From NCBI GenBank assembly GCA_963734535.1, contig CAVTHS010000008.1, positions 480,001 through 544,000 of the forward strand: a DNA stretch of 64,000 nucleotides, written 5' to 3'. The notes beneath the pieces were generated by a model, which saw only the letters and a list, made by a program, of their open reading frames with translations, searched no databases and had not been told where the DNA came from. This document shows, piece after piece, positions 1-64,000 of this stretch (the stretch's first letter is position 1; each line of letters starts with the position of its first letter). The DNA is from an uncultured Chloroflexia bacterium (GTDB lineage Bacteria; Chloroflexota; Limnocylindria; Limnocylindrales; CSP1-4). The translations under genes were made by a program, and so were the position numbers.

Positions 1-1
1 G

Positions 2-448
2 GCGGGTGCCCATCTCGTCATGACGCAGCCCCTCTACGACGCCGCGCAGGTCGAGGCGATGCTCCGCGAGGCACGGCGCAGGTTCGGGCCGGGCGGCTTC
101 CCGGTCCCGGTGCTCCTCGGCATCCTGCCGCTGCAGTCGAGCCGGCATGCCGAGTTCCTCCACCACGAGGTTCCCGGGATCACGATTCCCGACTCGACGC
201 GGGCAGCGATGCGCGGCGCGGGCGAGGCCGCGGCGGAGGTCGGCCTGGAGACCGCCCTGGCACTGCTCCGCGACGTCGGGAACGAGGTGGCTGGAACCTA
301 CGTGATGCCGTCCTTCGGGCGCTACGAGCAGGCGGCGGAGCTGGTTCGTCGCCTGCGTGCCGAATCACGCCCGGTCGCGCCGGACGCCGGGCAGGCCGTC
401 GCGCCGTCCGTCGAACCGGGTGCCGCGCGCCCCGCCGCGCTCGGCTAG
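2..448 (+). CDS. C-terminal part (5' truncated by window) of MTHFR-domain protein, likely bifunctional homocysteine S-methyltransferase/methylenetetrahydrofolate reductase
   Basis: AGAHLVMTQPLYD, LGILPL-S-RHAEFLH-EVPGI-IP and G-YVMP-FG motifs of the YitJ-type MTHFR domain. Confidence 0.8.
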   Translation, partial: AGAHLVMTQPLYDAAQVEAMLREARRRFGPGGFPVPVLLGILPLQSSRHAEFLHHEVPGITIPDSTRAAMRGAGEAAAEVGLETALALLRDVGNEVAGTYVMPSFGRYEQAAELVRRLRAESRPVAPDAGQAVAPSVEPGAARPAALG

Positions 449-458
449 ACTCCGGTCC

Positions 459-791
459 ATGGGAGCCACCGACACGATGGAGCTGTTCTTCGAGCAGCTG
501 AACGGGGGGTCGCGCGAGGGCGCGGTCGCGCTGATGGACGAGCGGATCGAGATGCGGATCCACGTGGGCGAGAACGCCCGGACGCTGCGGGGCCTGGACC
601 AGGTGAGCGGCTGGTTCCTCCGTGCCGACGCCGGCCTGAAGATGATCCCGGGTGCCGTCCAGGACATGGGCAACACCTACCAGGCGGACCTGCTCGTCGT
701 GCGGCCCGGCGCCGAGTCGCAGCATCTCGACGCCGCGTTCCGTGTCGAGGCAGGCAAGATCACCTCGATCAACCTGACGCCGCGGCGCTGA
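459..791 (+). CDS. small SnoaL/NTF2-like fold protein
   Basis: 110 aa; FFEQLN-G----AVALM, RGLDQV, FRVEAGKITSI pattern typical of NTF2-like proteins. Confidence 0.6.
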   Translation: MGATDTMELFFEQLNGGSREGAVALMDERIEMRIHVGENARTLRGLDQVSGWFLRADAGLKMIPGAVQDMGNTYQADLLVVRPGAESQHLDAAFRVEAGKITSINLTPRR

Positions 792-887
792 GGCGACTGC
801 GGGGGGAGTCCGCCGCGCCAGGCTGGTCGCCCGCGCCGGCAGCCGCGAATGCGCACCGAGAGCCGCGTGCGCCCGGGCTTCGAGTCG

Positions 888-2262
888 CTACGGGGCGGGT
901 GTGATCGCCCCATCGGTGATCGCCGGCGCGACGGCCGGCGGGATCACGAGCTGATCGCCGAGGTTCAACCTGTCCGGGTTCTTGATCTGCGGGTTGGCCT
1001 TCACGATGTCGTCGACCGTGACCCCGAACTTCACGGCAAGCCGCGAGAGCACGTCGCCCGCCTTGACGACGTAGATGGTGGGGCTCGGTGACGGGACCGG
1101 CGTGATCGACGGTGCCACGGTCGCGGCGGCCGAGGCGCTCGCGGCAGGTGTCGGGCTGGACGAGGCGCCATCGCCGCTCGTGAAGATGCGCAGCACGAAG
1201 GGTGTCGCGAAGAGCGCCACGCCGACGATCAGCACGATGAGCCCGTAGAGGACGGGGCGCGGCAGCGCTGCGACGCGCCCGCCGCTCGACTTGAGGGACG
1301 GATACGCCTCGAACCGCCGGGGCCGTTCCCAGGAAGGCGCCGAGGGATCGGTCATGACCCGCTCGGGGCCGGGGCCGACGGCCCGATCGGCGCCGCGTTC
1401 GGGTCCTCGATCCCGGCCGCGGCCGGCCCCCGCGATCGGCCGTCGCGTCGGTTCGCCGGGGATCGAACCCGCTGCCCCCGGCCAGGCCCGTTCGGTCGCG
1501 GGCCTCGCGTGGAGTCCGACCGCCTCGCCCGGCAGGTCGACGCCTTCGCTCGCGCGGACGGGTCGCGCGGCGCGGCCCGCGAGGAACGCGGGCGTGGCCG
1601 GCTCCGCCGGGATCGGTCCGAGCTCCCGATCAGCGCCGGCGGCGGCATCCGACGGACGGGCCGCCTGGCCGCTGGACGGGCCGCCGGCGCCTGCGAGGGC
1701 ACCGAGCGCCGAACCGGACCACGCACCGAGGCCTGCGCTCTCGGCCCCCGCGAATCCGGCCTCGTCTTCCACCTCGGAGATCTCGTCACGCAGTGGACCG
1801 CGAGTCCGGACGGCCGACCGGCTCGTCTTCGAGGTCGGCCTCGCCGGCGCCAACGACGGCGCCCGCATCTGGGGCCCATGGCGGCGGCGCCGTCCACTCG
1901 GCCCGTCGCTGGCGACCCGACGTCGTCGATGCGGCCTGGGGCGCTATGGGCCGGCCCCCCGCCGGAGCGGCTCGGTCGGCGTCGCGGCGCGCCGTCGGCG
2001 CCTCGCGGAGCGTCCGGATCGGCTCGTCCTTCGGTGGTGCGGCCTCGCGTCGCGCCCAATCCATGAACGTCGGGCAGCCCGCGAACGCGGACGAGAGGCA
2101 ATAGGCGGCCTGGTGGGCGAGCGCCCGCGAGGCCGCCGGGCTCTCCGCGAAGCAGCGGTGCCGGTGATCGGGCACGGTCGACCGGAAGTCGCGATCCTCG
2201 TCGTACGCGACGAACGGACAGACGAACCCCTGCTCGGTTCCCATGGCGCTGCGCTCGGTCAT
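888..2262 (-). CDS. membrane-anchored LysM protein with N-terminal Cys/His motif; frameshifted near 1790-1870
   Basis: ORF 1786-2274 gives CPF...HRHRC...YC...GCPTF; ORF 888-1868 gives a TM helix, Pro/Ser linker and LysM (YVVKAGDVLSRLA-KFGVTVDDIVKANPQI--PD-L--GDQLVIP). Confidence 0.7.
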
Positions 2263-2320
2263 CCCGCCGATCATACCGGGGATGCCGGCGCACGGACGGC
2301 CCGGGCGCGGCCGCCCGGAC

Positions 2321-3256
2321 CTAGTGGGCGCCCTCCACGATCTCGTCGCAGACCTGGTCCATCGCGGCCGGCAGCGTGCAGGTGATCTTGAGGGCCGACG
2401 GGAAGTCCGTGCCCGAGCCGGCTGCGCCGGTGCCCGGGTCGAACACCAGCAACCCGAGCGCCCGGTACCGACCCCCGGAAGGTTCCCCTGTGCCGGCTAC
2501 GCCGGGCGGGTCCTCGAAGACGGCGGACCTCGGGACCGGCCTGCTGATCAGCTCGCCGGCCGGCGAGCTGGTCGGGCAGGATGAGCCGGGCTGCTCGAAC
2601 AGCTTCCAGGCTTCCGGAAACAGGCCACATGCCATCGTCGCGATGCAGCCGACGCAGGCGCCCCCGGTATACGCGGTCACCGCCTGGTGGTCCGGCGGAG
2701 GGCTTCCGGTCGGGGTCGCCTGGCCCGGCGGCGTGATCGTCATGCTCGAGGATCCGTCGACGCCGACCGCGGCCTCGCAGTGCCAGCCCTTCGGGCCCAG
2801 GAGCGTTCGCGTCCCGTTGCTGTAGAAGGTGACCTCCGCGGCCACCGCCGTTGACACGGTGGCGGTCATCGTCGAGGGCACGGGTGCCATCGTCTCGTCG
2901 GGGAGCCCGAACGTGGTCGGGCACGTCACGACCGGGATGTGGGCGGTCCGCGACGTCTCTGGTGTCGGGGCTGCCAGGCTTGCGATGGGGCCGGACGCGG
3001 CCGGCGAGACGCCGGGCGTTGCGGCGGGCGATGCCGCGAGTGTCGCGCTCGCCGACGTGGGGGAAGCATTCGGAGCCGAAGCTCCCGCCGGAGCGGAGGT
3101 GGCGGCCGGCGTCGGTGCCAGCGTCGGCCCGGAGCTCCCGCACGCCGCGACGACCAGGACGACAGCGACGAAGAGGCCCGGGACGAACCGGTGGAACCGC
3201 CCGGGACGGCGCTCGTGGTCGGCACGCTCGGGGGATCCGCGAAGCGGGACGTCCAT
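2321..3256 (-). CDS. hypothetical lipoprotein with Cys-rich extracellular domain
   Basis: lipobox VVAAC, PAAS-rich linker, domain with CPTTFG, LGPKGWHC-A-VGVDGS, CVGC---AC. Confidence 0.65.
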   Translation of the reverse strand: MDVPLRGSPERADHERRPGRFHRFVPGLFVAVVLVVAACGSSGPTLAPTPAATSAPAGASAPNASPTSASATLAASPAATPGVSPAASGPIASLAAPTPETSRTAHIPVVTCPTTFGLPDETMAPVPSTMTATVSTAVAAEVTFYSNGTRTLLGPKGWHCEAAVGVDGSSSMTITPPGQATPTGSPPPDHQAVTAYTGGACVGCIATMACGLFPEAWKLFEQPGSSCPTSSPAGELISRPVPRSAVFEDPPGVAGTGEPSGGRYRALGLLVFDPGTGAAGSGTDFPSALKITCTLPAAMDQVCDEIVEGAH

Positions 3257-3317
3257 GTCCGGGATGGTACGCCCGCCGCGGTCAACCGGACATGTCGATC
3301 GTCCCGCGGGCGCGGCG

Positions 3318-4136
3318 CTACCCCTTGCGGCGGTAGGTCCAGATGGCGAGGGGCGCAAAGATCGCCACGATCCCGCCGATCCAGCCGAACGCGAGAAGGA
3401 CCGTGCCGGCATCGGGTGTTCCCAGGATGAGCCCGCGCGCTGCGTTCACCACGATGGTCACCGGGTTCGCCTCCGCGATCGGGCGGAGCCAGTCCGGCAT
3501 CGTTGCCACCGGCACGAATGCCGAGCTGGCGAAGGTGAGCGGGAAGACGGGGATGAAGATCGCCCCCTGGGCGGCCTGGGCCGACTTCGCTCGCAGGCCG
3601 ATGTTCGCCGACAGCCAGCTGATCGCGTAGCCGAACAGGGTCACCAGCCCGAGGGCGAGCAGGAACTCCGGGATGCTCCCTGCGAAGCGAAACCCGATCA
3701 GGAAGCCCACCACGGTCATGACCGCGACGGTGTAGGCGTTCCGCAGGAGATCCGCGAACGTCCGGCCGATCAGCACCCCGGAGGGCGCCATCGGGAGCGA
3801 GCGGAAGCGGTCGATGATTCCCTTCTGGAGGTCCTCGGCGAGGCCGATCGCAGTGCCGGTCCCGCCGAACACCACGGTCTGGACGAAGATTCCGGGCATC
3901 AGGAACGTGACGTAGTCGATCCCGGGTGTCTTGATCGCGCCGCCGAAGACGAATGCGAACAGCAGCACGAACATGATCGGCGTGATCGTGTCGACGACCA
4001 GGAGCTGCGGGTTCCGGACGACCGCCAGCATGTTCCGCCAGGCGAGCGTGATCGAGTCGGTGACGATCCACATGGGCCGGCGACGGCTCTGCGGGATCGG
4101 GCGGCCGCCGGTGGCGGGGGCGGCGATGGCGGTCAT
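3318..4136 (-). CDS. ABC-2 type exporter permease (DrrB-like)
   Basis: PIMFVLLFAFVFGG, YVTFLMPGI, GIIDRFRSLPM, SSAFVPV--MP-WL motifs; ATGA overlap with upstream ATPase. Confidence 0.9.
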   Translation of the reverse strand: MTAIAAPATGGRPIPQSRRRPMWIVTDSITLAWRNMLAVVRNPQLLVVDTITPIMFVLLFAFVFGGAIKTPGIDYVTFLMPGIFVQTVVFGGTGTAIGLAEDLQKGIIDRFRSLPMAPSGVLIGRTFADLLRNAYTVAVMTVVGFLIGFRFAGSIPEFLLALGLVTLFGYAISWLSANIGLRAKSAQAAQGAIFIPVFPLTFASSAFVPVATMPDWLRPIAEANPVTIVVNAARGLILGTPDAGTVLLAFGWIGGIVAIFAPLAIWTYRRKG

Positions 4137-5164
4137 GCGGCGTTCCTCTTCGCTGGGCGGCCGAACCGTCGGCGCGGAATGGCGGTTCCCGGGTCGCCGC
4201 TGACGTCTGCCGCGGGCCCATCCTCGGCGCGATGGCCCGTCAGCGCCAGGAACACGTCGTCCAGGCTGGGCCGGTGGAGCGACAGCTCCGCGATCTCCAG
4301 CCCGGCCCCGTCGACGCGGCGAACCACCTCGGCCAGGGTCCCCGCGCCGTGGTGGACGGGGAGGTGGATTCGGCCTTCGACGGCATTCGCCCGCGGCTCG
4401 GCGGCCGTGAGCGAGCGCAGGAGCTCCATCGCCTCGGCGGTACGGGCGGGATCCGCGACGCGAACATCGACGACGTCCTCGCCCAGGCGGTCCTTGAGCT
4501 CGTTGGCAGTCCCTTCCGCGATCAGGAGGCCGTCGTCGATGACGGCGATGCGGTTCGCCAGCCTGTCGGCCTCTTCCAGGTACTGCGTGGTCAGGAGGAT
4601 TGTCGTCCCGTCCATGACGAGGCCCTCGATGACATCCCATAACCCGAGCCGGCTGGCCGGATCGAGCCCGGTCGTCGGCTCGTCGAGGAAGAGGACCTGC
4701 GGGCGGCCCACCAGGCTCGCAGCAAGGTCCAGGCGGCGGCGCATGCCGCCGGAGTAGGTACGGGCGGGTCGGCCGCCGGCGGCGAGCAGGTCGAACGTCG
4801 CGAGCAGCTCGTCGGCGCGAGTCCGCGCGGCGGGCCCGCCGATGTGAAGCAGGCGGCCGACCATCTCGAGGTTCTCGTGGCCGGTGAGGTTCTCGTCGAC
4901 GGCTGCGAACTGTCCGCTGAGGCCGATGGCCGCACGAACGGCATCCGGCTCGTGCACCACGTCGTGACCGGCGACGGTCGCCCGGCCGCCGTCGGGGTGC
5001 AGGAGCGTGCTGAGGATTCGGACCGCGGTCGTCTTCCCGGCGCCGTTGGGGCCGAGCAGGCCGAGGATGGTGCCGGCCGGCACGGCCAGGTCGATCCCCC
5101 GCAGCGCGTGGACGTCACCGTAGGACTTGCGAAGTCCGTCGGCGGAGATGGCGAGCTCGAGCAT
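4133..5164 (-). CDS. ABC exporter ATP-binding protein (DrrA-like)
   Basis: Walker A GPNGAGKT, YSGGMRRRLDLA, LFLDEPTTGLD, TTQYLEEAD, PSLDDVFL. Confidence 0.92.
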   Translation of the reverse strand: MLELAISADGLRKSYGDVHALRGIDLAVPAGTILGLLGPNGAGKTTAVRILSTLLHPDGGRATVAGHDVVHEPDAVRAAIGLSGQFAAVDENLTGHENLEMVGRLLHIGGPAARTRADELLATFDLLAAGGRPARTYSGGMRRRLDLAASLVGRPQVLFLDEPTTGLDPASRLGLWDVIEGLVMDGTTILLTTQYLEEADRLANRIAVIDDGLLIAEGTANELKDRLGEDVVDVRVADPARTAEAMELLRSLTAAEPRANAVEGRIHLPVHHGAGTLAEVVRRVDGAGLEIAELSLHRPSLDDVFLALTGHRAEDGPAADVSGDPGTAIPRRRFGRPAKRNAA

Positions 5165-5250
5165 GTGGTCCTCGTGGTCTGACGTCGTCGATGTGCGGCC
5201 GTCACTCCTTCGTTCGGTCGACACGGTCGCGCGGATGGCGATGCCGCGTC

Positions 5251-5269
5251 ATGACGGCCCGTAATGACG
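5251..5269. promoter_or_regulatory. putative operator ATGACG-N7-ATGACG (copy 1)
   Basis: ATGACGGCCCGTAATGACG; same pattern at 5867 and 18429. Confidence 0.5.
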
Positions 5270-5325
5270 GTCCGGGGTTGTGCGGAGAAACTGCCCGGAC
5301 CTCGGGGGGCACTGCCGTGCAGGCA

Positions 5326-5385
5326 CGAGCCGCGCTCGCCGTGTACGCACGAGCCGCGGTCGCCGCACGATCGAGCCGCGGTCGC
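5326..5385 (+). repeat. three copies of CGAGCCGCG(C/G)TCGC
   Basis: copies start at 5326, 5350 and 5372. Confidence 0.75.
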
Positions 5386-5402
5386 GAGAGGGGAGAAACG
5401 CC

Positions 5403-5438
5403 ATGCCACAGCCACCATCGACGCTCAGCTGGAGCTAG
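5403..5438 (+). CDS. putative 11-aa peptide MPQPPSTLSWS
   Basis: GGAG Shine-Dalgarno upstream; peptide matches the N-terminus of the 5986 protein (PQPPSSLSWS) with mostly synonymous differences. Confidence 0.5.
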   Translation: MPQPPSTLSWS

Positions 5439-5521
5439 CCGAGTCCAGCCACCTCCCGCTGCGTCCGCGCTGCGCCCGCCCGGCGCGCCTGGCCCGCAGC
5501 GCTGCGCCCGCTGCATCTGCG

Positions 5522-5595
5522 CTGCCCTGCCCTGCTCTGCCCTACCCTGCTCTGCCCTGCTCTGCCCTGCTCTGCCCTGCTCTGCCCTGCCCTGC
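5522..5595 (+). repeat. pentanucleotide microsatellite (CTGCC/CTGCT)n, about 15 units
   Basis: ctgccctgccctgctctgccctaccctgctctgccctgctct... read directly. Confidence 0.9.
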
Positions 5596-5866
5596 TAGAT
5601 ATCGGCTCGGCCGATCGGATCCGGGACCTCGAGCGTGGAATCGCGCCGAACGTCGACGTTGGCCGCGACCCGGAGCGTGGAGAGCGTGATCCTCATCGGC
5701 AGGCCCGATATCCGCGCGATTTCGACTCGGCGAGCGCCTGGCGCGCCTCGACTCGGCGCCCGACCCGTCGAGCGACTGGCGTGCCGCCCGGGTGATGCGC
5801 GGAGCGCCCCCAGGGCGCACGGCGGCTGTGCCCGCGCGTCCCCGCCCCGGGTGACGTGCCGAGCAA

Positions 5867-5885
5867 ATGACGCGGCGTCATGACG
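5867..5885. promoter_or_regulatory. putative operator ATGACG-N7-ATGACG (copy 2) upstream of sugar ABC operon
   Basis: ATGACGCGGCGTCATGACG, containing the inverted repeat ATGACG-N3-CGTCAT. Confidence 0.5.
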
Positions 5886-5985
5886 AGGCGGCAGCGGGGC
5901 GCGACACTCGCCGACGCCACCGGAACGCTCTTGTCGCACCTTTGAGACCGGCCCGCTCCGTGCATGCGCACCCGGGGAGACGGAC

Positions 5986-7344
5986 ATGCCACAGCCCCTG
6001 CCGCAACCTCCATCCTCGCTGAGCTGGAGCAATCGAACCCGCGGACGACCCATCCGCATCGCCGCCGTCCTCGCCGGCGTCGCCCTCCTCGTCGCGAGCT
6101 GCGGCACGAACGCCGGCACCTCCGGGCCGGGCGCATCCGCCAGCCAGGGCGCCGCCAGCCAGGGCGCCGCCAGCCAGGCGCCGGCCATCAGCCCGGCCGC
6201 GGCGGTCAGCGGGACGCTGACGGTCTGGGCCATGGGCAACGAGGGGGTCAAGCTCAAGGACCTGGCCGCCACGTTCATGAAGGACAACCCGGGCACGACG
6301 GTCAACGTGACGCCGGTCGACTGGGGCCAGGCCGTCGCGAAGCTCCAGACCGCCATCGCCGGCCACCAGACGCCCGACGTGAGCCAGATGGGCACCGACA
6401 TGATGGGCCAGTTCGCGGCCACCGGCGCCCTCGAGGCCGTCCCGGCCAACTTCCAGGCCAGCACCTTCTTCACGAGCGCCTGGAACACCAACATCGTCAA
6501 CGGCACGGTGTACGGCGTTCCGTGGTACGTCGAGACACGGGTCCTCTACTACCGCACGGACATCGCTGCGAAGGCCGGCATCACGACGCCCCCCGCGACG
6601 TGGGACGACCTGACGGCGATGGCCACCGCGATGCAGGCAAAGGGCGGCGCGAAGTGGGGCATCTCGCTGGGTACGCAGAACTGGCAGGAGTACCTGCCCT
6701 TCCTGTGGTCGAACGGCGGCGACGTCATGGACGCGTCGGGCCAGTTCCAGCTGAACAGCCCGCAGGCCGTCGAGGCACTGACCTACTACGAGTCGTTCTT
6801 CAAGGCAGGCCTGACCCCGACGTCGGTGCCCGCAGGGTTCGACATCACGCCGGCGTTCGTGGCCGGGACGAACCCGATGTTCTTCTCGGGTCCGTGGCAC
6901 CTGGGCCTGATCAAGACCGCGGGTGGCGCGGGCTTCGACTCCAAGTGGGCGATCGCGCCGATGCCGAAGAAGGTCAGCTCGACCTCGTTCGTGGGCGGCG
7001 GGAACATGGTCGTCTACAAGGACAGCCAGAACAAGGACCTCGCCTGGAAGTTCGTCCAGTACCTCTCCGACCCCAAGACGCAGCTGGCGTGGTACGCGGA
7101 CGTCACCGACCTTCCCGCCGTCCAGGCGGCCTGGGACGACCCGGCCCTCAAGGCTGACGCGAACGTCGCGCTGTTCGGCGAGCAGCTGAAGGACACCAAG
7201 GCGCAGCCGGCAACCTCCACGTGGAGCCAGCTGGCAACCGCGCTCAACGGAACGCTCGAGAAGATGACGACCGGCGGCATGGACCCGAAGGCCGCGGCCG
7301 ACGAGATGCAGCAGGAGGCAACGACGATCGGGACGGGCCAGTGA
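5986..7344 (+). CDS. sugar ABC transporter substrate-binding lipoprotein (family 1)
   Basis: lipobox LVASC; PDVSQMG, YGVPWYVETRVLYYRTD, MFFSGPW, SFVGG motifs. Confidence 0.92.
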   Translation: MPQPLPQPPSSLSWSNRTRGRPIRIAAVLAGVALLVASCGTNAGTSGPGASASQGAASQGAASQAPAISPAAAVSGTLTVWAMGNEGVKLKDLAATFMKDNPGTTVNVTPVDWGQAVAKLQTAIAGHQTPDVSQMGTDMMGQFAATGALEAVPANFQASTFFTSAWNTNIVNGTVYGVPWYVETRVLYYRTDIAAKAGITTPPATWDDLTAMATAMQAKGGAKWGISLGTQNWQEYLPFLWSNGGDVMDASGQFQLNSPQAVEALTYYESFFKAGLTPTSVPAGFDITPAFVAGTNPMFFSGPWHLGLIKTAGGAGFDSKWAIAPMPKKVSSTSFVGGGNMVVYKDSQNKDLAWKFVQYLSDPKTQLAWYADVTDLPAVQAAWDDPALKADANVALFGEQLKDTKAQPATSTWSQLATALNGTLEKMTTGGMDPKAAADEMQQEATTIGTGQ

Positions 7345-7345
7345 G

Positions 7346-8284
7346 GTGACAGTCCCTGCGCTCGCCCAGCGCAGAACGGCGGAGGCGGCACCGTCCGCCT
7401 CCCGCCGGCCGTGGCGAGACGACCTGGTCGGTTGGGCGTTTGCCGCCCCCTTCGTGATCCTGTTCGTCGTCTTCCTCGCGTTCCCGATCCTGGCCTCGTT
7501 CCTCCTCAGCTTCACGAGCTTCGGCCTCCGGGACATCGCCAACCCGGTCGGGACGAGCGTCATCGGGATCAAGAACTACGTCGACCTCTTCGCCGATCCG
7601 AAGTTCTGGAAGGCGCTGTTCAACACGTTCTACTTCGTGGTGGTCGGCGTGCCCGTGACGCTCGCCATCGGGCTGCTGATCGCGACGGCCCTGAGCCGCG
7701 GGGTGACCCGCTTCCGGACGGCATTCCGGGTCGGCTACTACCTGCCGGTCATCACCAGCATCGTCGCGATCGCGGTCGTCTGGCGGTTCCTACTCAACCC
7801 GGACGCGGGCCTGATCAACATGCTGCTGGGCGGCCTCGGCATCAAGGGGCCGGCCTGGCTGGCCGACCCTGTCTTCGCGATGCCGTCGATCATCGCGATG
7901 GCCGTCTGGCGCAACCTCGGCTTCGCGATGGTCGTCTTCCTGGCCGGCCTGCAGACGATCCCGGCATCTCTCTACGAGGCGGCGGGCATCGATGGGGCCG
8001 GTCGCTGGCAGGCATTCCGGTACGTGACCATCCCGATGCTCCGGCCGACGATCCTGTTCATGACGGTCATCACCACGATCGGCTACCTGCAGCTGTTCGA
8101 GGAGCCGTTCGTGATGACCAAGGGCGGACCGCTCGACGCGACGCTCTCGATCACGATGTACATGTACCAGCAGGGCTTCACCTTCTTCCACCAGGGCTAC
8201 GCCTCCGCCATCGCCTACGTGCTGTTCGTCATCGTCGCGCTGATCGCCTTCCTCCAGTTCAAGTTCCTCCGGTCGGACGAATGA
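7346..8284 (+). CDS. carbohydrate ABC transporter permease 1
   Basis: TM helices; EAA motif LYEAAGIDGAGRWQAFRYVTIPML. Confidence 0.92.
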   Translation: MTVPALAQRRTAEAAPSASRRPWRDDLVGWAFAAPFVILFVVFLAFPILASFLLSFTSFGLRDIANPVGTSVIGIKNYVDLFADPKFWKALFNTFYFVVVGVPVTLAIGLLIATALSRGVTRFRTAFRVGYYLPVITSIVAIAVVWRFLLNPDAGLINMLLGGLGIKGPAWLADPVFAMPSIIAMAVWRNLGFAMVVFLAGLQTIPASLYEAAGIDGAGRWQAFRYVTIPMLRPTILFMTVITTIGYLQLFEEPFVMTKGGPLDATLSITMYMYQQGFTFFHQGYASAIAYVLFVIVALIAFLQFKFLRSDE

Positions 8285-8297
8285 GGAGGGCCGCACG

Positions 8298-9176
8298 ATG
8301 ACTGCCATCCCGGCTGCCGCGCCGGCCCCCGCTGCTCCGCTCTCGGCGCCCGGTCGCGGCCGGACGACGCCGAACCGGTGGATCTACCTCCTCCTCGTCG
8401 GTGGGCTCGTGCTCATGGTCGGGCCGTTCCTGTGGATGCTCCTCGGCTCGATCAAGCCCCAGGCCGACTTCCTCACCGCGCCGACGCTCCTGCCGTCGGT
8501 GCCGACAACCGACAACTACAGCCGCCTGTTCGACCAGCTCGACTTCCCGCGCTTCTTCTTCAACTCGTCCCTCATCGCGCTGGCCGTCACGATCGGCAAT
8601 CTCGTCTTCTGCCCGATGCTGGGCTACGCGCTGGCAAAGCTGCGCTGGCGCGGCAAGCGGGTGATCATGGGCCTGGTCCTGGCCACGCTCATGGTTCCGG
8701 CCGGGATCACGCTCATCCCGAACTTCATCCTGATGAGCAAGCTCGGGTTCGTGAACACCTACCCCGGCCTGATCCTGCCGTTCCTCGCCGGGCCGTTCGG
8801 CGTGTTCCTCATGCGCCAGTTCATGTACGGCGTACCGAACGAGCTGCTCGAGGCGGCACGCATGGACGGTGCCAACGAGTTCCGCGTCTTCTGGTCGGTC
8901 GTCGTCCCGATCGCGACGCCGGTCCTCGCCACGCTCGGCATCCTCACCTTCCTGGGCAACTGGAACAGCTTCCTCTACCCGCTGGTCATGGCCCAGGAGC
9001 CCCAGATGTACACGCTGCCAGTTGCGCTCGCGACGTTCGCGACGGGCCAGTACCAGGCCGACCACGGGATGCTCATGGCGGGCTCGGTGATCCTGGTCGT
9101 ACCCGTGCTCATCGTCTTCATCCTCTTCCAGCGCTGGATCACGGAAGGAATCGCCACGACCGGCCTCAAGGGCTGA
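8298..9176 (+). CDS. carbohydrate ABC transporter permease 2
   Basis: ELLEAARMDGANEFRVF, WNSFLYPL, FQRWI-EGI--TGLKG. Confidence 0.92.
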   Translation: MTAIPAAAPAPAAPLSAPGRGRTTPNRWIYLLLVGGLVLMVGPFLWMLLGSIKPQADFLTAPTLLPSVPTTDNYSRLFDQLDFPRFFFNSSLIALAVTIGNLVFCPMLGYALAKLRWRGKRVIMGLVLATLMVPAGITLIPNFILMSKLGFVNTYPGLILPFLAGPFGVFLMRQFMYGVPNELLEAARMDGANEFRVFWSVVVPIATPVLATLGILTFLGNWNSFLYPLVMAQEPQMYTLPVALATFATGQYQADHGMLMAGSVILVVPVLIVFILFQRWITEGIATTGLKG

Positions 9177-9238
9177 ACGCGGCGACGGCGGCGAACGCCC
9201 GCGGTGAGAACCGCGACGACCGACAACGGAGGTTTCTG

Positions 9239-10804
9239 ATGCCCATCCGTCGGCGCGTGCCCCGGCCAGTCGCGTTCATCGTCGGTCTCATCGCGGTCGT
9301 GCTGGTCCTGCCCAACATCTCGCTGGCCGCGACTCCCGTCCCGAGACCGGCGAGGTCCGCCGTCTTCAGCGTGACCGGGCAGGCGCGGGATCAGCAGACC
9401 CTGCTCCGGTACGCCCGCGCAACCTGGGCGTCATTCGTCGCAATGACAGATCCGAAGAGCGGCCTGCCGGCCGACAGCCTCTCGTCGGACGGCACGACCA
9501 GCGTCCAGACGTCCACGACGAACATCGGCGCCTACCTGTGGAGCACCGTTGTCGCCGACAGGCTCGGGATCATCACCCACGCCGACGCGGTGAAGCGTCT
9601 CAGGCGAACGCTCGCCTCGCTCGAGACGATGGAGCGCTACTGGCCCGGCGGCCAGTACTACAACTGGTACGACCACACGACGGGTGCCAAGCTCACACTC
9701 TGGCCGCCGACCGGCCTGCCGATCAACCCGCCGAATGGCCCGATCCTGTCGTCCGTCGACAACGGCTGGCTCGCCACCGGCCTGCAGGTCGTGGCGAACA
9801 GCGTCCCGGAGGTCGCGGCGCGCGCCGGGGCGCTCTTCGACAGCATGGACTTCGGCTTCTACTACCGGCCGGCCGTCAACCGGATTGCCTTCTTCTATGC
9901 GCCCGGCAACGGTGCATCGGACTGCTGCTACGACACGATCGTGAGCGAGAGCCGGATCTCGAGCTACATCGGGATCGCCACGGGGAAGATCCCCCCGAAG
10001 GAGTACTACGGCTCCTGGCGGACGTTCCCGGACACCTGTGACTGGAGCTGGCAGGAGACGAAGCCGATCGGCGTCACGCGGACGTATCTCGGCGTGAGCG
10101 TCTTCGAGGGGGCCTACCCGTACGACGGGATGCGCATCGTCCCGGGCTGGGGCGGCAGCATGTTCGAGGCGCTCATGCCGGACCTCTTCGTGCCCGAGGA
10201 CCAATGGGGGCCGAAGAGCTGGGCGATCAACCATCCCCTCACCGTGGCCGCCCAGATCCACCACGGGCTCGTGGACGCCGGCTACGGCTACTGGGGCTTC
10301 TCCCCTGCCAACATCCCCGAGGGCGGCTATCACGAGTACGGCGTCGATGCGCTCGGACTGAACCCCAGCGGCTATCCCTCGAACGAGGACGGCACGTTCG
10401 TCGATCCGGGCTTCGCAGGCTGTCCCGGTCGCGACCCGGCGCCGGACCCGAAACCGAAGGCCTACACCAACGGCGTGGTCACCCCTCACGCATCGTTCCT
10501 CGCCCTGCGCTTCGCGCCAGCCGCCGCGATCGCGAACCTGGCCAGGCTCGAGCGCAACTTCGCGATCTACGACAAATGGGGCTTCCACGACTCGGTGAAC
10601 GTGGGGACGGGGAGGGTCTCGGACTCGTACCTGTCGCTCGACCAGGGCATCATCATGGCTGCGATCGGTAACGCGCTTGGTGGCGACATGCTGCGCCGCG
10701 CGTTCGCGACCCGGCAGTTCCAGCGGGCGCTGGAGCCGGTGATCTCCATCGAGCAGTTCAACGCCAGCGCGGGCGACCGCGTCACCCAGCTCGTCCTCCC
10801 GTAG
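9239..10804 (+). CDS. secreted GH144-like (glucoamylase/DUF3131 family) probable endo-beta-1,2-glucanase
   Basis: signal peptide; TSTTNIG-Y, YNWYD, SSVDNGWL, SESRI-SY, WGGSMFEALMP, WGFSP, VVTPHASFL, YLSLDQG; GGAGG RBS. Confidence 0.8.
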   Translation: MPIRRRVPRPVAFIVGLIAVVLVLPNISLAATPVPRPARSAVFSVTGQARDQQTLLRYARATWASFVAMTDPKSGLPADSLSSDGTTSVQTSTTNIGAYLWSTVVADRLGIITHADAVKRLRRTLASLETMERYWPGGQYYNWYDHTTGAKLTLWPPTGLPINPPNGPILSSVDNGWLATGLQVVANSVPEVAARAGALFDSMDFGFYYRPAVNRIAFFYAPGNGASDCCYDTIVSESRISSYIGIATGKIPPKEYYGSWRTFPDTCDWSWQETKPIGVTRTYLGVSVFEGAYPYDGMRIVPGWGGSMFEALMPDLFVPEDQWGPKSWAINHPLTVAAQIHHGLVDAGYGYWGFSPANIPEGGYHEYGVDALGLNPSGYPSNEDGTFVDPGFAGCPGRDPAPDPKPKAYTNGVVTPHASFLALRFAPAAAIANLARLERNFAIYDKWGFHDSVNVGTGRVSDSYLSLDQGIIMAAIGNALGGDMLRRAFATRQFQRALEPVISIEQFNASAGDRVTQLVLP

Positions 10805-10816
10805 CGCCTCGCTCAG

Positions 10817-12787
10817 ATGCCGAGGCACCGTCTCCCTCGCCGGCCGGAGGGCAACACCGCCCCGGGCCCGGATTCCGCGACTGGCGCGCTTCCCGAGGGC
10901 CTGGGGCCATCGGCCAGCTCGGCCCGCATCGCCTGGTTCGCCACGCTCGGGGCACGAACCGAGCGCGACCGGCCGGCGCCGCCCATCTCGCTTCCGCCGC
11001 CTGGGCACGTTCGGGCCGTGCGCGGGCGCGGCCAGGTGACGATCGACTGGTCGCCGGTGGCGGGCGCGGCCGGCTACCTGGTCCACTTCGGCTCGTCGGC
11101 CGACGGCCCGTTCGAGCCGATCGACCAGGGCGGCGGCGACGTCCTCGCCGTCCCCCACGGACCGTACCTCGACACGACGCGCCGGCCGCACGGGAAGGCA
11201 AAGGCGCGGGGACGGGCGTGGTATGCCGTCTCGAGCCTGCCGACGATCGAGGCGGAGGGAGGCGCGCTCTCGACGCCCGTCCGACCCCGAAAGGGCCCGG
11301 CCGACGCGGCCGTCACGATCCGCGTGAACGCGAGCCAGGCCATCGGGCCCGTCGCGAAACCCTGGCGCCCGATCATCGGCTCGGAGCACCTCGCCATGCT
11401 GCTCCGGGGGCCGGGACCTGGCGGCCACGACGTCGGCGCAGAGCTGGCCGAGGCGTTCCGGATCGCTCGTCGCGAGCTCGGCACGGAGGCCGTGCGGGCG
11501 CACGCCATCCTCGACGACTCGCTCGCGGTCTACCGAGACGCGGGCGACCGGGCCGACCACGACTTCTCGACGGTTGACCAGGTCCTGGACCGGCTGCTCG
11601 AGACCGGCGTCCGGCCGATCGTCGAGCTCTCGTTCATGCCGCGCGACCTCGCGGCCGAGCCCGGGAAGACCGTGTTCGACTACGGCGCGATCATCTCGCA
11701 GCCGCACGACCTCGGTCGGTGGGCCGCCCTCGTGCGCGACCTCGCCGCCCACCTGGCCGATCGATACGGCCACGAGGAGGTGCGCCGCTGGGCATTCGAA
11801 GTCTGGAACGAGCCGAACCTCTGCGTCTTCTGGGCCGGCGCCGAGTCCGACTACCTCCAGCTCTACGACGCGAGCGTCCGGGCCGTGAAGTCCGTTGACC
11901 AGGGATTCCGCGTCGGCGGCCCGGCGACCGCGGCCGCGGGCTGGATCGACGATCTGCTCGAGCATTGTCGGGCGAACGACGTCCCCATCGACTTCATCTC
12001 CACCCACACGTACGGCCTTCCGCCGCTGGATCTCCGGCCGGTCACCGCCCGCTTCGGAACGCCCGACATGCCGCTGTGGTGGACGGAGTGGGGCGTCAGC
12101 CCGCGAGATGGCGCTGCGATCAACGACAGCGCCTGGGCCGCGCCGCTCGTCGCGCGGGGCATGCGTTCGGCCGCCGGCCGGCTCGAGGCGCTCGCCTACT
12201 GGGTCGCGTCGGACCACTTCGTCGAGGGCGGCGACGCACCGAGGCTCTTCCACGGCGGGTTCGGCCTGCTCACGATCGGCAACCTCCGCAAGCCCCGATT
12301 CTGGGCGATCGCGATGCTCGACCGGCTCGGCCAGGACGAGCTTGCGTGCGACCTCGAGGGGGACGGCGCGGGCTCGCTGGTGGAAGCGTGGGCCTCCCGC
12401 GACCCCGACGGCAGGATCGCGATCGCCCTCTGGAACGGGACGCTCGACCAGTCCCGGGGCGCGGTGGTGCGGACGCTCCGTCGGTCGGTCACCCTCCGGG
12501 TCGACGGGCTGCGACCGGGCCGGTACGAGCTCCGGCACCGCCGGGTTGACGCCCGGCACTCGAACATCGCCCGGACCTGGAAGCGACTCGGGCGGCCCGA
12601 CTGGCCCGACGACGCGGGCTGGGCGCGTCTCCGCGCGGCCGACCATCTCGAGACCATCGGGAAGAAGCACACCGTTCGCGCCAAGCGGGGACGCCTGACC
12701 CTGGAGCTCGAGCTGCCGATGCCGGCGATCTCGCTCGTCGAGCTCGTCCCGATCAAGCGCTGGAGCGACCGTGTCGCTGGTCGCTGA
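10817..12787 (+). CDS. GH39 glycoside hydrolase with N-terminal FN3-like domain
   Basis: VRAH-IL-DD, VELSFMP--LA, FEVWNEPN (acid/base), RVGGP, DFISTH-Y, WTEW (nucleophile), FHGGFGL. Confidence 0.85.
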   Translation: MPRHRLPRRPEGNTAPGPDSATGALPEGLGPSASSARIAWFATLGARTERDRPAPPISLPPPGHVRAVRGRGQVTIDWSPVAGAAGYLVHFGSSADGPFEPIDQGGGDVLAVPHGPYLDTTRRPHGKAKARGRAWYAVSSLPTIEAEGGALSTPVRPRKGPADAAVTIRVNASQAIGPVAKPWRPIIGSEHLAMLLRGPGPGGHDVGAELAEAFRIARRELGTEAVRAHAILDDSLAVYRDAGDRADHDFSTVDQVLDRLLETGVRPIVELSFMPRDLAAEPGKTVFDYGAIISQPHDLGRWAALVRDLAAHLADRYGHEEVRRWAFEVWNEPNLCVFWAGAESDYLQLYDASVRAVKSVDQGFRVGGPATAAAGWIDDLLEHCRANDVPIDFISTHTYGLPPLDLRPVTARFGTPDMPLWWTEWGVSPRDGAAINDSAWAAPLVARGMRSAAGRLEALAYWVASDHFVEGGDAPRLFHGGFGLLTIGNLRKPRFWAIAMLDRLGQDELACDLEGDGAGSLVEAWASRDPDGRIAIALWNGTLDQSRGAVVRTLRRSVTLRVDGLRPGRYELRHRRVDARHSNIARTWKRLGRPDWPDDAGWARLRAADHLETIGKKHTVRAKRGRLTLELELPMPAISLVELVPIKRWSDRVAGR

Positions 12788-15700
12788 GCCGCGAGCACCG
12801 GTTGCCGAGGCGCGACCGAGGGTCGCCGACCGACGGCGCACGGGGGACCCGCGCCCGCCCATGGCCGCCGAGCTGCGAAATCGGTCGGGCCTCTCCATCG
12901 AGCTCCTCGAGAACGGCGCGGTCTTCGCGATCCGCCACCGCGAGATCCTGGTCAGCCAGGTGCTCGGGAGCCCCGTCGAGGGCGGCCTCGGCAACATCTA
13001 CCTCCGTCGCCGGACACCCGACGGCATCACCGCCTTCCCGTTGCTGGGGCCCGCAGCGCCGGGCAGCTTCCGGGCGTCCCGCCACGGCGCGGTCTGGGCG
13101 GGATCGGTGGACGGGCTCGACTACTCGTGCACGCTGCGTCTCGCAGCGCACCAGCCGACATGGTTCTGGACCCTGCGGCTCGCCAACGCCACCACCCGGC
13201 GCCTGCGCCTCGACGCCGTGCTCGCCCAGGACCTGGGGATCGCGAACAAGGCCGCGGTTCGGAGCAGCGAGCTGTACACCAGCCAGTACATCGATCACAC
13301 GATCCTCGAGGACGAGGGCCTCGGGTTCCTGGTCTGCTCGCGACAGAACCTTCCCCAGGGCGACGCGTATCCGTGGATCATGCACGGCTGCCTCGATGGC
13401 GCGGTCGGGTACCTGACCGACGGGTTCCAGCTCTACGGCCTCGGCTACCGGGCAACGAACGTTCCGGCTGCCCTCGTCCGCCCGAAGCTGCCGAACCGGA
13501 ACTACCAGCACGAGTTCGCGCTGCCGACGCTCCAGTCGGCGAGGCTGTCGCTCGCGCCCGGGGGGATCGGCGAGATCACGTTCTTCGCTGCCTTCGAACC
13601 GGACCACCCGGACGCCACGAGCGCCGCAGACGCGGGACGCGTCATCGCGGCCCGGGCCGCGTTTGCGAGCCGTCGCTCCGGCACGATCCCCCGGACACCG
13701 CGTCCCCGCCCGGCCGGCCTCTTCGATTCTCCGGTCATGTTCGAGAGCGAGGATCTCGGGGAGGCCGATCTCGAACGCTACTTCGGGCCGGAGTGGCGTC
13801 ACGTGGAGAAGCGCGACGGGACGCTCCTCTCGTTCTTCCACGGACGCCAGCAGCACGTCGTGCTCAGGGCGAAGGAGCTCCTCGTGGAGCGACCGACCGG
13901 GCACATCATGCAGTCCGGGCGGAACCTGTTCCCGAGCGATGACATCCTGTCCGCCACGGCCTGGATGTGCGGCGTCTTCGGCTCCCAGGTCACGATCGGC
14001 AACACGTCGTTCAACAAGCTCCTGGGCGCGTGTCGCAATCCGCTCAACGTGCTCAAGACCAGCGGCCAGCGCATCTTCGTGAAGGCCGAGCGGGGCTGGG
14101 AGCTGCTGGGCCTCCCGTCGGCATTCGAGATGGGACCGACGAGCGCACGCTGGATCTACCGGGGCGGGCGGACGACCATCTCCATCCGCGTCGCCGTCGC
14201 GCTCGACGCGCCTGCCTGCCGCCTGGCCGTGGAGGTCGAGCGCGGCGGCCCGCTCGAGCTTCTCATCAGCCACGACGTGGTCCTCGGCTCGAACGAGCAC
14301 GACGCGAAGGGACAGGTGATCACGGACGCGGCCGCCGGATTCGTCGAGCTGCGACCCGCGCCCGACGGGCAGCTCAGCCGGCACTATCCCGCGGCGACCT
14401 TCTTCATCGTCTCTCCGGACGCGGAGCAGATCGAGGTGATGGGCGGGGACGAGCTCCTCCGAGATGGCGAGGTTGATCGCGGCGGATCACACGTCGTCGT
14501 GAAGACCAGGCCCGTCTCGCGCTTCTCGCTCGTCCTCACCGGCAGCATCCTGGGCCGGGAGCGGGCCGCCGAGCTGGCGACGGAGTACGGCCACGAACCG
14601 GACCCAGGACCGGACCTGGACGGCGACGCGAACGACTCCTCGTCGGTCGTGGGGCGGCGGGCGGTGCTCGGAGGCGCAACCGGGCGGTGCGCCGACGACC
14701 TGGCGCGCCTCGACGACGTGCTGCGCTGGTACGTCCACGACGCGATGATCCACTACACCACTCCGCACGGGCTCGAGCAGTCGAACGGGGCGGCGATGGG
14801 CCTGCGCGACGTCTGCCAGGGCCCCGTGGAGCTCCTGGTCGCGACGCGAAACCTGCGACCGCTGCGCGACCTGATCCGGCTCATCTACGAGCACCAGGAC
14901 AGGCGGACCGGCGACTGGCCGCAGTGGTTCATGTTCGACCGGTACCGCGAGGTGCGGGCCGACGGCAGCCACGCCGACATCATCCACTGGCCGATCAAGG
15001 CGCTGTGCGATTACGTGGAGGCGTCGGGCGACCTCTCGATCCTCGACGAGCAGGTCGCCTGGACGGATGCCCGGACGAAGACGGTATCAGCCGAGACCGA
15101 GACGATCCTCGCCCACACGGAGCGGCAGATCGCCCGGATCGAGGACGACTGCATCCCGGGCACGGCGCTCCCGGTCTTCGCCGGGGGCGACTGGGAGGAC
15201 ACGCTCCAGCCGGCCGACCCGGCGATGGCCCTGCGGCTGGTCAGTGCCTGGACCGTCGAGCTCGCCTACCAGACGCTCGGCCGGTATCGAGCGGTCTGCG
15301 CCCGGGCGGGACGGGGTGCAGTCGTGGAACGTCTTGCCGGCATCTGCGGGCGGATGCGGTCGGACTTCAACCGCCACCTCGTCCCCGGCGGCGTGGTCGC
15401 CGGGCTGGCCTGGTTCGGCCCGGACGGCGTCGAGTACTTCCTCCACCCGCGCGATCGCAGGACCGGCGTTTCGTATCGGCTGCTGCCGATGACGCGGGGA
15501 ATCATCAGCGGGATGTTCAGCCCAGAGCAGGCCCGCCGGCATGTCGCGCTGATCGAGCGCCATCTCTCGTTCCCGGACGGCGTGCGGCTGATGAACCGGC
15601 CGATGGACTATCACGGCGGCACGTCGCGCATCTTCAAGCGCGCCGAGAGCGCGGCGTGCTTCGGGCGGGAGGTCGGGCTCCAGTATGTCCACGCCCACAT

Positions 15701-16262
15701 TCGCTACGTCGAGGCGATGGCGCGGATCGGCCGGCCCGACGAGGCGTTCCGGGGCCTCCTGGCCGTCTGCCCGATCCTGCCCGACCTCGACGTGCCAGCG
15801 GCCCTCCCCCGCCAGGGCAACGCCTACTTCAGCAGCTCCGATGCCGCGTTCATGGACCGCCGCCAGGCGAGCCGCCAGTTCGGCCGCATCCGGACCGGGC
15901 GGGTGGGAGTCCGGGGTGGGTGGCGCGTCTACTCCAGTGGACCCGGCATCTGGATCAACCAGGTGATCTCGAATGTGCTGGGCGTGCGAACCTCGTTCGA
16001 CGACGTGGTGCTCGACCCGGTGCTTCCCCGGCGAGCCGACGGGTTGACCTTCGACTTCGAGTACGAAGGCCGCCCGGTCCGCTACCTCTACCACGTCGCC
16101 GGAGATGGGTTCTCGCCCCGGGAGGTCCGCGTCAACGGCCGGCCAGTGCAAGGCGGCCGGTACGCGGAGAATCCCTATCGACCGGGCGGCATGCTCATCG
16201 CGAAATCCTCCTTCGGGGCGGGGCTCGATCGCCACGAGAACCTGGTCGAGATCTTCGTCTGA
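12771..16262 (+). CDS. GH94 phosphorylase, 1,2-beta-oligoglucan phosphorylase (SOGP)-like; start may be 12861
   Basis: Y-SQYIDH, SRQN-PQ, IHY--PHGLEQ--GAA-G-RDVCQGP-E, WPQWFMFD, SH-DII-WP, GDWEDTLQP, GLQYVHAHIRY, YFSSSD, GWRVYSSGPGI. Confidence 0.85.
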   Translation: MSLVAEPRAPVAEARPRVADRRRTGDPRPPMAAELRNRSGLSIELLENGAVFAIRHREILVSQVLGSPVEGGLGNIYLRRRTPDGITAFPLLGPAAPGSFRASRHGAVWAGSVDGLDYSCTLRLAAHQPTWFWTLRLANATTRRLRLDAVLAQDLGIANKAAVRSSELYTSQYIDHTILEDEGLGFLVCSRQNLPQGDAYPWIMHGCLDGAVGYLTDGFQLYGLGYRATNVPAALVRPKLPNRNYQHEFALPTLQSARLSLAPGGIGEITFFAAFEPDHPDATSAADAGRVIAARAAFASRRSGTIPRTPRPRPAGLFDSPVMFESEDLGEADLERYFGPEWRHVEKRDGTLLSFFHGRQQHVVLRAKELLVERPTGHIMQSGRNLFPSDDILSATAWMCGVFGSQVTIGNTSFNKLLGACRNPLNVLKTSGQRIFVKAERGWELLGLPSAFEMGPTSARWIYRGGRTTISIRVAVALDAPACRLAVEVERGGPLELLISHDVVLGSNEHDAKGQVITDAAAGFVELRPAPDGQLSRHYPAATFFIVSPDAEQIEVMGGDELLRDGEVDRGGSHVVVKTRPVSRFSLVLTGSILGRERAAELATEYGHEPDPGPDLDGDANDSSSVVGRRAVLGGATGRCADDLARLDDVLRWYVHDAMIHYTTPHGLEQSNGAAMGLRDVCQGPVELLVATRNLRPLRDLIRLIYEHQDRRTGDWPQWFMFDRYREVRADGSHADIIHWPIKALCDYVEASGDLSILDEQVAWTDARTKTVSAETETILAHTERQIARIEDDCIPGTALPVFAGGDWEDTLQPADPAMALRLVSAWTVELAYQTLGRYRAVCARAGRGAVVERLAGICGRMRSDFNRHLVPGGVVAGLAWFGPDGVEYFLHPRDRRTGVSYRLLPMTRGIISGMFSPEQARRHVALIERHLSFPDGVRLMNRPMDYHGGTSRIFKRAESAACFGREVGLQYVHAHIRYVEAMARIGRPDEAFRGLLAVCPILPDLDVPAALPRQGNAYFSSSDAAFMDRRQASRQFGRIRTGRVGVRGGWRVYSSGPGIWINQVISNVLGVRTSFDDVVLDPVLPRRADGLTFDFEYEGRPVRYLYHVAGDGFSPREVRVNGRPVQGGRYAENPYRPGGMLIAKSSFGAGLDRHENLVEIFV

Positions 16263-16454
16263 ACGCGGGGGCTGCAGCGCGGCCGCGCGGCCGTCCTCGG
16301 TCCACGACGAATCCCCCAGTTGGGGCATGCCGCATCCCCCGGGCAGGGTCTTCACGCCACGCGCGATCCCTGCGGAAATAGGCGCAGCCGCCGACGATCC
16401 GGGCGCCCGGGCGACCGGGGCCGTCAGGCACCTGGCAACGGGGAGGCACCCCCC

Positions 16455-16661
16455 ATGGTCACGCCATTCGAGCCGATCCCGAACCCCGCCCTGCGCCGTC
16501 GCGCAGCGTCCGCATTCGGCATTCCCGTCGTCTGCACGGATTGCCGCCGACCCTTCGACCCGGCCGATCCGCACCGCCGCCTGCAGACCCTCCAGGACCA
16601 GCTCGCGCTGTGCAGTCAGTGCACCTGGCACCTGGAGCACCCGGACGAGGCGCGCGGCTGA
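16455..16661 (+). CDS. 68-aa putative zinc-binding protein (CxxC...CxxC)
   Basis: GGAGG RBS at 16442; CTDC and CSQC motifs. Confidence 0.6.
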   Translation: MVTPFEPIPNPALRRRAASAFGIPVVCTDCRRPFDPADPHRRLQTLQDQLALCSQCTWHLEHPDEARG

Positions 16662-16782
16662 CGTCCTCCGCGGTCTTCCCGGTTGAGCCTCTGGCGCGGG
16701 TTGCCCGCGGATCTCCGACGCACGCACCCGCCCTGTCGTCGACGACGATCGCCGACGACCGGGGACGAGGTCGCCCGGGTCC

Positions 16783-17073
16783 TCAGTAGGTCCTGCTCTC
16801 GACGACGTCGACGATGCGCGCCCGCGGCGTGCCGCCCAGGACCAGTGCTGCCTGGGGCGACCGCCAGAGGTCCTCGAGCCCGACCTTGAACGCTTCGGCC
16901 TCACCGCGGCTGTCGAACTCCAGGTCCACCCCGATGAACCTCGCGTCGTCGACCGGCCGGTAGACCTGGTACCGCTGGACCCCGCCGGCGTCCCGGCGCG
17001 CCGCTTCGCGGTCGAAGGCAGCCTTCCAGGCCTCGAAATCGCGGACGGGATGTTCGATCTGCAGGACGGGCAT
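16783..17073 (-). CDS. small dimeric alpha/beta-barrel (ABM/cyclase-like) protein
   Basis: H-V-DFEAWK-AFD...R--GV--YQVYRP-DD family pattern; divergent from TetR. Confidence 0.7.
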   Translation of the reverse strand: MPVLQIEHPVRDFEAWKAAFDREAARRDAGGVQRYQVYRPVDDARFIGVDLEFDSRGEAEAFKVGLEDLWRSPQAALVLGGTPRARIVDVVESRTY

Positions 17074-17102
17074 GGCGGTTCCCCCGGTTGGTGGACTGGT
17101 GA

Positions 17103-17138
17103 ATACAGTGAGACTGTATCAATACTGTGATACTGTAC
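17103..17138. promoter_or_regulatory. TetR-type operator: perfect palindrome ATACAGT-GAG-ACTGTAT plus a degenerate second copy
   Basis: AT-rich inverted repeat 17103-17119 and ATACTGTGATACTGTAC 17122-17138 between divergent genes. Confidence 0.75.
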
Positions 17139-17142
17139 TTAC

Positions 17143-17880
17143 ATGACAGATCCTGTCAAGCCACCGCGCCCCGTCGACTTTCCGCGGCGTCGCGAACGGG
17201 CGCGGGCGACCCGCCTTCGCGTGCTCGAGGCCGCCCGTGCGCTCTTCGTGGAGCGCGGCTACGTCGCGACGACGATCGATGCGATCGCCGAGCGCGCGGA
17301 CGTGTCTCCCGAGACGGTCTACTCGAGGTTCGGCAACAAGCGAACGATCCTCTCGGACCTCGTGGACGTCTCGATCGCCGGCGACGATGTCGCGGCGCCG
17401 GTCCTCGAGCGGGAATGGGTGCGGGAGATGCGCGACCAGCCCGATCCCCACCACCGCCTCCGGATGCTCGCCGGGGGCGGGAGTTCGATCCTCGAGCGCC
17501 GCGCGGCCGTGGACGAGGTCGTCAGCGGCGCCGCAGCGGCCGATCCGGACATCGCCGCGCTCCGCCGGGCCGGCAAGACCCAGCGCCACGCGGGCCAGCG
17601 GGAGCTGCTGCGGATGGTGGTCGGTGCCGGCGGCCTGCGGGAGGGCCTGGACCTGGAGACCGCGGCCGACATCCTGTATGCCATTGGGAGCCCCGAGACG
17701 TATCAGCTCCTGGTCACGGACCGCGGCTGGAGCCCCGCCCGGTTCGAGGCCTGGTACGGCGAGACGCTGGACCGCCTGCTGCTATCGCCGGAAGATCACC
17801 CCGATCAGGCCCCTCAGGAATCCGAGCGCGGCAGCCAGCGCCACCAGGACGACAAGGCCCACGACCAGCAGCGGCCATAG
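17143..17880 (+). CDS. TetR/AcrR family transcriptional regulator
   Basis: AARALFVERGY-ATTI-AIA-RADVS-ETVY--FGNK HTH. Confidence 0.9.
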   Translation: MTDPVKPPRPVDFPRRRERARATRLRVLEAARALFVERGYVATTIDAIAERADVSPETVYSRFGNKRTILSDLVDVSIAGDDVAAPVLEREWVREMRDQPDPHHRLRMLAGGGSSILERRAAVDEVVSGAAAADPDIAALRRAGKTQRHAGQRELLRMVVGAGGLREGLDLETAADILYAIGSPETYQLLVTDRGWSPARFEAWYGETLDRLLLSPEDHPDQAPQESERGSQRHQDDKAHDQQRP

Positions 17881-17943
17881 CGGGAGCGGAACCAGGACGA
17901 ACAGCAGGACGACGAGGAGCCCGACGATCAGGCAACCGCACAT
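17782..17943 (-). CDS. 53-aa two-helix membrane protein (not in ORF track)
   Basis: MCGCLIVGLLVVLLFVLVPLPLWPLLVVGLVVLVALAAALGFLRGLIGVIFRR; overlaps the TetR tail antisense. Confidence 0.55.
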   Translation of the reverse strand: MCGCLIVGLLVVLLFVLVPLPLWPLLVVGLVVLVALAAALGFLRGLIGVIFRR

Positions 17944-18107
17944 GGCTACGTGCTCCGGTCCAGTGCCGGTCGTCGGATCATCGCATCACGCTCGCCGGTC
18001 ATCATGCCGCGCCACTTGGCGGCGAACTCGGTCGGGGTCATGCGTCGAAATGTACGGCAGTGCAGGTCCGGCACCGAGTGGCGGGCCGCGTCGCCGGCAC
18101 CGGGGAG

Positions 18108-18392
18108 TCAGGGGCGGACGGTGAGGCAGCGACAGCCGAGCGTTGCCAGGTCTCCCGCCGCGAGGGCGGCCCGATATGCCTGGATCGTGGTCGCGGCGCA
18201 GTAGTGCTCCCGGATCTCGATGAGCAGGTTCCTTACCGTCGCCGCGGCGATGCCGGTGGTCGCGGCGGTGAGCTCGTAGGTGCCTGCTTCCGAGTAGGCA
18301 TCGAGGACGGCAAGCTGTCGCATCGTCGGCTCGTTCGGTCGGATGGTCGCCGCGGCCGGGGCGCACGCGATGAGACGGGGTTGCTTTCGCAT
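18108..18392 (-). CDS. stand-alone LuxR-like helix-turn-helix protein
   Basis: PT-RQL-VL---SE-GTY---A---GI---TVRN-L--IR pattern. Confidence 0.55.
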   Translation of the reverse strand: MRKQPRLIACAPAAATIRPNEPTMRQLAVLDAYSEAGTYELTAATTGIAAATVRNLLIEIREHYCAATTIQAYRAALAAGDLATLGCRCLTVRP

Positions 18393-18428
18393 TGCCGCGC
18401 CACGGTAGACCTGTCCGGATGGCATGTC

Positions 18429-18447
18429 ATGACGGCCCTTCATCACG
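18429..18447. promoter_or_regulatory. putative operator (copy 3) upstream of response regulator
   Basis: ATGACGGCCCTTCATCACG; GTCATGACGGCCC identical to 5248-5260; CATAAT -10-like box at 18482. Confidence 0.45.
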
Positions 18448-18524
18448 GCGCTGATGGGGCCCGGTCATCGGCCGGACCCGCCATAATGGCAAGACCCTCG
18501 CTCGCAACGTGGAGGTGAGTCGCG

Positions 18525-19304
18525 ATGGACGGACGCGTGAAATCACCCCCTATCGAAGCCCGCCGAGCCCTGCTGCTCCACGATCGCCCGCTGATGGTGA
18601 ATCTCATCACCCTGACGCTGAACCACGGCGTGTTCGACGTCCGGGCCGCGAGCAGTTTCGCCGAGGCGAAGGCGATCATGGCGGAGTGGCGCCCGAACAT
18701 CTCCCTGATCGACATGGACCACGACGACAGCACGGCGCTCCTCAAGCTCCTGGGCGCCTCCAACGCGATGCGGAGAATCGGGACGCCGGTCCTCGGGCTG
18801 ACCACGAGGGGCGACCTCAGGACGAAGCTCGCAGCGTTCGACCTCGGCGTCGACGACATCCTGGCAATACCCTTCTCGCCCGAAGAGCTGCTCGCGCGCA
18901 CCATCGTGATCACGAGGAGGTCGTTGGGCGTCGACCTGCCGCTCATTCCCGTCATCCGGCTCGGCGAGATCGACGTCGACATCGTCAACCGCGAGGTGCG
19001 CGCGGGCACCTCGGTCGTGCAGCTGACACCGATCGAGCAGAGCCTGCTCTACCTCCTGGCCAGCTGCGGTGGTCGCGTCGTGACGCACGAGGAGATCCTC
19101 GACGCGATCTGGGGCACCGACTTCGTGGCCGAGAGCAACATCGTCGACCGCCACGTCCGGAGCCTGCGCGTCAAGCTCCATGACGACTACAGGCATCCGC
19201 GCTTCATCGCGACGGTCCAGAACAAGGGCTACCGCTTCATCCCAACGTTTTCCGACGCCGGGTCGGGTGAGGCGCCGCACGCGAGCGGGCACGCCCGCAA
19301 CTGA
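18525..19304 (+). CDS. OmpR/PhoB family response regulator (orphan, atypical receiver)
   Basis: receiver plus winged helix (LTPIE--LL-LL, IWG, SNIVDRHVRSLR-KL, FI-TV--KGYRF). Confidence 0.88.
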   Translation: MDGRVKSPPIEARRALLLHDRPLMVNLITLTLNHGVFDVRAASSFAEAKAIMAEWRPNISLIDMDHDDSTALLKLLGASNAMRRIGTPVLGLTTRGDLRTKLAAFDLGVDDILAIPFSPEELLARTIVITRRSLGVDLPLIPVIRLGEIDVDIVNREVRAGTSVVQLTPIEQSLLYLLASCGGRVVTHEEILDAIWGTDFVAESNIVDRHVRSLRVKLHDDYRHPRFIATVQNKGYRFIPTFSDAGSGEAPHASGHARN

Positions 19305-19373
19305 GCACCGCCCGCGCCGCGAACCGCCGCCCGGGACCTGCCGCGCGCGTGCGCTGCCCGGCGGACGAGCCGG

Positions 19374-19937
19374 CTACCTCGCCACGCGGTAGCGGAGGTA
19401 GACGACGCTCGAGCCGAAGGTGCGGGTCTCGACGAGCTCGAGATCCACCCGGCGCTCGCGCTGCGGAAAGAACGGAATGCCACCGCCAACCAGCACCGGG
19501 TAGACCATTGCCCGGTACTCGTCGATCAGACCCAACGCGGCAGCCTCGGCGGCCAGCGTCGCGCCGCCGATCGCGATGTCGCCCTCCCCCGGCTCGGCTC
19601 GCAACCGCTCGATCTCCTCCGCCAGGCCGCCGGAGGCCAGGCGGGCATTGCCCTGCACCGCCGACAGCGTGGTGGAGAACACCACCTTGGGGAGCGGCTT
19701 CCAGAGCGCGGCCCACTCGACCTCTGCGTCGTCGAGCGATTGATCCTCGTCGGCGGTCTCCCAGTACAGCATCGTCTCGTACAGCCGTCGTCCCATCAGG
19801 TGGACGCCGACCTCTCGAATCTCGTCGATCCAGAAGCGAAAGACCTCCCCGTCGGGCACGGTCCAGTCGAAGCCGCCGTCCGGCCCGACGATGTAACCGT
19901 CAAGCGAGACGCCCATCGAGTAGGTCACGCTGCGCAT
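19374..19937 (-). CDS. dihydrofolate reductase-like (RibD C-terminal) protein
   Basis: VSLDGYI-GPDG-FDW, LMGRRLYE, KVVFSTTL, IGGATLA, GLIDEY, PVLVGGG. Confidence 0.88.
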   Translation of the reverse strand: MRSVTYSMGVSLDGYIVGPDGGFDWTVPDGEVFRFWIDEIREVGVHLMGRRLYETMLYWETADEDQSLDDAEVEWAALWKPLPKVVFSTTLSAVQGNARLASGGLAEEIERLRAEPGEGDIAIGGATLAAEAAALGLIDEYRAMVYPVLVGGGIPFFPQRERRVDLELVETRTFGSSVVYLRYRVAR

Positions 19938-20092
19938 CGGAGTCCTCCTTGGTGAGGGTTCGACAATACGACCGCCCGACGCCGCAGCTATGCGGCGGCC
20001 GCCTGAGAATCCGGCCGATCTGACCCCACCGGCGGGGCATCCCGTGGCTGAATCTGCGCAGGCCATTGCCGCGATGGCGCTTGTGCTCGACG

Positions 20093-20416
20093 CTACGGGC
20101 CGGCGGTGGGCGCGGGAAGAGTCGTGTCGCGGCGTCCGTCGCTGAACTCGATGAGCAACCATGCCAGGTCTGCGGGGATGAGATACCAGCCTCCGATGAA
20201 GCCGAGCAGGAGCAGGACAGGCAGCAGGAAGGCTGGGAGTCTCATCCGCTCACGTCGGCCTGCAGGGTGATGCTCTCGCGTGACGATCCACGGGACGATC
20301 AGCAGGACGCCCCACAGGACCACGTAGGGCCAGCCAACGAAATTGCCCGCGAGCATGGGAAGGCCAAGTCCCGCGACCGCGAGGATCCAGGGAACGGATC
20401 GAATGCCAGGTCGCAT
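20093..20416 (-). CDS. hypothetical membrane protein
   Basis: 107 aa with 3-4 hydrophobic segments; GAGGTG RBS. Confidence 0.55.
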   Translation of the reverse strand: MRPGIRSVPWILAVAGLGLPMLAGNFVGWPYVVLWGVLLIVPWIVTREHHPAGRRERMRLPAFLLPVLLLLGFIGGWYLIPADLAWLLIEFSDGRRDTTLPAPTAGP

Positions 20417-20555
20417 AGCCCCACCTCGTCGGCGGTGATCAAACGCGGTCAGTCAGTCCGGCAGCAGGCAGAGATGTTGGGTGCTGAAGCCAGCATCATT
20501 CCGGAGGGTGTCGTCACTCGGATCGAGGCGGTCGATCGCCTGACGGGGAGTCTCG

Positions 20556-20789
20556 TCAGGGCAGGTGTCGGTTGAACGGGGATCCCGGCCCGACCTCGCG
20601 GGCGTTCGGATCAAGCCGATGTGTGTACTCGCGGCTGTAACGCTCGGAGATCGGCCAACCCGCCGCGCCGATCAGGGCGAGGACCGCGAGATACCAGAAC
20701 CCCGCGATGACCAGGGCCAGGGCGAACACCACGAGCGTGAGCCCGAACACCCACTTCACGCGGACCTTGATCGCAGCCTCCTGGCGCAC
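20556..20789 (-). CDS. hypothetical small membrane protein
   Basis: two hydrophobic helices. Confidence 0.5.
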   Translation of the reverse strand: MRQEAAIKVRVKWVFGLTLVVFALALVIAGFWYLAVLALIGAAGWPISERYSREYTHRLDPNAREVGPGSPFNRHLP

Positions 20790-20981
20790 CTGCGCCGTTC
20801 GAGCCCATCGATGAGATTCTCGGTCTCCGCTGGCGCGAAGGCAAGCGAAACCGGCCGCACGGCGAGCGGTTCGGCGGCTGTCCCGGTTCGTTCCTCCAAC
20901 GCGGTTCCCTCGAGCACTCTACCCCGACTCGTTTGCCGTCAAGGTCAGGGACGTACCAACCGGCTCAGACGCAAGAGACGC

Positions 20982-21011
20982 TTGACATGTGACTATTTCA
21001 TCACGTATTGT
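20982..21011 (+). promoter_or_regulatory. sigma70-type promoter with overlapping ArsR-like operator
   Basis: TTGACA(20982)-18 nt-TATTGT(21006); imperfect palindrome ATGTGA...TCACGT between the boxes; ATG 7 nt downstream (likely leaderless). Confidence 0.6.
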
Positions 21012-21018
21012 GACGGGC

Positions 21019-21774
21019 ATGGACCCGGTGTTCAAGGCGCTTGCCGATCCCACGCGGCGGAGCCTGCTCGACGAGCTCTTCCGTGAGGATGGGCAGACCC
21101 TGAGCGCGCTCGAAGGGCGCTTCTCGATGTCGCGCTTCGGCGTGATGCGGCACCTGCGATTGCTCGAGGAGGCGGGCCTGATCGTCACCCGGCGACGCGG
21201 CCGCGAGAAGCTTCACTTCCTGAACCCGGTCCCGATCCGGCTCGTCCACGACCGGTGGGTGAGCAAGTACGCCGAGCCCTGGGCGAGTGCGCTCAGCGAC
21301 CTCAAGAGCAGATTGGAGCGTCCCATGGAAAAGGTGTTCGAGATCTACATCAAGACGACCCCGGAGCGCCTCTGGGAGGCGATCACCGATCCCGAGATCC
21401 GGAGCAAGTACAACTTCGGCGCGCGGATCGAGTCCGACTTCACGGTCGGGTCGACCATGCGGCAGCTCACGCCGATCGGTGCCGTGCTCGGCGAGGGCGT
21501 GAATCTCGAGGTGGACCCGCCGCGCCGGCTCGTCCAGAGCATGGTCGCGCTGTGGGGCGAGGACGTGAAAGCCGAAGGCACATCACGGATCACGTGGGAG
21601 ATCCAGCCGATCGCGCCCGACTCGTGCCGGCTGACCGTAACCCATGACCAGCTGCGCGAGGGCGCCAACGAGCAGCTCTACGGCGGCTGGCCGATGATCC
21701 TCTCGGGCCTGAAGACGTGGCTCGAGTCCGGCGAGCTTCTCACCACGCCGGGGTCGCTTCTGTACGCCGGCTGA
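21019..21774 (+). CDS. ArsR-family regulator fused to SRPBCC/AHA1 domain
   Basis: VFKALADPTRR-LLD-L, HL--LEEAGL, LNPVPI; then YIKTTPERLWEAITDP, LEVDPPRRL, GGWP-ILSGLKT-LE. Confidence 0.9.
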   Translation: MDPVFKALADPTRRSLLDELFREDGQTLSALEGRFSMSRFGVMRHLRLLEEAGLIVTRRRGREKLHFLNPVPIRLVHDRWVSKYAEPWASALSDLKSRLERPMEKVFEIYIKTTPERLWEAITDPEIRSKYNFGARIESDFTVGSTMRQLTPIGAVLGEGVNLEVDPPRRLVQSMVALWGEDVKAEGTSRITWEIQPIAPDSCRLTVTHDQLREGANEQLYGGWPMILSGLKTWLESGELLTTPGSLLYAG

Positions 21775-21829
21775 GCCGGCAACCGCCGCGGGCGCGCCGT
21801 TCGGCACCGCCGCGTAGTGCAGACGTGGC

Positions 21830-22453
21830 TCAGCTGCCCGCCGGCGGTGCCGTCCCGGGTTCCACCATGACGAGGTCATACGAACCATCGGCGTACTGCC
21901 GGACGATCGTGACCCGCGCCGAGCCGGTCACCTTCGGACCGTGGTCGTCCCACTCCACCGATTGCTCGCCGGCATCGGCGAGGATCCTCCGGCAGTCCGC
22001 AGCGGTGATCGTCCCCTCGACCTTCCCGCGCCGCCCCATCCACGAGCGGACCGCGCGGACTGCCTGGATCGCCCCGATGACCTGGATCACGAACTGGACC
22101 GGGTCGGACCGGAGGACCTGCTCGGTGGCCCCGATCGCCTGGACCAGGAGGTCGAGCGAGCCCGGGCTCGCGTCCACCACGCGGAATCCCGCCTCGCCGA
22201 TCCGGAGCGGCCGCGGGCGGTCGTCCGCCTGGTCGGCGCCACGCCCCGTCTCGCGCCGCGCCTCCCGGTCGAACTCGATCAGCCGGTAGCCCACCTCCGA
22301 GAGCAGCGGCGGATCGAACTCCCAGAACAGGTACGTCTCCGCCGGGCCCTGATCACGCATCGCGCGATCGAGCTGCGCCGCCCGGGCGAGCAGGGCGTCG
22401 GCAACGCGGCTCGGCTGCCGCGGCCGCTCGTCGCCGGTCACCGCTTCGCCCAA
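21830..22453 (-). CDS. hypothetical protein
   Basis: 207-aa ORF with normal composition and no recognised motif. Confidence 0.5.
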   Translation of the reverse strand: MGEAVTGDERPRQPSRVADALLARAAQLDRAMRDQGPAETYLFWEFDPPLLSEVGYRLIEFDREARRETGRGADQADDRPRPLRIGEAGFRVVDASPGSLDLLVQAIGATEQVLRSDPVQFVIQVIGAIQAVRAVRSWMGRRGKVEGTITAADCRRILADAGEQSVEWDDHGPKVTGSARVTIVRQYADGSYDLVMVEPGTAPPAGS

Positions 22454-22662
22454 TTGTCATCGCGCGCGGTGCTGGCCGCGAGCGCCGCCGCGATCTCGAG
22501 TCCCGGCGCCACCGACCCGCTGTCACCCGCGAGCACCTGGTGGTGCCCCGGTGCGACGTAGCTGATCCGCTGCTTGCCCGTCACTGGTGCCTCCCCGATT
22601 CGCCTGGTCGCGGCGTGGGCGCCATCGTAAGATCGTCGGGCCCGGGGAGCGAGGAGGAATTC

Positions 22663-23526
22663 ATCGCACGCATCGCCGTCGTCACCGATTCCACTGCCGA
22701 CCTGGCGCCCGCTGCCGCTGCGGCCGCCGGGATCCGGGTGGTGCCGCTGTTCGTGCGCTTCGGGACCGACGAGCTCCGGGTCGGGGTGGACATCACCACG
22801 GAGCAGTTCTGGGCACGGATGCTCGCGCCCGGAGCTCCCTTCCCGGCGACCGCGGCGCCGTCCCCGGGCACCTTCGGGGAGACGTTCGAAGCGTGCTTCG
22901 CGGAGGGCGCCGAGGCGATCATCTGCCCCACGATCGGCTCGAAGCTGTCGGCCACGTTCCAGAGCGCAACGCTGGCCGCCCAGGCGCTTCCGGATCGCGA
23001 GATCCACGTCATCGACACCGGATCGACGTCGATGTCCACCGGGATCCCGGCGCTGCTCGCGGTCGAGATGGCGGCGGCCGGCGCGTCGGGAGCCGAGATC
23101 GCAGCGCGCGTCCGCGACCGCCTTCCCGATGTCGACCTCTACGTCGCCGTCGACACGCTCGACTATCTCCGGAAGGGCGGCCGTCTCTCGCCGGCACGCG
23201 CCGCCATCGGCACGCTCCTTTCGGTCAAGCCGATCATCACCGTGATCGACGGGCTCGTGGTGATGGCCGAGCGGCCGCGGACCCGGGCCAGGGCCCGCGA
23301 ACGCGTCGTGGAGCTCATCACCGCAGCGCCGATCGAGCGGATCGCCTTCCTCCACACGTCGACCAGCACGCCGGACGAGATCCGGGCGTTCTGCGACCGG
23401 GTCCTCGCGCGGATTCCCGGCGGCGTCGACCCGGACCGCATCTCCGCCGGCCTGATCGGGGCGTCAACCGGTCCGCATCTCGGGCCGGACCTCATGGGCG
23501 CCGCGTTCCTTCGTCGGCGAACGTAG
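22663..23526 (+). CDS. DegV family fatty-acid-binding protein; apparent ATC start
   Basis: RIAVVTDSTADL, TAAPSPG, SKLSAT-QSA, VIDT, DTLDYLRKGGR, GTLLSVKPII, HLGP; GAGGAGG 5 nt before ATC. Confidence 0.88.
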   Translation: MARIAVVTDSTADLAPAAAAAAGIRVVPLFVRFGTDELRVGVDITTEQFWARMLAPGAPFPATAAPSPGTFGETFEACFAEGAEAIICPTIGSKLSATFQSATLAAQALPDREIHVIDTGSTSMSTGIPALLAVEMAAAGASGAEIAARVRDRLPDVDLYVAVDTLDYLRKGGRLSPARAAIGTLLSVKPIITVIDGLVVMAERPRTRARARERVVELITAAPIERIAFLHTSTSTPDEIRAFCDRVLARIPGGVDPDRISAGLIGASTGPHLGPDLMGAAFLRRRT

Positions 23527-23568
23527 CCGTCCGGGGGCGCCGCCGCGAAGGAAGCAGGGGAGGTGATG

Positions 23569-23614
23569 CGTCCGGGTCGGCGAAACGTCCGGGGTCGGCG
23601 AAACGTCCGGGGTC
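23569..23614 (+). repeat. tandem 18-bp repeat CGTCCGGGGTCGGCGAAA (~2.6 copies)
   Basis: read directly between convergent genes. Confidence 0.8.
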
Positions 23615-23617
23615 TGC

Positions 23618-24010
23618 CTAGCCGGCGCCGGGAACCGGTCCCTCGCGGAGGCCGAACACATTGCCGTCCGGGTCCGCGAACCAGGCTCCGCGAGCCGGAC
23701 CGATCTGGGCGATGAAGTTGACCGTCTTCGGCGTCTCGTATTCCTCGAAGGTGACGCCGCGCGAGGTCAGGTCGCCGATGATCGCCTCGAGGTCGTCGAC
23801 CTCGAAGTGGGCCACCGTCTGGCCGGCGTTCGGCTGGCCGCGCCTGACGCCGATCTGCGACCCCTTCCCTGCGCCAAGGCGGAAGGAGAACGGCGTGTCC
23901 TCGAGCAGAGGCAGGCCCACCTGCTCCGTGAAGAATTGCTTCGCGCGGTCAAGGTCGGTCACGGCGACGGTTGGAACCACGAGTGAGTCGGTAAGCACGG
24001 TGTCTTTCAC
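23618..24010 (-). CDS. VOC/glyoxalase family protein
   Basis: V-DLDRAK-FF---GL, FEVDDL, L--RGV-FE, AWF-DPDGN. Confidence 0.88.
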   Translation of the reverse strand: MKDTVLTDSLVVPTVAVTDLDRAKQFFTEQVGLPLLEDTPFSFRLGAGKGSQIGVRRGQPNAGQTVAHFEVDDLEAIIGDLTSRGVTFEEYETPKTVNFIAQIGPARGAWFADPDGNVFGLREGPVPGAG

Positions 24011-24055
24011 CTCGGGAAGATGCGAGCCTTCAGCAGGCGGCGTGGGTCTCGCGGC

Positions 24056-24349
24056 CTAGCCTGTCCGGGCCACGATCGACGCCATCGCGTCTGCGTCGAA
24101 GGCGCGCATCGTGGTCGTCCGGAGGTTGCCGGCCGAGCCGAGCGCGAGCGCGAACGCCGTCGCCGATTCCTCGTCCGGGAACTCCGTGACGGAGACCAGG
24201 TCGTACGGCCCGATGGTCCACCAGATCGACTCGATGCGGCCGCCGAACTTCGCGGCCAGCCCGTTTGCTGCGCTGGCCCTCGCGACCGTGTCCTTGTAGT
24301 CCTTGATCCCCTTCTCGGTCCAGTTGATCAGCGAGACATACCTGGCCAT
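24056..24349 (-). CDS. GYD domain-containing protein
   Basis: Y--L-NWT-KG, WWTIGPYD, GN-RT-TMRAF. Confidence 0.88.
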   Translation of the reverse strand: MARYVSLINWTEKGIKDYKDTVARASAANGLAAKFGGRIESIWWTIGPYDLVSVTEFPDEESATAFALALGSAGNLRTTTMRAFDADAMASIVARTG

Positions 24350-24464
24350 GATCGGGACCCCCCACTGGCGCCGTCAGAGGGACGCGGCGCGCTCGCGAGA
24401 TCCTGCGCGAACGCGACCCCGAAGTCCAGCGGGTGATCCACCACGCGCTGTCGCTCGATCGGCG

Positions 24465-26135
24465 TCAGCGCTTCGATTGCCCGCCCCAGTGGGACCCGCC
24501 CGTCGTGTCGAGCCGCACGACCCACGTCGCGTTCGCGACGTCGTGGAGGAGCGGCACCAGGAGGACCGTCCCGGCCACCGAGGGGGTGTCGATCTCGTAT
24601 CCGGCGAACGACGATGCCGGGAGGTCGCCGCCGCTGTGAAGGACGACCTGGCCGACGGGGGGCCCACTCTGCCCGGGATCGAACCGCGTCGGGTCGGTCG
24701 CGACGAGCCGCGTCAGGGGCACATCGAGGTCGAGGGCGAGCCGCGCACGGATGTTGCCGGGCACCGAGAAGATGTCCGGTCGCTCGCGGTCGCCGAGCGG
24801 CGCGGTCCCCGGCCAATCGCGCGCCGAGAGGAAGCCCGCGAGCTCGTGCCGCAGCACCGGCTCCGCGATGTCCGCCGATCGGGCCAGTGCCTGGAACCGC
24901 GCGAGCGTCGCCTGGGTCGGCGCGTCGAGGGGGCCGAGCGTCGGTGACCCGATGAGGGCCGCGCCGGCACCGACCACCACCAGGGCGCACGCTGCGATGA
25001 CCCGGGCCGTGAAGCCCCGGCCCGGGACGAGCGCCGCTCGGTGTGCCCGGGCGTCCGTGCGCCCCCGACGGTCCCACCATCGCCGCAGCCCAGCACCGGC
25101 GAGCGACGCGAGCGAGCCGATCCCGATGGCCGCCGCGACGAGGATGACGGCCTGGATCGGAAGGAGGTAGCGCGGATCCGCGAATCGCCCGCTCGCGGCG
25201 ATGGCGATGAGGAACACCCCCATGCCCGGGCCGAGCGCGACGAGCGCGACGAGGATCGGCCACGCCCGTCGACGGATGAGAGCGACGACGCCGACCACGG
25301 CGAGGACGGACAGGATGGGCAGCCCCAGCGGGACGCCGATCACCTGCCGCGCGGCGCTCCACGCATCCGGGAGCGCGCCGGCTCGCGCCAGCGCATCGCC
25401 ATAGGCCGCCGAGACACGCGCCCAGTAGAGCGGGTCGCCGGTCAGCAGGGCGTCGTGGACGAGCATCACGGGCAGCGCGAAGAGGCCGATCCCGATCCGC
25501 CAGGATCCGGGTGGAACGGCTGCGCGCAGCCGGGCTCGACCGGCGGACCAATTCCGAGGCCAGCCCAGGCCGTCGCGGCTGGCCAGCCAGCGAACGAGGA
25601 CCGCGCCCAGGGCGAGCCCGATGAGCAGCACCGTCTCGAGCCGGGCGAGGGTGGCGAGGCCGAGCAGGAGCCCGGCGAGGCCCCAGCGCGGTCGGGGTGC
25701 GAGCACCGCGAGCGCCGCCGCGAACCAGAGGCCGAGCGCCCACGGGCTCGCGAGGCCCCACGCCGTCTCGAGGAGGAGCGCGGGCGACGTGACGAGGAGG
25801 GCGCCCATGGCGGCACCACCCGCGATCCCGGCGAAGCGCGCTGCGAGCGCGGTCCCCAGCCCGACTGCGCTCGCCCAGGCGAGGATCGAGACGATGGATA
25901 CCAGCAGCCACCCGCCGGCCGCGTGGGCGAGGCCGAGCGCGAGCGTCAGGAGCGGCTTCGGTGTCGTACCGAGGCCTCCCTCGAGATGGCGTCCGCTGAC
26001 GAGGCGATCGAAATGGAGCACGGATGCGAACGTGTCATAGGCGAGCGGCGGCCCGAGCGTCGGCCGGATAGCGGCCAGCGCGACGACGACGGCGACGCCC
26101 GCTGCGCCGATCGCGAGCAGGTGGCTCGTCCGCAT
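24465..26135 (-). CDS. polytopic membrane protein, possible GT-C-fold glycosyltransferase
   Basis: >10 TM helices, YD in first loop, TTPKPL, LA-LARLE, RYLLP; soluble C-terminal domain; start may extend to 26210. Confidence 0.55.
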   Translation of the reverse strand: MRTSHLLAIGAAGVAVVVALAAIRPTLGPPLAYDTFASVLHFDRLVSGRHLEGGLGTTPKPLLTLALGLAHAAGGWLLVSIVSILAWASAVGLGTALAARFAGIAGGAAMGALLVTSPALLLETAWGLASPWALGLWFAAALAVLAPRPRWGLAGLLLGLATLARLETVLLIGLALGAVLVRWLASRDGLGWPRNWSAGRARLRAAVPPGSWRIGIGLFALPVMLVHDALLTGDPLYWARVSAAYGDALARAGALPDAWSAARQVIGVPLGLPILSVLAVVGVVALIRRRAWPILVALVALGPGMGVFLIAIAASGRFADPRYLLPIQAVILVAAAIGIGSLASLAGAGLRRWWDRRGRTDARAHRAALVPGRGFTARVIAACALVVVGAGAALIGSPTLGPLDAPTQATLARFQALARSADIAEPVLRHELAGFLSARDWPGTAPLGDRERPDIFSVPGNIRARLALDLDVPLTRLVATDPTRFDPGQSGPPVGQVVLHSGGDLPASSFAGYEIDTPSVAGTVLLVPLLHDVANATWVVRLDTTGGSHWGGQSKR

Positions 26136-26548
26136 GACGCTCGGGACGGCAATCCCGAAGCCGACGCGGAATGGGGCGAAGCGGCGCTCGAAGCTCGACA
26201 GGACGATCACCCGCGCTGAGGTTGGAGGAGGTGCAGGGGCGGACCTCGGGCCGCCAGCCGCTCTGACCGGCTCCTCCCCGCCAATCGGCCCGGCGCAGTT
26301 CCGGCGGTCCCGGCAGGCCGCGTCAAAGCCTACCGCGTGGCGACTCCGGTCGTGCGACTGGCGGTCTCACGATCGGAACCGCGTCGGCAGCTCGGCGCTG
26401 GACCGGGCAACCCGGGCCGTGCGAAGCACGGGCGTCATGGTGAAGGCGCGAGCGCTTCGCCAGGCTCAGCGCACGCCTGGAACCCCGGCCTGACAGCAAT
26501 GGGGCGCGGAATGGGCCCTGCGCCGGCTGCCGCGCCCGACAGTGAGCA

Positions 26549-26968
26549 TCAGCCGGCCCGCGTCACATCCTCCTTCAGCTCCAGGACCAGCTGCATCAGT
26601 CGATCCACGGATGGGTCGAGGAGGTCGTGGAGCACGGGGTCGACGTCGCCGAGCCCCCCCAGTCGCTCGACACGGACATCGCCGAGGCCTTCCCAGGTGA
26701 TGCCCAGCAGCCCGCTGATCCTTCGCGCCGCGTCCTGCTCCTCGCTCTGGAGGTGGAACGTGTCGGCCACTCGGGCGATTTCCGCCCGAATCTCGTCGAT
26801 CAACGCCTCCATCCGGACCCGCTGCTCGGCAGAGAACGGCGCGCGATCGCGACGATAGAGACGCCCGAAAGCGTCTTCATCCATCAGGCGGCGCACCGTC
26901 GCAAGGCGCTCCTCGAGCAGCCGCAACCTGATCGTTACGGCCCGCTCCTGGCCGGGGTTGAGGTTCAT
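26549..26968 (-). CDS. hypothetical all-helical protein, probable third gene of MutS-like operon
   Basis: 139 aa amphipathic helices, L-G-G motif; 58 bp downstream of MutS-like gene. Confidence 0.7.
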   Translation of the reverse strand: MNLNPGQERAVTIRLRLLEERLATVRRLMDEDAFGRLYRRDRAPFSAEQRVRMEALIDEIRAEIARVADTFHLQSEEQDAARRISGLLGITWEGLGDVRVERLGGLGDVDPVLHDLLDPSVDRLMQLVLELKEDVTRAG

Positions 26969-27026
26969 GCGACGCCAATGGTCGCGGGCGCAAGGCCGTG
27001 GCCCGGGCCTGCATCTCGCAACGCGC

Positions 27027-28555
27027 TCACGCGGCCTCGCCGGAGTCGGCGCTGTCAAGTCCGTCGTGGCCGAAGACCCGGCGGTAGACGTCCCGCCCGA
27101 AGCTCGTCGGCAGCGGCGGCGCTTCGCGGAGCAGGAACGGCCGCTCGCCGTCCGTCCCTCGTTCCGCCCGGAGGAAGAGAGCGTCGGGCATCCCGAGTTG
27201 ATGGAAGGTCTCGGCGAGGTCGTAGAGGTGGGTGACATAGGCGACCTTCACCCCGTGCTCGAGGAGCGCGAGCACGATTCCTCGGGCGATCTGCGAGCCT
27301 TCGCGCTCGTTTGTCGCCGAGAGCGACTCGTTGAGGAGGACGAGGCTCCGGCCGCTCACGTGATCGATGACCTCGCTCATCCGCGCGAGCTCCTCGTCGA
27401 GCTTGCCTCGCTCCAGCGTCGGGTCCTCCTCCCGCCGGAAGTGGGTCAGCACCGCGTCCCGGACATCCGCGCGATACGCGTCGGCGGCAACGAACATCCC
27501 CGCCTGCATCATGAGCTGCGCGATCCCGATGGCGCGCAGGAGCGTGGACTTTCCTCCCCCATTGGCGCCCGTGATGACCAGGAGTGCCTTGCCATCCCCA
27601 GCAACGTCGTTCCCGATCGCACGTCCGTCGATCCTGAGGCTGAGGGCCGGGTCGTAGAGCCCGCGGGCTGTGAGCGTCGCCGACCCCACGGCGGGCGGGC
27701 CAGGGAAGCACAGGGGCTCACCCTTCGCGGCGAGCACTGCGTGGAGGTTGAGACAGCCAACGTAGAAGGCGAGCTCGGTCCGAAGCTGCTCGAAGAACCT
27801 GTGGACGTGCTCGGTCGACTCGGCGAGCGCCGCCGCTGCCGATGCGAGCCCCGCATCGCGGATCTCGCTGAGCGTGTGCATCCCGGCGTCGTCGCGCGCG
27901 ACCGACCTCGTAGGCGAAGCTGCGCCGCTCCTCGAGCCCGATCCACTCGCGCCAGGTCCGGCCGTCGCGGTGCCGCCGCCGCAGCACGAGGTCGGCCGCC
28001 CGCCCTTCCGGTCCGAGACGTGCGCTCACGAGCACCCCGCGTTCGATCGCTGAGCCGTTTCACGTGCTGCTCGACGGATCGAAGGTACGTGTCGTCAAGC
28101 TCTGCTTCGACGGTCTCGAAGAAGCGGCGGAACCCCTCCGACGAGAATCGGGCGGCATGCGCCGCGGAGATCGCGCGCAGCCGTCGAAACGACCCGAGGT
28201 AGACGACGAGGGCCGCCACGGACCGGTGGACCACGGCGTCCGGGGAGCGCAGCCCGTAGCCCCAGACCTTGCGACGCTCGCCTTCCTGCGTCTCGAGCGT
28301 GAGCTGGTAGAGCTCCCGGATGACCGCCTCCTCGGCGAGCGCGTCGCGGAGCACGTCCTGCCGGTACGCGATCGAGGCGGGATCACCGGGCGCGGCGAGC
28401 AGGATGTCCCGCGCCACTTCCGCCAGGAGGCCGTCGCGCCCCGCCATCGCGCCGATGACCGTCTCGAGCTCGAGGTCGGCAATGACGGATGCGAGATGGG
28501 CGGCCGGCCGCGCGAGGACGAGGTCGCCGTCGCGGGCGGTCAGGTGCGGCCTCAC
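27027..28555 (-). CDS. MutS domain V ATPase (MutS4B-like), two frameshifts near 28048 and 27901
   Basis: I-YRQDVL-D, F-SEGF--FF, ELAFYVGCLNL, ITGANGGGKSTLLR, THFRREED, GKLDEEL, LLNES-SATNEREG, VTHLY; spread over three frames. Confidence 0.85.
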
Positions 28556-30111
28556 GCGGCGACCCGCCCCTTCACGAGCTCGTACGTCAGCCCGTGCTTG
28601 CGAGCGATCGCCTCCGCATACGCAAGGCCGTCGGCGGGCCGGCGTTCGAGCTTGAACGTCCGCCGACCAGGATCGGCGGGGTCCACCGCGGCAACGAGGC
28701 TTACGGTGGTGGCCGTCAGGGACGCGAGCTCGTCGAGGAAGGTGACGACGACCGCGAGCAGGTCGAGCCGGACGGCCGCGCCGAGGATCGCCTCGTTGAG
28801 GAAGAGCGCGTCGCTCACCGTCGTCGAGCTGAAGCTCTCGTTCATCACCAGGAGGGTCCGCGGCGTTGCCGCACCGAGGATCCGGCGGATCCGCTGCAGA
28901 TCATCCTCGAGCTTGCCGGCCAGGTTCCCCAGGTCTTCCGAGCGCTCGAAGTGCGTGTGGATCGCATCGACGAGGAAGACCCGTGCCTCCGTGCCGGGCA
29001 CGGGGCAGCCGAGCCGGGCGAGGTGATGGAGCTGGCCGACCGCCCGCGCGAATGTCGTCTTGCCGCCCTGGTTCGGGCCGGTGACGACGACGATCCGATC
29101 TGTCCCCGCGAGATCGAGGTCGTTCGTGATGATGGCGCGGCCGGGGACCGCGAGCTTCGCGGCGAGTGCGAGGTCGAACACCTCGCGCACGCACGTCGCC
29201 TTCGAGTCGGCCGACACCTCCGGATAGCAGAACTCGAGCCCGTGGGGCCGGAGGTCGTCGATCCGCTCGCGGTACGCAAGGTAGAACTGGATCTCGCGGT
29301 CGAACCCAGCCAGGGTCGGGTCCATGAAGCCGCCGTGGTCGGCGGCGAACGCGATCAGTGCCGCGAAGGCGTCGGGATGCATCCGGGCGACGCCCTCGAG
29401 CACGGCTGCCTCCACGTGATCGAGGGCTCCCTTCGACGGCATCGAGAACTCGGGTGGCGCCACATCGGCTGCCCGGAAGCGCGCGAACGTGGCGCGCAGC
29501 TCCACGCCGTAGTCGGGCTCGGCCTCGTAGGAGCTGACGACGACCCGGCGTCCGGAGATCCGGAGCCGAACGTCGAGCGCGTCCAGCGCGGCGAGGACAC
29601 GTCGGGCATCCGAGCCGAGCGTCGCGAAGGCATCCGAACCAACGTAGCCCCGCAGATGGTCGGCGATCTGCCTGAGGCCGCGCGAGCGCGGGCCGGCCGC
29701 GTCGAGCGTGTCGGCGAGGGCGACGATCGTCGGGACGTAGACCCGCACGGCCTCCAGGAGCCAGCGCTCCCGTTCGTATCGATGGCGGCTGGCTGACGAA
29801 CGCGCCATCCTGCCGCGGACGAGCCGCATCGCGTCCGCGAACGACCGGAGCGAGGCCGTCAATTCGCTGGACTCGAGGTCCCGGAAGACCTCGTGCCGAA
29901 AGGCGACCGCTTCGACATCAGGACACGGCGCGAAGAAGAACCCCCGCAGGTCGTACTCGTCGCGCCGCCACGTGAGCCACGATGCGATCTCGTCGAGGTG
30001 GAGATCAACGACGAAGTCGCCGGACTGGGCCGCCGGCCAGCGGTCGGGAGCGCGGTCGAAGAGGACGCTCACGGCGCCCGGACCTGCCGCCGGGCGTGGA
30101 TCCTCGGTCAT
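28552..30111 (-). CDS. MutS domain V ATPase (MutS4A-like)
   Basis: DL-LD-I, FRHEVFRDL, FDREIQFYLAY, VTGPNQGGKTTFAR, THFER-E, GKLEDDL, MNESFSSTT, VTFLDEL, RTFK--R-PADG-AYA; 4-nt overlap with partner. Confidence 0.9.
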   Translation of the reverse strand: MTEDPRPAAGPGAVSVLFDRAPDRWPAAQSGDFVVDLHLDEIASWLTWRRDEYDLRGFFFAPCPDVEAVAFRHEVFRDLESSELTASLRSFADAMRLVRGRMARSSASRHRYERERWLLEAVRVYVPTIVALADTLDAAGPRSRGLRQIADHLRGYVGSDAFATLGSDARRVLAALDALDVRLRISGRRVVVSSYEAEPDYGVELRATFARFRAADVAPPEFSMPSKGALDHVEAAVLEGVARMHPDAFAALIAFAADHGGFMDPTLAGFDREIQFYLAYRERIDDLRPHGLEFCYPEVSADSKATCVREVFDLALAAKLAVPGRAIITNDLDLAGTDRIVVVTGPNQGGKTTFARAVGQLHHLARLGCPVPGTEARVFLVDAIHTHFERSEDLGNLAGKLEDDLQRIRRILGAATPRTLLVMNESFSSTTVSDALFLNEAILGAAVRLDLLAVVVTFLDELASLTATTVSLVAAVDPADPGRRTFKLERRPADGLAYAEAIARKHGLTYELVKGRVAA

Positions 30112-30218
30112 GGCTCGTTCTCACCTGCGACCAGCCGGTCGGTCCCGCGACCGGAGGGTCAACGCTGCGCTCGACTCGGCGCGATCGGAGGTGGTGCTCC
30201 CGACCCTCTTGCTCCCGG

Positions 30219-30256
30219 ATACACGAATGGCTCCTGGAACTGGGTCCAGAAGCCAT
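30219..30256 (-). terminator. terminator-type hairpin overlapping 3' end of minus-strand fluoride aptamer
   Basis: ATGGCTTCTGGA-loop-TCCAGGAGCCAT 12-bp stem followed by TCGTGTAT. Confidence 0.65.
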
Positions 30257-30292
30257 CACCCGCGAACGGGATACGGCGCGAGCTTCATCGCG
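30246..30292 (-). ncRNA. fluoride riboswitch (crcB motif) upstream of MutS-like pair
   Basis: CGCGAUGAAGCUCGCG-CCGUAU-CCCG(UUCG)CGGG-UGAUGGCUUCUG: P1, P2 and GAAGC/GCUUC pseudoknot. Confidence 0.8.
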
Positions 30293-30309
30293 CGATCGGT
30301 TGTCACCCA

Positions 30310-30338
30310 AGCATGGGCCCAAGCGTGAAGCCCGTCAA
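30310..30338 (-). promoter_or_regulatory. sigma70-type promoter for minus-strand riboswitch/MutS operon
   Basis: TTGACG-17 nt-CATGCT on minus strand just upstream of the aptamer. Confidence 0.55.
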
Positions 30339-30361
30339 ACAACCGTCTTGCGGGCCGCGCG

Positions 30362-30390
30362 TTGACGGTCGGGCAGGGAGGTCCTACGCT
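30362..30390 (+). promoter_or_regulatory. sigma70-type promoter for plus-strand riboswitch
   Basis: TTGACG-17 nt-TACGCT, 8 nt before the aptamer. Confidence 0.65.
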
Positions 30391-30398
30391 CGCGCCAC

Positions 30399-30462
30399 GG
30401 CGATGGTGTCCGCCGAGACGCTGGTGCGTCTGAACCGCCCGGTATGGGCTGATGGCCCCTCG
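30399..30462 (+). ncRNA. fluoride riboswitch (crcB motif) upstream of PPase-like gene
   Basis: GGCGAUGGUGUCCGCC-(hairpin)-GAACCGCCC-GGUAU-GGGCUGAUGGCCCCU matches the consensus GGCGAUGGnGUUCGCC...AACCGC...GCUGAUGnCnCCU; one pseudoknot mismatch. Confidence 0.85.
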
Positions 30463-30492
30463 ACTGCATCGGCAGACGTGGGGCTTCTTCTT
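30455..30492 (+). terminator. intrinsic terminator (riboswitch expression platform)
   Basis: GCCCCTCGACTGC-ATCG-GCAGACGTGGGGC followed by TTCTTCTT. Confidence 0.7.
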
Positions 30493-30509
30493 GCCCCGGA
30501 CGGAGGCAC

Positions 30510-31889
30510 ATGACGGCCGACGCCGCGACCCTCGGGCCAGACTCGGGGCATGCTCCGGCACGGCTCCGTATCGAGGTCGTCGAGGCGCTCGGCCCGGGCC
30601 TCGAGCTCGCACACGACCAACGCACGGGTGGCCTCGTTGCTGCGCGCGCCCGGTCCGGCGGCCTGTGGCTCGGGTTCGATCGCGGGGCCCTGGTGGACTC
30701 CGACGACGGGTCCGGCCGCTCAGTGCCCGTCATCGTCGCGGTTCCCGGCTCGACATGGCCAGGCTGCCAGGTCGACGCGGAGATCGTGGGCGCCCTGGCG
30801 GCTGGCGGTCGGACGATCCTCGTCGCGAGGATCAGTGGAGTCCCCGAACCGCTGCCGGCGGTCGCACGCGTCGTCGCCCAGGTGCCCGAAGGGGCGTGGC
30901 TCGACGCGGCAACGGCAGCCGGGATCGCAGCCGCTGCCCGTCGCGAACACCGGCGGCGCCAGGCGATGGACCGGATCGTCGGTGGCCGGGCGTGGGAGGC
31001 GTCGGGGGCAACGCCCGAGGCCGCCCGCTTCACGACCCCGCACTCGCTCGCCGAGTACTCCCTCGGACGGCTACCGCCGCGGTTCCTCCGTGGCCTTCGG
31101 GATCTGCTCGACCCAGGCGAGCGGATCCTCTACTCGATCGAGCGCCCCGGGATCACCGCTACGGGCTTCATCGGGCAGGTCCCACGGCAGGACCGGCGGA
31201 GCGCACTCCTGGTCCTGACCGATCGCCAGGTCGCCTGGCTCGTCGACCACGCGGACCCTGACCGCTACCTCTCGGACTGGGGCATCGATGCCGAGACGAT
31301 CCCGATCGAGCTCGTGACCGCCGCCCGCGTGGTCGAGTCGGGTCGCTGGTGTCGACTCGTCATTGCCACCGACCGTGGCCAGACCGAGGCGCGGCTTCCG
31401 GCCGAGCTCTCATCCGAAGTGGGGGTCGCCGCCCAGCTGATCGAGCGGTTCATCCCGGCCGCGGACGTGCGCCTCCCGCGCCGGCGGTACGTCGTCGAGC
31501 GCCGCAACATCGACTGGTCTCGGCTCGATGCGTTCAGCGGGGGAACGGACGTCCGTTCGCTGACGAGGCAGCTCGATGCCGATGCGGTCGCATGGCTCCT
31601 CGGCCCAGCGCGCCAGGGCCACCCTCGCGCCGAGGCGTGCGCGCTCACCCCCGACTCGATCGCCTTCATCTCCGGTCGCCGCCGTCACGATGTTCCGCTC
31701 GGTGCTGTCCATGCCTTCCGGATCGCCCTCTCGCCTCTCGTCGGGAGGTTCGAGGTCGTCGGGTCGCGGGTGCTGGGCGCGATGACGTTCCCGGCGCCGT
31801 TCGGCGACCTTGCGGGTACGTTCGTCCGCTCGGCGGGCCGCCTGACCGCCACCGTGCCGGGCGTGAGGCACCAGCCATCGCCGACCTGA
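30510..31889 (+). CDS. hypothetical protein: degenerate inorganic-pyrophosphatase-like N-domain plus two PH-like domains
   Basis: GF--GAL--DDG---VPVIV-----WPGC-V-AE-VGAL resembles the family I PPase OB core without DGDPLD; LLDPGERIL...LLVLTDRQV...IPIE-V resembles bacterial PH; GGAGG RBS. Confidence 0.6.
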   Translation: MTADAATLGPDSGHAPARLRIEVVEALGPGLELAHDQRTGGLVAARARSGGLWLGFDRGALVDSDDGSGRSVPVIVAVPGSTWPGCQVDAEIVGALAAGGRTILVARISGVPEPLPAVARVVAQVPEGAWLDAATAAGIAAAARREHRRRQAMDRIVGGRAWEASGATPEAARFTTPHSLAEYSLGRLPPRFLRGLRDLLDPGERILYSIERPGITATGFIGQVPRQDRRSALLVLTDRQVAWLVDHADPDRYLSDWGIDAETIPIELVTAARVVESGRWCRLVIATDRGQTEARLPAELSSEVGVAAQLIERFIPAADVRLPRRRYVVERRNIDWSRLDAFSGGTDVRSLTRQLDADAVAWLLGPARQGHPRAEACALTPDSIAFISGRRRHDVPLGAVHAFRIALSPLVGRFEVVGSRVLGAMTFPAPFGDLAGTFVRSAGRLTATVPGVRHQPSPT

Positions 31890-32121
31890 GCCGATGTGCC
31901 TGGCGGCCATCGAATGCGCCGGGGTGGGCGGAGCGCGGCCGTCACGACGCTATCGGCTCTTGACGGGCGTGCGGCTGATCAACGACTGTCCGACGAGCAG
32001 CCGTGCGGACCCGAGCGCAGCGCGTATCCGGGGTCAGATGCCCGCCCCTGTCTTCCCCTCTCCCGCGCCACTCCGGGTCAGCGGCGTTTCGCCCTTGCTC
32101 TACCTCTCTCCCGCGCCACGT

Positions 32122-32150
32122 TTGACAGGCACCCGGCACGCTCCGACACT
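32122..32150 (+). promoter_or_regulatory. putative sodN promoter
   Basis: TTGACA-17 nt-GACACT; preceded by two CTCTCCCGCGCCAC repeats. Confidence 0.5.
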
Positions 32151-32236
32151 TCTCGGAGCGGCTGCGGCCGCCGGTGGCGGCCCCGTGGTCAGGGTCCCGG
32201 GCCCACCGTCCCGGATACGCGAAGCGAGGAAGTCCC

Positions 32237-32656
32237 ATGTCCCGTCTTACCAGCTGGCTGCGCCCGTCGACGGTCGCACACGCGCACTGCGACATCCCAT
32301 GCGGCATCTACGACCCGGCCGAGGCCGTCCAGGCGGCGCGGACCGTCGCCCGGATGGTGGAGCTGATCGGCAAGCTCCCCGAGGGCTCGACCGCCGTCGC
32401 CGATCGGAACACGTTCGTCCGCTGTGTGGCCGTCAAGGAGCAGCACGCCGAGAAGGTGAAGCACGAGGTCCAGGTCATCTGGTCCGACTACTTCAAGCCG
32501 GAGCATCTCGCGGCGTTCCCCGAGCTCCACACCAAGGTCTGGAACCTGCTCAAGCTCGCGGGCAAGAACAAGCAGGGCATCGACGCGCAGGCGGCTGCCG
32601 ATCTCGAGGCGGCCACCAAGGAGTTCGCGGAGATGTTCTGGGCGACCAAGAAGTAG
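32237..32656 (+). CDS. sodN: nickel superoxide dismutase precursor
   Basis: leader followed by Ni-hook HCDIPCGIYDP; KE-HAE-VK, WSDYFKP-H, FWATK. Confidence 0.96.
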   Translation: MSRLTSWLRPSTVAHAHCDIPCGIYDPAEAVQAARTVARMVELIGKLPEGSTAVADRNTFVRCVAVKEQHAEKVKHEVQVIWSDYFKPEHLAAFPELHTKVWNLLKLAGKNKQGIDAQAAADLEAATKEFAEMFWATKK

Positions 32657-32752
32657 CCGACGCGGCGAGCCGGCAGGACCCGGCGTGCCGGCGTCGCGCA
32701 CGACGTCACCGCGGCGCCGCGCAGCGGTGATCGGCCAGGCCGGCCTGTCGAC

Positions 32753-33232
32753 GTGACGGGCCGGCGACGATCGGGGCGCGCCGGTCGACCCTGGCGGCTT
32801 CGCCTGTTCCTGCTCGCGTCCGCGGTCCTCGCGCTGGCCTGGGACGCGGGCGCTCTCGCGCGCCGTGCGCGCCGCGGACCGTGGCGCGCCGAGGTCGTCG
32901 GCGAGAGCATGGTCCCGGCACTCCGAAACGGCGACTGGCTGCTGGTCGACCCGACACCGGCCCGATGGCCGCGGCGGGGTTCGGTCGTGGTCGTCCGCGA
33001 GCCGGAGGGCGACCTCGTCGTCGTGAAGCGCATCGCCGCGCGCCCGGGTGACCGGGTTGTCCGGGCGGATGGGTCGGTCACCGTGCTCGGCGCAACGGAG
33101 GCGTGGCTCCTCAGCGACGCGCCGGACGAAGCGATCGATTCGCGGCGATATGGACCGGTTGACGCCGAGCTGCTGCTGGGCCGCGTCGCGTGGCGATACG
33201 GACCCATCCGGAGATTTGGACCCGTGCGCTGA
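32753..33232 (+). CDS. sodX: S26 family peptidase, Ni-SOD maturation protease
   Basis: V-GESM-P-L--GD, VKRI, DSRRYGPV; adjacent to sodN. Confidence 0.85.
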   Translation: MTGRRRSGRAGRPWRLRLFLLASAVLALAWDAGALARRARRGPWRAEVVGESMVPALRNGDWLLVDPTPARWPRRGSVVVVREPEGDLVVVKRIAARPGDRVVRADGSVTVLGATEAWLLSDAPDEAIDSRRYGPVDAELLLGRVAWRYGPIRRFGPVR

Positions 33233-33263
33233 GCCGGCCGCGCCGGCGCGCGAGCGCGCGACG

Positions 33264-34172
33264 CTACCCGGCAGCGACGCCCAGCGCCTGGCCCGCGAGC
33301 GGCACGTGGGCGGCGCGCACGTCAGCCGCGAAGGACGCAAGCCCCTCGTCGCTGGTATCCCACCGGGACGGGAACATGATGATCCGGTCGAGGCCCAGCG
33401 CGGCGTAGCTGCCCAGGCGGTCGACGCGCGCCTGCCCGTCGGCACGGGAATCGTTGTCGCGGCTGTAGAGGGAGATGCGCAGGGTCGAGGGATCCCGGCC
33501 CTCCTCCTCGCAGCGCTGGCGCGCGACGGGGAGCGCTTCGCGGATCTCGTCGGGTCCCAGGAAGACCAGGTTCAGCTCGTCCGCGTAGCGGGCCGCGTAC
33601 CGGAAGGTCACGTTCTGCCCGTTGCCGCCGACCACGATCGGGATGTGCCCCTGGATCCCCTTCGGCACGTTGATTGCCTCTTCGACGCGCGCATAGGCGC
33701 CCTCGAACGTGGCCTTGCCCGGGCCGAGCATCCGCCGGATCACCTCGAGATGGTCACCGAGCGCGCCGAGGCGCTCCCGCAGCGTTGGGAAGCCGTAGCC
33801 GTACGCAAGCCACTCGTCTTCCTTCCAGCCGGCACCGATCCCGAGCTCGAAGCGGCCGCCCGAGATCACGTCGATCGTCGAGGCCATCTTCGCGGTGAGG
33901 GCGGGGTTGCGGAAGCCGGTGCAGACCACCATGTGGCCAATTCGCGCGCGTGACGTCGCCTGCGCCAGCGCCGCGAGCATCGTGAACGACTCGAAGGTGA
34001 TCTCCTCGGTCGGGTTGGGCACCGTCGTGAAATGGTCGAAGACCCAGAGGGACTCGAAGCCCAGCGCCTCGGCCTGCTGCGCCCGCGCGATCGAGTTCGC
34101 CCACGCGTCCGCGGGACTCCAGCCGTCGAACTCCCCTTTCCAGCCCTGGGGAACCATCACCCCGACATCCAC
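33264..34172 (-). CDS. LLM class (probably F420-dependent) oxidoreductase
   Basis: PQGW, AEALGFESLWVFDHF, FRNPAL-AKMA-TIDVISGGR-ELGIGAGW, VGGNG. Confidence 0.9.
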   Translation of the reverse strand: MDVGVMVPQGWKGEFDGWSPADAWANSIARAQQAEALGFESLWVFDHFTTVPNPTEEITFESFTMLAALAQATSRARIGHMVVCTGFRNPALTAKMASTIDVISGGRFELGIGAGWKEDEWLAYGYGFPTLRERLGALGDHLEVIRRMLGPGKATFEGAYARVEEAINVPKGIQGHIPIVVGGNGQNVTFRYAARYADELNLVFLGPDEIREALPVARQRCEEEGRDPSTLRISLYSRDNDSRADGQARVDRLGSYAALGLDRIIMFPSRWDTSDEGLASFAADVRAAHVPLAGQALGVAAG

Positions 34173-34282
34173 GTGTGCCCACTTCCTCCGACATCGACCG
34201 ATCGGTCGCGATCCGGCCCGCGCGACCACGCGCGAGCGTCCAGTCCACCATCCCCACCGGCGTCGAGCCTATCATCGGCGGC

Positions 34283-35572
34283 ATGGAGCTGCCGCCGCCG
34301 TTCGACCCGACCGTCCTCGCCCACCCGGACCCGGAGGCCACCTTGTCCGGCCCGCCGACACCGTGGGCGTCCCTGCCGGCGCCCGCGCGTCGAGACGGCC
34401 CCCCGTGGTGGATGACCGAGATGATCGATGCGGAACCGGCGCTCGCCGGCCGCCTGCTCCGGCGCCTGGGCATCGTCCGGCGCAGCTCGGGCGTCCCGGG
34501 CGTGCCCGCGAAGCTCGAGGCGCCCGGTCGTGACACCTCGGCCGGACGCCTCGCGGCGGCGATCCGCACCGCGCTGGAGGCCGGCGACCCGGTGGTGGTC
34601 ACCGGGTGTGGCACCAGCGAGCACGGTGCGATGGCGTTCGCCGCGATCGTCGCCGATGCGGCCGAGCGTGGAGGCATCCGCGGCTCCGGGAAGCCCGGCA
34701 GCGTGCTGGCACGCCAGGCGTTCGAGGCCTCGCTGGCACCCCAGCGCGGCGGGCTGATCATCGGCATCAGCCACGAGGGCGGCACGGGGGCGACGCTGGC
34801 CGCGTTGACCGCCGCCGCGGCCCTCCGCGCGAAGGTCGCGGCGGTCACCGTGAGCCGGCTGGCCCCGATCGGCGGCCTGAGCCCCTTGATCCTCGAGACC
34901 GCAGAGATCGACCGGAGCTGGTGCCACACCATCGGCTACCTCTCCCCGATCCTGGCCGGCGTCGCCGTGGGGGCCGCGCTGACCGGCGAGGCGGGCGATG
35001 CAGACCCGGGCGTCATCCGGCCGCTCCTCGCGGCGGGTCTCGAGCAGGCCACCTCCGCCGAACGCATCGCCGCCGAGCTGGCCGGCTGCCGCGAGATCAT
35101 CGTGCTGGCGTCCGGCGCCGACACGACGGCCGGCCGCGAGCTCGCGCTCAAGGTGGAAGAGGCAACCTGGCTGCCCGCGGCGTTCCGCGAGACCGAGACG
35201 TTCCTCCACGGCCACCTCCCGGCGATGGACGGGGCGACCGGCCTCGTGCTCATCCTCGCCGACCGCGCGGGACGGGAGGCGCGCTCGGCCCGGGCGCAGC
35301 AGGCGCTCGCGGCGGCAGCCCGGATCGGGATGCGGCCGGGCGCGATCCTGGCCGCGGACCTGGACCGCGAGTGGCCGGCATTCCTTGCGCCGGCCGGCAG
35401 GCTCCTCGTCCCGGAGGCACCGGCGCTGCCGGGCCCCGTCGCCGCGCTCATCGGGACGGCCACGCCGCTCCAGCTCCTGACCGAGCGGCTTGCGCGCGCC
35501 CGCGGGACGGACCCGGACCCGATCCGGCGCGACCAGCTCGCCTACCGCGAGGCCGCCGCGCTCGCGGAGTAG
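34283..35572 (+). CDS. double-SIS sugar isomerase/deaminase (GlmS/AgaS-like, no glutaminase domain); start uncertain
   Basis: M-EMI-AEP, GCGTSEH, ISHEGGT, SWCHT-GY, ARELALKVEE, ETFLHGH, PLQLL, DPD. Confidence 0.85.
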   Translation: MELPPPFDPTVLAHPDPEATLSGPPTPWASLPAPARRDGPPWWMTEMIDAEPALAGRLLRRLGIVRRSSGVPGVPAKLEAPGRDTSAGRLAAAIRTALEAGDPVVVTGCGTSEHGAMAFAAIVADAAERGGIRGSGKPGSVLARQAFEASLAPQRGGLIIGISHEGGTGATLAALTAAAALRAKVAAVTVSRLAPIGGLSPLILETAEIDRSWCHTIGYLSPILAGVAVGAALTGEAGDADPGVIRPLLAAGLEQATSAERIAAELAGCREIIVLASGADTTAGRELALKVEEATWLPAAFRETETFLHGHLPAMDGATGLVLILADRAGREARSARAQQALAAAARIGMRPGAILAADLDREWPAFLAPAGRLLVPEAPALPGPVAALIGTATPLQLLTERLARARGTDPDPIRRDQLAYREAAALAE

Positions 35573-35578
35573 CCGGAC

Positions 35579-36526
35579 TCAGCCGCGGACCAGGACCTCG
35601 CCGAGCAGGTCCACGTGGGCGAGGTCCCAGGGCAGGAAGTCCTGGAGCATGAGCCGCTCGCACCCGGCCGCCTCGAACCGGGCGGCCATCGCGCGGGCCT
35701 CGTCCGGAGTGCCGTAGATCCAGCGCGGCCGGCGCGTCTCGAACCAGGCAGTTCCCTCCGCGGCCATCCCGAACGCGTCGAGGAGCGCCCGTGACCGGCG
35801 CTCCACCTCGGCAGCGTCGCGACCGATCAGGGCGCCCGCCATCGCCGAGTGGCGAATCGTGGAGGGATCCCGGCCGGCCTCCCGGGCGATCGTGTCGAGC
35901 ATCGCGAAGCGCTCGACCACGCGTTCCGGGGACGCGCTGGAGAGGTTGAACTCGTCGGCGAAGCGAACCGCGATCCGCATCGAGCGCGGGCTCCCCTCGC
36001 CACCCACGATGAGCGGCGGCGCCGGCTGCTGGACCGGCCGCGGCCGGAGCAGCCCGGCCGGGACCTGGTAGTGGCGGCCGCTGAAGGACCACCCGTCCGG
36101 GCCCTGCCACAGGCCGCGAAGCACCTCCAGCTGCTCCTCCAGCATCTCGGCGCGCACCTCGATCGGCGGGAACGGGAAGCCGTGGTGCTCGTGCTCGGCC
36201 TGGTTCCAGCCGGCCCCGAGGCCGACGTCCAGTCGCCCGCCTGACATCTCATCGACGGTCGTGGCCAGCTTGGCAAGGTTGCCCGGGTGCCGGAACGTCA
36301 CCGGGGAGACCAGGGCGCCGATCCGGATGGTGGTGGTCTCGCGGGCGAGCCCCGCGAGGACGGCCCACGCGTCGGTCGTCGGCCGCCCCGATGCGCCCGG
36401 GAAGCTGTCGTAGTGGTCCGAACGCAGGAAGGTCTCGAACCCCGCCGCCTCGGCGTGCCGGGCAACCGCCAGCTGGTCCGCGTAGGAGCAGCCCTGCTGG
36501 GGCTCGATCATCAGCGCATATCGCAT
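35579..36526 (-). CDS. LLM class (probably F420-dependent) oxidoreductase
   Basis: EPQQG-SY, F-RSDHY, TDAW--LAGLARET, LVSPVTFRHPG, DEMSGGR. Confidence 0.9.
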   Translation of the reverse strand: MRYALMIEPQQGCSYADQLAVARHAEAAGFETFLRSDHYDSFPGASGRPTTDAWAVLAGLARETTTIRIGALVSPVTFRHPGNLAKLATTVDEMSGGRLDVGLGAGWNQAEHEHHGFPFPPIEVRAEMLEEQLEVLRGLWQGPDGWSFSGRHYQVPAGLLRPRPVQQPAPPLIVGGEGSPRSMRIAVRFADEFNLSSASPERVVERFAMLDTIAREAGRDPSTIRHSAMAGALIGRDAAEVERRSRALLDAFGMAAEGTAWFETRRPRWIYGTPDEARAMAARFEAAGCERLMLQDFLPWDLAHVDLLGEVLVRG

Positions 36527-36621
36527 TCGGCTTCTCCGTGTTTCTGGCCGCCTGGGTGGATCCTCTGTCGGGCCCCGGGATATTCGCGCGTCGATACTTC
36601 CCGTGATCGAAATGGTTGCCG

Positions 36622-36653
36622 TTGACGAAGTGATCTTGGTTCAGATATATTAT
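36622..36653 (+). promoter_or_regulatory. promoter of marR-MFS operon (likely leaderless)
   Basis: TTGACG at 36622 and TATATT/TATTAT at 36646-36653 in an AT-rich patch just before GTG 36658. Confidence 0.55.
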
Positions 36654-36657
36654 TGAC

Positions 36658-37218
36658 GTGATCGTAACAACAACGCCGGCCCTGGCGGCCGACCCGGCCA
36701 CGGCCGTCGAACCGACCCGTTCGCCCGAACGCCGGGCGCTGATCGAGGAGATCCTCGCCGGGACTGCCGTGATCGCCGGCCATCAGCGCTGCGCGGTCGC
36801 CCGAAGGCTGCACCGGCAGGGCATCAGCATGGCGCACCTGCAGACGCTGTGGATTCTGCAGGAACACGGCCCCCAGCCGATGACCCACCTGGCGGACCTG
36901 CTGGGCGTCGCGGTCCCGAACGCGACCGGCATCATCGACCGGATGGAGCAGCGCGGGCTCGTCGAGCGTCTCCGGGACGGCGCGGACCGCCGTGTCGTGA
37001 TCGTCCGGCAGACGCCGGACGGAGCGCGCGCGGTCGAGGAGGTCGATGGCTGGCGGAGCGAGATGCTCCAGGCGCTCCTGCTGCGGCTCGACACCGACCA
37101 GCTCGTGCGCCTCGTGGGCGGCATCGAGGAGCTTCGCGCGGCAATCCTGACACACGGGACCGACCTGCCACTGGACGCGGCAGGACCAGGTCCGGGAGAG
37201 GAGACAGCACGACCATGA
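36658..37218 (+). CDS. MarR family transcriptional regulator
   Basis: LADLLGV--PNATGIIDRMEQRGLVER-RD-ADRRVV. Confidence 0.9.
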   Translation: MIVTTTPALAADPATAVEPTRSPERRALIEEILAGTAVIAGHQRCAVARRLHRQGISMAHLQTLWILQEHGPQPMTHLADLLGVAVPNATGIIDRMEQRGLVERLRDGADRRVVIVRQTPDGARAVEEVDGWRSEMLQALLLRLDTDQLVRLVGGIEELRAAILTHGTDLPLDAAGPGPGEETARP

Positions 37219-38939
37219 TGGAAGGGGCACCGGTCGCGGAGGGCGCGGGGGGCGCGCCCGTCGGCGCACCCCACCCGGCCGTCGAGATCTCACCGCGAGC
37301 GCGGTTCGAGGTCCTCGGCGCAATCCTGCTCGCGCTCCTTCTCGGCGCGCTCGACCAGACGATCGTCGGGACGGCGCTGCCGCGCATCGTCACCGATCTG
37401 CACGGCAACGACCTCTACACGTGGGCCGTCACGATCTACCTGCTGACCTCCACGATCAGCGTCCCGTTCTACGGCAAGCTGTCCGACTACTACGGCCGGA
37501 AGCCCCTCCTCATCTTCGGGATCACGGTCTTCCTGGTCGGCTCTGCGCTCTCGGGCCTGAGCGGCGAGATGTGGCAGCTGATCCTCTTCCGTGGCATCCA
37601 GGGCATCGGGGCCGGCTCGCTCTTCCCGATCTCGCTGGCGGTCATCGGCGACCTGTTCACGCCCGCCGAACGGGGCAAGTACCAGGGCCTGTTCGGGGCC
37701 GTGTTCGGGCTCTCGGCCCTCGTGGGTCCGGCGCTGGGCGGGATCATCACGGACACCGTCGGCTGGCACTGGATCTTCTACATCAACCTGCCCATCGGCC
37801 TCTTCTCGCTTCTCGTGGTCAGCCGCGTGCTGCCGAGCGTGAAGCGCCCCTATCACTCCCTCGACCTGGACCTCGTCGGCGCGTTCGTCTTCGTGGCCGC
37901 GATGATCCCGCTCCTGGTCGGCCTCACGAACAAGCAGACCGCCGACTGGGCGACTCCCGAGGTTGGCGGGCTCCTGCTGATCGCTGCGGTGCTCATCCCG
38001 GTCTTCCTGTTCATCGAGTCGCGGGTGAAGCAGCCGATCGTCCCGCTCGACCTCTGGCGCAGCCGCACGTACGCGGGCTCGCAGATCGCGACGTTCTTCG
38101 CGGCCTTCGGCTTCTTCTCGGCCACGATCTTCCTGCCGCGCTTCTACCAGGTGGTCAGGGGCGACAGCGCGACGATCTCGGGCTACGAGCTCTTCCCGCT
38201 CCTGGTGGGCGTCATCGTCTCGAGCATCGTCAGCGGCCAGATCGTGGCCCGGACGGGCAGGTACAAGGCGCTCCTGCTCGCCTCGGTCGTGTTCGTGGGC
38301 GTCGGCTCGCTCCTGTTCACGAACCTCGCCGCGACGTCCGACCCGTGGGTGATCCGCTTCTGGCAGTTCGTCCTGGGCGCGGGGATCGGCCCCACGCTGG
38401 CGGTCTTCACGATCGTGATCCAGAACGCGGTGCCGTTCAGCAAGCTCGGCGTGGCGACCTCGAACCTCACGTTCTTCCGCCAGATCGGCGGCACCGTGGG
38501 CCTCTCGATCGCGGGGTCCCTGTTCGGCACCCAGATCGCCAGCCAGATCCCGGCCCGCCTCCTCGCGAACGGCATTCCGCAGCAGGCCGTGGCCCAGTTC
38601 CAGGGTGGTGGCTTCGATCTCAACAACCTGGTCGGCGTCGGGGGCACGCTGGGCCAGCAGATCCTTGCGGGTGTCCCGGCCCAGGTCCGGCCGGTCGTGG
38701 AACCCTTGATCCCGAAGATCGTGACCTCGATCTACGAGGCGATGTCGCTCGCGATCGGGTCCGTCTTCTGGCTGGGGCTGGGAGCCTCCGTGCTCGCATT
38801 CCTTGCCGTGCTCGTCATCCGGGAGCTGCCGCTGCGCTCCTCGCTCGGGCCTGCCCGCGCGCAAACGCCGGGAGCTGCTGCGCCGAACCGGCCCGGCACC
38901 GACGGCGTTGGGCACACCCCAGCGCTCGCCGGGGAGTAG
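37215..38939 (+). CDS. DHA2 family (14-TM) MFS efflux pump
   Basis: LDQTIVGTALP, GKLSD-YGRK, FRGIQGIG, GP-LGG, W-WIFYINLP. Confidence 0.93.
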   Translation: MMEGAPVAEGAGGAPVGAPHPAVEISPRARFEVLGAILLALLLGALDQTIVGTALPRIVTDLHGNDLYTWAVTIYLLTSTISVPFYGKLSDYYGRKPLLIFGITVFLVGSALSGLSGEMWQLILFRGIQGIGAGSLFPISLAVIGDLFTPAERGKYQGLFGAVFGLSALVGPALGGIITDTVGWHWIFYINLPIGLFSLLVVSRVLPSVKRPYHSLDLDLVGAFVFVAAMIPLLVGLTNKQTADWATPEVGGLLLIAAVLIPVFLFIESRVKQPIVPLDLWRSRTYAGSQIATFFAAFGFFSATIFLPRFYQVVRGDSATISGYELFPLLVGVIVSSIVSGQIVARTGRYKALLLASVVFVGVGSLLFTNLAATSDPWVIRFWQFVLGAGIGPTLAVFTIVIQNAVPFSKLGVATSNLTFFRQIGGTVGLSIAGSLFGTQIASQIPARLLANGIPQQAVAQFQGGGFDLNNLVGVGGTLGQQILAGVPAQVRPVVEPLIPKIVTSIYEAMSLAIGSVFWLGLGASVLAFLAVLVIRELPLRSSLGPARAQTPGAAAPNRPGTDGVGHTPALAGE

Positions 38940-38945
38940 CGGCCG

Positions 38946-39470
38946 GTGGCAGGAGAGCGCGTCTCGCCGGGGCGCGAGCCCGGGCCCGCGACGCCGCGGA
39001 TCGTGGCCACCCCGCCGGGGCTGGCCGCACCCGGAACGGCCGGCGCGGCATTCGTGGCCGTGCTCGCGGTCGCTGACCTGGCGCCGGGCGCAATGGTTCG
39101 CGTCACCAATGGCGACCTGGACGTGCTCCTTGCCAACGTCCCCGGCGGCCTGCTGGCCACCGACGACCGCTGCCCGCACATGGCCGCGCCGCTCTCGCTG
39201 GGGCGCCTGGACGGCTGCATCGTGGACTGCCCGCTTCACAACGGGCGCTTCGACCTGTGCAGCGGCGAGACGATCCAGATGCCGACGACGGGCGGCCTGG
39301 ATGCCGACGGCGCTCCGCACCTGCCATGGTCCCCTCCCGGGACCGAGCCGAAGCCCGAACCCCCCGGCCGAAAGGCCGAGGCACGCCGCCTCACCCGCGT
39401 CCGACGCCTCCGCCACTACCCGGTCCGGGTGGTGAACGGGTTCATCGAGGTCGCCTTCCCGCACACCTGA
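38946..39470 (+). CDS. Rieske [2Fe-2S] ferredoxin
   Basis: DDRCPH...CPLHNGRFDL. Confidence 0.85.
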   Translation: MAGERVSPGREPGPATPRIVATPPGLAAPGTAGAAFVAVLAVADLAPGAMVRVTNGDLDVLLANVPGGLLATDDRCPHMAAPLSLGRLDGCIVDCPLHNGRFDLCSGETIQMPTTGGLDADGAPHLPWSPPGTEPKPEPPGRKAEARRLTRVRRLRHYPVRVVNGFIEVAFPHT

Positions 39471-39559
39471 TCTCGCCCGAGCGACGCTCGGGCGTGCGCC
39501 TTCCCTGAACGGTCCCGACGTTGACGGATGCGGGATGGGCCGGTAGGATCGCCAAGCCC

Positions 39560-41269
39560 ATGAAACACCGGCTCATCAGGGCCGTGGCCGCAATGGCGAT
39601 CGCCCTGGGGGCGTTCGCGGTCCCCAGCGGCACCGGTCCCACCTTCGCCGGGTCGACGTGCACGGGCTGGACGAGCACCCTCGTCCCGCCCACGACGATC
39701 CGGGTCTACCGATCGACGCTCCGGCGGACCGTCAAGGTTCCGTTCCGGTCCTACGTCGAGACGGTGATGGCGTCCGAGTGGGGCCCTTCGAACCCACCCG
39801 CAGCCCTCCAGGCCGGCGCGCTCGCCGTGAAGCAGTACGCCTGGTACTACGCCCGCGTGTGGCGCGGCGGCAGGGATCCGGCTGGCGCCTGCTACGACGT
39901 TCGCGACAACGGGTTCGACCAGGTGTACAACCCGTCGCGGGCTCCGGCCCCGGCCCACCGCGCGGCGGTCGCCGCCACGTGGCCGCTCACGCTGCGCCGC
40001 TCGGGCAGCTTCTTCCCCACCGGGTACTGGTCCGGATCCAGCGCGTGCGGGATCGCAGCCTGGAACGGCCGGCTGCTGCAGCGCGATGCCGCGGATTGCG
40101 CCCGCCGCCTGGGCGAGACGTCGGAGCAGATCCTGCGCCGCTTCTACGGCACCATCGAGTGGGTCTGGCCCGGCATCAACGACATGACCGGGGATGGCCG
40201 GGGCGACGTGGCCACCGTGCAGAGCGCGACGGATGGGACGGTGACGGCGCGCCTGGTCACCACGGACCCGGCAGCGGTTGCCGCCGATGGCGCCGCCGCC
40301 ACGACCGCCCTCGACGCGATCCCGCCGGGCGCGAAGCTCCTCGGCCGCGTGGCCGCCGACGTCAACGGCGATGGGCGACGGGACATCGTCAGCCTGGTGG
40401 CAGGCGCGGATGGCGTCGCCGTCCTGCGCGTCATGCTCGCCACCGGGACCGGGTTCGTGCCGGCCTCCACGTGGTGGTCGAGCGCGGGCGAGCCACAGCC
40501 CTTCGACACGACCGGCCTGCGGCTCGTGGGGGGCGACTTCAACGCCGACCGATTCGCGGACGCGGCCCTGATCCGGGTCGTCCCGGGCGATGCGCCGCGA
40601 ACCGACGTGCTCGTCGCGACCTCCAACGGGAGCTCGTTCGACCCGGCGGGCGTCATGCTGAGCATGCCCGAGGATCTCTCGACGAGCCAATTCCTCGCGG
40701 GGGACACGACCGGGGACGGCCGCGCCGACCTCGTGATCCTCCGGCCGACGAGCCCGGACGTCGCGCCGCCCGTCGACGGCAGCCCGCCGCCCAGCGCCCC
40801 TCCCGCCCCGACGGGCACCGCCGTCCAGGTCGCGGTGATGTCGGCGGGAGCGACCCTTGGCGCGCCGGCAACCTGGTTGCAGGCGCCCGTGCCGCCCGAC
40901 GCCATCAAGGCCGTCGTGGGCGACGCCACCCGCGACGGACGCGACGACCTGCTCGTCGCCGAGCGACAGCCCGATGGGTCGGCCGTCCTCGCCGTCTACG
41001 ACTCGAGCGCAAAGGCCACCATGAGCCGCGACGTGTATCCGGTCTCGCCCGACCTGCCGCTCGCCTTCGACGACATCCGCCTCGCGACCGCGGACTTCAC
41101 CGGCGACGGGATGACGGACCTGCTCGTCTTCAGGAAGCTGCCGGTGGCCGCGGACGGCACGGTCCAGGGCGTCGAGATCCAGCGCTACTGGACCACGCCG
41201 AACGGGTTCAGCCGGTTCCCCTTGCGGGCCGACCCCACCCTGGACTGGGCGACGCTCGACCCACTCTGA
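39560..41269 (+). CDS. secreted SpoIID/LytB-domain protein with FG-GAP/VCBS repeats
   Basis: signal peptide; YV--VM-SEW, AL-AGA-AVK-YA, DQVY, QIL--FY; repeated DxNGDGRxD motifs. Confidence 0.8.
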   Translation: MKHRLIRAVAAMAIALGAFAVPSGTGPTFAGSTCTGWTSTLVPPTTIRVYRSTLRRTVKVPFRSYVETVMASEWGPSNPPAALQAGALAVKQYAWYYARVWRGGRDPAGACYDVRDNGFDQVYNPSRAPAPAHRAAVAATWPLTLRRSGSFFPTGYWSGSSACGIAAWNGRLLQRDAADCARRLGETSEQILRRFYGTIEWVWPGINDMTGDGRGDVATVQSATDGTVTARLVTTDPAAVAADGAAATTALDAIPPGAKLLGRVAADVNGDGRRDIVSLVAGADGVAVLRVMLATGTGFVPASTWWSSAGEPQPFDTTGLRLVGGDFNADRFADAALIRVVPGDAPRTDVLVATSNGSSFDPAGVMLSMPEDLSTSQFLAGDTTGDGRADLVILRPTSPDVAPPVDGSPPPSAPPAPTGTAVQVAVMSAGATLGAPATWLQAPVPPDAIKAVVGDATRDGRDDLLVAERQPDGSAVLAVYDSSAKATMSRDVYPVSPDLPLAFDDIRLATADFTGDGMTDLLVFRKLPVAADGTVQGVEIQRYWTTPNGFSRFPLRADPTLDWATLDPL

Positions 41270-41272
41270 TCC

Positions 41273-42157
41273 TCAGGCGTCCTCGGTCGCGCGGAGGGGG
41301 AGGTTCGTCTCCACGAAACGTCGGAGACCGTCCACGACCTCGGCGAGGTCGTCGGTGACCGTGAAGAGATCCAGGTCGGCCTCCGCGATCGTGCCCTCGG
41401 CGAGGAGCGTCCCCCGGAACCACGCGAGCAGGCCCGACCAGTAGGCCGTCCCGACCAGGAACACCGGGAAGTGCTTGATCTTGCCGGTCTGGATCAGGGT
41501 GAGCGACTCGAACAGCTCGTCCAGCGTCCCGAAGCCGCCGGGGAAGATCACGAACCCCTCCGCGTACTTCACGAACATCGTCTTGCGGACGAAGAAGTAG
41601 CGGAACTCGACGCCCAGGTCCACCCACGGGTTCAGCCACTGCTCGTGGGGCAGCTCGATGTTGCAGCCCACGGAGAATCCCCCGGCCTCGAAGCAGCCCC
41701 GGTTCGCGGCGGCCATGACGCCGGGCCCGCCGCCCGTGATGACCGTCAGGCCGGCCTCGGCCAGGAGGCCGCCGAGCTCGCGCGCCTGCTCGTAGACCGG
41801 GTCGTCCTCGGCCACCCGCGCGGACCCGAAGACCGTCACGGCGGGCCCGATGCCCGCCAGCGCGTCGAACCCCTCCACGAACTCGGCCTGGATCCGGAGC
41901 GTCCGCCACGGGTCCGAATCGAGGAACGCGGTTCGGCTCCGCCGGAGGAGCCGCTCGTCGGCGGTACCGGCCCGCGACGGGACCTGGCGGTCCACCGCTT
42001 CCCGCCGGACAACGAGCCGGCCCGCCCGCCGGAGCTTGTCGCGCCCGGTCGTGATCGGCTCGCCCTCCACGCCGCGGGCGCGAAGGTCCTCCGGCTCGTC
42101 GGATCGGGAGGGGGGCGGCGCATCCCGGGACGGGGGCGGCGCGTCGGTGTCTGGCAT
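41273..42157 (-). CDS. LOG family (TIGR00730-like) nucleotide phosphoribohydrolase
   Basis: VTVFGSAR, ITGGGPGVM-AANRG, YFFVRKTMFVKY, PGGFGTLDELFE. Confidence 0.92.
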   Translation of the reverse strand: MPDTDAPPPSRDAPPPSRSDEPEDLRARGVEGEPITTGRDKLRRAGRLVVRREAVDRQVPSRAGTADERLLRRSRTAFLDSDPWRTLRIQAEFVEGFDALAGIGPAVTVFGSARVAEDDPVYEQARELGGLLAEAGLTVITGGGPGVMAAANRGCFEAGGFSVGCNIELPHEQWLNPWVDLGVEFRYFFVRKTMFVKYAEGFVIFPGGFGTLDELFESLTLIQTGKIKHFPVFLVGTAYWSGLLAWFRGTLLAEGTIAEADLDLFTVTDDLAEVVDGLRRFVETNLPLRATEDA

Positions 42158-42185
42158 CGGGACCTCCGGGCGATGGACGGCCGGG

Positions 42186-42560
42186 TCAGGGACCCGGGAC
42201 GGTGAACCAGGTCTTCCAGGTGGCATCGGCCGGGCCGGCCGTGACCGCATTGCCGTTCCGGACGAGCGGCAGGCGCAGCAGCCGCGCGTCGCCCAGGAGC
42301 CGCGCCGCCAGCTCCGCGTCGTCCATCCGCAGGTAGCCCAGCCCGGCGTCCAGCCACGGTCGCGCGGTCGTGTCGGCCAGCGCGGCGGCGCCGAGCTTCG
42401 CCACGAACCGCTGCAGCTCCCCGGGCGCGATCGGCTTGCGCCGCAGGTCCACGAAGTGCACCGTGATCCGGCGCTCCTTGAAGAAGCGGAGCGCGGCCCG
42501 GGTCGGCTGGCTGTCCTCGCGACCGAAGACCTGGACGCTTGGCGCTGGCGCGGCAGGCAT
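42186..42560 (-). CDS. ArsC/Spx/MgsR family protein lacking the redox Cys
   Basis: VQVFG---SQPTR-A-RFFKERR, DL---P---GEL, LLRLPLVRNG. Confidence 0.75.
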   Translation of the reverse strand: MPAAPAPSVQVFGREDSQPTRAALRFFKERRITVHFVDLRRKPIAPGELQRFVAKLGAAALADTTARPWLDAGLGYLRMDDAELAARLLGDARLLRLPLVRNGNAVTAGPADATWKTWFTVPGP

Positions 42561-42685
42561 GTCGCGATCGTAGCGCGCCGCCGGCGCGTCGGGGACTCGA
42601 GCCGTCCGCAAGGGGGCTCGACCAGCCCGCGGGCACGAGCAGCCCGCGGGGCCCGGCGCTACCATCGGCGTGGAGGTGATCGAAG

Positions 42686-42964
42686 GTGTCCGTCTGGTTC
42701 ACGGTCCGGCTCGACGACGCGCCGGGTTCCCTTGCCCGGGCCGCGGCGGCCCTGGCCGAGCGCGGCGTCAACATCACGGGCATCGTCGGCGTTGCCGAGG
42801 ACACGGACGGGGAGCTGATGCTCACCACCAGCGACGCGGTCGCGACGCGCGAGGCGCTGACGGCTCTGGGCGTGGCGTTCGACGAGCACGACCCCACCGA
42901 CCCGCACGGGCTTGCCGGCCCCGGAGCCCTGGCCGACCTGGCCCGCGGCCTCGCGGACCGCTGA
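42686..42964 (+). CDS. stand-alone ACT domain protein
   Basis: V-LDD-PGSLA-AA-ALAE-GVNI; GGAGG RBS. Confidence 0.8.
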   Translation: MSVWFTVRLDDAPGSLARAAAALAERGVNITGIVGVAEDTDGELMLTTSDAVATREALTALGVAFDEHDPTDPHGLAGPGALADLARGLADR

Positions 42965-43017
42965 GCCCCCGCCGTGCCGCGCCTCGCAGTGCTGCACCCT
43001 GACGGTCGCGTGCGCTC

Positions 43018-43710
43018 GTGAGCCCGCGCCGGGGAGCCGCGACCCCGCCGACCGTCGCCATCCGCGTCATCCATGACGACACGCCCGCGGCGCTCCCGGC
43101 GATCCTCGCCACGCTCGCACGGGCCGGCGCGACGCTCCGCACGCTGAGCACGGTCCGGCGGCTGGACGACACCGGCACCGGGCCGGCCGTCGAGACCGAG
43201 ATCGAGGTTGAAGGCGTCGACGAGGCGGGCCTCGACGCTGCCACGGCCAACGCGCCGGGCGTGCGCGAACGGCGGGCGACCCGGACCATGGACCGGATCT
43301 TCGGCAAGCGGATCATCGTCGTCGGCGGCGGCGCGCAGGTCGCCCAGGTCGCGCTCGGCGCCGTCTCGGAGGCCGACCGCCACAACCTGCGCGGCGAACG
43401 CATCTCGGTCGACACGATCGCCCTGGTCGGCGAAGCGAACATCGCCGGCGCGGTCCGGGCAGTGGCGGACCTGCCCCGCGCGCGATGCCTGGTCCTGGCG
43501 GGCTCGATCATGGGCGGTGATATCAGCCGGGCCGCGGACGAGCTGCGTGCGGTCGGCATCCCGATCATCGCCCTCAACATGGTCGGATCCATCACCGACC
43601 ACGTGGACCTCGTCGTGACCGATCCGGTCCAGGCCGGAACGATGGCGGTCATGGCGGTCGCCGACACCGCGACCTTCGACCTTGCCCGGCAGCGCGGCCG
43701 GCGGTACTGA
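43018..43710 (+). CDS. DUF5612 / AF1403-like ACT-containing protein
   Basis: [64 protein letters not shown]; recalled from the archaeal AF1403 family. Confidence 0.82.
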
Positions 43711-43723
43711 GGGGTCCTGCGCC

Positions 43724-44629
43724 GTGCGAATCGCGACCTGGAACGTCAACTCCCTCAAGGCGCGCCTGGAGAAGGTCGAATGGTGGCTGGAGCGCGCAGC
43801 GCCCGACGTGCTGCTGCTCCAGGAGACGAAGCTCTCCGACGACGCCGCTCCCCTGCTCCCCTTCTCCATGGCCGGCTACGAGCTGCTCCATCACGGCGAG
43901 GGGCGCTGGAATGGCGTCGCGATCGCGAGCCGGGTCGGGCTCTCGGACGTGGTCACGAACTTCGGGGACGGACCGGTGCGCTCGTCGGCGGCCGGCACCG
44001 TCGACGAGGAGGCGTTCGACCCACTCGGCGAGGCCCGGATGGTGAGCGCGGTCTGCGGCGGGGTCCGGGTGGTCTCCATCTACGCGCCGAACGGCCGCGT
44101 GGTCGGGTCGTCGTTCTACGCGGGCAAGCTCGCCTGGTTCGCGCGACTCCGCCGCTGGCTCGACGCGACCCAGCAGCCTGGGGCCCCGCTCCTGGTCGGC
44201 GGCGACTTCAACGTGGCGCCCGCGGACCTCGACGTGTGGGACCCCGCCGCGGCGCACGGGGGCACGCACGTCTCCGAGCCGGAGCGGGCGGCGTTCCGGA
44301 CCCTTCTGGACTGGGGGCTGGAGGACACGTGGCGCTCGCGGAACCCGGGCCTCCGGCGATTCACGTGGTGGGACTACCGGGCCGGGAACTTCCAGCGCGA
44401 CGAGGGGATGCGAATCGACCACCTCCTGGCGACCGGCCCCGTGACGGCGCGCATCGTCGCCGTCGAGGTCGACCGCGAGGCGCGCAAGGGCAAGCCGGTC
44501 CCATCCGACCACGCGCCGCTCGTCCTCGACCTCGACGAGCCGGGCCGGCCGTTCGACGCGGGCTGGTCCGACGCGGCGGCGCGCATCGCCGATCGGGTGG
44601 CCGCCCGGCGGAGTGCTGCCGGCGCCTGA
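43724..44629 (+). CDS. xth: exodeoxyribonuclease III
   Basis: RIATWNVNS, LQETK, WNGVAI, Y-PNG, GDFNVAP, FTWWDYR, RIDH, SDHAP. Confidence 0.95.
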   Translation: MRIATWNVNSLKARLEKVEWWLERAAPDVLLLQETKLSDDAAPLLPFSMAGYELLHHGEGRWNGVAIASRVGLSDVVTNFGDGPVRSSAAGTVDEEAFDPLGEARMVSAVCGGVRVVSIYAPNGRVVGSSFYAGKLAWFARLRRWLDATQQPGAPLLVGGDFNVAPADLDVWDPAAAHGGTHVSEPERAAFRTLLDWGLEDTWRSRNPGLRRFTWWDYRAGNFQRDEGMRIDHLLATGPVTARIVAVEVDREARKGKPVPSDHAPLVLDLDEPGRPFDAGWSDAAARIADRVAARRSAAGA

Positions 44630-44675
44630 CATCCACCGGCTCGACGCGGCCGTATCACCGGGAAACGGAGGTTCG

Positions 44676-45404
44676 ATGACACCCGACGCAGACCAGGCGA
44701 TCGCGCTGCAGGCCGGACATCCCGGCCCAACGGGCCACCATTCGCACCACGCGAGCGAGGATGAGGACGCGGACTTCGGCCCGCGGTTCAGGCCCGACGA
44801 GCCGCGGACCGTCTCGGACGCGGACCGGCTCCGCTATGAGGGCTACCTCGCCGAGATCCTCACCGCCCTCGGCCTCGACCTCGACACGCCGGGGACGAGC
44901 GCCACGCCGCGCCGGCTCCTGCAGGCGCTCTTCGACACGACGGCCGGGTACGAGGGAGATCCCAAGCTCCTCACGGCCTTCCCCACCGAGTGCCGGGGCG
45001 GCGCGAACTGCGAGATCGCGCAGGTCGTCGAAGGCCCCATCCCGTTCTTCGCGCTGTGCGAGCACCACGCCCTGCCGTTCTTCGGCAACGTCTACGTCGG
45101 ATATGTCGCCCACGAGGGGATCATCGGCATCAGCAAGCTGACCCGCCTCGTCCACGTGGTGACCCGCCGCTTCGGCGTGCAGGAGCGGATGACCTACCAG
45201 ATCGCCGACGAGCTCGACCGGATGATGTCGCCGCATGGCGTGGCCGTCTACGCCGAGGCCCACCACCTCTGCACGCAGATGCGCGGCGTCCGGGAGCTCC
45301 ACCCGAAGACGCGAACCACCTCGTATCGCGGCGCGTACGTGGAGAGCCCGCAGCTGCGCGGTGAGTTCTTCGACGTGAGCGGCCTTCGTCGGGCGGAGTC
45401 TTGA
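44676..45404 (+). CDS. folE: GTP cyclohydrolase I
   Basis: TPRR, CEHH-LPF-G, GISKL-R, QERMT, A-HLC--MRGV. Confidence 0.92.
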   Translation: MTPDADQAIALQAGHPGPTGHHSHHASEDEDADFGPRFRPDEPRTVSDADRLRYEGYLAEILTALGLDLDTPGTSATPRRLLQALFDTTAGYEGDPKLLTAFPTECRGGANCEIAQVVEGPIPFFALCEHHALPFFGNVYVGYVAHEGIIGISKLTRLVHVVTRRFGVQERMTYQIADELDRMMSPHGVAVYAEAHHLCTQMRGVRELHPKTRTTSYRGAYVESPQLRGEFFDVSGLRRAES

Positions 45405-46336
45405 CCGGGTCCGATCCCGCGCTGGCGCCGGGCCACCGGGGAGATTCCCGGCTCGAACGCCTGTGGGACCGGGCGTCCGACCCCGCGGCGCCGGCGCCAT
45501 CGCGGCCGGACGTCCGAGGTGGCCGGCTGCCCTCCGGCCTCGGCGATCGCTACGACGGCGAGCTGCGCGTCGCCCTGCGCCCCGATCGACCGACCGTGAT
45601 CGCCAACTTCGTGTCGACGATCGACGGCGTGGTCGCGTTCGACACGGACGGAAGCACCGGCGGCGGTGAGGTCAGCGGGTTCGCGGACGCGGATCGCTTC
45701 GTCATGGGACTGCTCCGGGCGATGGCCGATGTCGTCCTCGTCGGGGCGGGCACGGTCCGCGCCGCGCCGACGCACGAATGGACGCCGCGGCGCGTCCAGC
45801 CGGGGTCGGCCGGGCTGTACGCGTCGTGGCGCGACACGATGGGAATCGCCAGCCCGCAGCCGACGACGATCGTCGCGACCGCGAGCGGTTCGCTCGATCC
45901 GAAGCACCCTGGCCTGTCCGCTCCCGACGTGCCGGTGATCCTGGCCACGACGGAATCCGGGGCCGCGCGCCTTCGGGCCGCCGGTCCGGCATCGAACGCG
46001 CGGATCGAGGTCGCCGGATCCGGCGGGCCGATTGCGGCGACGGCGCTGGTCGAGATTGCCGCCAGGTCCGGCGCACGGGTCGTCCTCTGCGAGGGCGGCC
46101 CGCACCTCATCGGCGACCTGCTCGCCGCCGGGCTGCTCGACGAGCTCTTCCTGACCCTCGCGCCCCAGCTCGCAGGTCGAGATGACTTGACGCACCGGCT
46201 CGCGCTGGTGGAAGGCACCGCGTTCGAGATCGCGAAGGCGCCGTGGGCGCAGCTCGGGTCCGTACGCAGGTCCGGCGACCATCTCTTCCTTCGCTACCAC
46301 GTCGGCGGCCCCGCATCGAGGCCGGGAGCCGGGTAG
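45401..46336 (+). CDS. RibD C-terminal/dihydrofolate reductase family protein
   Basis: NFVSTIDG, D---M--LRA-ADVVLVGAGTVR, LCEGGP-L, DELFLTLAP. Confidence 0.88.
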   Translation: MTGSDPALAPGHRGDSRLERLWDRASDPAAPAPSRPDVRGGRLPSGLGDRYDGELRVALRPDRPTVIANFVSTIDGVVAFDTDGSTGGGEVSGFADADRFVMGLLRAMADVVLVGAGTVRAAPTHEWTPRRVQPGSAGLYASWRDTMGIASPQPTTIVATASGSLDPKHPGLSAPDVPVILATTESGAARLRAAGPASNARIEVAGSGGPIAATALVEIAARSGARVVLCEGGPHLIGDLLAAGLLDELFLTLAPQLAGRDDLTHRLALVEGTAFEIAKAPWAQLGSVRRSGDHLFLRYHVGGPASRPGAG

Positions 46337-46432
46337 CGGCCCGCGCGTTGATGGCCGGGTAGCGGGCCCGCGCGTGCTGGGCCGGGTACCCGGCCCAGTT
46401 CTCCGGGCCGGTTCTCCAGGCCCGGTTCTCCA
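46328..46432 (+). repeat. degenerate tandem repeats (GCCGGGTAGCGGCCCGCGCGT x2-3; GTTCTCC x3)
   Basis: read directly in the intergenic spacer. Confidence 0.65.
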
Positions 46433-46513
46433 CGGCGACGCGGCCTAGACTGGAGGCTGGCGATCCCCAATTCGGTGATCGCCCGTCGGAAGGACGGGAT
46501 TTCGGGACCGCGG

Positions 46514-47896
46514 ATGAGCCTGTTCGACATCTTCGTCACCGTGGACCAGCCGGACCTGTGGGCGGCGCGCGCCCAGATGGCCCTCTCGCTTGCCTGGCAC
46601 ATCGTGATCGCCTGTTTCGGCGTGGGCCTGCCCCTCCTGATCCTGGTCGTGGAGTTCCGCGGGCACCGGGGCGGCGGGCCTGTCTACGACGAGCTTGCCC
46701 ACCGCTGGGCGAAGGTCCTCGGCGTGCTGTTCGCCGTCGGCGCCGTGTCGGGCACGATCCTCTCGTTCGAGATGGGGATCCTCTGGCCGCGGCTGATCGA
46801 GACGTTCGGCTCGGTCATGGGACTGCCCTTCGCGATCGAAGGGGTTGCCTTCTTCATCGAGGCGATCTTCATCGGGATCTACCTGTACGGCTGGGACCGC
46901 CTGTCGCCGCGGGTCCACCTGCTGAGCGGCGTCCCGATCGTGATCAGCGGCGTCGCCTCCGCCTGGTTCGTCGTGACCGCGAATGCGTGGCTCAACCAGC
47001 CGGTCGGCTTCGTGCTCACCGACGGCGTGGTCACCGGCGTGGACCCGTGGGCCGCGATCTTCAACCCGGCGACCCCGATCGAGACGACGCACATGATCCT
47101 CGCCGCGCTGATGGTGACCGGCTTCGGGATCGCCGCCGGCCATGCCTGGGGCCTGCGCCGCGACCGCGGATCGCGCCTGCATCGGACGGGCTTCCTCGTG
47201 GCCTTCACGCTGGGTGCCCTCGTGACCCCGGCCCAGATCGTGGCGGGCGATGCGGCCGCCCAGTTCCTGGCCACGAACCAGCCGATCAAGCTCGCCGCCA
47301 TCGAGGGCCTCTACCAGTCGGAGCGCGGGGCGCCGCTCTCGATCGGCGGCATCCCGATCGACGGCCAGATGCGCTTCGCCCTCCAGATCCCCGACGGCCT
47401 TTCCCTGCTCGCGTTCCGCGACCCGAACGCCCTCGTCCAGGGGCTCGACACCGTCCCGGCTGACCAGCAGCCGCCGGTCCTTCCCGTGCACATCGCGTTC
47501 CAGGTCATGGTGGCGATCGGGTTCGCCCTGCTCGGCCTCGGCGCCTGGCTCCTCTGGGCCTGGTGGCGCCGGCGCGGCCTGCCCGGGTCGCGCATCTTCC
47601 TGCTGGGGGCCGTCGCCGCAGGCCCGGCCGCGGCGATCGCGATGGAGGCGGGCTGGGTCGTGACCGAGCTCGGCCGCCAGCCCTGGATCGTCTACCGCAT
47701 CATGCGGGTCGACGAGGCGGTTACCGCGGCGCGCGGCCTCCCGATCGGGCTCTTCACCCTGCTCGCGGTCTACGTCGTCCTGACGGTCGCCACCGTGTTC
47801 GTGGTCCGGCGGACCCTTGCGCCCGGCCCGGCCGGGCTCGACCCGCCCGGCGCGTCCGGCCCGCCCGAACCCGACCCGGCGGGGTCGCGATCGTGA
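46514..47896 (+). CDS. cydA: cytochrome bd ubiquinol oxidase subunit I
   Basis: AR-QMA--L-WH, FAVGAVSGT--SFE, E--AFF-EA-F, ANAWLNQP, QP-KLAAIEG, GW-VTE-GRQPW. Confidence 0.95.
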   Translation: MSLFDIFVTVDQPDLWAARAQMALSLAWHIVIACFGVGLPLLILVVEFRGHRGGGPVYDELAHRWAKVLGVLFAVGAVSGTILSFEMGILWPRLIETFGSVMGLPFAIEGVAFFIEAIFIGIYLYGWDRLSPRVHLLSGVPIVISGVASAWFVVTANAWLNQPVGFVLTDGVVTGVDPWAAIFNPATPIETTHMILAALMVTGFGIAAGHAWGLRRDRGSRLHRTGFLVAFTLGALVTPAQIVAGDAAAQFLATNQPIKLAAIEGLYQSERGAPLSIGGIPIDGQMRFALQIPDGLSLLAFRDPNALVQGLDTVPADQQPPVLPVHIAFQVMVAIGFALLGLGAWLLWAWWRRRGLPGSRIFLLGAVAAGPAAAIAMEAGWVVTELGRQPWIVYRIMRVDEAVTAARGLPIGLFTLLAVYVVLTVATVFVVRRTLAPGPAGLDPPGASGPPEPDPAGSRS

Positions 47897-48885
47897 CGAT
47901 CGCCGACGCGATCCTCGTCCTGCTCTGGGCGGGGCTGACCGCCTATGCGCTCTTCGGCGGCGCCGATTTCGGCGCCGGGTTCTGGGACCTCGTCCGCGGC
48001 GGCCGGCGAAACGATGCGATCGGGTCGCTCATCGAGGAGACGATCGGCCCGGTCTGGGAGGCCAACCACGTCTGGCTGATCTTCGCGCTCGTGGTGGTCT
48101 GGACCGCCTTCCCCATGGTCTTCGCCGCGGTCGCGTCGACGCTCTACATCCCGCTCACGGCGGTCGCGATCGGCGTGATCCTGCGCGGTTCGGCATTCGC
48201 CTTCCGCAAGTCCGTGCGGGAGCCGCGACTGGAGCGGTGGTTCGGGCTGCTCTTCGGGCTGTCGTCCATCATCACGCCGTTCTTCCTGGGCGCCATCGCC
48301 GGTGCCATCGCGTCCGGCCGCGTGCCGCCCGGGAACGCTGCCGGCGACGCGATCGGGAGCTGGCTCAACCCGACGTCGGTCCTGGGAGGGACGCTTGCGG
48401 TCGGCATCTGCGCATACCTCGCGGCGGTCTACCTGACCTCGGACGCACGCCGGGCGAGAGACCCGGGGCTTGCCGATGCCTTCCGTGGGCGAGCGCTCGT
48501 CATGGGCGTCGCGGTCGGGATGGTGGCGATGCTCGGGATCGTCGTGCTCGGCGCGGACGCCCCGATCCTGTACGACGGGCTCGTCTCGCGGGCCCTGCCG
48601 CTTGTCGTCCTGTCCGCAGTGGCCGGGCTGGGATCGCTGGTGCTCCTCTACCGCCGGAGGTTCGGCGCCGCCCGGATCAGCGCCGCCCTCGCGGTTGGGG
48701 GCGTCATGTGGGGATGGGCCGTGGCCCAGTACCCGAACCTCCTCGTCGGTTCCCTGACGATCGGCCAGGCGTCGGCTGCAGAGACAACCATGGTCGCGTT
48801 GCTGGCCAGCCTCCTGGTCGGGGCGATCCTCGTGGTCCCGTCGATGGCCGCGCTGTTCCTCCTCTCACAGCGGCCCCGCACCTGA
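47893..48885 (+). CDS. cydB: cytochrome bd ubiquinol oxidase subunit II
   Basis: GGADFGAG, IGPVWEANHVWLIF, AFP, LRG-AF-FR. Confidence 0.94.
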   Translation: MTIADAILVLLWAGLTAYALFGGADFGAGFWDLVRGGRRNDAIGSLIEETIGPVWEANHVWLIFALVVVWTAFPMVFAAVASTLYIPLTAVAIGVILRGSAFAFRKSVREPRLERWFGLLFGLSSIITPFFLGAIAGAIASGRVPPGNAAGDAIGSWLNPTSVLGGTLAVGICAYLAAVYLTSDARRARDPGLADAFRGRALVMGVAVGMVAMLGIVVLGADAPILYDGLVSRALPLVVLSAVAGLGSLVLLYRRRFGAARISAALAVGGVMWGWAVAQYPNLLVGSLTIGQASAAETTMVALLASLLVGAILVVPSMAALFLLSQRPRT

Positions 48886-48932
48886 GCCGCGCGTCGACCG
48901 CGGACGAGGGCGCCCGCGGTCCGCTCGATCGG

Positions 48933-49424
48933 TCAGGGCTTGACGGCTGACCAGCCGGTGTAGATGCCGTTCGAATCGCCGGCGGCCTTGTCGCCCGCGA
49001 AGAAGTAGAGCGGCTTCCCGTTGTACGTCACCTGGAGCGTGCCGTCGTCTGCCCGCGTGATCGTCCCGAGCTTCCCGGTGACCCCGCTGGCGCCGGTCGG
49101 AGTGGAGCCGGCCGGGACCGTGAGCGCGGGCCACTTCGTGATGCACCCGCCGGTGCAGGCGCTGGTGCCGCTGTTGGCGACATCCTTGTCGAACGTGTAG
49201 ACCGTCATCCCGTTCGAGCTGGCCACGACGAGCGTGCCGACCGTGCCGACCGTCGCGGTCATCACCACGGGTCCACCGGCCGCGGCCGGGGCCGATGCCG
49301 CGGCGGAGGCGGCCGGCGCCGCCGAAGGGCTCGCGGCCGGCGCGGCCGTTGCCGCCCCGCTACAGGCTGCCGCGACCCCGGCGATGAGAATGATGGCTCC
49401 AGCCATCGTGTTGCGTGCGTTCAT
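48933..49424 (-). CDS. secreted repeat lipoprotein (Yx(F/W)xxD, Lipoprotein_15-like)
   Basis: lipobox AAAC; GMTVYTFDKD, C---C---WP, R-DG--QVTYNGKPLY-F-GD. Confidence 0.88.
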   Translation of the reverse strand: MNARNTMAGAIILIAGVAAACSGAATAAPAASPSAAPAASAAASAPAAAGGPVVMTATVGTVGTLVVASSNGMTVYTFDKDVANSGTSACTGGCITKWPALTVPAGSTPTGASGVTGKLGTITRADDGTLQVTYNGKPLYFFAGDKAAGDSNGIYTGWSAVKP

Positions 49425-49485
49425 CGGTCACCCCGTTGCATGGTCCATGTCGGTTCGGGGAACGAAGGCGCCCCCCACACCCGTC

Positions 49486-49513
49486 TTACGGCCACGGTCG
49501 GTGGGTGGTTTTC
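49486..49513 (-). promoter_or_regulatory. possible ECF-sigma promoter
   Basis: GAAAACC-16 nt-CGTAA on the minus strand upstream of the lipoprotein. Confidence 0.4.
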
Positions 49514-49630
49514 GGGGGCGACATCGCAACCCTCGGACGAGGTCCGACGGCGGCGGGCTGCGACGATGTGAGCGCGTGATCGGCGGTGCGGCAGGGGCCG
49601 GCTCCGCCGCGCCAGGATCGAGGGGCCGGG

Positions 49631-50935
49631 TCAGCCGTCCGCCGTGGAACGGGAGGGCGTGCTCGCCGCGCCGGCCCGCGACCGCGCCGCCAGCCGCTTC
49701 TCGGCGTTCGCCACGGCGGTCCGGGCCTCGCGCTCCGTGCGGCTGCCGTCCATCGCGTAGCGGTCCGCGCACATCAGGTCGAACGCGTGGACCGCCGCCT
49801 CCTGGTTCGAGTACCGCCCCGCCTCCCAGCTTCGCGAGCGCGTGCCCTGCTGCTGGAGCTCCACGACGTGGTAGTCCTCGCGGTTCGTGATGTCCCAGAA
49901 CTCCACGGCGCCGGACACGTCCGCCGATCCAACCTGGTCCGCGTCCACGTACAGCTCGCAGACGACCTTCGAGCGGCCGGGGCCGTCCGGCCATGCCTGG
50001 TGGGTCAGCACGTAGTCCGGGTGGACCGAGACGATCAGGTTCGGCCAGAGGATGTAGTAGTAGATCCGGCCGGCCTCGATCTCGTCGCGGGCGTAGAGCA
50101 GCGGGCGCCCGTGGCGCTGGCCGTCGAGCGACATCGTCTCGCAGCCGTTCGCGAACACCATCCAGCCGCCCTTCCACGGGCCGCTCGGGAAGAAGTCCTC
50201 GCCCAGGTCGTACGGGGTCAGCCGGTTGAGCAGCGGGTGGACTCCCGGGCAGTGGTAGCACTCCGAGTAGTTCTCGGCGACGATCTTCCAGTTCGCCGCG
50301 ACGTCGTACTCGAGCCGGGCGGCGCGCCGGAGCCGCGCGAAGTCACGCCCGAAGCCGGCGTGGTGGGCGAACCAGTCGCCGAGGTACGCCTCGAGGCCGG
50401 GGGTCGCGTCGTCGAAGCAGAGGAAGATCCAGCCGCCCCAGGCTTCCGCCCGGATCGACGCGAGGCCGAACGTCTCGAGGCTGAAGTCCTCGAGGTCCTC
50501 CGTGTGCCTGGCCCGGGCGAGGCGTCCGTCGAGGTCATAGATCCAGGCGTGGTACGGGCACTGGAAGCGGACGGCGGTGCCGCATTCGCGCTCCTCCACG
50601 GCCGTTCCGCGATGCCGGCAGACGTTGTAGAAGGCACGGACCACGTCGTCGCCAGCGCGGACCAGCAGGATGCTCTCGCCGAAGTAGTCGCGCAGGACGA
50701 AGCTCCCGGGGTCGGGCAGCTCCTCCGCGCGCGCCACCGCGACCCAGTCGCGGAAGAACCACTCGTCACGCTCGAAGTCCAGGAACGCCTCGTCGTGGTA
50801 GGCACGGCCGGGGAGGAGGCGCGCGCCGCGGAACGGGCGTCGGATGGAGGCAAGCTCGTCCGGCGTCAGCGGCGACGCGCGATGCGACGGCGGCGTGGCG
50901 GTCGTGTGGCGGGGCTCCTGCGGCGTGGCGGTCAT
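49631..50935 (-). CDS. Rieske ring-hydroxylating oxygenase alpha subunit (GbcA/choline monooxygenase-like)
   Basis: NVCRHRG...CPYHAW-Y; ANWK---ENYSECYHC--VHP; ED---VE--Q-G. Confidence 0.9.
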   Translation of the reverse strand: MTATPQEPRHTTATPPSHRASPLTPDELASIRRPFRGARLLPGRAYHDEAFLDFERDEWFFRDWVAVARAEELPDPGSFVLRDYFGESILLVRAGDDVVRAFYNVCRHRGTAVEERECGTAVRFQCPYHAWIYDLDGRLARARHTEDLEDFSLETFGLASIRAEAWGGWIFLCFDDATPGLEAYLGDWFAHHAGFGRDFARLRRAARLEYDVAANWKIVAENYSECYHCPGVHPLLNRLTPYDLGEDFFPSGPWKGGWMVFANGCETMSLDGQRHGRPLLYARDEIEAGRIYYYILWPNLIVSVHPDYVLTHQAWPDGPGRSKVVCELYVDADQVGSADVSGAVEFWDITNREDYHVVELQQQGTRSRSWEAGRYSNQEAAVHAFDLMCADRYAMDGSRTEREARTAVANAEKRLAARSRAGAASTPSRSTADG

Positions 50936-51084
50936 GCGGGGCGGCTCCTGCGGCGTAACTCCTGCGGCGCGAGCCCGGATCGTAGCGGATGGCGACGAAA
51001 GCCCGGTCGAATCGACACGCTCCTGATCGTCGCGAGCCCAATGGCTCGACCAAGATCGCCACGGCCCATATCGTTCACGGGGAC

Positions 51085-52869
51085 TCAGTCGAGCGTGACC
51101 ACCTCGTGCCAGCGCGGGACGTGCACGTCGAAGCCGAGCGCGGCGACCTTCGGGGCGAGCTCCGCCTGCGGCCCCGGATCGCCGTGGACCAGGAAGACGC
51201 GCCGCGGGAAGCCGGGGTCGCCGGCGGCCTTCCCATGGCCGAATCCCGCCAGCCAGGCGAGCAGCCCCGGCTCGTCCGCGTGAGCGGAGAAGCCGCTGAT
51301 CGACGCGATCCGGCAGCGGACGTCGCGAACCTGCCCGTCCAGGCGGACCGTCCGGGCGCCCTCCTGGAGGTGGCGGCCCAGCGTCCCCTCGCCCTGGTAG
51401 CCCACGAACAGGATCGTGGCAGCGGGGTCGTCGATCAGGTTCCGGAGGTGCCCGACCACCCGTCCGCCGGTGAGCATGCCGTTGGACGCCACGATCATGT
51501 AGGGCCGGCGCGCCCTGGCGATCGCCTGCGACTGCGCCATGTCGTTGACCACGATCTGCTTCGGGTAGTCGAGCGGCGTGTCGCCTGTTTCGAAGAGCGC
51601 CCGCGTCTCTTCGTCGAAGTACTCCGTGTGGCGCCGGTAGATGTCGCTCGCCTTCGAGGCCATCGGCGAGTCCAGGTAGAGCGGGAGGGCCGGGATCTCG
51701 CCGGCCGACACCAGGCGATCCAGCTCCCAGACGATCTCCTGGGTCCGCCCGATCGCGAACGACGGCACGAGCAGGACGCCATCGTGCTCCGCGACGAGAC
51801 GGACGGTCTCGGCCAGGATCCGGTGCGCCTCGGCCGTCGGCTCGTGCTCCCGGCCGCCGTAGGTGGACTCGCAGAGGACGTAGTCGGCGTCGCTCATGGG
51901 CGTCGGGTCGGCGATGATCGGCGCCCCGGCCCGGCCCAGGTCGCCGGAGAAGACGAGGATCCGCTCCGGCCCGCCGGGCACGTCCTGCACGCGGAGCCGG
52001 ATGATCGAGGAGCCCAGGATGTGACCCGCGTCGAGGTAGGTCGCGTGGATCCCGGGCGCGACCTCCTCCTCCACGCCGTAGCGGACGGGGCGGAAGCCGC
52101 GGAGGCTCTCCACCGCGTCCCGTTCCGTGTAGAGCGGCGCGTCCAGGTCGGGCGTCAGTTCCGCGCCGGTCGCCCGAAGGTCGCGCTCGTGGTCCGGTCG
52201 CCCGGGTCCTCCGACCGGCTCGATCGACGTGGCGACGTGCGCGCCTTCGGCGTGCGCCGCCTCCTGGGCATGGCGAATGGTCCCCGGGGCGGCGGCGAGG
52301 CTGGCGGGTGCGGGCACCGCCGGCGTCGACGCGAGCGACGCTGGCGTGGGTGCGGTCGAACCGGACGTTGGCGCGTCATCGACCGTCTCGTGGCTCCGGG
52401 CTGCGAAGCTCGCCGCGGCGCTGGTCGGCTGCGTGCCGTGCTCACCAGCCTCGGCGAGCTCGATCGCGGCGTCGAGCGCCGCCTGTTCCTTCGCGTCGTC
52501 GGCCTCCGCCCGGTCCGGGTGGCGCCGCTCCCAGCGATCCTCGCGCTTGCTGAACTCCTCCTGGAGCCGCCCCGAGTCGAGCAGGACGAGGCGCGCGAGC
52601 TCGATTGTCCCTGCGGTCGCGCGAATCGGGCCACGGAAGCCTTCCCGGACGACATGCGGGATCAGCCCGCAGTGGTCCAGGTGGGCGTGCGTGAGGAGGA
52701 TCGCGTCGAGGGTGGCGGGGTCGAATGCGAGCGGGATCCGGTTGCGGATCGCCTCGTTGGGCCCTCCCTGGAACATCCCGCAATCCACGAGGATGCGTGC
52801 CTGGCCGGTCTCGAGGAGGAACTGGCTGCCCGTGACGGTGGTCGCGGCGCCGAGGAAGTGAAGGTCCAT
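51085..52869 (-). CDS. MBL-fold beta-CASP RNA-processing nuclease with low-complexity insertion
   Basis: VTGS, DCGMFQG, THAHLDHCG, AGHILGS, FSGDLG, ESTYG, P-FAIGRTQE, GYQ-EGT-G, FSAHAD, LVHG. Confidence 0.92.
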   Translation of the reverse strand: MDLHFLGAATTVTGSQFLLETGQARILVDCGMFQGGPNEAIRNRIPLAFDPATLDAILLTHAHLDHCGLIPHVVREGFRGPIRATAGTIELARLVLLDSGRLQEEFSKREDRWERRHPDRAEADDAKEQAALDAAIELAEAGEHGTQPTSAAASFAARSHETVDDAPTSGSTAPTPASLASTPAVPAPASLAAAPGTIRHAQEAAHAEGAHVATSIEPVGGPGRPDHERDLRATGAELTPDLDAPLYTERDAVESLRGFRPVRYGVEEEVAPGIHATYLDAGHILGSSIIRLRVQDVPGGPERILVFSGDLGRAGAPIIADPTPMSDADYVLCESTYGGREHEPTAEAHRILAETVRLVAEHDGVLLVPSFAIGRTQEIVWELDRLVSAGEIPALPLYLDSPMASKASDIYRRHTEYFDEETRALFETGDTPLDYPKQIVVNDMAQSQAIARARRPYMIVASNGMLTGGRVVGHLRNLIDDPAATILFVGYQGEGTLGRHLQEGARTVRLDGQVRDVRCRIASISGFSAHADEPGLLAWLAGFGHGKAAGDPGFPRRVFLVHGDPGPQAELAPKVAALGFDVHVPRWHEVVTLD

Positions 52870-52982
52870 GACGCGGATGGTGCCACCGGCGCGGGGCTGC
52901 GTCACGTCGCGGGCCGTGCCACGGCGCACGCGCGCGCCGGCCCGACCGGGCCAGGCGCGGAGGGTGCCAGCCGGAGCCGCGC

Positions 52983-53838
52983 TCATGCGTGCCCGGCGTC
53001 GCGCAGCCGGCGCAACAGATCCGCGTAGTCGCGGTGCCGCGGTCGAAGGGTCGCAAGGAGATCGAGGGACGTCCAGGCGGGACTGCGGGGCCGTTCGACC
53101 GGGTCGAAGATGACCACCGTCGAGGTGACACCAGGCGAGCGCAGGCCGGCCGCCGTCCCACCACCGGGCGAAAGCGTCGGGCGCGTCCGGGCCAAGGCTC
53201 CTGATGGTGGCTTCCCGAAGGCGGACGACGTGCAGGCAATCGGCCGTCCAGGCGATCGTGAGCACGTGCGTCACCGAGCGGAAGCCGCCCCGGATCGCGT
53301 GCCGGTCTGCGAGCGCTCCCGCCAGGTACTGCCGCTTCACGTTCCACGCTCCGGCCATCTCACCGACGTTCGGGATCGCGGTCTTCACCTCGTGGTGGAG
53401 GAGATCCGGGCCCGTCCGGGTCGACCGCCGTCACGTCGGCGCGCCCGGCGAACTGGAAGTGCTGGAAGGGTTCATCGACTCCGACGCGGCGACCCTGGGC
53501 ACCGTACCGTGCCGCGAGGGCTTCGACGATCGCTGCGTGGACGGGATCCTGGGCGCGACCTGCGGACGCCTTCACGCGGGGTCGTCGAGGGAGACTTCGA
53601 GCCGAAGGCCGAGCGCGAGCCCGAGCCTCGAGCGTACGTCTCCAGGCTGGTCTGGTCACCGCGCTCCACGAGGTAGACCAGGGTCCGCGAGACGCCCGCC
53701 TCGAGGGCCAGACGCCCGGTCGTCCAGCGGCGCCGCACGCGGGCCGCGCGGACCTGCGCCCCGAGCGCGGCGCAGATGACGGTCACGCGGGCGAGCGACG
53801 GCGGGAGTCGCAGGCTGGACCGTTCGAAACGGCGACAT
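52983..53838 (-). pseudogene. XRE-type HTH fused to PD-(D/E)xK-like domain, multiply frameshifted
   Basis: fragments in different frames: R-RRRWT---LA-EAGVSR--V--VERG; DPVHA-IVE; AGRADV; HEVKT; about 4 shifts. Confidence 0.6.
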
Positions 53839-54134
53839 TGCACGTGAAGTGAACACCCCGCCCCTCACTCGACGCGTATCTCGCTCGCCCCGTGAGCCGG
53901 TGCGAACGCTCGCCGCCGGCGCTGACGAGTCGTGAGCGTGGCGAGCCGCGAACGCGTCGCTGAGCGTGACGAACGGTCACCCTGCGGTCACCGGAGCGGG
54001 ATTGACGGATCGCGCGAACGCTACCCGAGGCTGCCCGGGGCCGGCATCAGGCCGCCGGTGTTGACTTCACGTGCGATTCTGCGCTGCCTGGTCGCGGAAC
54101 TCTGGAGAGCGCTCGGCCCGGGCGGCTGATCGGG

Positions 54135-54197
54135 CACGACACGCTGCCCGGCTCGACCCGCGGCCCAGCGCGACACGACACGCTCCCCGGCTCGACC
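54135..54197 (+). repeat. 24-bp direct repeat CACGACACGCT(G/C)CCCGGCTCGACC x2
   Basis: copies at 54135 and 54174. Confidence 0.8.
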
Positions 54198-54298
54198 GGC
54201 CGCGCGCCAGGCGCACAGCGACCCGTCCCCGCCGCATTCCGGCCCAGACCCCACGACCCCGAATGCCGGACCCGCCGCGTCCCGTTACGATCGAGCAC

Positions 54299-54967
54299 AT
54301 GCACGATCGCTGGTTCGGGTGGAGCGTCGCGCGGCGCCTGCCCGGGCTCATCGCGGGGCTGCTCCTGTTCGGCCTCGGGATCGCCGCGATGGCGGACGCC
54401 GGGCTCGGCCTCGGGCCGTGGGAGGTGCTCCACCAGGGAATCGGGCGCCACATCGGCGTGGATCTCGGCACCGTGAGCATCCTCGTGGGGATCCCGATCC
54501 TGTTCCTCTGGTGGCCGCTCGGGGAGCGGCCGGGGATCGGCACGATCCTCAACGTCGTGCTGATCGGGACTGCGACGAACGTCGCGCTGCCCCTCCTGCC
54601 CCAGCCATCCCAGCCGGTCCTGCAGCTGGCGATGACCGCCGCGGGAGTCCTCGTGATCGGGATCGCGACCGGCCTGTACCTCGCGGCCGACCTTGGAGCC
54701 GGCCCGCGCGATGGCGTCATGACCGGCATGCACCATCGGTACGGCTGGTCGATCCGGCGGGCGCGAACGGCGATCGAGCTGAGCGCCCTGGTGGCCGGGT
54801 TCCTGCTGGGCGGCACCGTCGGGATCGGGACGATGCTCTTCGCGTTCGGAATCGGGCCGATCGTCCAGGTCGCGCTCGGCGTGTTCGACCGCGAGGGGCG
54901 AGTCGCGCGGGCGCGCCGCCCGGATCTGGCCGAGGCGCTCGACTCCCCGGGCACCGTGGGCGAGTAG
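54299..54967 (+). CDS. YczE/YyaS/YitT family membrane protein
   Basis: LGLGPWEVLHQG, PGIGT--N, LGAGPRDG-M-G, GGTVG-GT. Confidence 0.88.
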   Translation: MHDRWFGWSVARRLPGLIAGLLLFGLGIAAMADAGLGLGPWEVLHQGIGRHIGVDLGTVSILVGIPILFLWWPLGERPGIGTILNVVLIGTATNVALPLLPQPSQPVLQLAMTAAGVLVIGIATGLYLAADLGAGPRDGVMTGMHHRYGWSIRRARTAIELSALVAGFLLGGTVGIGTMLFAFGIGPIVQVALGVFDREGRVARARRPDLAEALDSPGTVGE

Positions 54968-54985
54968 CGCGAGGCAAGCCTGGCA

Positions 54986-55160
54986 TCACCCCCCGGGCGA
55001 GCCCGGCGTCACCCCCGGGCAGCCCGGGCCGCCCGCCCCGGCTCGAGCAATTCGCCCGGCAGCGCCCAGCCCGGCCAGGCCCCGGGGCAGCCCGGCAGCC
55101 CGCCCCGGCTCGAGCAACCGGCCCGGCTCCGGCCAGGGCACCCAGCCCGACCGGGGCCGC
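54986..55160 (+). repeat. GC-rich repeat cluster incl. perfect 20-bp repeat GCCCGCCCCGGCTCGAGCAA x2
   Basis: copies at 55031 and 55098, plus a TCACCCCCGGGC-like pair. Confidence 0.7.
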
Positions 55161-55166
55161 GCCGGC

Positions 55167-57218
55167 CTAGGCGACCCGGACCGCGACGAGGGCGTCGACG
55201 GCGACCGCCAGGAAGAGCAGCGTCAGGTACGTGATCGAGAACTTGTAGAGCCGGATCGCGCCGGCGGTCGTGCCCTCGACCGTGCCCTCCCGGGCGAGCC
55301 TCCCGGACTGCCAGAGGAAGATCGCGCCGAGCACGAGCGCCGCGACCAGGTAGACCAGGCCCATCCTCGCCACCGCGAAGAAGACGAGGCTGACGGCGAC
55401 CAGCAGCACCGTGTACAGGAAGATCTGGCGGGTCGTCTCGGCCGTGCCGCGAACCACGGGCAGCATCGGCACCCCGGCCGCCGCGTAGTCCTTGGCGAGC
55501 CGAAGGCTGAGTGCCCAGAAATGGGGCGGCGTCCAGTAGAAGACGAGCGCGAACAGCATGATCGCTGGCAGCTCGACGTTCCCGGTCACCGCCGCCCATC
55601 CGATCACCGGGGGGAGCGCGCCGGCCGCACCGCCGATGACGATGTTCTGGGGCGTCGTCCGCTTCAGGAGCATCGTGTACACGAAGACGTAGAAGCCGAT
55701 GGCCAGCAGGGTCAGGAACGCCGCGACGAGGTTGACGAAGACAGCGAGCAGCCCGACCGAGAAGATCCCCAGCAGGATCCCGAAGACGAGGGCCTGATCC
55801 GGCTCCACGGCATGCGCGGGCAGTGGCCGTCGACGCGTCCGGGTCATCAGCAGGTCGATGTCGCGGTCGAGGTACTGGTTGATCGCGTTCGCTGCCCCGG
55901 CCGCGAGCGTCCCGCCGACGAGCGTCCAGAAGACGATGATCCCCCAGTTCGCCCAGTTCACGCCCGGCAGGTCACGGGTGGCCAGGACCATGGCAGGGAT
56001 CGTCGTGATGAGCAGGAGCTCGATGATTCGCGGCTTCGTGAGCGCGACGTAGGCGCCCAGGGTCGCGCGGAACGGGCGCCGCGCGGCAGGGGCCGCCGGG
56101 GCGGCAGGGACGGCAGGGCCCGCATGGGCCGCGAGGCCCACAGCGGCCGCGGGGAACGGCGGATCGGGCCGATCCTGCGGGGCCGCCACCACGACCACCG
56201 CGACCGCCTCCGCGTGCACGATCGACGCTCCCGCGGTGGTCGACGGACCCGCACCCGCGTCGGGGATGCCCGTCGGAACGCCGGAGCCCGGGCTTGCCGC
56301 GCCCTCGCGGACGCCCACCCGGGCGCCGTAGTAGCTGACGAAGACGGCCGCGACCGCCGCCACCCAGATGAACGTGGCCAGCGCCACGTGCAGGGTCTGC
56401 GTCCATGGCGCGAGCTGGGTCCAGATCTGGAATGCGCCGACGACCGCCTGCACGGGGTAGAGCACGGCTGCGATCGTCACGAGCCGGAAGAGCGTTCGAT
56501 TGCCGCGCTGGCCGCGCCACGCCGCGAGCCACGTCGCCGCGAGCAGAAGCCCGACGATCACCGCCACGTACCGGTGGAGCGCATTCGTGACCGCCAGCAG
56601 CTGCGTCGCGGGCTGCATGTCCCCGAACGGCGGAATGATCGCGCCGCCCATGAGCGGCCAGTCCGGGAAGATGAGCGCGGCGTCGACGGAGGTGACGTTG
56701 CTTCCGAACAGGAGGAGCGCGTAGGCCGCGGCGGCCGTGAAGACCGCGAGCAGCGTGAAGCGCTGGCTGGCGCCGCGGCTCGCCATGCGCGCCGGATACG
56801 CGGCACGGACCAGCAGGAAGGCGAGCAGGCCGACCACGGCGAGCGCCGTCGCGAGGTGCGCCGTGACCGACGGACCGGAGTTGCCGAGGCGAACCGTCTC
56901 CCGCCCCAGCCACGCCTGGAACCCCACCAGGGCAACGGCGCCGATCGAGGGCAGCAGCAGGCTCAGCCGATCGCGGTGGTCGAGCACCGCGAGGACCGCG
57001 ATCCCGAGCACGAGGACCCCGATCACCGCGGCGACGAGGCGGTGGACCCACTCGGCCCACGCCTTGAAGTCGCCGAGCGGCGGGATCACCTGGCCGTAGC
57101 AGAACGGCCAGTCCGGGCAGCCCATGCCGCTGCCGGTCGCGCGAACCACGACCCCCACGATGACGAGCGCGAGCGTCGTGGCGAGCGTCACGCCCACGAG
57201 CTTCTGGAACCGGGTCAC
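55167..57218 (-). CDS. fused heme A synthase (CtaA/COX15) - heme O synthase (CtaB/CyoE)
   Basis: N-half GMGCPDWPFC, EW-HR, H-A, HR; Ala/Pro linker; C-half LTKPRII, N---DRDID--M-RT--RP, YT--LKR-T-QNIVIGG, WTPPHFWAL, DY---GVPMLP. Confidence 0.92.
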   Translation of the reverse strand: MTRFQKLVGVTLATTLALVIVGVVVRATGSGMGCPDWPFCYGQVIPPLGDFKAWAEWVHRLVAAVIGVLVLGIAVLAVLDHRDRLSLLLPSIGAVALVGFQAWLGRETVRLGNSGPSVTAHLATALAVVGLLAFLLVRAAYPARMASRGASQRFTLLAVFTAAAAYALLLFGSNVTSVDAALIFPDWPLMGGAIIPPFGDMQPATQLLAVTNALHRYVAVIVGLLLAATWLAAWRGQRGNRTLFRLVTIAAVLYPVQAVVGAFQIWTQLAPWTQTLHVALATFIWVAAVAAVFVSYYGARVGVREGAASPGSGVPTGIPDAGAGPSTTAGASIVHAEAVAVVVVAAPQDRPDPPFPAAAVGLAAHAGPAVPAAPAAPAARRPFRATLGAYVALTKPRIIELLLITTIPAMVLATRDLPGVNWANWGIIVFWTLVGGTLAAGAANAINQYLDRDIDLLMTRTRRRPLPAHAVEPDQALVFGILLGIFSVGLLAVFVNLVAAFLTLLAIGFYVFVYTMLLKRTTPQNIVIGGAAGALPPVIGWAAVTGNVELPAIMLFALVFYWTPPHFWALSLRLAKDYAAAGVPMLPVVRGTAETTRQIFLYTVLLVAVSLVFFAVARMGLVYLVAALVLGAIFLWQSGRLAREGTVEGTTAGAIRLYKFSITYLTLLFLAVAVDALVAVRVA

Positions 57219-57428
57219 CCAACCTCCGCCGTGCTCCCGGCGCGCGATCTGCGCTGCGGCGAGCACGCCTGCCTGGACGCCGGCGGATTGTAGCGTGACT
57301 CGCTCGCGGCGGCCCTCGAGCGCCCCGCTGGGCGATACGTGGCGGCGCGAAAGGCGCGCCCGTGGCGTCCCGCGCAACCGGCCATCGCCGCCGGAGCGAT
57401 GTCGGGCCGGGAAGCGTACCCTCCGCGC

Positions 57429-58418
57429 GTGCATCCATCGGTCCGCCTCTCCATTTCCGCATTGCTCGTCGCCGGGCTCCTCGCCGCCTGTGCAGGGAGC
57501 GTCGCCACCAGCCCGACACCGGGGACGGCGGACGCGTCGGCGGTTGCTCCCGCCGGCAGCGCGTGCAACACCGACGCGCTGCCGGGCTGGCCGAAGGCCG
57601 GCCAGGTGACCACCAGCGGCATCATCCCGGTCCTCGCCAGCTCCGAGAAGGTCGTGGGCAAGGGCCGGCTCGTGTTCTCGCTGATCGACCAGGCCAACAA
57701 GCCGGTGGCGTCGCCCGACATCCACCTGCAGATGGCGTTCTTCGACCTCTGCGCCAGCGCGACCACGCCGACCGAGACGGTGGCGCCGATCTTCGCCTGG
57801 GGGATCGTCGGCCAGCGCGGCTTCTACATCGCGACCCCGACGTTCACGACCGCCGGCACGTGGGGCGTCGCGATCAGCGCCACGGACGCGGCCGGGAAGC
57901 AGACCACCGCGCGGATGCAGTTCTCGGTCGATGCGAGCGGCACCACGCCCGCGATCGGGGCCGCCGCCCCATCGGTGAAGACGCCCACGCTCGCCGACGT
58001 CGGTGGCGACGTGACGAAGATCAGCTCCGACCCCAGCCCTGACCCATCGCTCTACACCGAATCGGTCGACCAGGCGCTCAAGGCTCGGGAGCCGTTCGTC
58101 CTGGCATTCGCGACGCCGGCGTTCTGCAAGAGCGCCGAGTGCGGCCCGACGCTCGACACCGTGAAGGCCGTGGTCAAGGCGAACCCGATCCGGGCCATCA
58201 ACGTGGAGCCGTACCAGCTCACCTGGACGAATGGTCGCCTCCAGCCCGTGCTGGCCAACGGGGACTTCGTGACGGTCGAGGCAACGAACGTCTACGGCAT
58301 CCCGACGGAGCCCTGGATCTTCGTCATCGGCGCGTCGGGCAAGGTCGTGGCCTCGTTCGAGGCGGTCGTCGCGCCCGACGAGCTGGCCGCGGCGATCAAG
58401 GCCGCGAAGTCCGGCTGA
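57429..58418 (+). CDS. lipoprotein with Ig-like and thioredoxin-like (CxxxxC) domains
   Basis: lipobox LLAAC; F---G-W; FATPAFCKSAECGP; TEPWIFVI---G-V---FE. Confidence 0.7.
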   Translation: MHPSVRLSISALLVAGLLAACAGSVATSPTPGTADASAVAPAGSACNTDALPGWPKAGQVTTSGIIPVLASSEKVVGKGRLVFSLIDQANKPVASPDIHLQMAFFDLCASATTPTETVAPIFAWGIVGQRGFYIATPTFTTAGTWGVAISATDAAGKQTTARMQFSVDASGTTPAIGAAAPSVKTPTLADVGGDVTKISSDPSPDPSLYTESVDQALKAREPFVLAFATPAFCKSAECGPTLDTVKAVVKANPIRAINVEPYQLTWTNGRLQPVLANGDFVTVEATNVYGIPTEPWIFVIGASGKVVASFEAVVAPDELAAAIKAAKSG

Positions 58419-58533
58419 GCGCGGCCCGGGCGGTCGCGGCCGGCGAGCGCGACCGGGCGGGCGCGGCCGGCCGACGGCCCCCGGACGTGACCGGCGGCCT
58501 CCAAGGCCCGGCACGCGCCGGTCGCCCGGCCCG

Positions 58534-60093
58534 CTACTCGGGGTAGCCCGTGATCGCCCGGATCTCCTCGTAGAGCGGCCGAAGGCGCGCGTACATCGGC
58601 AGGTAGACGCGCCGGTAGAGCGCGTCGTAGCGAGCCTGGGCGGTCGGGTCGGGGTCGCGAACCTCGGCCAGGCGCGTCATCGCGGCCACCGCCGCGTCGA
58701 ACGAGGGATGGATCCCGAGGCCGACGGCAGCATCGATCGCGGCACCGAGACCGGACGTCTCGAACGTGTGCGGCCGTCCCACGGGCAGTCCGAAGACGTC
58801 GGCCGTGATCTGGACGACGCGATCCGAGCGCGCCCCGCCCCCCGAGACGCGCAGCGCAGTGATGGGGACCTTCGTGCGCCGCTCGGTCCGTTCCTTCGCC
58901 TCGCGAAGCGCGTACGCCAGCCCTTCGACGACAGCCCGATAGAGGTGCGCGCGGCCGTGGACATCGCCGAATCCGATCGCGGCGCCCTTCGCCTCGGGCC
59001 CCGGGAGCCGGACGCCCGGCGAGAAGGTCGGCTGGAGGATGAGGCCCATCGCGCCGGGCGGAGTGGTCGCGAGGAGCTCGTCGAGGACGTCGACCGGGTC
59101 GATCCCACGGGCCAGCGCGGCCGCTTCCTCGGCTGCCCCGAACTCGCGGCGGAACCACTCCACGAGCCAGAAGCCGCGGTAGACCTGGATCTCCAGGCTC
59201 CATGCCCCCGGGACCGCCGCGGGGTACGGCGGGACGAGCGGCACGGCCTCCACGTAGCGCCGGTGCGTGGAGTTGAAGGTGGCCGTCGTCCCGAACGAGA
59301 GCGCGCCCAGGTTCGGGGCAAGGCAGCCGGAGCCCAGGACCTCGCAGGCCTTGTCGGCGCCCGCCGCGATGACGGGCGTGCCGGCAGGCAGGCCGAGGTG
59401 CGCGGCCGCGCCCGGCGTGAGCGCGCCCAGCTCCGCTCCGGACGTGACGAGGTCCGGCAGCATCGCCGGGTCGAGCGGGGCGACGCGCCACTTCCAGTCG
59501 CCGCGACCGGCCCAACGGCGGCGCCTGAAGTCGAACGGGAGATAGCCCACCTGGGCGGCGTCCGCGTCGACATAGCGGCCCACCAGCCGGTGGACCAGGA
59601 ACCCCGAGAGGAGCAGGAACTTCGCCGTGCGCGCCCAGGTGTCGGGCTCGTTGACGCGCAGCCAGTTCGCCTCGGCGTCGGCCTGGAACGCGGCCACCGT
59701 GTCCCGCACGCCGAGCACGCGGAACGCGAGGCCGTTGATCCCGCCGACCTGCGGCAGGCCGGGGGTCCGGCGCTGGTCGAGCCAGACGATCGCCGGCCGA
59801 AGGGGCGCGCCGTCCCGATCGACGACCACGACCGTGCCGCGCTGGGTCGTGAGCGCCACGCCGGCCACCGCGTCGCGCCGGGCGGCGGGATCCGCCCAGA
59901 GAGCCGTGCAGGCCTGGCCGATCGCGGTCCAGTACACCTCCGGGTCCTGCTCCGCCCACCCCGGGTGGGGCGAGACGTACGGCTCGATCGCGATCTTCGC
60001 CTTCGCGGCGAGCGATCCATCCGGCCCGAACAGGAGCGCGCGGACGCTCTGCGTCCCGACGTCGATCGCCAGGACGTGATCGGCGGCGGTCAT
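58534..60093 (-). CDS. FGGY family carbohydrate kinase
   Basis: [57 protein letters not shown]. Confidence 0.93.
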
Positions 60094-61829
60094 CGCACCG
60101 TCGTCGCGGGCGAACCGGCATCGATGCCCGCGGGGGAGCATCGCCGTCGGCATCGAGGCCCGCGGGCGGAGGACCGCCGCCCGCATCTACCGGGCCGGGA
60201 GGCGCGTAGTCGCTCCCCCAGAGCGCTCGATAGGCGGCTTCCTCCGCGTCCCAGCGCGCGTCGCTCCAGCGCAGCTCGGGCTGCGCGATCTCCCGTACGC
60301 GACCCAGGACCGCGGCCCCGCCCCCCGGGAGGGTGAGCCCCAGGCGGACCCGGCGCAGGAGGAGGTCCTCGAGGCGCACCACACCCTCGGCGCGCGCCGC
60401 CCAGCGGACCTCCGCCCAGGCGGAGGCGGTGCCGGGGATCCGCGCGAAGTCGTCGAGCGCGCCCCGCTCCGCCGCTGCCGCAAGGAGCAGGGAGGTCGCC
60501 CGGCCGTGACGGCCCGCGAGGCGCCGCAGGTCGTCGGCGGGCAGGTCGTGCGCGCCGGGGCCGAGGTCACTGCCACGCGGCGCGGGCACCGGATCGACCG
60601 GGGGGTCCGCCGCGGGGAGGCCCACCGTCACGCGCCCCGCGAAGCGCGGCCGGAGCGCCCGCAGGGCCTCGCGGGCCAGCACGTCGAACGTCGTGAGCTT
60701 GCCGCCCGTCAGCGTGAGGAGGCCGTGCTCATCCCAGGCCGCGTGGTCGCGCGATTCCTTCGACGGGTCGGCGCGACCGGTTCCGATCACCGGCCGGACC
60801 CCCGCGAACGACGCGATCGCGTCCTCCGGGCCGAGGTCGAGGGCCGGGAACGCGGCGGCCATCGCGTCGGCCAGGTAGGCGGCCTCGTCGAGCGAGATGC
60901 GAGGCTCGACGTCGAGATCGCCGTGGTGATCGACGTCGGTGGTCCCGACGAGCGTGACGCCCTCCCAGGGGAACGCGAAGACGGGCCGCCCATCGGCGGG
61001 GTGGCTGACGCTCACCGCCTGCGCAACCGGGAATCGCCACGCCGGGAAGACCAGGTGCGAGCCGCGCAGGGGCCGGATTCGCGGCGCCGCTCCAATCTTG
61101 CCGCGCAGCCGGTCCGCCCACGCGCCCGTGGCGCTCACGGTGGCGGTCGCGCGGACGTCGACGGAGCGACCCGCGTCGAGCGCGTCGCGGACGCGGGCAC
61201 CGACGACCATGCCGCCGCCCGCATCGCGCAGCACGTCCTCCGCCGTGGCGTAGGTGAGGATCGTCGCGCCGGCCGCCACCGCGTCGAGGGCGACCCGGAA
61301 CGTCAGGCGCGCGTCGTCCGTCTGCGCGTCGGCGTACCGGAAGCCGCCGGTCAGCCCGGCCAGGCCGGAGGCGGGGCGCGAGCAGCTCCAGCTCGGATCG
61401 CCGCAGGCGGCGGTGCGTCCGACGGCCGGCGAGGACGTCGTACATCTCGAGGCCTGCCGTGTAGGTCCAGCGGCCAGGCGACGTGCCCCGATAGGTGGGC
61501 ATGAGGAAGCCGAGCTCGTCGACGAGCCCCGGGGCGGCCCGCAGGAGACGCTCACGCTCGCGGACGGAGTCGCGCACGACGCCGACCTGGCCCTCCCGCA
61601 GGTATCGCAGGCCGCCGTGCACGAGCTTCGACGAGCGCGAGCTGGTGCCCCAGGCGAGATCGCGCTGCTCGACGAGGAGGACGTGGAGGCCGGCCCGGGC
61701 AGCCCGCCGCGCAATTCCCGCGCCGCTGATCCCGCCGCCGACGACGAGCACGTCCCACGGCCCCGCGAGCCGCTCCCACGCCTCGTCGCGCCAGCCCGGC
61801 CGGAGCATTGGGACGGCGGGCGGGATCAT
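60090..61829 (-). CDS. FAD-dependent glycerol-3-phosphate dehydrogenase (GlpD-like), frameshifted near 61370 and in the tail
   Basis: [30 protein letters not shown]; other frame [49 protein letters not shown]. Confidence 0.85.
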
Positions 61830-63427
61830 GATGCGTCCCCGAGGAGGACCCCGGGATGCATCCGGCCGGCAGGGTCGAAACGGTGGGCAACCTCGGCGAG
61901 GACGGCCATCCCGAGGATTCCCTTCTCGGCGGGGAGGTACGGGGCGTGGTCAGTTCCGACGCCGTGCTGGTGGCTGATGGTGCCGCCTCGCCGAACGATC
62001 GCGCTGGATGCGAGCGCCTTGAGGCGCCGCCATCGGGCGAGCGTCACGTCCGGGTCGCCGGCCAGCCGGAAGAGGAACGTCGTGTAGAGGCTGCTGCCGG
62101 TCGGGTAGACGTGCGAGAGGTGGGTGAAGGCGTGGACCCGCTCGCCGTCCGCGGCCAGCCCGGCACGGAGCGCCGGGGCCAGCTCCCGCGCGAGCACGTC
62201 GACCGACGACCACGGGACGGCCGTCTCCAGGGTGTCGACGGCATAGCCGGCGTCCCACAGCGCGTTGCGCAGGTACGGCGTGCGGAACCTGCCGGCCTGC
62301 CACTGGCGCCCGAGACGTCCGGGAGCACGCACCGCCCCGAGATCGCGAGCGATCTCCGTGACGCCGGCCAGGGTGGCCCGGACCAGCCGGCGGGGCCCGG
62401 CCAGGCCCAGCAGGACCATGCACCGTCCGGGACCGGCGCCGCGTGCCGCCAGGTAGCGCCGCAGCGCCCGCAGCACCGCCTCGTGCCCGGCCAGGGCGAG
62501 GTTCGTATAGGTCTCGGCCGGGGTGGAGGTGCGGATCATCGTGATCGGGAGCCGGGCCCGCGCCAGTGCGCGGGTGAACGCGAGGGCGCGCTCCCAGTCC
62601 GGCAGGAAGAAGGTCGGGAAGACCTCGACGTCGGGAAGCGGTGCGACCCGCAGCACGGCTTCCGTGACGATCCCGAGCCGGCCCTCCGAGCCGAGCACCA
62701 GCTGGCGGAGGTCCGGGCCGGCCGCCGATGCCGGGTGCGGCGGCATCTCCAGCGTGCCGGCCGGCGCCTCCAGCGTCCCGCCGGCGAACAGCGCCTCGAT
62801 CCGGCCGAAGCCGACCGACTGCTGGCCGGAGCTCCGCGTGGCGACCCAGCCGCCCACGGTCGAGTACTCGAAGCTCTGGGGGAAGTGCCCAAGCGTCAGG
62901 CCGCGCGCACGGAGAACCGCCTCCACGTCGGGACCGACCGTGCCCGCCCCGAACGTCGCGAGGAGGCCGTCCGCGTCGAGGCGTCGCAGGCCGGCGAGCC
63001 GCGCGAGCGAGATGGTCAGCCACGGGGCACCGTCGTCGCCCGGGGTCACGCCGCCCACCACGCTCGTGCCCCCGCCGTAGGGAATCACCCGTGCCCCGGC
63101 CGCCTCCGCGTACGCGAGGAGGTCGCGCACCTCGGCACCGTCCGCCGGGAACGCGACGCCGTCGGGGACCGCGCCCGGGCGGCCGCTCCGGAGCGCGAGC
63201 CAGTCCGGGAGGCTCTGGCCGCGTGCGTGACGCAGCCGCGTCTCCGCGTCGACGACGACCGACGGATGCGCGGGAAGCCGGCCGGGCGGGATCGCGGCGA
63301 CCACGTCGGCGAGCGCCGCGGCCGGCGGCGGGGTCCCCTCACCCACCAGGCGCGCGAGGGTGGCGGCCCCGGCGGCTGGAACGGCATCGGCGATGGAGTC
63401 GTCGCCCCAGCCGTTCCAGCGTCGCAT
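61826..63427 (-). CDS. FAD-binding oxidoreductase, alkyl-dihydroxyacetonephosphate synthase-like
   Basis: RRWNGWG, PYGGGTSVVG, LGHFPQSFEYST-GGWVATRSSGQQS, GSEG-LG, PYLR, DTLETA, H-SH-Y, HQHGVG. Confidence 0.9.
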   Translation of the reverse strand: MRRWNGWGDDSIADAVPAAGAATLARLVGEGTPPPAAALADVVAAIPPGRLPAHPSVVVDAETRLRHARGQSLPDWLALRSGRPGAVPDGVAFPADGAEVRDLLAYAEAAGARVIPYGGGTSVVGGVTPGDDGAPWLTISLARLAGLRRLDADGLLATFGAGTVGPDVEAVLRARGLTLGHFPQSFEYSTVGGWVATRSSGQQSVGFGRIEALFAGGTLEAPAGTLEMPPHPASAAGPDLRQLVLGSEGRLGIVTEAVLRVAPLPDVEVFPTFFLPDWERALAFTRALARARLPITMIRTSTPAETYTNLALAGHEAVLRALRRYLAARGAGPGRCMVLLGLAGPRRLVRATLAGVTEIARDLGAVRAPGRLGRQWQAGRFRTPYLRNALWDAGYAVDTLETAVPWSSVDVLARELAPALRAGLAADGERVHAFTHLSHVYPTGSSLYTTFLFRLAGDPDVTLARWRRLKALASSAIVRRGGTISHQHGVGTDHAPYLPAEKGILGMAVLAEVAHRFDPAGRMHPGVLLGDAS

Positions 63428-63552
63428 GCGGAGATGATGCGCTCGTGCGCGCCGGCGCGTCACCGTCCTCCGACGGGCGCCCTGCGGAGCGAGTCGTCCA
63501 CGTCGCTCCCGCGGCCCTATCCTTGCGGGAGCAACCCGGGAGGAGATGGAAC

Positions 63553-64000
63553 GTGGAGCTTCGACGTCTCGGCAGGACCGGGCGCATGGTCAGCACGATC
63601 GGCTTCGGCGCATGGGCGATCGGTGGCGACTGGGGCAGCGTCGACGATGCCGGCAGCCTTCGCGCGCTCCACGCGGCCGCCGATGCGGGCGTGACCCTCT
63701 TCGACACCGCCGACGTCTACGGCGACGGGCGCAGCGAGCGGCTGGTCGGGCAGCTCCTCCGGGAGCGGAGCGGCGAGTCGCTCTTCGTCGCGACGAAGAT
63801 GGGCCGTCGGGCGCCCCTCGACATGGCCCTCTACACGCCCGAGGCATTCCGCGGCTGGGTCGACCGGAGCCGCGACAACCTGGGCGTCGACCGCCTGGAC
63901 CTCGTGCAGCTCCACTGCCTCCCGACGGCGATCTACTACCGCCCGGAGATCTTCGCGGCACTCGACGATTTGGTGGCCGCGAACGCGATCGCCGCCTACG
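63553..64000 (+). CDS. aldo/keto reductase (3' truncated by window)
   Basis: GGAGG RBS; RRLGRTG--VS-IGFGAWAIGG-WG, FDTADVYGDGRSE, ATKMG, LDLVQLH. Confidence 0.9.
   Translation, partial: MELRRLGRTGRMVSTIGFGAWAIGGDWGSVDDAGSLRALHAAADAGVTLFDTADVYGDGRSERLVGQLLRERSGESLFVATKMGRRAPLDMALYTPEAFRGWVDRSRDNLGVDRLDLVQLHCLPTAIYYRPEIFAALDDLVAANAIAAY

Follow-up and report, generated by a model that had tools for sequence, protein, structure and literature searches.

The locus raises a simple question: why should an 11-codon open reading frame (mini-ORF) stand ahead of the gene for a sugar-binding lipoprotein (SBP) and encode nearly the same residues as part of that protein's own N terminus? Both lie, with their neighboring elements (Table 1), in the 64,000-nucleotide stretch of DNA analyzed here, called the window; G000 denotes its genome, and G022, G023, G045, L028 to L031, L033, and L051 denote genomes or loci of relatives. 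The 11-residue frame with a GGAG ribosome-binding site, proposed in an earlier sequence-only reading, can be read directly from the DNA: the Shine-Dalgarno motif is situated 7 nt 5' of the ATG, and the codons are ATG CCA CAG CCA CCA TCG ACG CTC AGC TGG AGC TAG. Of four DNA runs with contigs over parts of this region, the two covering the mini-ORF, X4 and X8, contained no variant letters there; one X8 contig breaks at 5439, just 3' of the stop codon. Because a degenerate coding pattern for PQPPSxLSWS matched twice in the window versus 0.01 matches expected (100 shuffles), the likeness between mini-ORF and SBP exceeds chance. These two were also the sole matches across the 3.2-Mb genome.

Table 1. 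Features of the locus, with positions numbered from the first nucleotide of the window.
Feature	Position	Strand	Remarks
Divergent DrrA-type ABC ATPase gene, left neighbor	4232-5164	-	Pfam ABC_tran, DrrA1-3_C
P', promoter-like palindrome ATGACGGCCCGTAATGAC, upstream copy	5251-5268	+	Invariant in G000, G023, L028; kept in G045
Leader' of the mini-ORF	5269-5402	+	Tandem repeat; GGAG at 5392-5395
Mini-ORF	5403-5438	+	11 codons, MPQPPSTLSWS, TAG stop
C-rich, G-poor spacer	5439-5596	+	Short tandem repeats
115-bp stretch with inverted repeats GATATCGGCTCGGCCGAT / ATCGGCAGGCCCGATATC at its ends	5598-5712	.	Repeat pair found
P, promoter-like palindrome ATGACGCGGCGTCATGAC, adjoining the SBP gene	5867-5884	+	Seen 116-119 nt 5' of the SBP ATG in seven orthologues
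SBP leader	5885-5985	+	GGAG at 5976-5979
Sugar-binding lipoprotein (SBP) of ABC importer, 452 aa	5986-7344	+	Pfam SBP_bac_1 1.3e-48, SBP_bac_8 5.3e-45
Lipoprotein signal peptide	5986-6102	+	N-terminal extension, Arg-rich n-region, h-region, lipobox LVASC (Cys codon 39)

Whether the motif lies within the lipoprotein depends on where that protein begins. Between the upstream stop (ending at 5883) and the lipobox Cys, ATG 5986 was the only in-frame ATG, GTG, or TTG; the SBP start must therefore be 5986, and the earlier placement of the motif inside the lipoprotein start holds. From this codon the protein reads MPQPLPQPPSSLSWSNRTRGRPIRIAAVLAGVALLVASCG, beginning with a 16-residue N-terminal extension, MPQPLPQPPSSLSWSN (5986 to 6033), and the shared motif occupies residues 6 to 15, ahead of the h-region. 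The arrangement RTRGRPIR-IAAVLAGVALLVA-SC-G, read directly from the sequence, is that of a Sec/SPII lipoprotein; the same layout recurs in most of the 120 listed homologues, a few entries being truncated at, or differing in, the predicted start. No sign of Tat export was detected, as Pfam returned SBP families alone for the protein (E up to 0.001) and the n-region contains no twin Arg. All matches to the NCBIfam models GanS, MalE, and UgpB fell under their respective cutoffs. Homologous SBPs begin MPHPRPQPPSGLSWSN (P0004) and MLQPPPQPPSTLSWSNQARG (P0005). The whole SBP family shares an Arg-rich N-terminal extension, and the "motif" in the SBP is the form that this extension takes in one lineage. 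Codons 1 to 16 are under purifying selection (pN of 0.054 versus 0.255 for codons 17 to 40), with nine synonymous and two nonsynonymous differences.

The resemblance to the SBP gene was not confined to coding sequence. The mini-ORF aligned without gaps to the first 11 codons of the L033 SBP allele (MLQPQSTLSWSS), and leader' was homologous to SBP leaders, the best match being the G022/L033 type (z of 5.4 to 10.6 versus shuffles). The common upstream DNA motif claimed earlier was recovered as well, GATGCCGCGTCATGACG (5240) matching GACGCGGCGTCATGACG (5869). Each palindrome is followed on its 3' side by a -10-like box, GAAACT at 5287 to 5292 for P' and GACACT at 5903 to 5908 for P. P' lies approximately 90 to 100 nt from the divergent ATPase start, and the single SBP promoter motif of G022 occupies the same place in a 220-nt spacer. 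In contrast, alignment of the 90 nt past the mini-ORF with SBP codons 12 onward was no better than that of shuffles (z of -1.0 to 1.1); given this, a 7-nt match to L033 past the stop (AGCCGGG) was treated as chance. Because promoter, leader, and first codons have all been copied, the likeness is explained by common descent and not by a motif recruited twice. The SBP 5' module is present a second time, in a copy that looks older, and the mini-ORF is the head of that copy: P', the -10-like box, and the leader are followed by GGAG and by 11 codons, ATG included, that correspond to the start of an L033-like allele. Rearrangement or duplication of the locus left this module upstream, where it is kept as an intact small ORF with a promoter and ribosome-binding site of its own. 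Gene conversion was also considered as the cause of the likeness and rejected, with copy-specific synonymous codons being shared across genomes: the Leu codon, for example, is CTC in mini-ORF copies and CTG or TTG in SBP copies, which indicates that the copies are not being homogenized.

Other parts of the spacer between the ATPase and SBP genes varied in content among relatives. Leader' carries 3.1 copies of a 24-nt tandem unit (5314 to 5385), and relatives have one unit fewer; GGAGA was present in all four mini-ORF units. Past the stop codon, a 127-codon ORF lies 108 nt downstream of the mini-ORF in G023 and L028. In G000 it is replaced by the C-rich spacer, which contains CGCTGCGCCCG-like repeats at 5457 to 5511 and 16 copies of CTGCC at 5517 to 5596. 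The 115-bp inverted-repeat stretch was detected in G023 and was absent from L028 and L029. Neither this stretch, the repeat tract, nor the unit from P' to the mini-ORF had a second copy in G000, each matching only itself. The SBP leader contains a 35-nt block that was invariant in five close sequences, and an invariant GGGAGACGGAC precedes the ATG. Consensus scans for sigma-70-type promoters and intrinsic terminators yielded 0 sites in 5100 to 6100. The ATPase on the left scored 359.8 bits against NCBIfam TIGR01188 (drrA; cutoff, 312).

Among 46 orthologous loci with at least 700 nt of upstream sequence (7 with an SWS-type lipoprotein N terminus and 39 non-SWS), an intact stub was found at four: G000, G023, G045, and L028. 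All four carriers encode an SWS-type lipoprotein, and the stub is missing from three of the seven SWS-type loci and from every non-SWS locus. The earlier proposal that the motif is used both free and fused is qualified by this count: the two forms are not regularly paired, three of the seven SWS-type loci having no mini-ORF. Outside the genus, a search of species-representative genomes returned 109 stretches with the pattern P-x-x-L-SWS plus stop, and none of the 80 examined combined a Shine-Dalgarno motif, ATG, and the peptide. The carriers are uncultured soil and peat organisms known only from assemblies, with four copies so far.

To ask how the mini-ORF has changed, we compared its copies with one another and with the SBP. 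Across G000, G023, and L028, none of the 36 mini-ORF sites varied, versus 37 of 207 ungapped flanking sites (18%), and the longest invariant run, 39 nt, includes the mini-ORF. G045 is more distant from G000 (dS of 0.43 for the SBP and 0.64 for the ATPase) and encodes MPEYPSTLSWS, retaining the ATG, GGAGA, TAG, length, and last seven residues (PSTLSWS); within the codons for these residues, the three differences from G000 are all synonymous. PSTLSWS and TAG are the same in all four carriers and residues 3 and 4 vary, in a set of four sequences of which three are close. Conservation is strongest at the C terminus and stops at the stop codon in G000, G023/L028, and G045. For mini-ORF versus SBP, the earlier count was reproduced: six differences in 10 codons, five of them silent and at third positions, the sixth a T/S replacement at a first position. 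When six random substitutions were simulated in 30 nt, at most one amino acid change resulted in 0.3% of trials. With eight random substitutions, the start, stop, length, and last seven residues survived in 0.017%, and at per-site divergences of 0.25 to 0.43 no more than 0.23% of simulations ended with the ORF intact and these seven residues unchanged; the criterion of seven residues was chosen after the data had been seen, and these statistics lean mainly on the one divergent genome, G045, the other three carriers being near-identical. Because the changes within PSTLSWS are synonymous, start, stop, and frame are kept, and conservation ends at the stop codon, the pattern suggests selection on the encoded peptide. 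The earlier preference for such selection over decay of a duplicate gains support from the 0.3% and 0.017% simulations and from the 9-to-2 ratio in the SBP.

Two explanations would dispense with the peptide altogether. The stub could be a neutral relic, a functionless by-product of rearrangement or duplication that is still intact through youth, chance, or hitchhiking. Like 5' gene stubs and pseudogene fragments, the unit is homologous to its parent over promoter, leader, Shine-Dalgarno motif, and first codons, noncoding flanks included, and its neighborhood is rearranged. The locus is a rearrangement hot spot, with ATPase-SBP spacers of 220 nt in G022, 576 nt in G045, 821 nt in G000, and 1,180 nt in G023; L051 contains another 5' stub, this one from a different gene and covering 13 codons of the 127-codon ORF; the ORF next to the stub in relatives has been lost from G000; and 42 of the 46 loci have no stub. 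However, codon-blind substitutions and a decaying start, stop, and frame, as expected of a relic, were not what we observed. The mini-ORF's substitutions are instead those of a constrained coding sequence, as the rarity of survival in simulation and the contrast between invariant ORF and variable flanks indicate, and G045 retains the Shine-Dalgarno motif, ATG, and TAG. We consider a neutral relic unlikely. Alternatively, 36 to 40 nt may act as DNA or RNA (an early-transcribed operator, an RNA hairpin, or a target site), the ORF being incidental and the element recurring at the beginning of the parent gene's coding sequence. In favor of this reading, G000, G023, and L028 do not differ even at silent positions of the mini-ORF, whereas the first 48 nt of their SBP genes vary at five sites; every mini-ORF copy has an identical AGCTGGAGC, as do the SBP copies of G000, G023, G045, L028, and L030; and RNAalifold pairs CAGC with GCTG within the ORF. 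The hairpin is nevertheless one pair short in G045, and a consensus fold computed for leader' and ORF across the four carriers (20 pairs, one compensatory change) has a covariation term of +0.31 kcal/mol, a signal too weak to claim RNA structure. No Rfam family was matched in 5000 to 6300 at E up to 5, and the Ser that opens SWS is encoded by AGT in the L033 and L051 SBP copies. Changes fall at third codon positions both between G000 and G045 and between mini-ORF and SBP, and this 3-nt periodicity fits coding; we consider a role as nucleic acid improbable.

If the peptide itself is selected, it may work in cis or in trans. We tentatively prefer the former, giving somewhat less than an even chance to the mini-ORF being a cis-acting leader peptide on the P' transcript. 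Conserved bacterial ORFs of 5 to 25 codons with conserved C termini are mostly cis-acting leader peptides. The closest known systems include TnaC, which acts with Rho, and the short Erm, Cat, and Cml leaders. Like leader and arrest peptides, the mini-ORF has its own Shine-Dalgarno motif, precedes genes on the same strand, and is most conserved from the C terminus to the stop. In the predicted mechanism, the mini-ORF would be translated, with the stop codon and the PSTLSWS end of the peptide under selection; PSTLSWS in the exit tunnel would slow release at UAG; and the paused ribosome would mask the first bases 3' of the stop, where a C-rich, G-poor tract resembling a Rho loading site begins. 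The pause would then decide whether transcription from P' continues into the downstream genes, which are the SBP operon in G000 and G045 and the 127-codon ORF, encoding a membrane protein, in G023, L028, and L029. In the lipoprotein, the same residues would simply belong to the conserved, Arg-rich stretch that extends its signal peptide at the N terminus. The tract that follows the stop codon, a point of likeness to tnaC in two genomes, has C/G ratios of 1.5 to 2.35 in G000 and 1.3 to 1.8 in G045 (95th and 99th percentiles of the window, 1.52 and 1.85).

Several observations count against a leader. Nothing 3' of the stop codon is conserved: the sequence there is unrelated among G000, G023/L028, and G045, and G023 and L028 have a C/G ratio of about 1.0 and lack the C-rich tract, so a cis mechanism would have to be read out differently from genome to genome. 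Read-through from P' is dispensable, since the SBP gene possesses a promoter copy itself. In addition, three of seven SWS-type and all non-SWS loci manage without the ORF. Arrest peptides related to Sec and YidC are reported in bacteria (PMC7897499, PMC10987492). Unlike leader and arrest peptides, the mini-ORF has no conserved downstream attenuator, its motif is not of the RAPP/RAGP or TnaC type, and its product is a paralogue of the N terminus of a downstream gene that has a promoter of its own. We know of no arrest motif that PSTLSWS matches, and a limited search of the literature on leader and arrest peptides in actinobacteria or upstream of solute-binding proteins revealed nothing similar. 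An EF-P-dependent polyproline pause, as the sequence-only reading had suggested, is unlikely because the PP is not conserved: the G045 mini-ORF has PEYPS, the L031 and L051 SBPs have PQPD and PQPA, and the L033 SBP has no PP.

Acting in trans, the free 11-mer would mimic the N-terminal extension of the lipoprotein and compete for a cytoplasmic partner, such as a targeting factor, a protease, a regulator, or a binder of the post-cleavage fragment. Promoter, Shine-Dalgarno motif, ORF, and stop, all that a stand-alone gene needs, are conserved and nothing past the stop is, in three downstream contexts; the way the sequence has changed implicates the peptide, and the matching SBP residues are themselves under purifying selection. 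The ORF also occurs exclusively with SWS-type lipoproteins, but descent alone predicts this co-occurrence, and three SWS-type loci do without it. Moreover, the residues after Met differ by genome (PQP versus PEY), no partner is known, and, to our knowledge, bacteria very rarely produce functional soluble peptides of 11 residues as direct products of translation. We regard a free-peptide gene as improbable, and it is less probable still that such a mimic, by competing for the reader of the extension or of its cleaved fragment, tunes export or expression of sugar uptake; if it did, partial gene duplication would have given rise to an intracellular equivalent of the pheromone/inhibitor scheme of enterococci.

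That enterococcal precedent (PMC7117660) consists of sex pheromones that sit in lipoprotein signal peptides and rival inhibitor peptides that are plasmid encoded, so that a similar short peptide occurs both fused in a signal peptide and free from a separate small gene, as here. There, the pheromone corresponds to the final seven to eight residues, hydrophobic ones, ahead of the lipobox; it undergoes export and cleavage by Eep and is detected from outside the cell, and a longer precursor yields the inhibitor (PMC7117660). The part shared by the mini-ORF is instead the hydrophilic N-terminal extension, and its free form carries no export signal. A pheromone/inhibitor pair of this type was rejected: the shared residues precede the h-region, and the mini-ORF has only 11 codons and no hydrophobic stretch.

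A limited literature search found no stub-derived leader of this kind in print. If the constraint is real, the locus would be a clear natural case of the birth of a new small ORF, in which a gene's promoter, ribosome-binding site, and first codons outlive a rearrangement and selection then keeps an 11-codon gene. The parent extension has a parallel in human PTPRJ, whose N-terminally extended signal peptide is reported to contain an Arg-rich, translation-attenuating stretch (PMC7725344). In the SBP family, too, the hydrophobic core is preceded by a long extension that contains several Arg residues and is conserved across homologues, although PTPRJ is a eukaryotic case. The long, conserved Arg-rich extension ahead of the signal peptide, family-wide in these lipoproteins, deserves attention in its own right.

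The mini-ORF, an 11-codon ORF, reads directly as MPQPPSTLSWS* behind a GGAG, as the sequence-only reading had described it. Downstream, the sugar-binding lipoprotein (SBP) has the N-terminal sequence MPQPLPQPPSSLSWSNRTRGRPIRIAAVLAGVALLVASCG. Between the in-frame stop codon ending at 5883 and the lipobox cysteine, the sole ATG, GTG or TTG is the ATG at 5986; this is the only possible start, and the motif is therefore part of the SBP protein, as had been claimed. Recounting the ten shared codons gave the same six base differences, five of them synonymous third-position changes and one exchanging T and S. The degenerate coding pattern matched twice in the window (0.01 expected) and nowhere else in the genome that holds it (G000; 3.2 Mb, 14 contigs, contig G+C of 71 to 73%), the window being high-GC DNA.

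From the ATPase start to the SBP start, the G000 spacer spans 821 nt and contains, in order, the palindrome P', a leader with a tandem repeat, the mini-ORF, a C-rich repeat tract, a 115-bp stretch, the palindrome P and the SBP leader. The SBP gene and the genes to its right form a sugar-uptake and breakdown operon. The combination of PF10091/DUF3131, GH39 and SOGP phosphorylase domains (9176-16262) would typically serve the utilization of beta-1,2-glucan or oligosaccharides.

Features of the mini-ORF and SBP locus (window coordinates)
Feature	Position	Strand	Remarks
DrrA-type ABC ATPase gene	4232-5164	-	Left neighbour; then ABC-2 permease
P' palindrome	5251-5268		First element of spacer
24-nt tandem repeat	5314-5385		3.1 copies; in mini-ORF leader
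GGAG	5392-5395	+	Before mini-ORF
Mini-ORF	5403-5438	+	ATG CCA CAG CCA CCA TCG ACG CTC AGC TGG AGC TAG
C-rich repeat tract	5457-5596		After mini-ORF
115-bp stretch	5598-5712		18-nt inverted repeats at its two ends (83% complementary)
P palindrome	5867-5884		Followed by SBP leader
SBP (solute-binding protein) gene	5986-7344	+	Pfam SBP_bac_1 1.3e-48, SBP_bac_8 5.3e-45
Two permeases			Right of SBP gene, before PF10091/DUF3131 gene
PF10091/DUF3131 protein	9176-10804		Right of the two permeases
GH39 protein	10817-12787		
Protein with SOGP phosphorylase domains	12771-16262		

The palindromes P' and P are copies of each other, which bears out the upstream DNA motif reported for both ORFs. The stretch from P' to the mini-ORF ATG aligns with SBP leaders far better than shuffled sequences do, best with the type found in genome G022 and locus L033 (z 5.4-10.6) and more weakly with the SBP leader of G000 itself (z 1.6-4.0). 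Aligning the mini-ORF with the beginning of the L033 allele, MLQPQSTLSWSS, takes no gap over all 11 codons; the G000 SBP N-terminus has four additional codons. G022 has a much shorter ATPase-SBP spacer, of 220 nt, which holds a single motif, at the site of P' in G000. Beyond the stop codon, no homology between the mini-ORF and SBP could be demonstrated. From the shared palindrome, leader homology, codon alignment and G022 layout together, the mini-ORF belongs to an older 5' module of SBP that stayed upstream, either on arrival of a second module or through duplication. The feature is real, and copying of the 5' module explains where it came from. Of the proposal that PQPPSxLSWS is a motif used both free and fused, the likeness thus stands, with common descent of the 5' module as its source.

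Between the two modules, G023, L028 (where it is frameshifted) and L029 carry a 127-codon ORF, which is replaced by the repeat tract in G000; G045 has neither. Its family (members at L002 678-1061, L029 38-421 and G000 C3:28512-28871) occurs in 33 of 42 genus genomes, where in most cases a small membrane-protein gene comes immediately before it; the copy between the modules is an extra one. The conserved C-terminal half resembles two membrane helices, and the ORF had no Pfam match. At L051 (~250-300), a 13-codon stub of it (MRITKSRRRHREP*) precedes the SBP promoter motif, a second 5' gene stub at the SBP locus.

The free copy varies little. Among G000, G023 (dS 0.17 from G000) and L028, none of its 36 sites is variable, and 37 of 207 ungapped flanking columns vary, with 32 further columns gapped; the first 48 nt of SBP have five variable sites. 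The longest invariant run (39 nt) includes the mini-ORF, and a second, of 34 nt, lies at the left end; long invariant blocks are thus not ORF specific. Contigs from two sequencing runs (X4 and X8) span 5393-5468 with no differing letters within the mini-ORF, and a contig of X8 diverges from the window at 5439. In the more distant G045 (dS from G000 of 0.43 in SBP and 0.64 in the ATPase gene), the mini-ORF has changed at 8 of 36 bases, with ATG, GGAGA, TAG and length kept. Codons 3-4 change from QP to EY, and the last seven codons differ by three bases, all synonymous. When eight random substitutions were simulated, the ORF stayed intact in 20% of trials, and in 0.017% it retained the last seven residues as well (0.23%, 0.02% and about 0 at per-site divergences of 0.25, 0.33 and 0.43), figures that overstate significance by a small factor because "last seven" was picked post hoc. 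The Leu codon is CTC in mini-ORF copies and CTG or TTG in SBP copies; gene conversion is therefore ruled out as what keeps the two alike.

Changes at third positions, with start and stop retained, make up the pattern of a translated sequence. With start, stop and last seven residues kept in G045, the claim of selection on the peptide rather than decay of a duplicate gains suggestive support, and purifying selection is likewise suggested by these four copies from uncultured organisms. The mini-ORF is probably functional.

An SBP orthologue (E up to 1e-100) was found in 8 of 42 genus genomes and the coding pattern, allowing one mismatch, in three (G000, G023 and G045). Across 87 orthologous loci, of which genomes gave 7 and metagenomes 80, the N-terminus was readable in 72, 46 of them with at least 700 nt upstream. 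Four of these 46 carry the mini-ORF, namely the same three genomes and L028, and all four belong to the seven loci whose SBP N-terminus has SWS residues (SWS-type). It was absent from the SWS-type loci L030, L031 and L033, with at least 2 kb upstream, and from all 39 non-SWS loci with at least 700 nt. Outside the genus, 80 of the 109 pattern matches were examined and included no such ORF. In the proposed search in relatives, the mini-ORF was thus kept in G023, G045 and L028 and missing in 42 of 46 loci. In a tree built from 47 rows of the mature SBP, the SWS-type N-termini fall outside a single clade and require four changes, a count that treats G045 as "other" although it is SWS-type. The SBP orthologue of G018 (L006, contig C13) matches in two frames with internal TGA stops, which points to a disrupted gene or to a fault in the assembly.

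In the protein collection, SW[ST] occurs in the N-terminus of 5 of the best 120 SBP homologues (e.g., MPHPRPQPPSGLSWSN, MLQPPPQPPSTLSWSNQARG and MLQPPSTPSWSN); many others share the layout with R or other residues for W, such as STSRRSSRARS or SPWSSRARG. The family layout is a long extension, M-x-Q-x-x-S-T-x-R-x-S-x-R-A-R-G-x-P-x-R-F, before the hydrophobic core, and PQPPSxLSWS is the version of a single lineage. Between G000 and G045, SBP codons 1-16 have nine synonymous and two nonsynonymous differences (pS 0.83, pN 0.054), against a pN of 0.255 for codons 17-40 and 0.071 for the whole gene; hence the extension is both translated and under constraint. The PP taken to be EF-P sensitive is missing from the SBPs of L031 (PQPD), L051 (PQPA) and L033 (none), contrary to that suggestion.

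Conserved residues in so short an ORF point to two kinds of mechanism, a nascent chain in the ribosome or a released peptide. Most conserved bacterial ORFs of about this length encode leader peptides, and we tentatively favor, at somewhat less than even chances, a leader whose nascent chain would act in cis within the ribosome. Conservation peaks at the C-terminus, stop included, and the C/G ratio after the stop reaches 2.35 in G000 and 1.83 in G045 (window 99th percentile, 1.85), as expected of a putative Rho loading site with C-rich, G-poor bases. However, G023 and L028 have no C-rich sequence there, and the post-stop sequence is unrelated across the three arrangements. In its way of working it would come closest to bacterial leader peptides. 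Of their defining features, a conserved downstream read-out is not apparent from these sequences, and ribosome stalling by the mini-ORF would be predicted. Literature searches on leader or arrest peptides in actinobacteria or before solute-binding proteins turned up no such leader.

A free mimic peptide acting in trans would account for the conserved parts being exactly those of a self-contained gene, but free peptides this short are rare and it has no known partner, making it rather improbable. The nearest fused-and-free case is that of the enterococcal pheromone/inhibitor pairs, in which one peptide occurs both within a lipoprotein signal peptide and free (PMC7117660). Those pairs depend on export and on the hydrophobic part that ends the signal peptide (PMC7117660); the mini-ORF is therefore no member of that system. 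We hold a nucleic-acid element to be similarly improbable; full invariance among close relatives leaves room for such a constraint too. Rfam matched no family at the locus, and the consensus RNA fold is weak. That the mini-ORF is a relic without function is unlikely; its anatomy is like that of a 5' gene stub, but the substitution pattern of a stub is not seen. The remaining weight goes to explanations not thought of. By origin, the mini-ORF is a small upstream ORF born from a stub of the gene it precedes, and a cis-acting leader would be its tentative role.

The palindrome recurs elsewhere. ATGAC-N5-GT[C/A]ATGAC with at most one mismatch occurs 22 times on both strands of G000, or at ~18 places, since palindromic sites count once per strand. 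Many sites are followed 18-19 nt downstream by [C/G]ACACT and then a gene start, and the motif lies 116-119 nt upstream of the SBP ATG in all seven orthologues measured. We infer that it serves a regulon, as its promoter or as an activator site. Genes behind further sites presumably include small membrane or stress-like proteins, judged by peptide look. Another copy (18426-18443) precedes an OmpR-family response-regulator gene (18525-19304). In L030 and G046, orthologues of this gene (76% and 70% identical) sit immediately ahead of the SBP gene; the motif set may mark a regulon that this protein controls.

Repeats mark the spacer. The 24-nt repeat has one unit fewer in G023 and L028, and a contig of X4 skips 5308-5402. 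The C-rich tract comprises CGCTGCGCCCG-like repeats (5457-5511) and then ~16 CTGCC pentanucleotides (5517-5596; alternatively, a 15-mer repeated 5.3 times), which together occupy the site of the relatives' 127-codon ORF. G023 has the 115-bp stretch, and L028 and L029 lack it; G000 carries one copy, and mobility therefore has no support from copy number. In the SBP leader, a 35-nt block (5903-5937; GACACTCGCC...CTTGTCGC) is invariant in five close sequences amid variable neighboring bases and may have a regulatory role in the SBP promoter or mRNA. Within the gene, a 15-nt tandem repeat (3.2 copies, 6137-6183) encodes ASQGA-type repeats of the lipoprotein linker; its copy number varies among relatives, and a contig of X4 has 15 extra bases there.

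Follow-up and report, generated by a model that had tools for sequence, protein, structure and literature searches.

The closest described relative of the RNAs discussed here is the fluoride riboswitch (Rfam family RF01734), for instance the crcB RNA of Bacillus cereus, a transcriptional ON-switch. They have in common the helices P1 and P2, a pseudoknot that ties the loop of P1 to the 3' tail, the GAUG and UGAUG segments, the A40-U48 pair, a terminator competing for the 3' strand of the pseudoknot and the presence of mutS-type genes downstream. Passages of the fluoride-riboswitch literature tie the A40-U48 linchpin pair and U41 to function, and the overlap of aptamer and terminator is, in such passages, the published layout of the transcriptional ON-switch. 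The main text of Weinberg et al. (2010) lists mutS among the genes of the crcB motif and notes overlapping terminators; the crcB-mutS link is already published and is not new. According to a passage of a 2024 review, the most frequent partners of fluoride riboswitches include pyrophosphatase and Na+/H+ antiporters, with exporters ranking first. The literature search, which covered main texts, returned no function for the crcB-linked MutS-like genes, no divergent pair of fluoride riboswitches (supplements, e.g., the Additional Files of Weinberg et al. 2010, may list related contexts) and no Chloroflexota variant of the riboswitch.

We analysed a 64-kb stretch of DNA (hereafter the window; G+C 72%) from a MAG of 3.2 Mb in 14 contigs, with a completeness of 89.9% and a contamination of 7.1%; related records carry the labels Chloroflexota and Limnocylindrales. 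An intergenic region of about 400 bp separates a minus-strand ATG at 30111 from a plus-strand ATG at 30510, and each strand carries an aptamer-like RNA there (Table 1), the P1 starts of the two lying 106 bp apart. An earlier reading, made from the sequence only, had described two crcB-motif aptamers about 100 bp apart on opposite strands, and we confirm both of them: the plus copy by a score above the RF01734 cut-off, the minus copy by its structure, conservation and context. Very probably, the intergenic region contains two separate fluoride riboswitches served by back-to-back divergent promoters, of which the minus aptamer represents a conserved subclass that we call class B. For both RNAs, the best reading is a fluoride riboswitch in the terminator-type ON layout. 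The pair joins a canonical aptamer bearing an insert to one that is invisible to Rfam, and would control an operon of MutS-like ATPases and the gene we call PPL. Compared with described fluoride riboswitch systems, it stands apart through its back-to-back arrangement and because it controls no exporter gene.

Table 1. Features of the two divergent transcription units (coordinates of the window).
Feature	Position	Strand	Detail
Fluoride aptamer, class A	30399..30460	+	RF01734 37.7 bits, gathering score 34, E 7.5e-07
Plus-unit promoter, TTGACG-17-TACGCT	-35 30362-30367, -10 30385-30390	+	read from sequence
Plus terminator-like hairpin	30454..30492	+	GGCCCC 30454-30459 pairs with 30480-30485 around a CUGC/GCAG inner stem
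PPL, P0002, 459 aa	30510..31889	+	GGAGG 30502-30506 ahead of ATG
Fluoride aptamer variant, class B	30248..30292	-	structural descriptor, conservation, context
Minus-unit promoter, TTGACG-17-CATGCT	-35 30338-30333, -10 30315-30310	-	read from sequence
Minus terminator-like hairpin	30217..30256	-	AUGGCUUCUGGA (30256-30245) pairs with UCCAGGAGCCAU (30238-30227)
MutS-like ATPase 1, P0001, 519 aa	28552..30111	-	PF00488 E 8e-15
MutS-like ATPase 2	27027..28555	-	PF00488 E 2e-18; split over three reading frames
Small conserved ORF behind MutS-like 2	26549..27238	-	no Pfam family

Two aptamers of different classes

The plus aptamer (class A) forms P1 between 30399-30402 and 30411-30414, followed by an extra hairpin of 15-16 nt (30416-30431) inserted ahead of J12, which reads UGAACC. 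Its P2 pairs 30437-30441 with 30445-30449, and the 3' strand of the pseudoknot, GGCCCC, occupies 30454-30459, with U48 at 30460. Four pairs are formed in P1, four (or five) in P2 and five of six in the pseudoknot, and GAUG, UGAUG and U48 are all present. This copy departs from RF01734 fluoride riboswitches in two ways: through the 16-nt hairpin that separates P1 from J12, and through a pseudoknot containing a U.C mismatch; all 14 distinct class A sequences share this mismatch. RF01734 is the sole Rfam family above threshold in the window, and the plus aptamer is the sole above-threshold match to it in the whole host genome; its orthologues score 36.3 and 36.0 bits. RNAalifold, applied to 16 related leaders, recovers the class A P1, the inserted hairpin, P2 and the downstream stem, the inserted hairpin varying in length among these leaders and changing a G-C pair to A-U in five of them.

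The minus aptamer (class B) has no inserted hairpin. Its P1 pairs CGCG (30292-30289) with CGCG (30280-30277), the whole region reading CGCG-AUGAAGCU-CGCG, its pseudoknot joins GAAGCU (30286-30281) to GGCUUC (30254-30249) through six pairs of six, and P2 is CCCG-UUCG-CGGG (30270-30259). The GAUG segment is also present, as are UGAUG (30258-30254) and U48 (30248). In comparison with RF01734, the first P1 pair is flipped, the pseudoknot strand is GAAGCU and the linker contains GUAUC: J12 reads CCGUAUC (CCGAAUC in the related genome G005), against a consensus of uuAACC and the UGAACC of the plus copy. The positions linked to function in fluoride aptamers are all occupied as expected in this copy; besides those of the linchpin they include A6, U7, G8, U38 and G42, which Ren et al. 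(2012) reportedly described as functional, phosphate-donor nucleotides.

Covariance models give class B no support. With RF01734, nothing was reported for the minus copy at E<=10 in the 701 bases searched, nor for class B in any of five further loci at E<=1; the G005 orthologue, which differs by one linker base, reached 20.5 bits (E 0.076). At the equivalent place in G008 we found an insert-bearing aptamer of 23.0 bits, with GAGGC/GCCUC replacing GAAGC/GCUUC. We also built our own covariance model from 15 class A aptamers, leaving out a mixed-class MAFFT alignment in which P1 and P2 were misaligned. Its score for the minus copy, 16.0 bits (E 0.12), lies within noise, and other class B copies obtained 12.4-19.3 bits; probable chance matches do equally well, e.g., 35777-35850 of the window with 16.1 bits. 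These models miss the minus aptamer because it has no inserted hairpin and because its P1, pseudoknot and J12 are changed. The sequence-only reading had foreseen a compensatory variant that might score weakly, and its P1, pseudoknot and P2 are as it described them; the RF01734 search on both strands that it proposed retrieved the plus copy and left the minus copy without a match. What argues for class B is structure, pocket nucleotides, conservation and context, and its membership of the family rests on a hand-made descriptor together with that context.

The descriptor (a 4-bp P1, AUGR, five or more of the six pseudoknot pairs, a 4-bp P2 and UGAYG) matched 52 times in real loci and 0 times in 3,068,675 shuffled bases. 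Over the 3.2-Mb host genome it retrieved both copies described here and two others with long linkers, which are taken to be chance matches. Fourteen other loci carry class B in nearly identical form: in the 15-locus alignment all 210 cells are paired, and the core shows two one-sided changes only (A-U to G.U and G-C to G.U). What varies is the loop of P2, the bases at the start of the linker, the spacer of the promoter and the leader further downstream, and the neighbouring proteins are only 40-50% identical. Class B also has an invariant AAC-containing stretch 5' of P1, which is absent from the other classes. The pairs covary across 42 distinct aptamers of the clade, belonging to three classes, and here the variety of pair types alone is informative, since the pairing itself is preset by the descriptor. 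The first P1 pair is GC in 28 and CG in 14 of them, the second pseudoknot pair GC in 16 and AU in 24, and the third AU in 15, GC in seven, GU in three and UA in one; P2 pairs 1, 3 and 4 are GC or CG, and the U48 position is a U in 39 of the 42.

Promoters, hairpins and transcripts of the two leaders

Promoters of the form TTGACG-17-(T/C)AnGCT, as proposed earlier, can be read on both strands, and in relatives their boxes are kept and their spacers vary: TTGAC and TAnnCT are conserved in the 16 aligned class A leaders, and TTGAC(G/A) in 12 of 15 class B leaders. The -35 boxes of the two divergent promoters are 23 bp apart, and transcription would start near 30397 for the plus unit and near 30304-30302 for the minus unit. 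An E. coli-type consensus scan of 29900-30700, a segment that includes both leaders, returned 0 promoters and 0 terminators.

Behind each aptamer, a hairpin takes up the 3' strand of the pseudoknot, again in agreement with the earlier description. The plus hairpin (30454-30485) has a folding energy of -24.4 kcal/mol (z -3.1) and its 5' strand is the 3' strand of the pseudoknot; RNAalifold retrieves its stem along with compensatory changes, and it is followed by the tail UUCUUCUU, which in the relative L040 is not U-rich. The minus hairpin (30256-30227; -19.1 kcal/mol, z -3.7) overlaps the 3' pseudoknot strand, and the U-richness of its tail, UCGUGUAUCC, is only moderate. Its 10-bp stem is 100% paired across 15 sequences; one of the pairs has changed at both bases and two others at a single base, and its covariation score was matched or exceeded by 1 of 500 shuffles.

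These elements suggest the following scenario. Each leader would begin with a crcB-type aptamer, and at low fluoride the 3' pseudoknot strand (GGCCCC on the plus strand, GGCUUC on the minus strand) would be pulled into the downstream hairpin, which, being followed by a U-containing tail, would stop transcription. Readthrough would lead on the minus strand to MutS-like ATPase 1, MutS-like ATPase 2 and the small conserved ORF, and on the plus strand to PPL, a protein with a predicted pyrophosphatase-fold domain. We infer fluoride binding, termination and induction at both leaders from the sequences, pairing, conservation and gene contexts that were observed. With a weak U-tail on the minus strand and a plus tail that in L040 is not U-rich, terminators of low efficiency or a partly translational mode of control are possible.

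In one run of a wetland metatranscriptome, short contigs fall on 30135-30243, 30160-30304 (five differences) and 30446-30584 (eight differences, one gap), and they cross each hairpin and extend into the leader or gene that follows. They derive from a relative, may include DNA carry-over and do not let strand or ends be read, and they hint only weakly at transcription of both leaders with readthrough. One contig end, at 30304, falls within the inferred minus start, which again is a hint only. The same run contains no contigs on 29600-30116, 30305-30351 and 30634-31000, an absence to which no evidential weight is given.

Genes behind the leaders and the module in relatives

The only MutS domain present in MutS-like ATPase 1 is domain V, whose Walker A motif reads GPNQGGKT. 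In Pfam and NCBIfam searches of the MutS-like proteins, MutS domains I to IV, including the mismatch-binding domain, and the Smr domain were unmatched, and the NCBIfam models for MutS, MutS2 and KamC gave 49-63 bits against cut-offs of 300-642 (400-642 for the MutS and MutS2 equivalogs). An identity as the MutS mismatch-repair protein was rejected, since domain I is unmatched, PF00488 is the only family found and the equivalog scores are far below their cut-offs. Nearer are the MutS2-like and KamC-like ATPases devoid of a mismatch-binding domain, which share the same MutS domain V and GPNQGGKT Walker A; the genes described here differ from them in that they always form a tandem pair and in their NCBIfam scores. 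Orthologues of MutS-like 1 are found in G005 (83%), G002 (77-89%) and G008 (48%). MutS-like 2 was recovered by tblastn in three pieces (28043-28555, 27904-28044 and 27033-27899) and, set against L040 and L041, has one extra nucleotide near 28046 and another near 27901; the intact protein has 531 aa in L040, and the frameshifts may represent an assembly error or decay. The true start of the small ORF behind it is probably near 26995, since the similarity spans residues 82-227. This ORF has tblastn matches in L040, L041, L047, L048, L064 and L075, and in L064 and L075 an aptamer immediately precedes it.

PPL did not match any family in Pfam and NCBIfam searches, and its 185 homologues are all unnamed. 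In its AlphaFold2 model (mean pLDDT 79.9), residues 14-158 are predicted to form a family I inorganic pyrophosphatase fold, as indicated by Foldseek (4z73_D, E 2.2e-6) and by VIA, which superposed model residues 16-149 on chain residues 0-159 of 160 of 1sxv with a Z of 12.6 and an rmsd of 3.9 over 111 residues. In the comparison with family I pyrophosphatase (PF00719), the domain superposes on almost the full length of the enzyme, at Z 11-12.6 with about 111-130 aligned residues; PPL differs from the latter in having no PF00719 match and some 300 extra residues. The sequence profile of PPL compared with PDB sequences gave a best match at chance level (E 0.63). The catalytic Asp motif of family I inorganic pyrophosphatase is DxDxxD. 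A weak hhalign alignment of PPL with the pyrophosphatase of the same genome (probability 18%) places S68, R70 and P73 at the Asp positions and faintly suggests that this motif is lost in PPL; the ordinary pyrophosphatase is encoded elsewhere in the host genome. The C-terminal 265 residues are predicted to form two beta-sandwich-plus-helix modules (about 206-312 and 361-448), for which an Atlas search found unnamed clusters at 0.92 and bPH_3 and DUF4429 at 0.83-0.85, a lead towards PH-like modules. Judged by the predicted structure, PPL is a new pyrophosphatase-fold protein family. The earlier description of a divergent regulon of non-transport genes stands as far as the genes are concerned, and needs correction in that the regulon is less foreign to fluoride biology than implied, because the PPL fold is related to that of pyrophosphatase, a classic target of fluoride. 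A complex prediction for MutS-like 1 with PPL ended with a score of 0.00 and 'no answer', which counts neither way. A Ni-superoxide dismutase gene is located 3' of PPL, at 32174.

The arrangement in relatives was followed through 36 PPL loci, namely 35 relatives and the window, after exclusion of L013 as a duplicate of L069. The full MutS-like pair is present within the flanks of 21 of them, in divergent (4), convergent (11) or tandem (6) orientation, and a MutS-like 2 fragment in four more. Aptamers were counted when they matched a covariance model with at least 20 bits or matched the descriptor. On this basis, an aptamer precedes PPL by no more than 600 nt in 16 of the 36 loci, and in seven it stands on the same strand 1.4-4.8 kb ahead of the gene, none being found in the other 13 (three of which have short flanks). 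Of the 23 MutS-like 1 genes, 22 are preceded by an aptamer at a distance of at most 600 nt, belonging to class B in 13 and to the insert-bearing classes in nine; no aptamer was found for the gene in L067. Back-to-back aptamer pairs occur in five of the 36 loci (the window, L040, L041, L046 and L074). RF01734 matches at E<=0.01 are present in 10 of 42 genomes of the genus, seven of them over the cut-off, and from this limited distribution the module would be accessory.

The absence of a transporter from both transcription units, reported in the sequence-only reading, was confirmed, the nearest one being an MFS gene (36657-38939) past opposite-strand genes. Following its suggestion to search the genome for exporters, we did not find CrcB (PF02537) in the host genome, nor in any of the 42 genus genomes (13 of which are at least 90% complete), whereas the positive control detected it in 11 of 14 reference genomes. 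The host encodes a single CLC protein of 817 aa with a C-terminal extension, which resembles Cl-/H+ exchangers (E 1e-22 to 1e-26) more closely than it does CLC-F 6d0j (E 1.3e-8), and no aptamer was found upstream of its gene. By the CrcB profile and this CLC comparison, the host bacterium appears to have no recognisable fluoride exporter.

Alternative readings of the pair

Several other explanations of the two RNAs have to be weighed against that of two fluoride riboswitches. One of them, hardly credible, takes the minus element for a look-alike that has decayed or arisen by chance and regulates nothing: the covariance models do leave it unsupported in the window and MutS-like 2 is frameshifted downstream of it, but the 3.07 Mb of shuffled sequence gave no descriptor match, the core is invariant in 15 loci despite diverged flanks, the element has a fixed position ahead of MutS-like 1 and its terminator stem covaries. 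If it is a genuine regulator, class B could still be a specialised offshoot of the fluoride aptamer with another ligand or a clearly different threshold, so that the divergent units would answer different signals or doses. Such an offshoot would account for a sequence distinct enough to escape both RF01734 and the class A model, for the different J12 and the invariant stretch 5' of P1, and for the occurrence of both classes in the same genomes with no replacement of one by the other. We consider it improbable, however, as the ion-pocket nucleotides and the linchpin pair are unchanged and as sister genomes have the same MutS-like operon behind insert-bearing aptamers (RF01734 23-24 bits), which argues for the same signal.

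The sequence-only reading had called the pair a bidirectional switch, which is right for two abutting switches and fails for a coupled device. In such a device, both aptamers and promoters would act as one, e.g., through promoter competition or transcriptional interference, and the short distance between the -35 boxes as well as the recurrence of back-to-back pairs speak for it. It is nevertheless very improbable, because divergent orientation is found in only four of the 21 loci with both gene sets, own aptamers are kept in all gene orders and no sequence feature links the two RNAs. Whatever their orientation, each of the two units retains an aptamer of its own, so that the arrangement in the window points to two autonomous switches brought together and not to one device, and the divergent layout is a curiosity and not a new mechanism.

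A wider proposal starts from the same two autonomous fluoride switches and takes them for the organism's whole riboswitch-controlled fluoride response, free of exporters, with PPL, the paired MutS-type ATPases and the small ORF as an exporter-independent fluoride-tolerance machine and class B as a subclass setting a different threshold for the ATPase operon. We regard it as speculative and rather unlikely. PPL might contribute to such a machine two PH-like modules and a domain of pyrophosphatase fold whose active site has been reworked, and one possibility would be the ATP-driven rescue of phosphoryl-transfer enzymes or complexes poisoned by Mg-fluoride. The clade offers, with PPL, the two MutS-like ATPases and the small ORF, a compact module for asking what the crcB-linked mutS-like genes do. 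Fluoride regulons in Chloroflexota are probably under-counted, since a conserved subclass of the aptamer is invisible to the Rfam model. Directly behind aptamers of the clade we also found genes for a Na+/H+ exchanger, which is a known fluoride-riboswitch partner, a DUF190-CBS protein, MoxR-type AAA ATPases, a NUDIX protein and a dynamin-like GTPase.

Aptamer-linked genes in the clade

Related MAGs carry fluoride aptamers upstream of genes for a Na+/H+ exchanger, a DUF190-CBS protein, MoxR-type AAA ATPases, a NUDIX protein and a dynamin-like GTPase. This range of genes suggests that the fluoride regulon of the clade is wide. At one locus (L063 1192-10631), DUF190-CBS and PPL, the pyrophosphatase-fold protein, are flanked by two MutS-like pairs; the locus has three aptamers in all. 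Within the genus, RF01734 matches occur in 10 of the 42 genomes, and CrcB/Fluc (PF02537) was found in none of the same set, 13 members of which are at least 90% complete. The single CLC of the source genome has about 150 residues N-terminal to the channel domain, which may reflect a mis-called start, and a TrkA-C-like C-terminal end.

Coordinates of the features discussed (L-numbers, other loci compared)
Feature	Position	Strand	Remark
Small ORF	window 26549-27238	-	3' of the MutS-like pair
Small-ORF counterparts	L064 1349-1747; L075 7667-8053		
MutS-like 2	window 27027-28555	-	coding spread over three frames
ACAACC stretch	window about 30302-30297	-	alignment A3
Ni-superoxide dismutase	window 32174-32656	+	neighbour
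Luciferase-like monooxygenase	window 33264-34229	-	neighbour
Luciferase-like monooxygenase	window 35579-36640	-	neighbour
MFS transporter	window 36657-38939	+	neighbour
CLC	L009 769-3222 (G000:C4, source genome)	-	817-aa open frame
Aptamer-preceded genes named above (related MAGs)	L046 4662-5975; L063 4571-5878; L048 2446-3504; L074 2241-3389; L053 2028-2489 and 10402-11502		
UGACG aptamers	L013 3096-3158; L046 4386-4456; L053 11539-11599; L070 2640-2694; L071 (two); L074 1700-1773		

Aptamer sequence variants

The class B leaders, represented by the minus-strand aptamer of the window and compared in alignment A3, lack the consensus AAC in J12 and carry, immediately 5' of P1, an invariant ACAACC that contains an AAC, whose As might stand in for those of the linker. 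Another deviation, U41 to C, replaces UGAUG by UGACG in 7 of 42 distinct clade aptamers. For the B. cereus fluoride switch, a U41A mutant that does not respond has been described.

Genes around the window aptamers

No aptamer was found at any of the four neighbouring genes (window 32174-38939), namely those for the Ni-superoxide dismutase, the two luciferase-like monooxygenases and the MFS transporter. In MutS-like 2, comparison with two other loci (L040 and L041) located two insertions of 1 nt, near 28046 and 27901, neither at a long homopolymer, and the frame breaks represent either an assembly error or gene decay. The small ORF behind the MutS-like pair matched no Pfam family; since its counterparts in L064 and L075 lie directly behind a fluoride aptamer, it may constitute a fourth member of the module.
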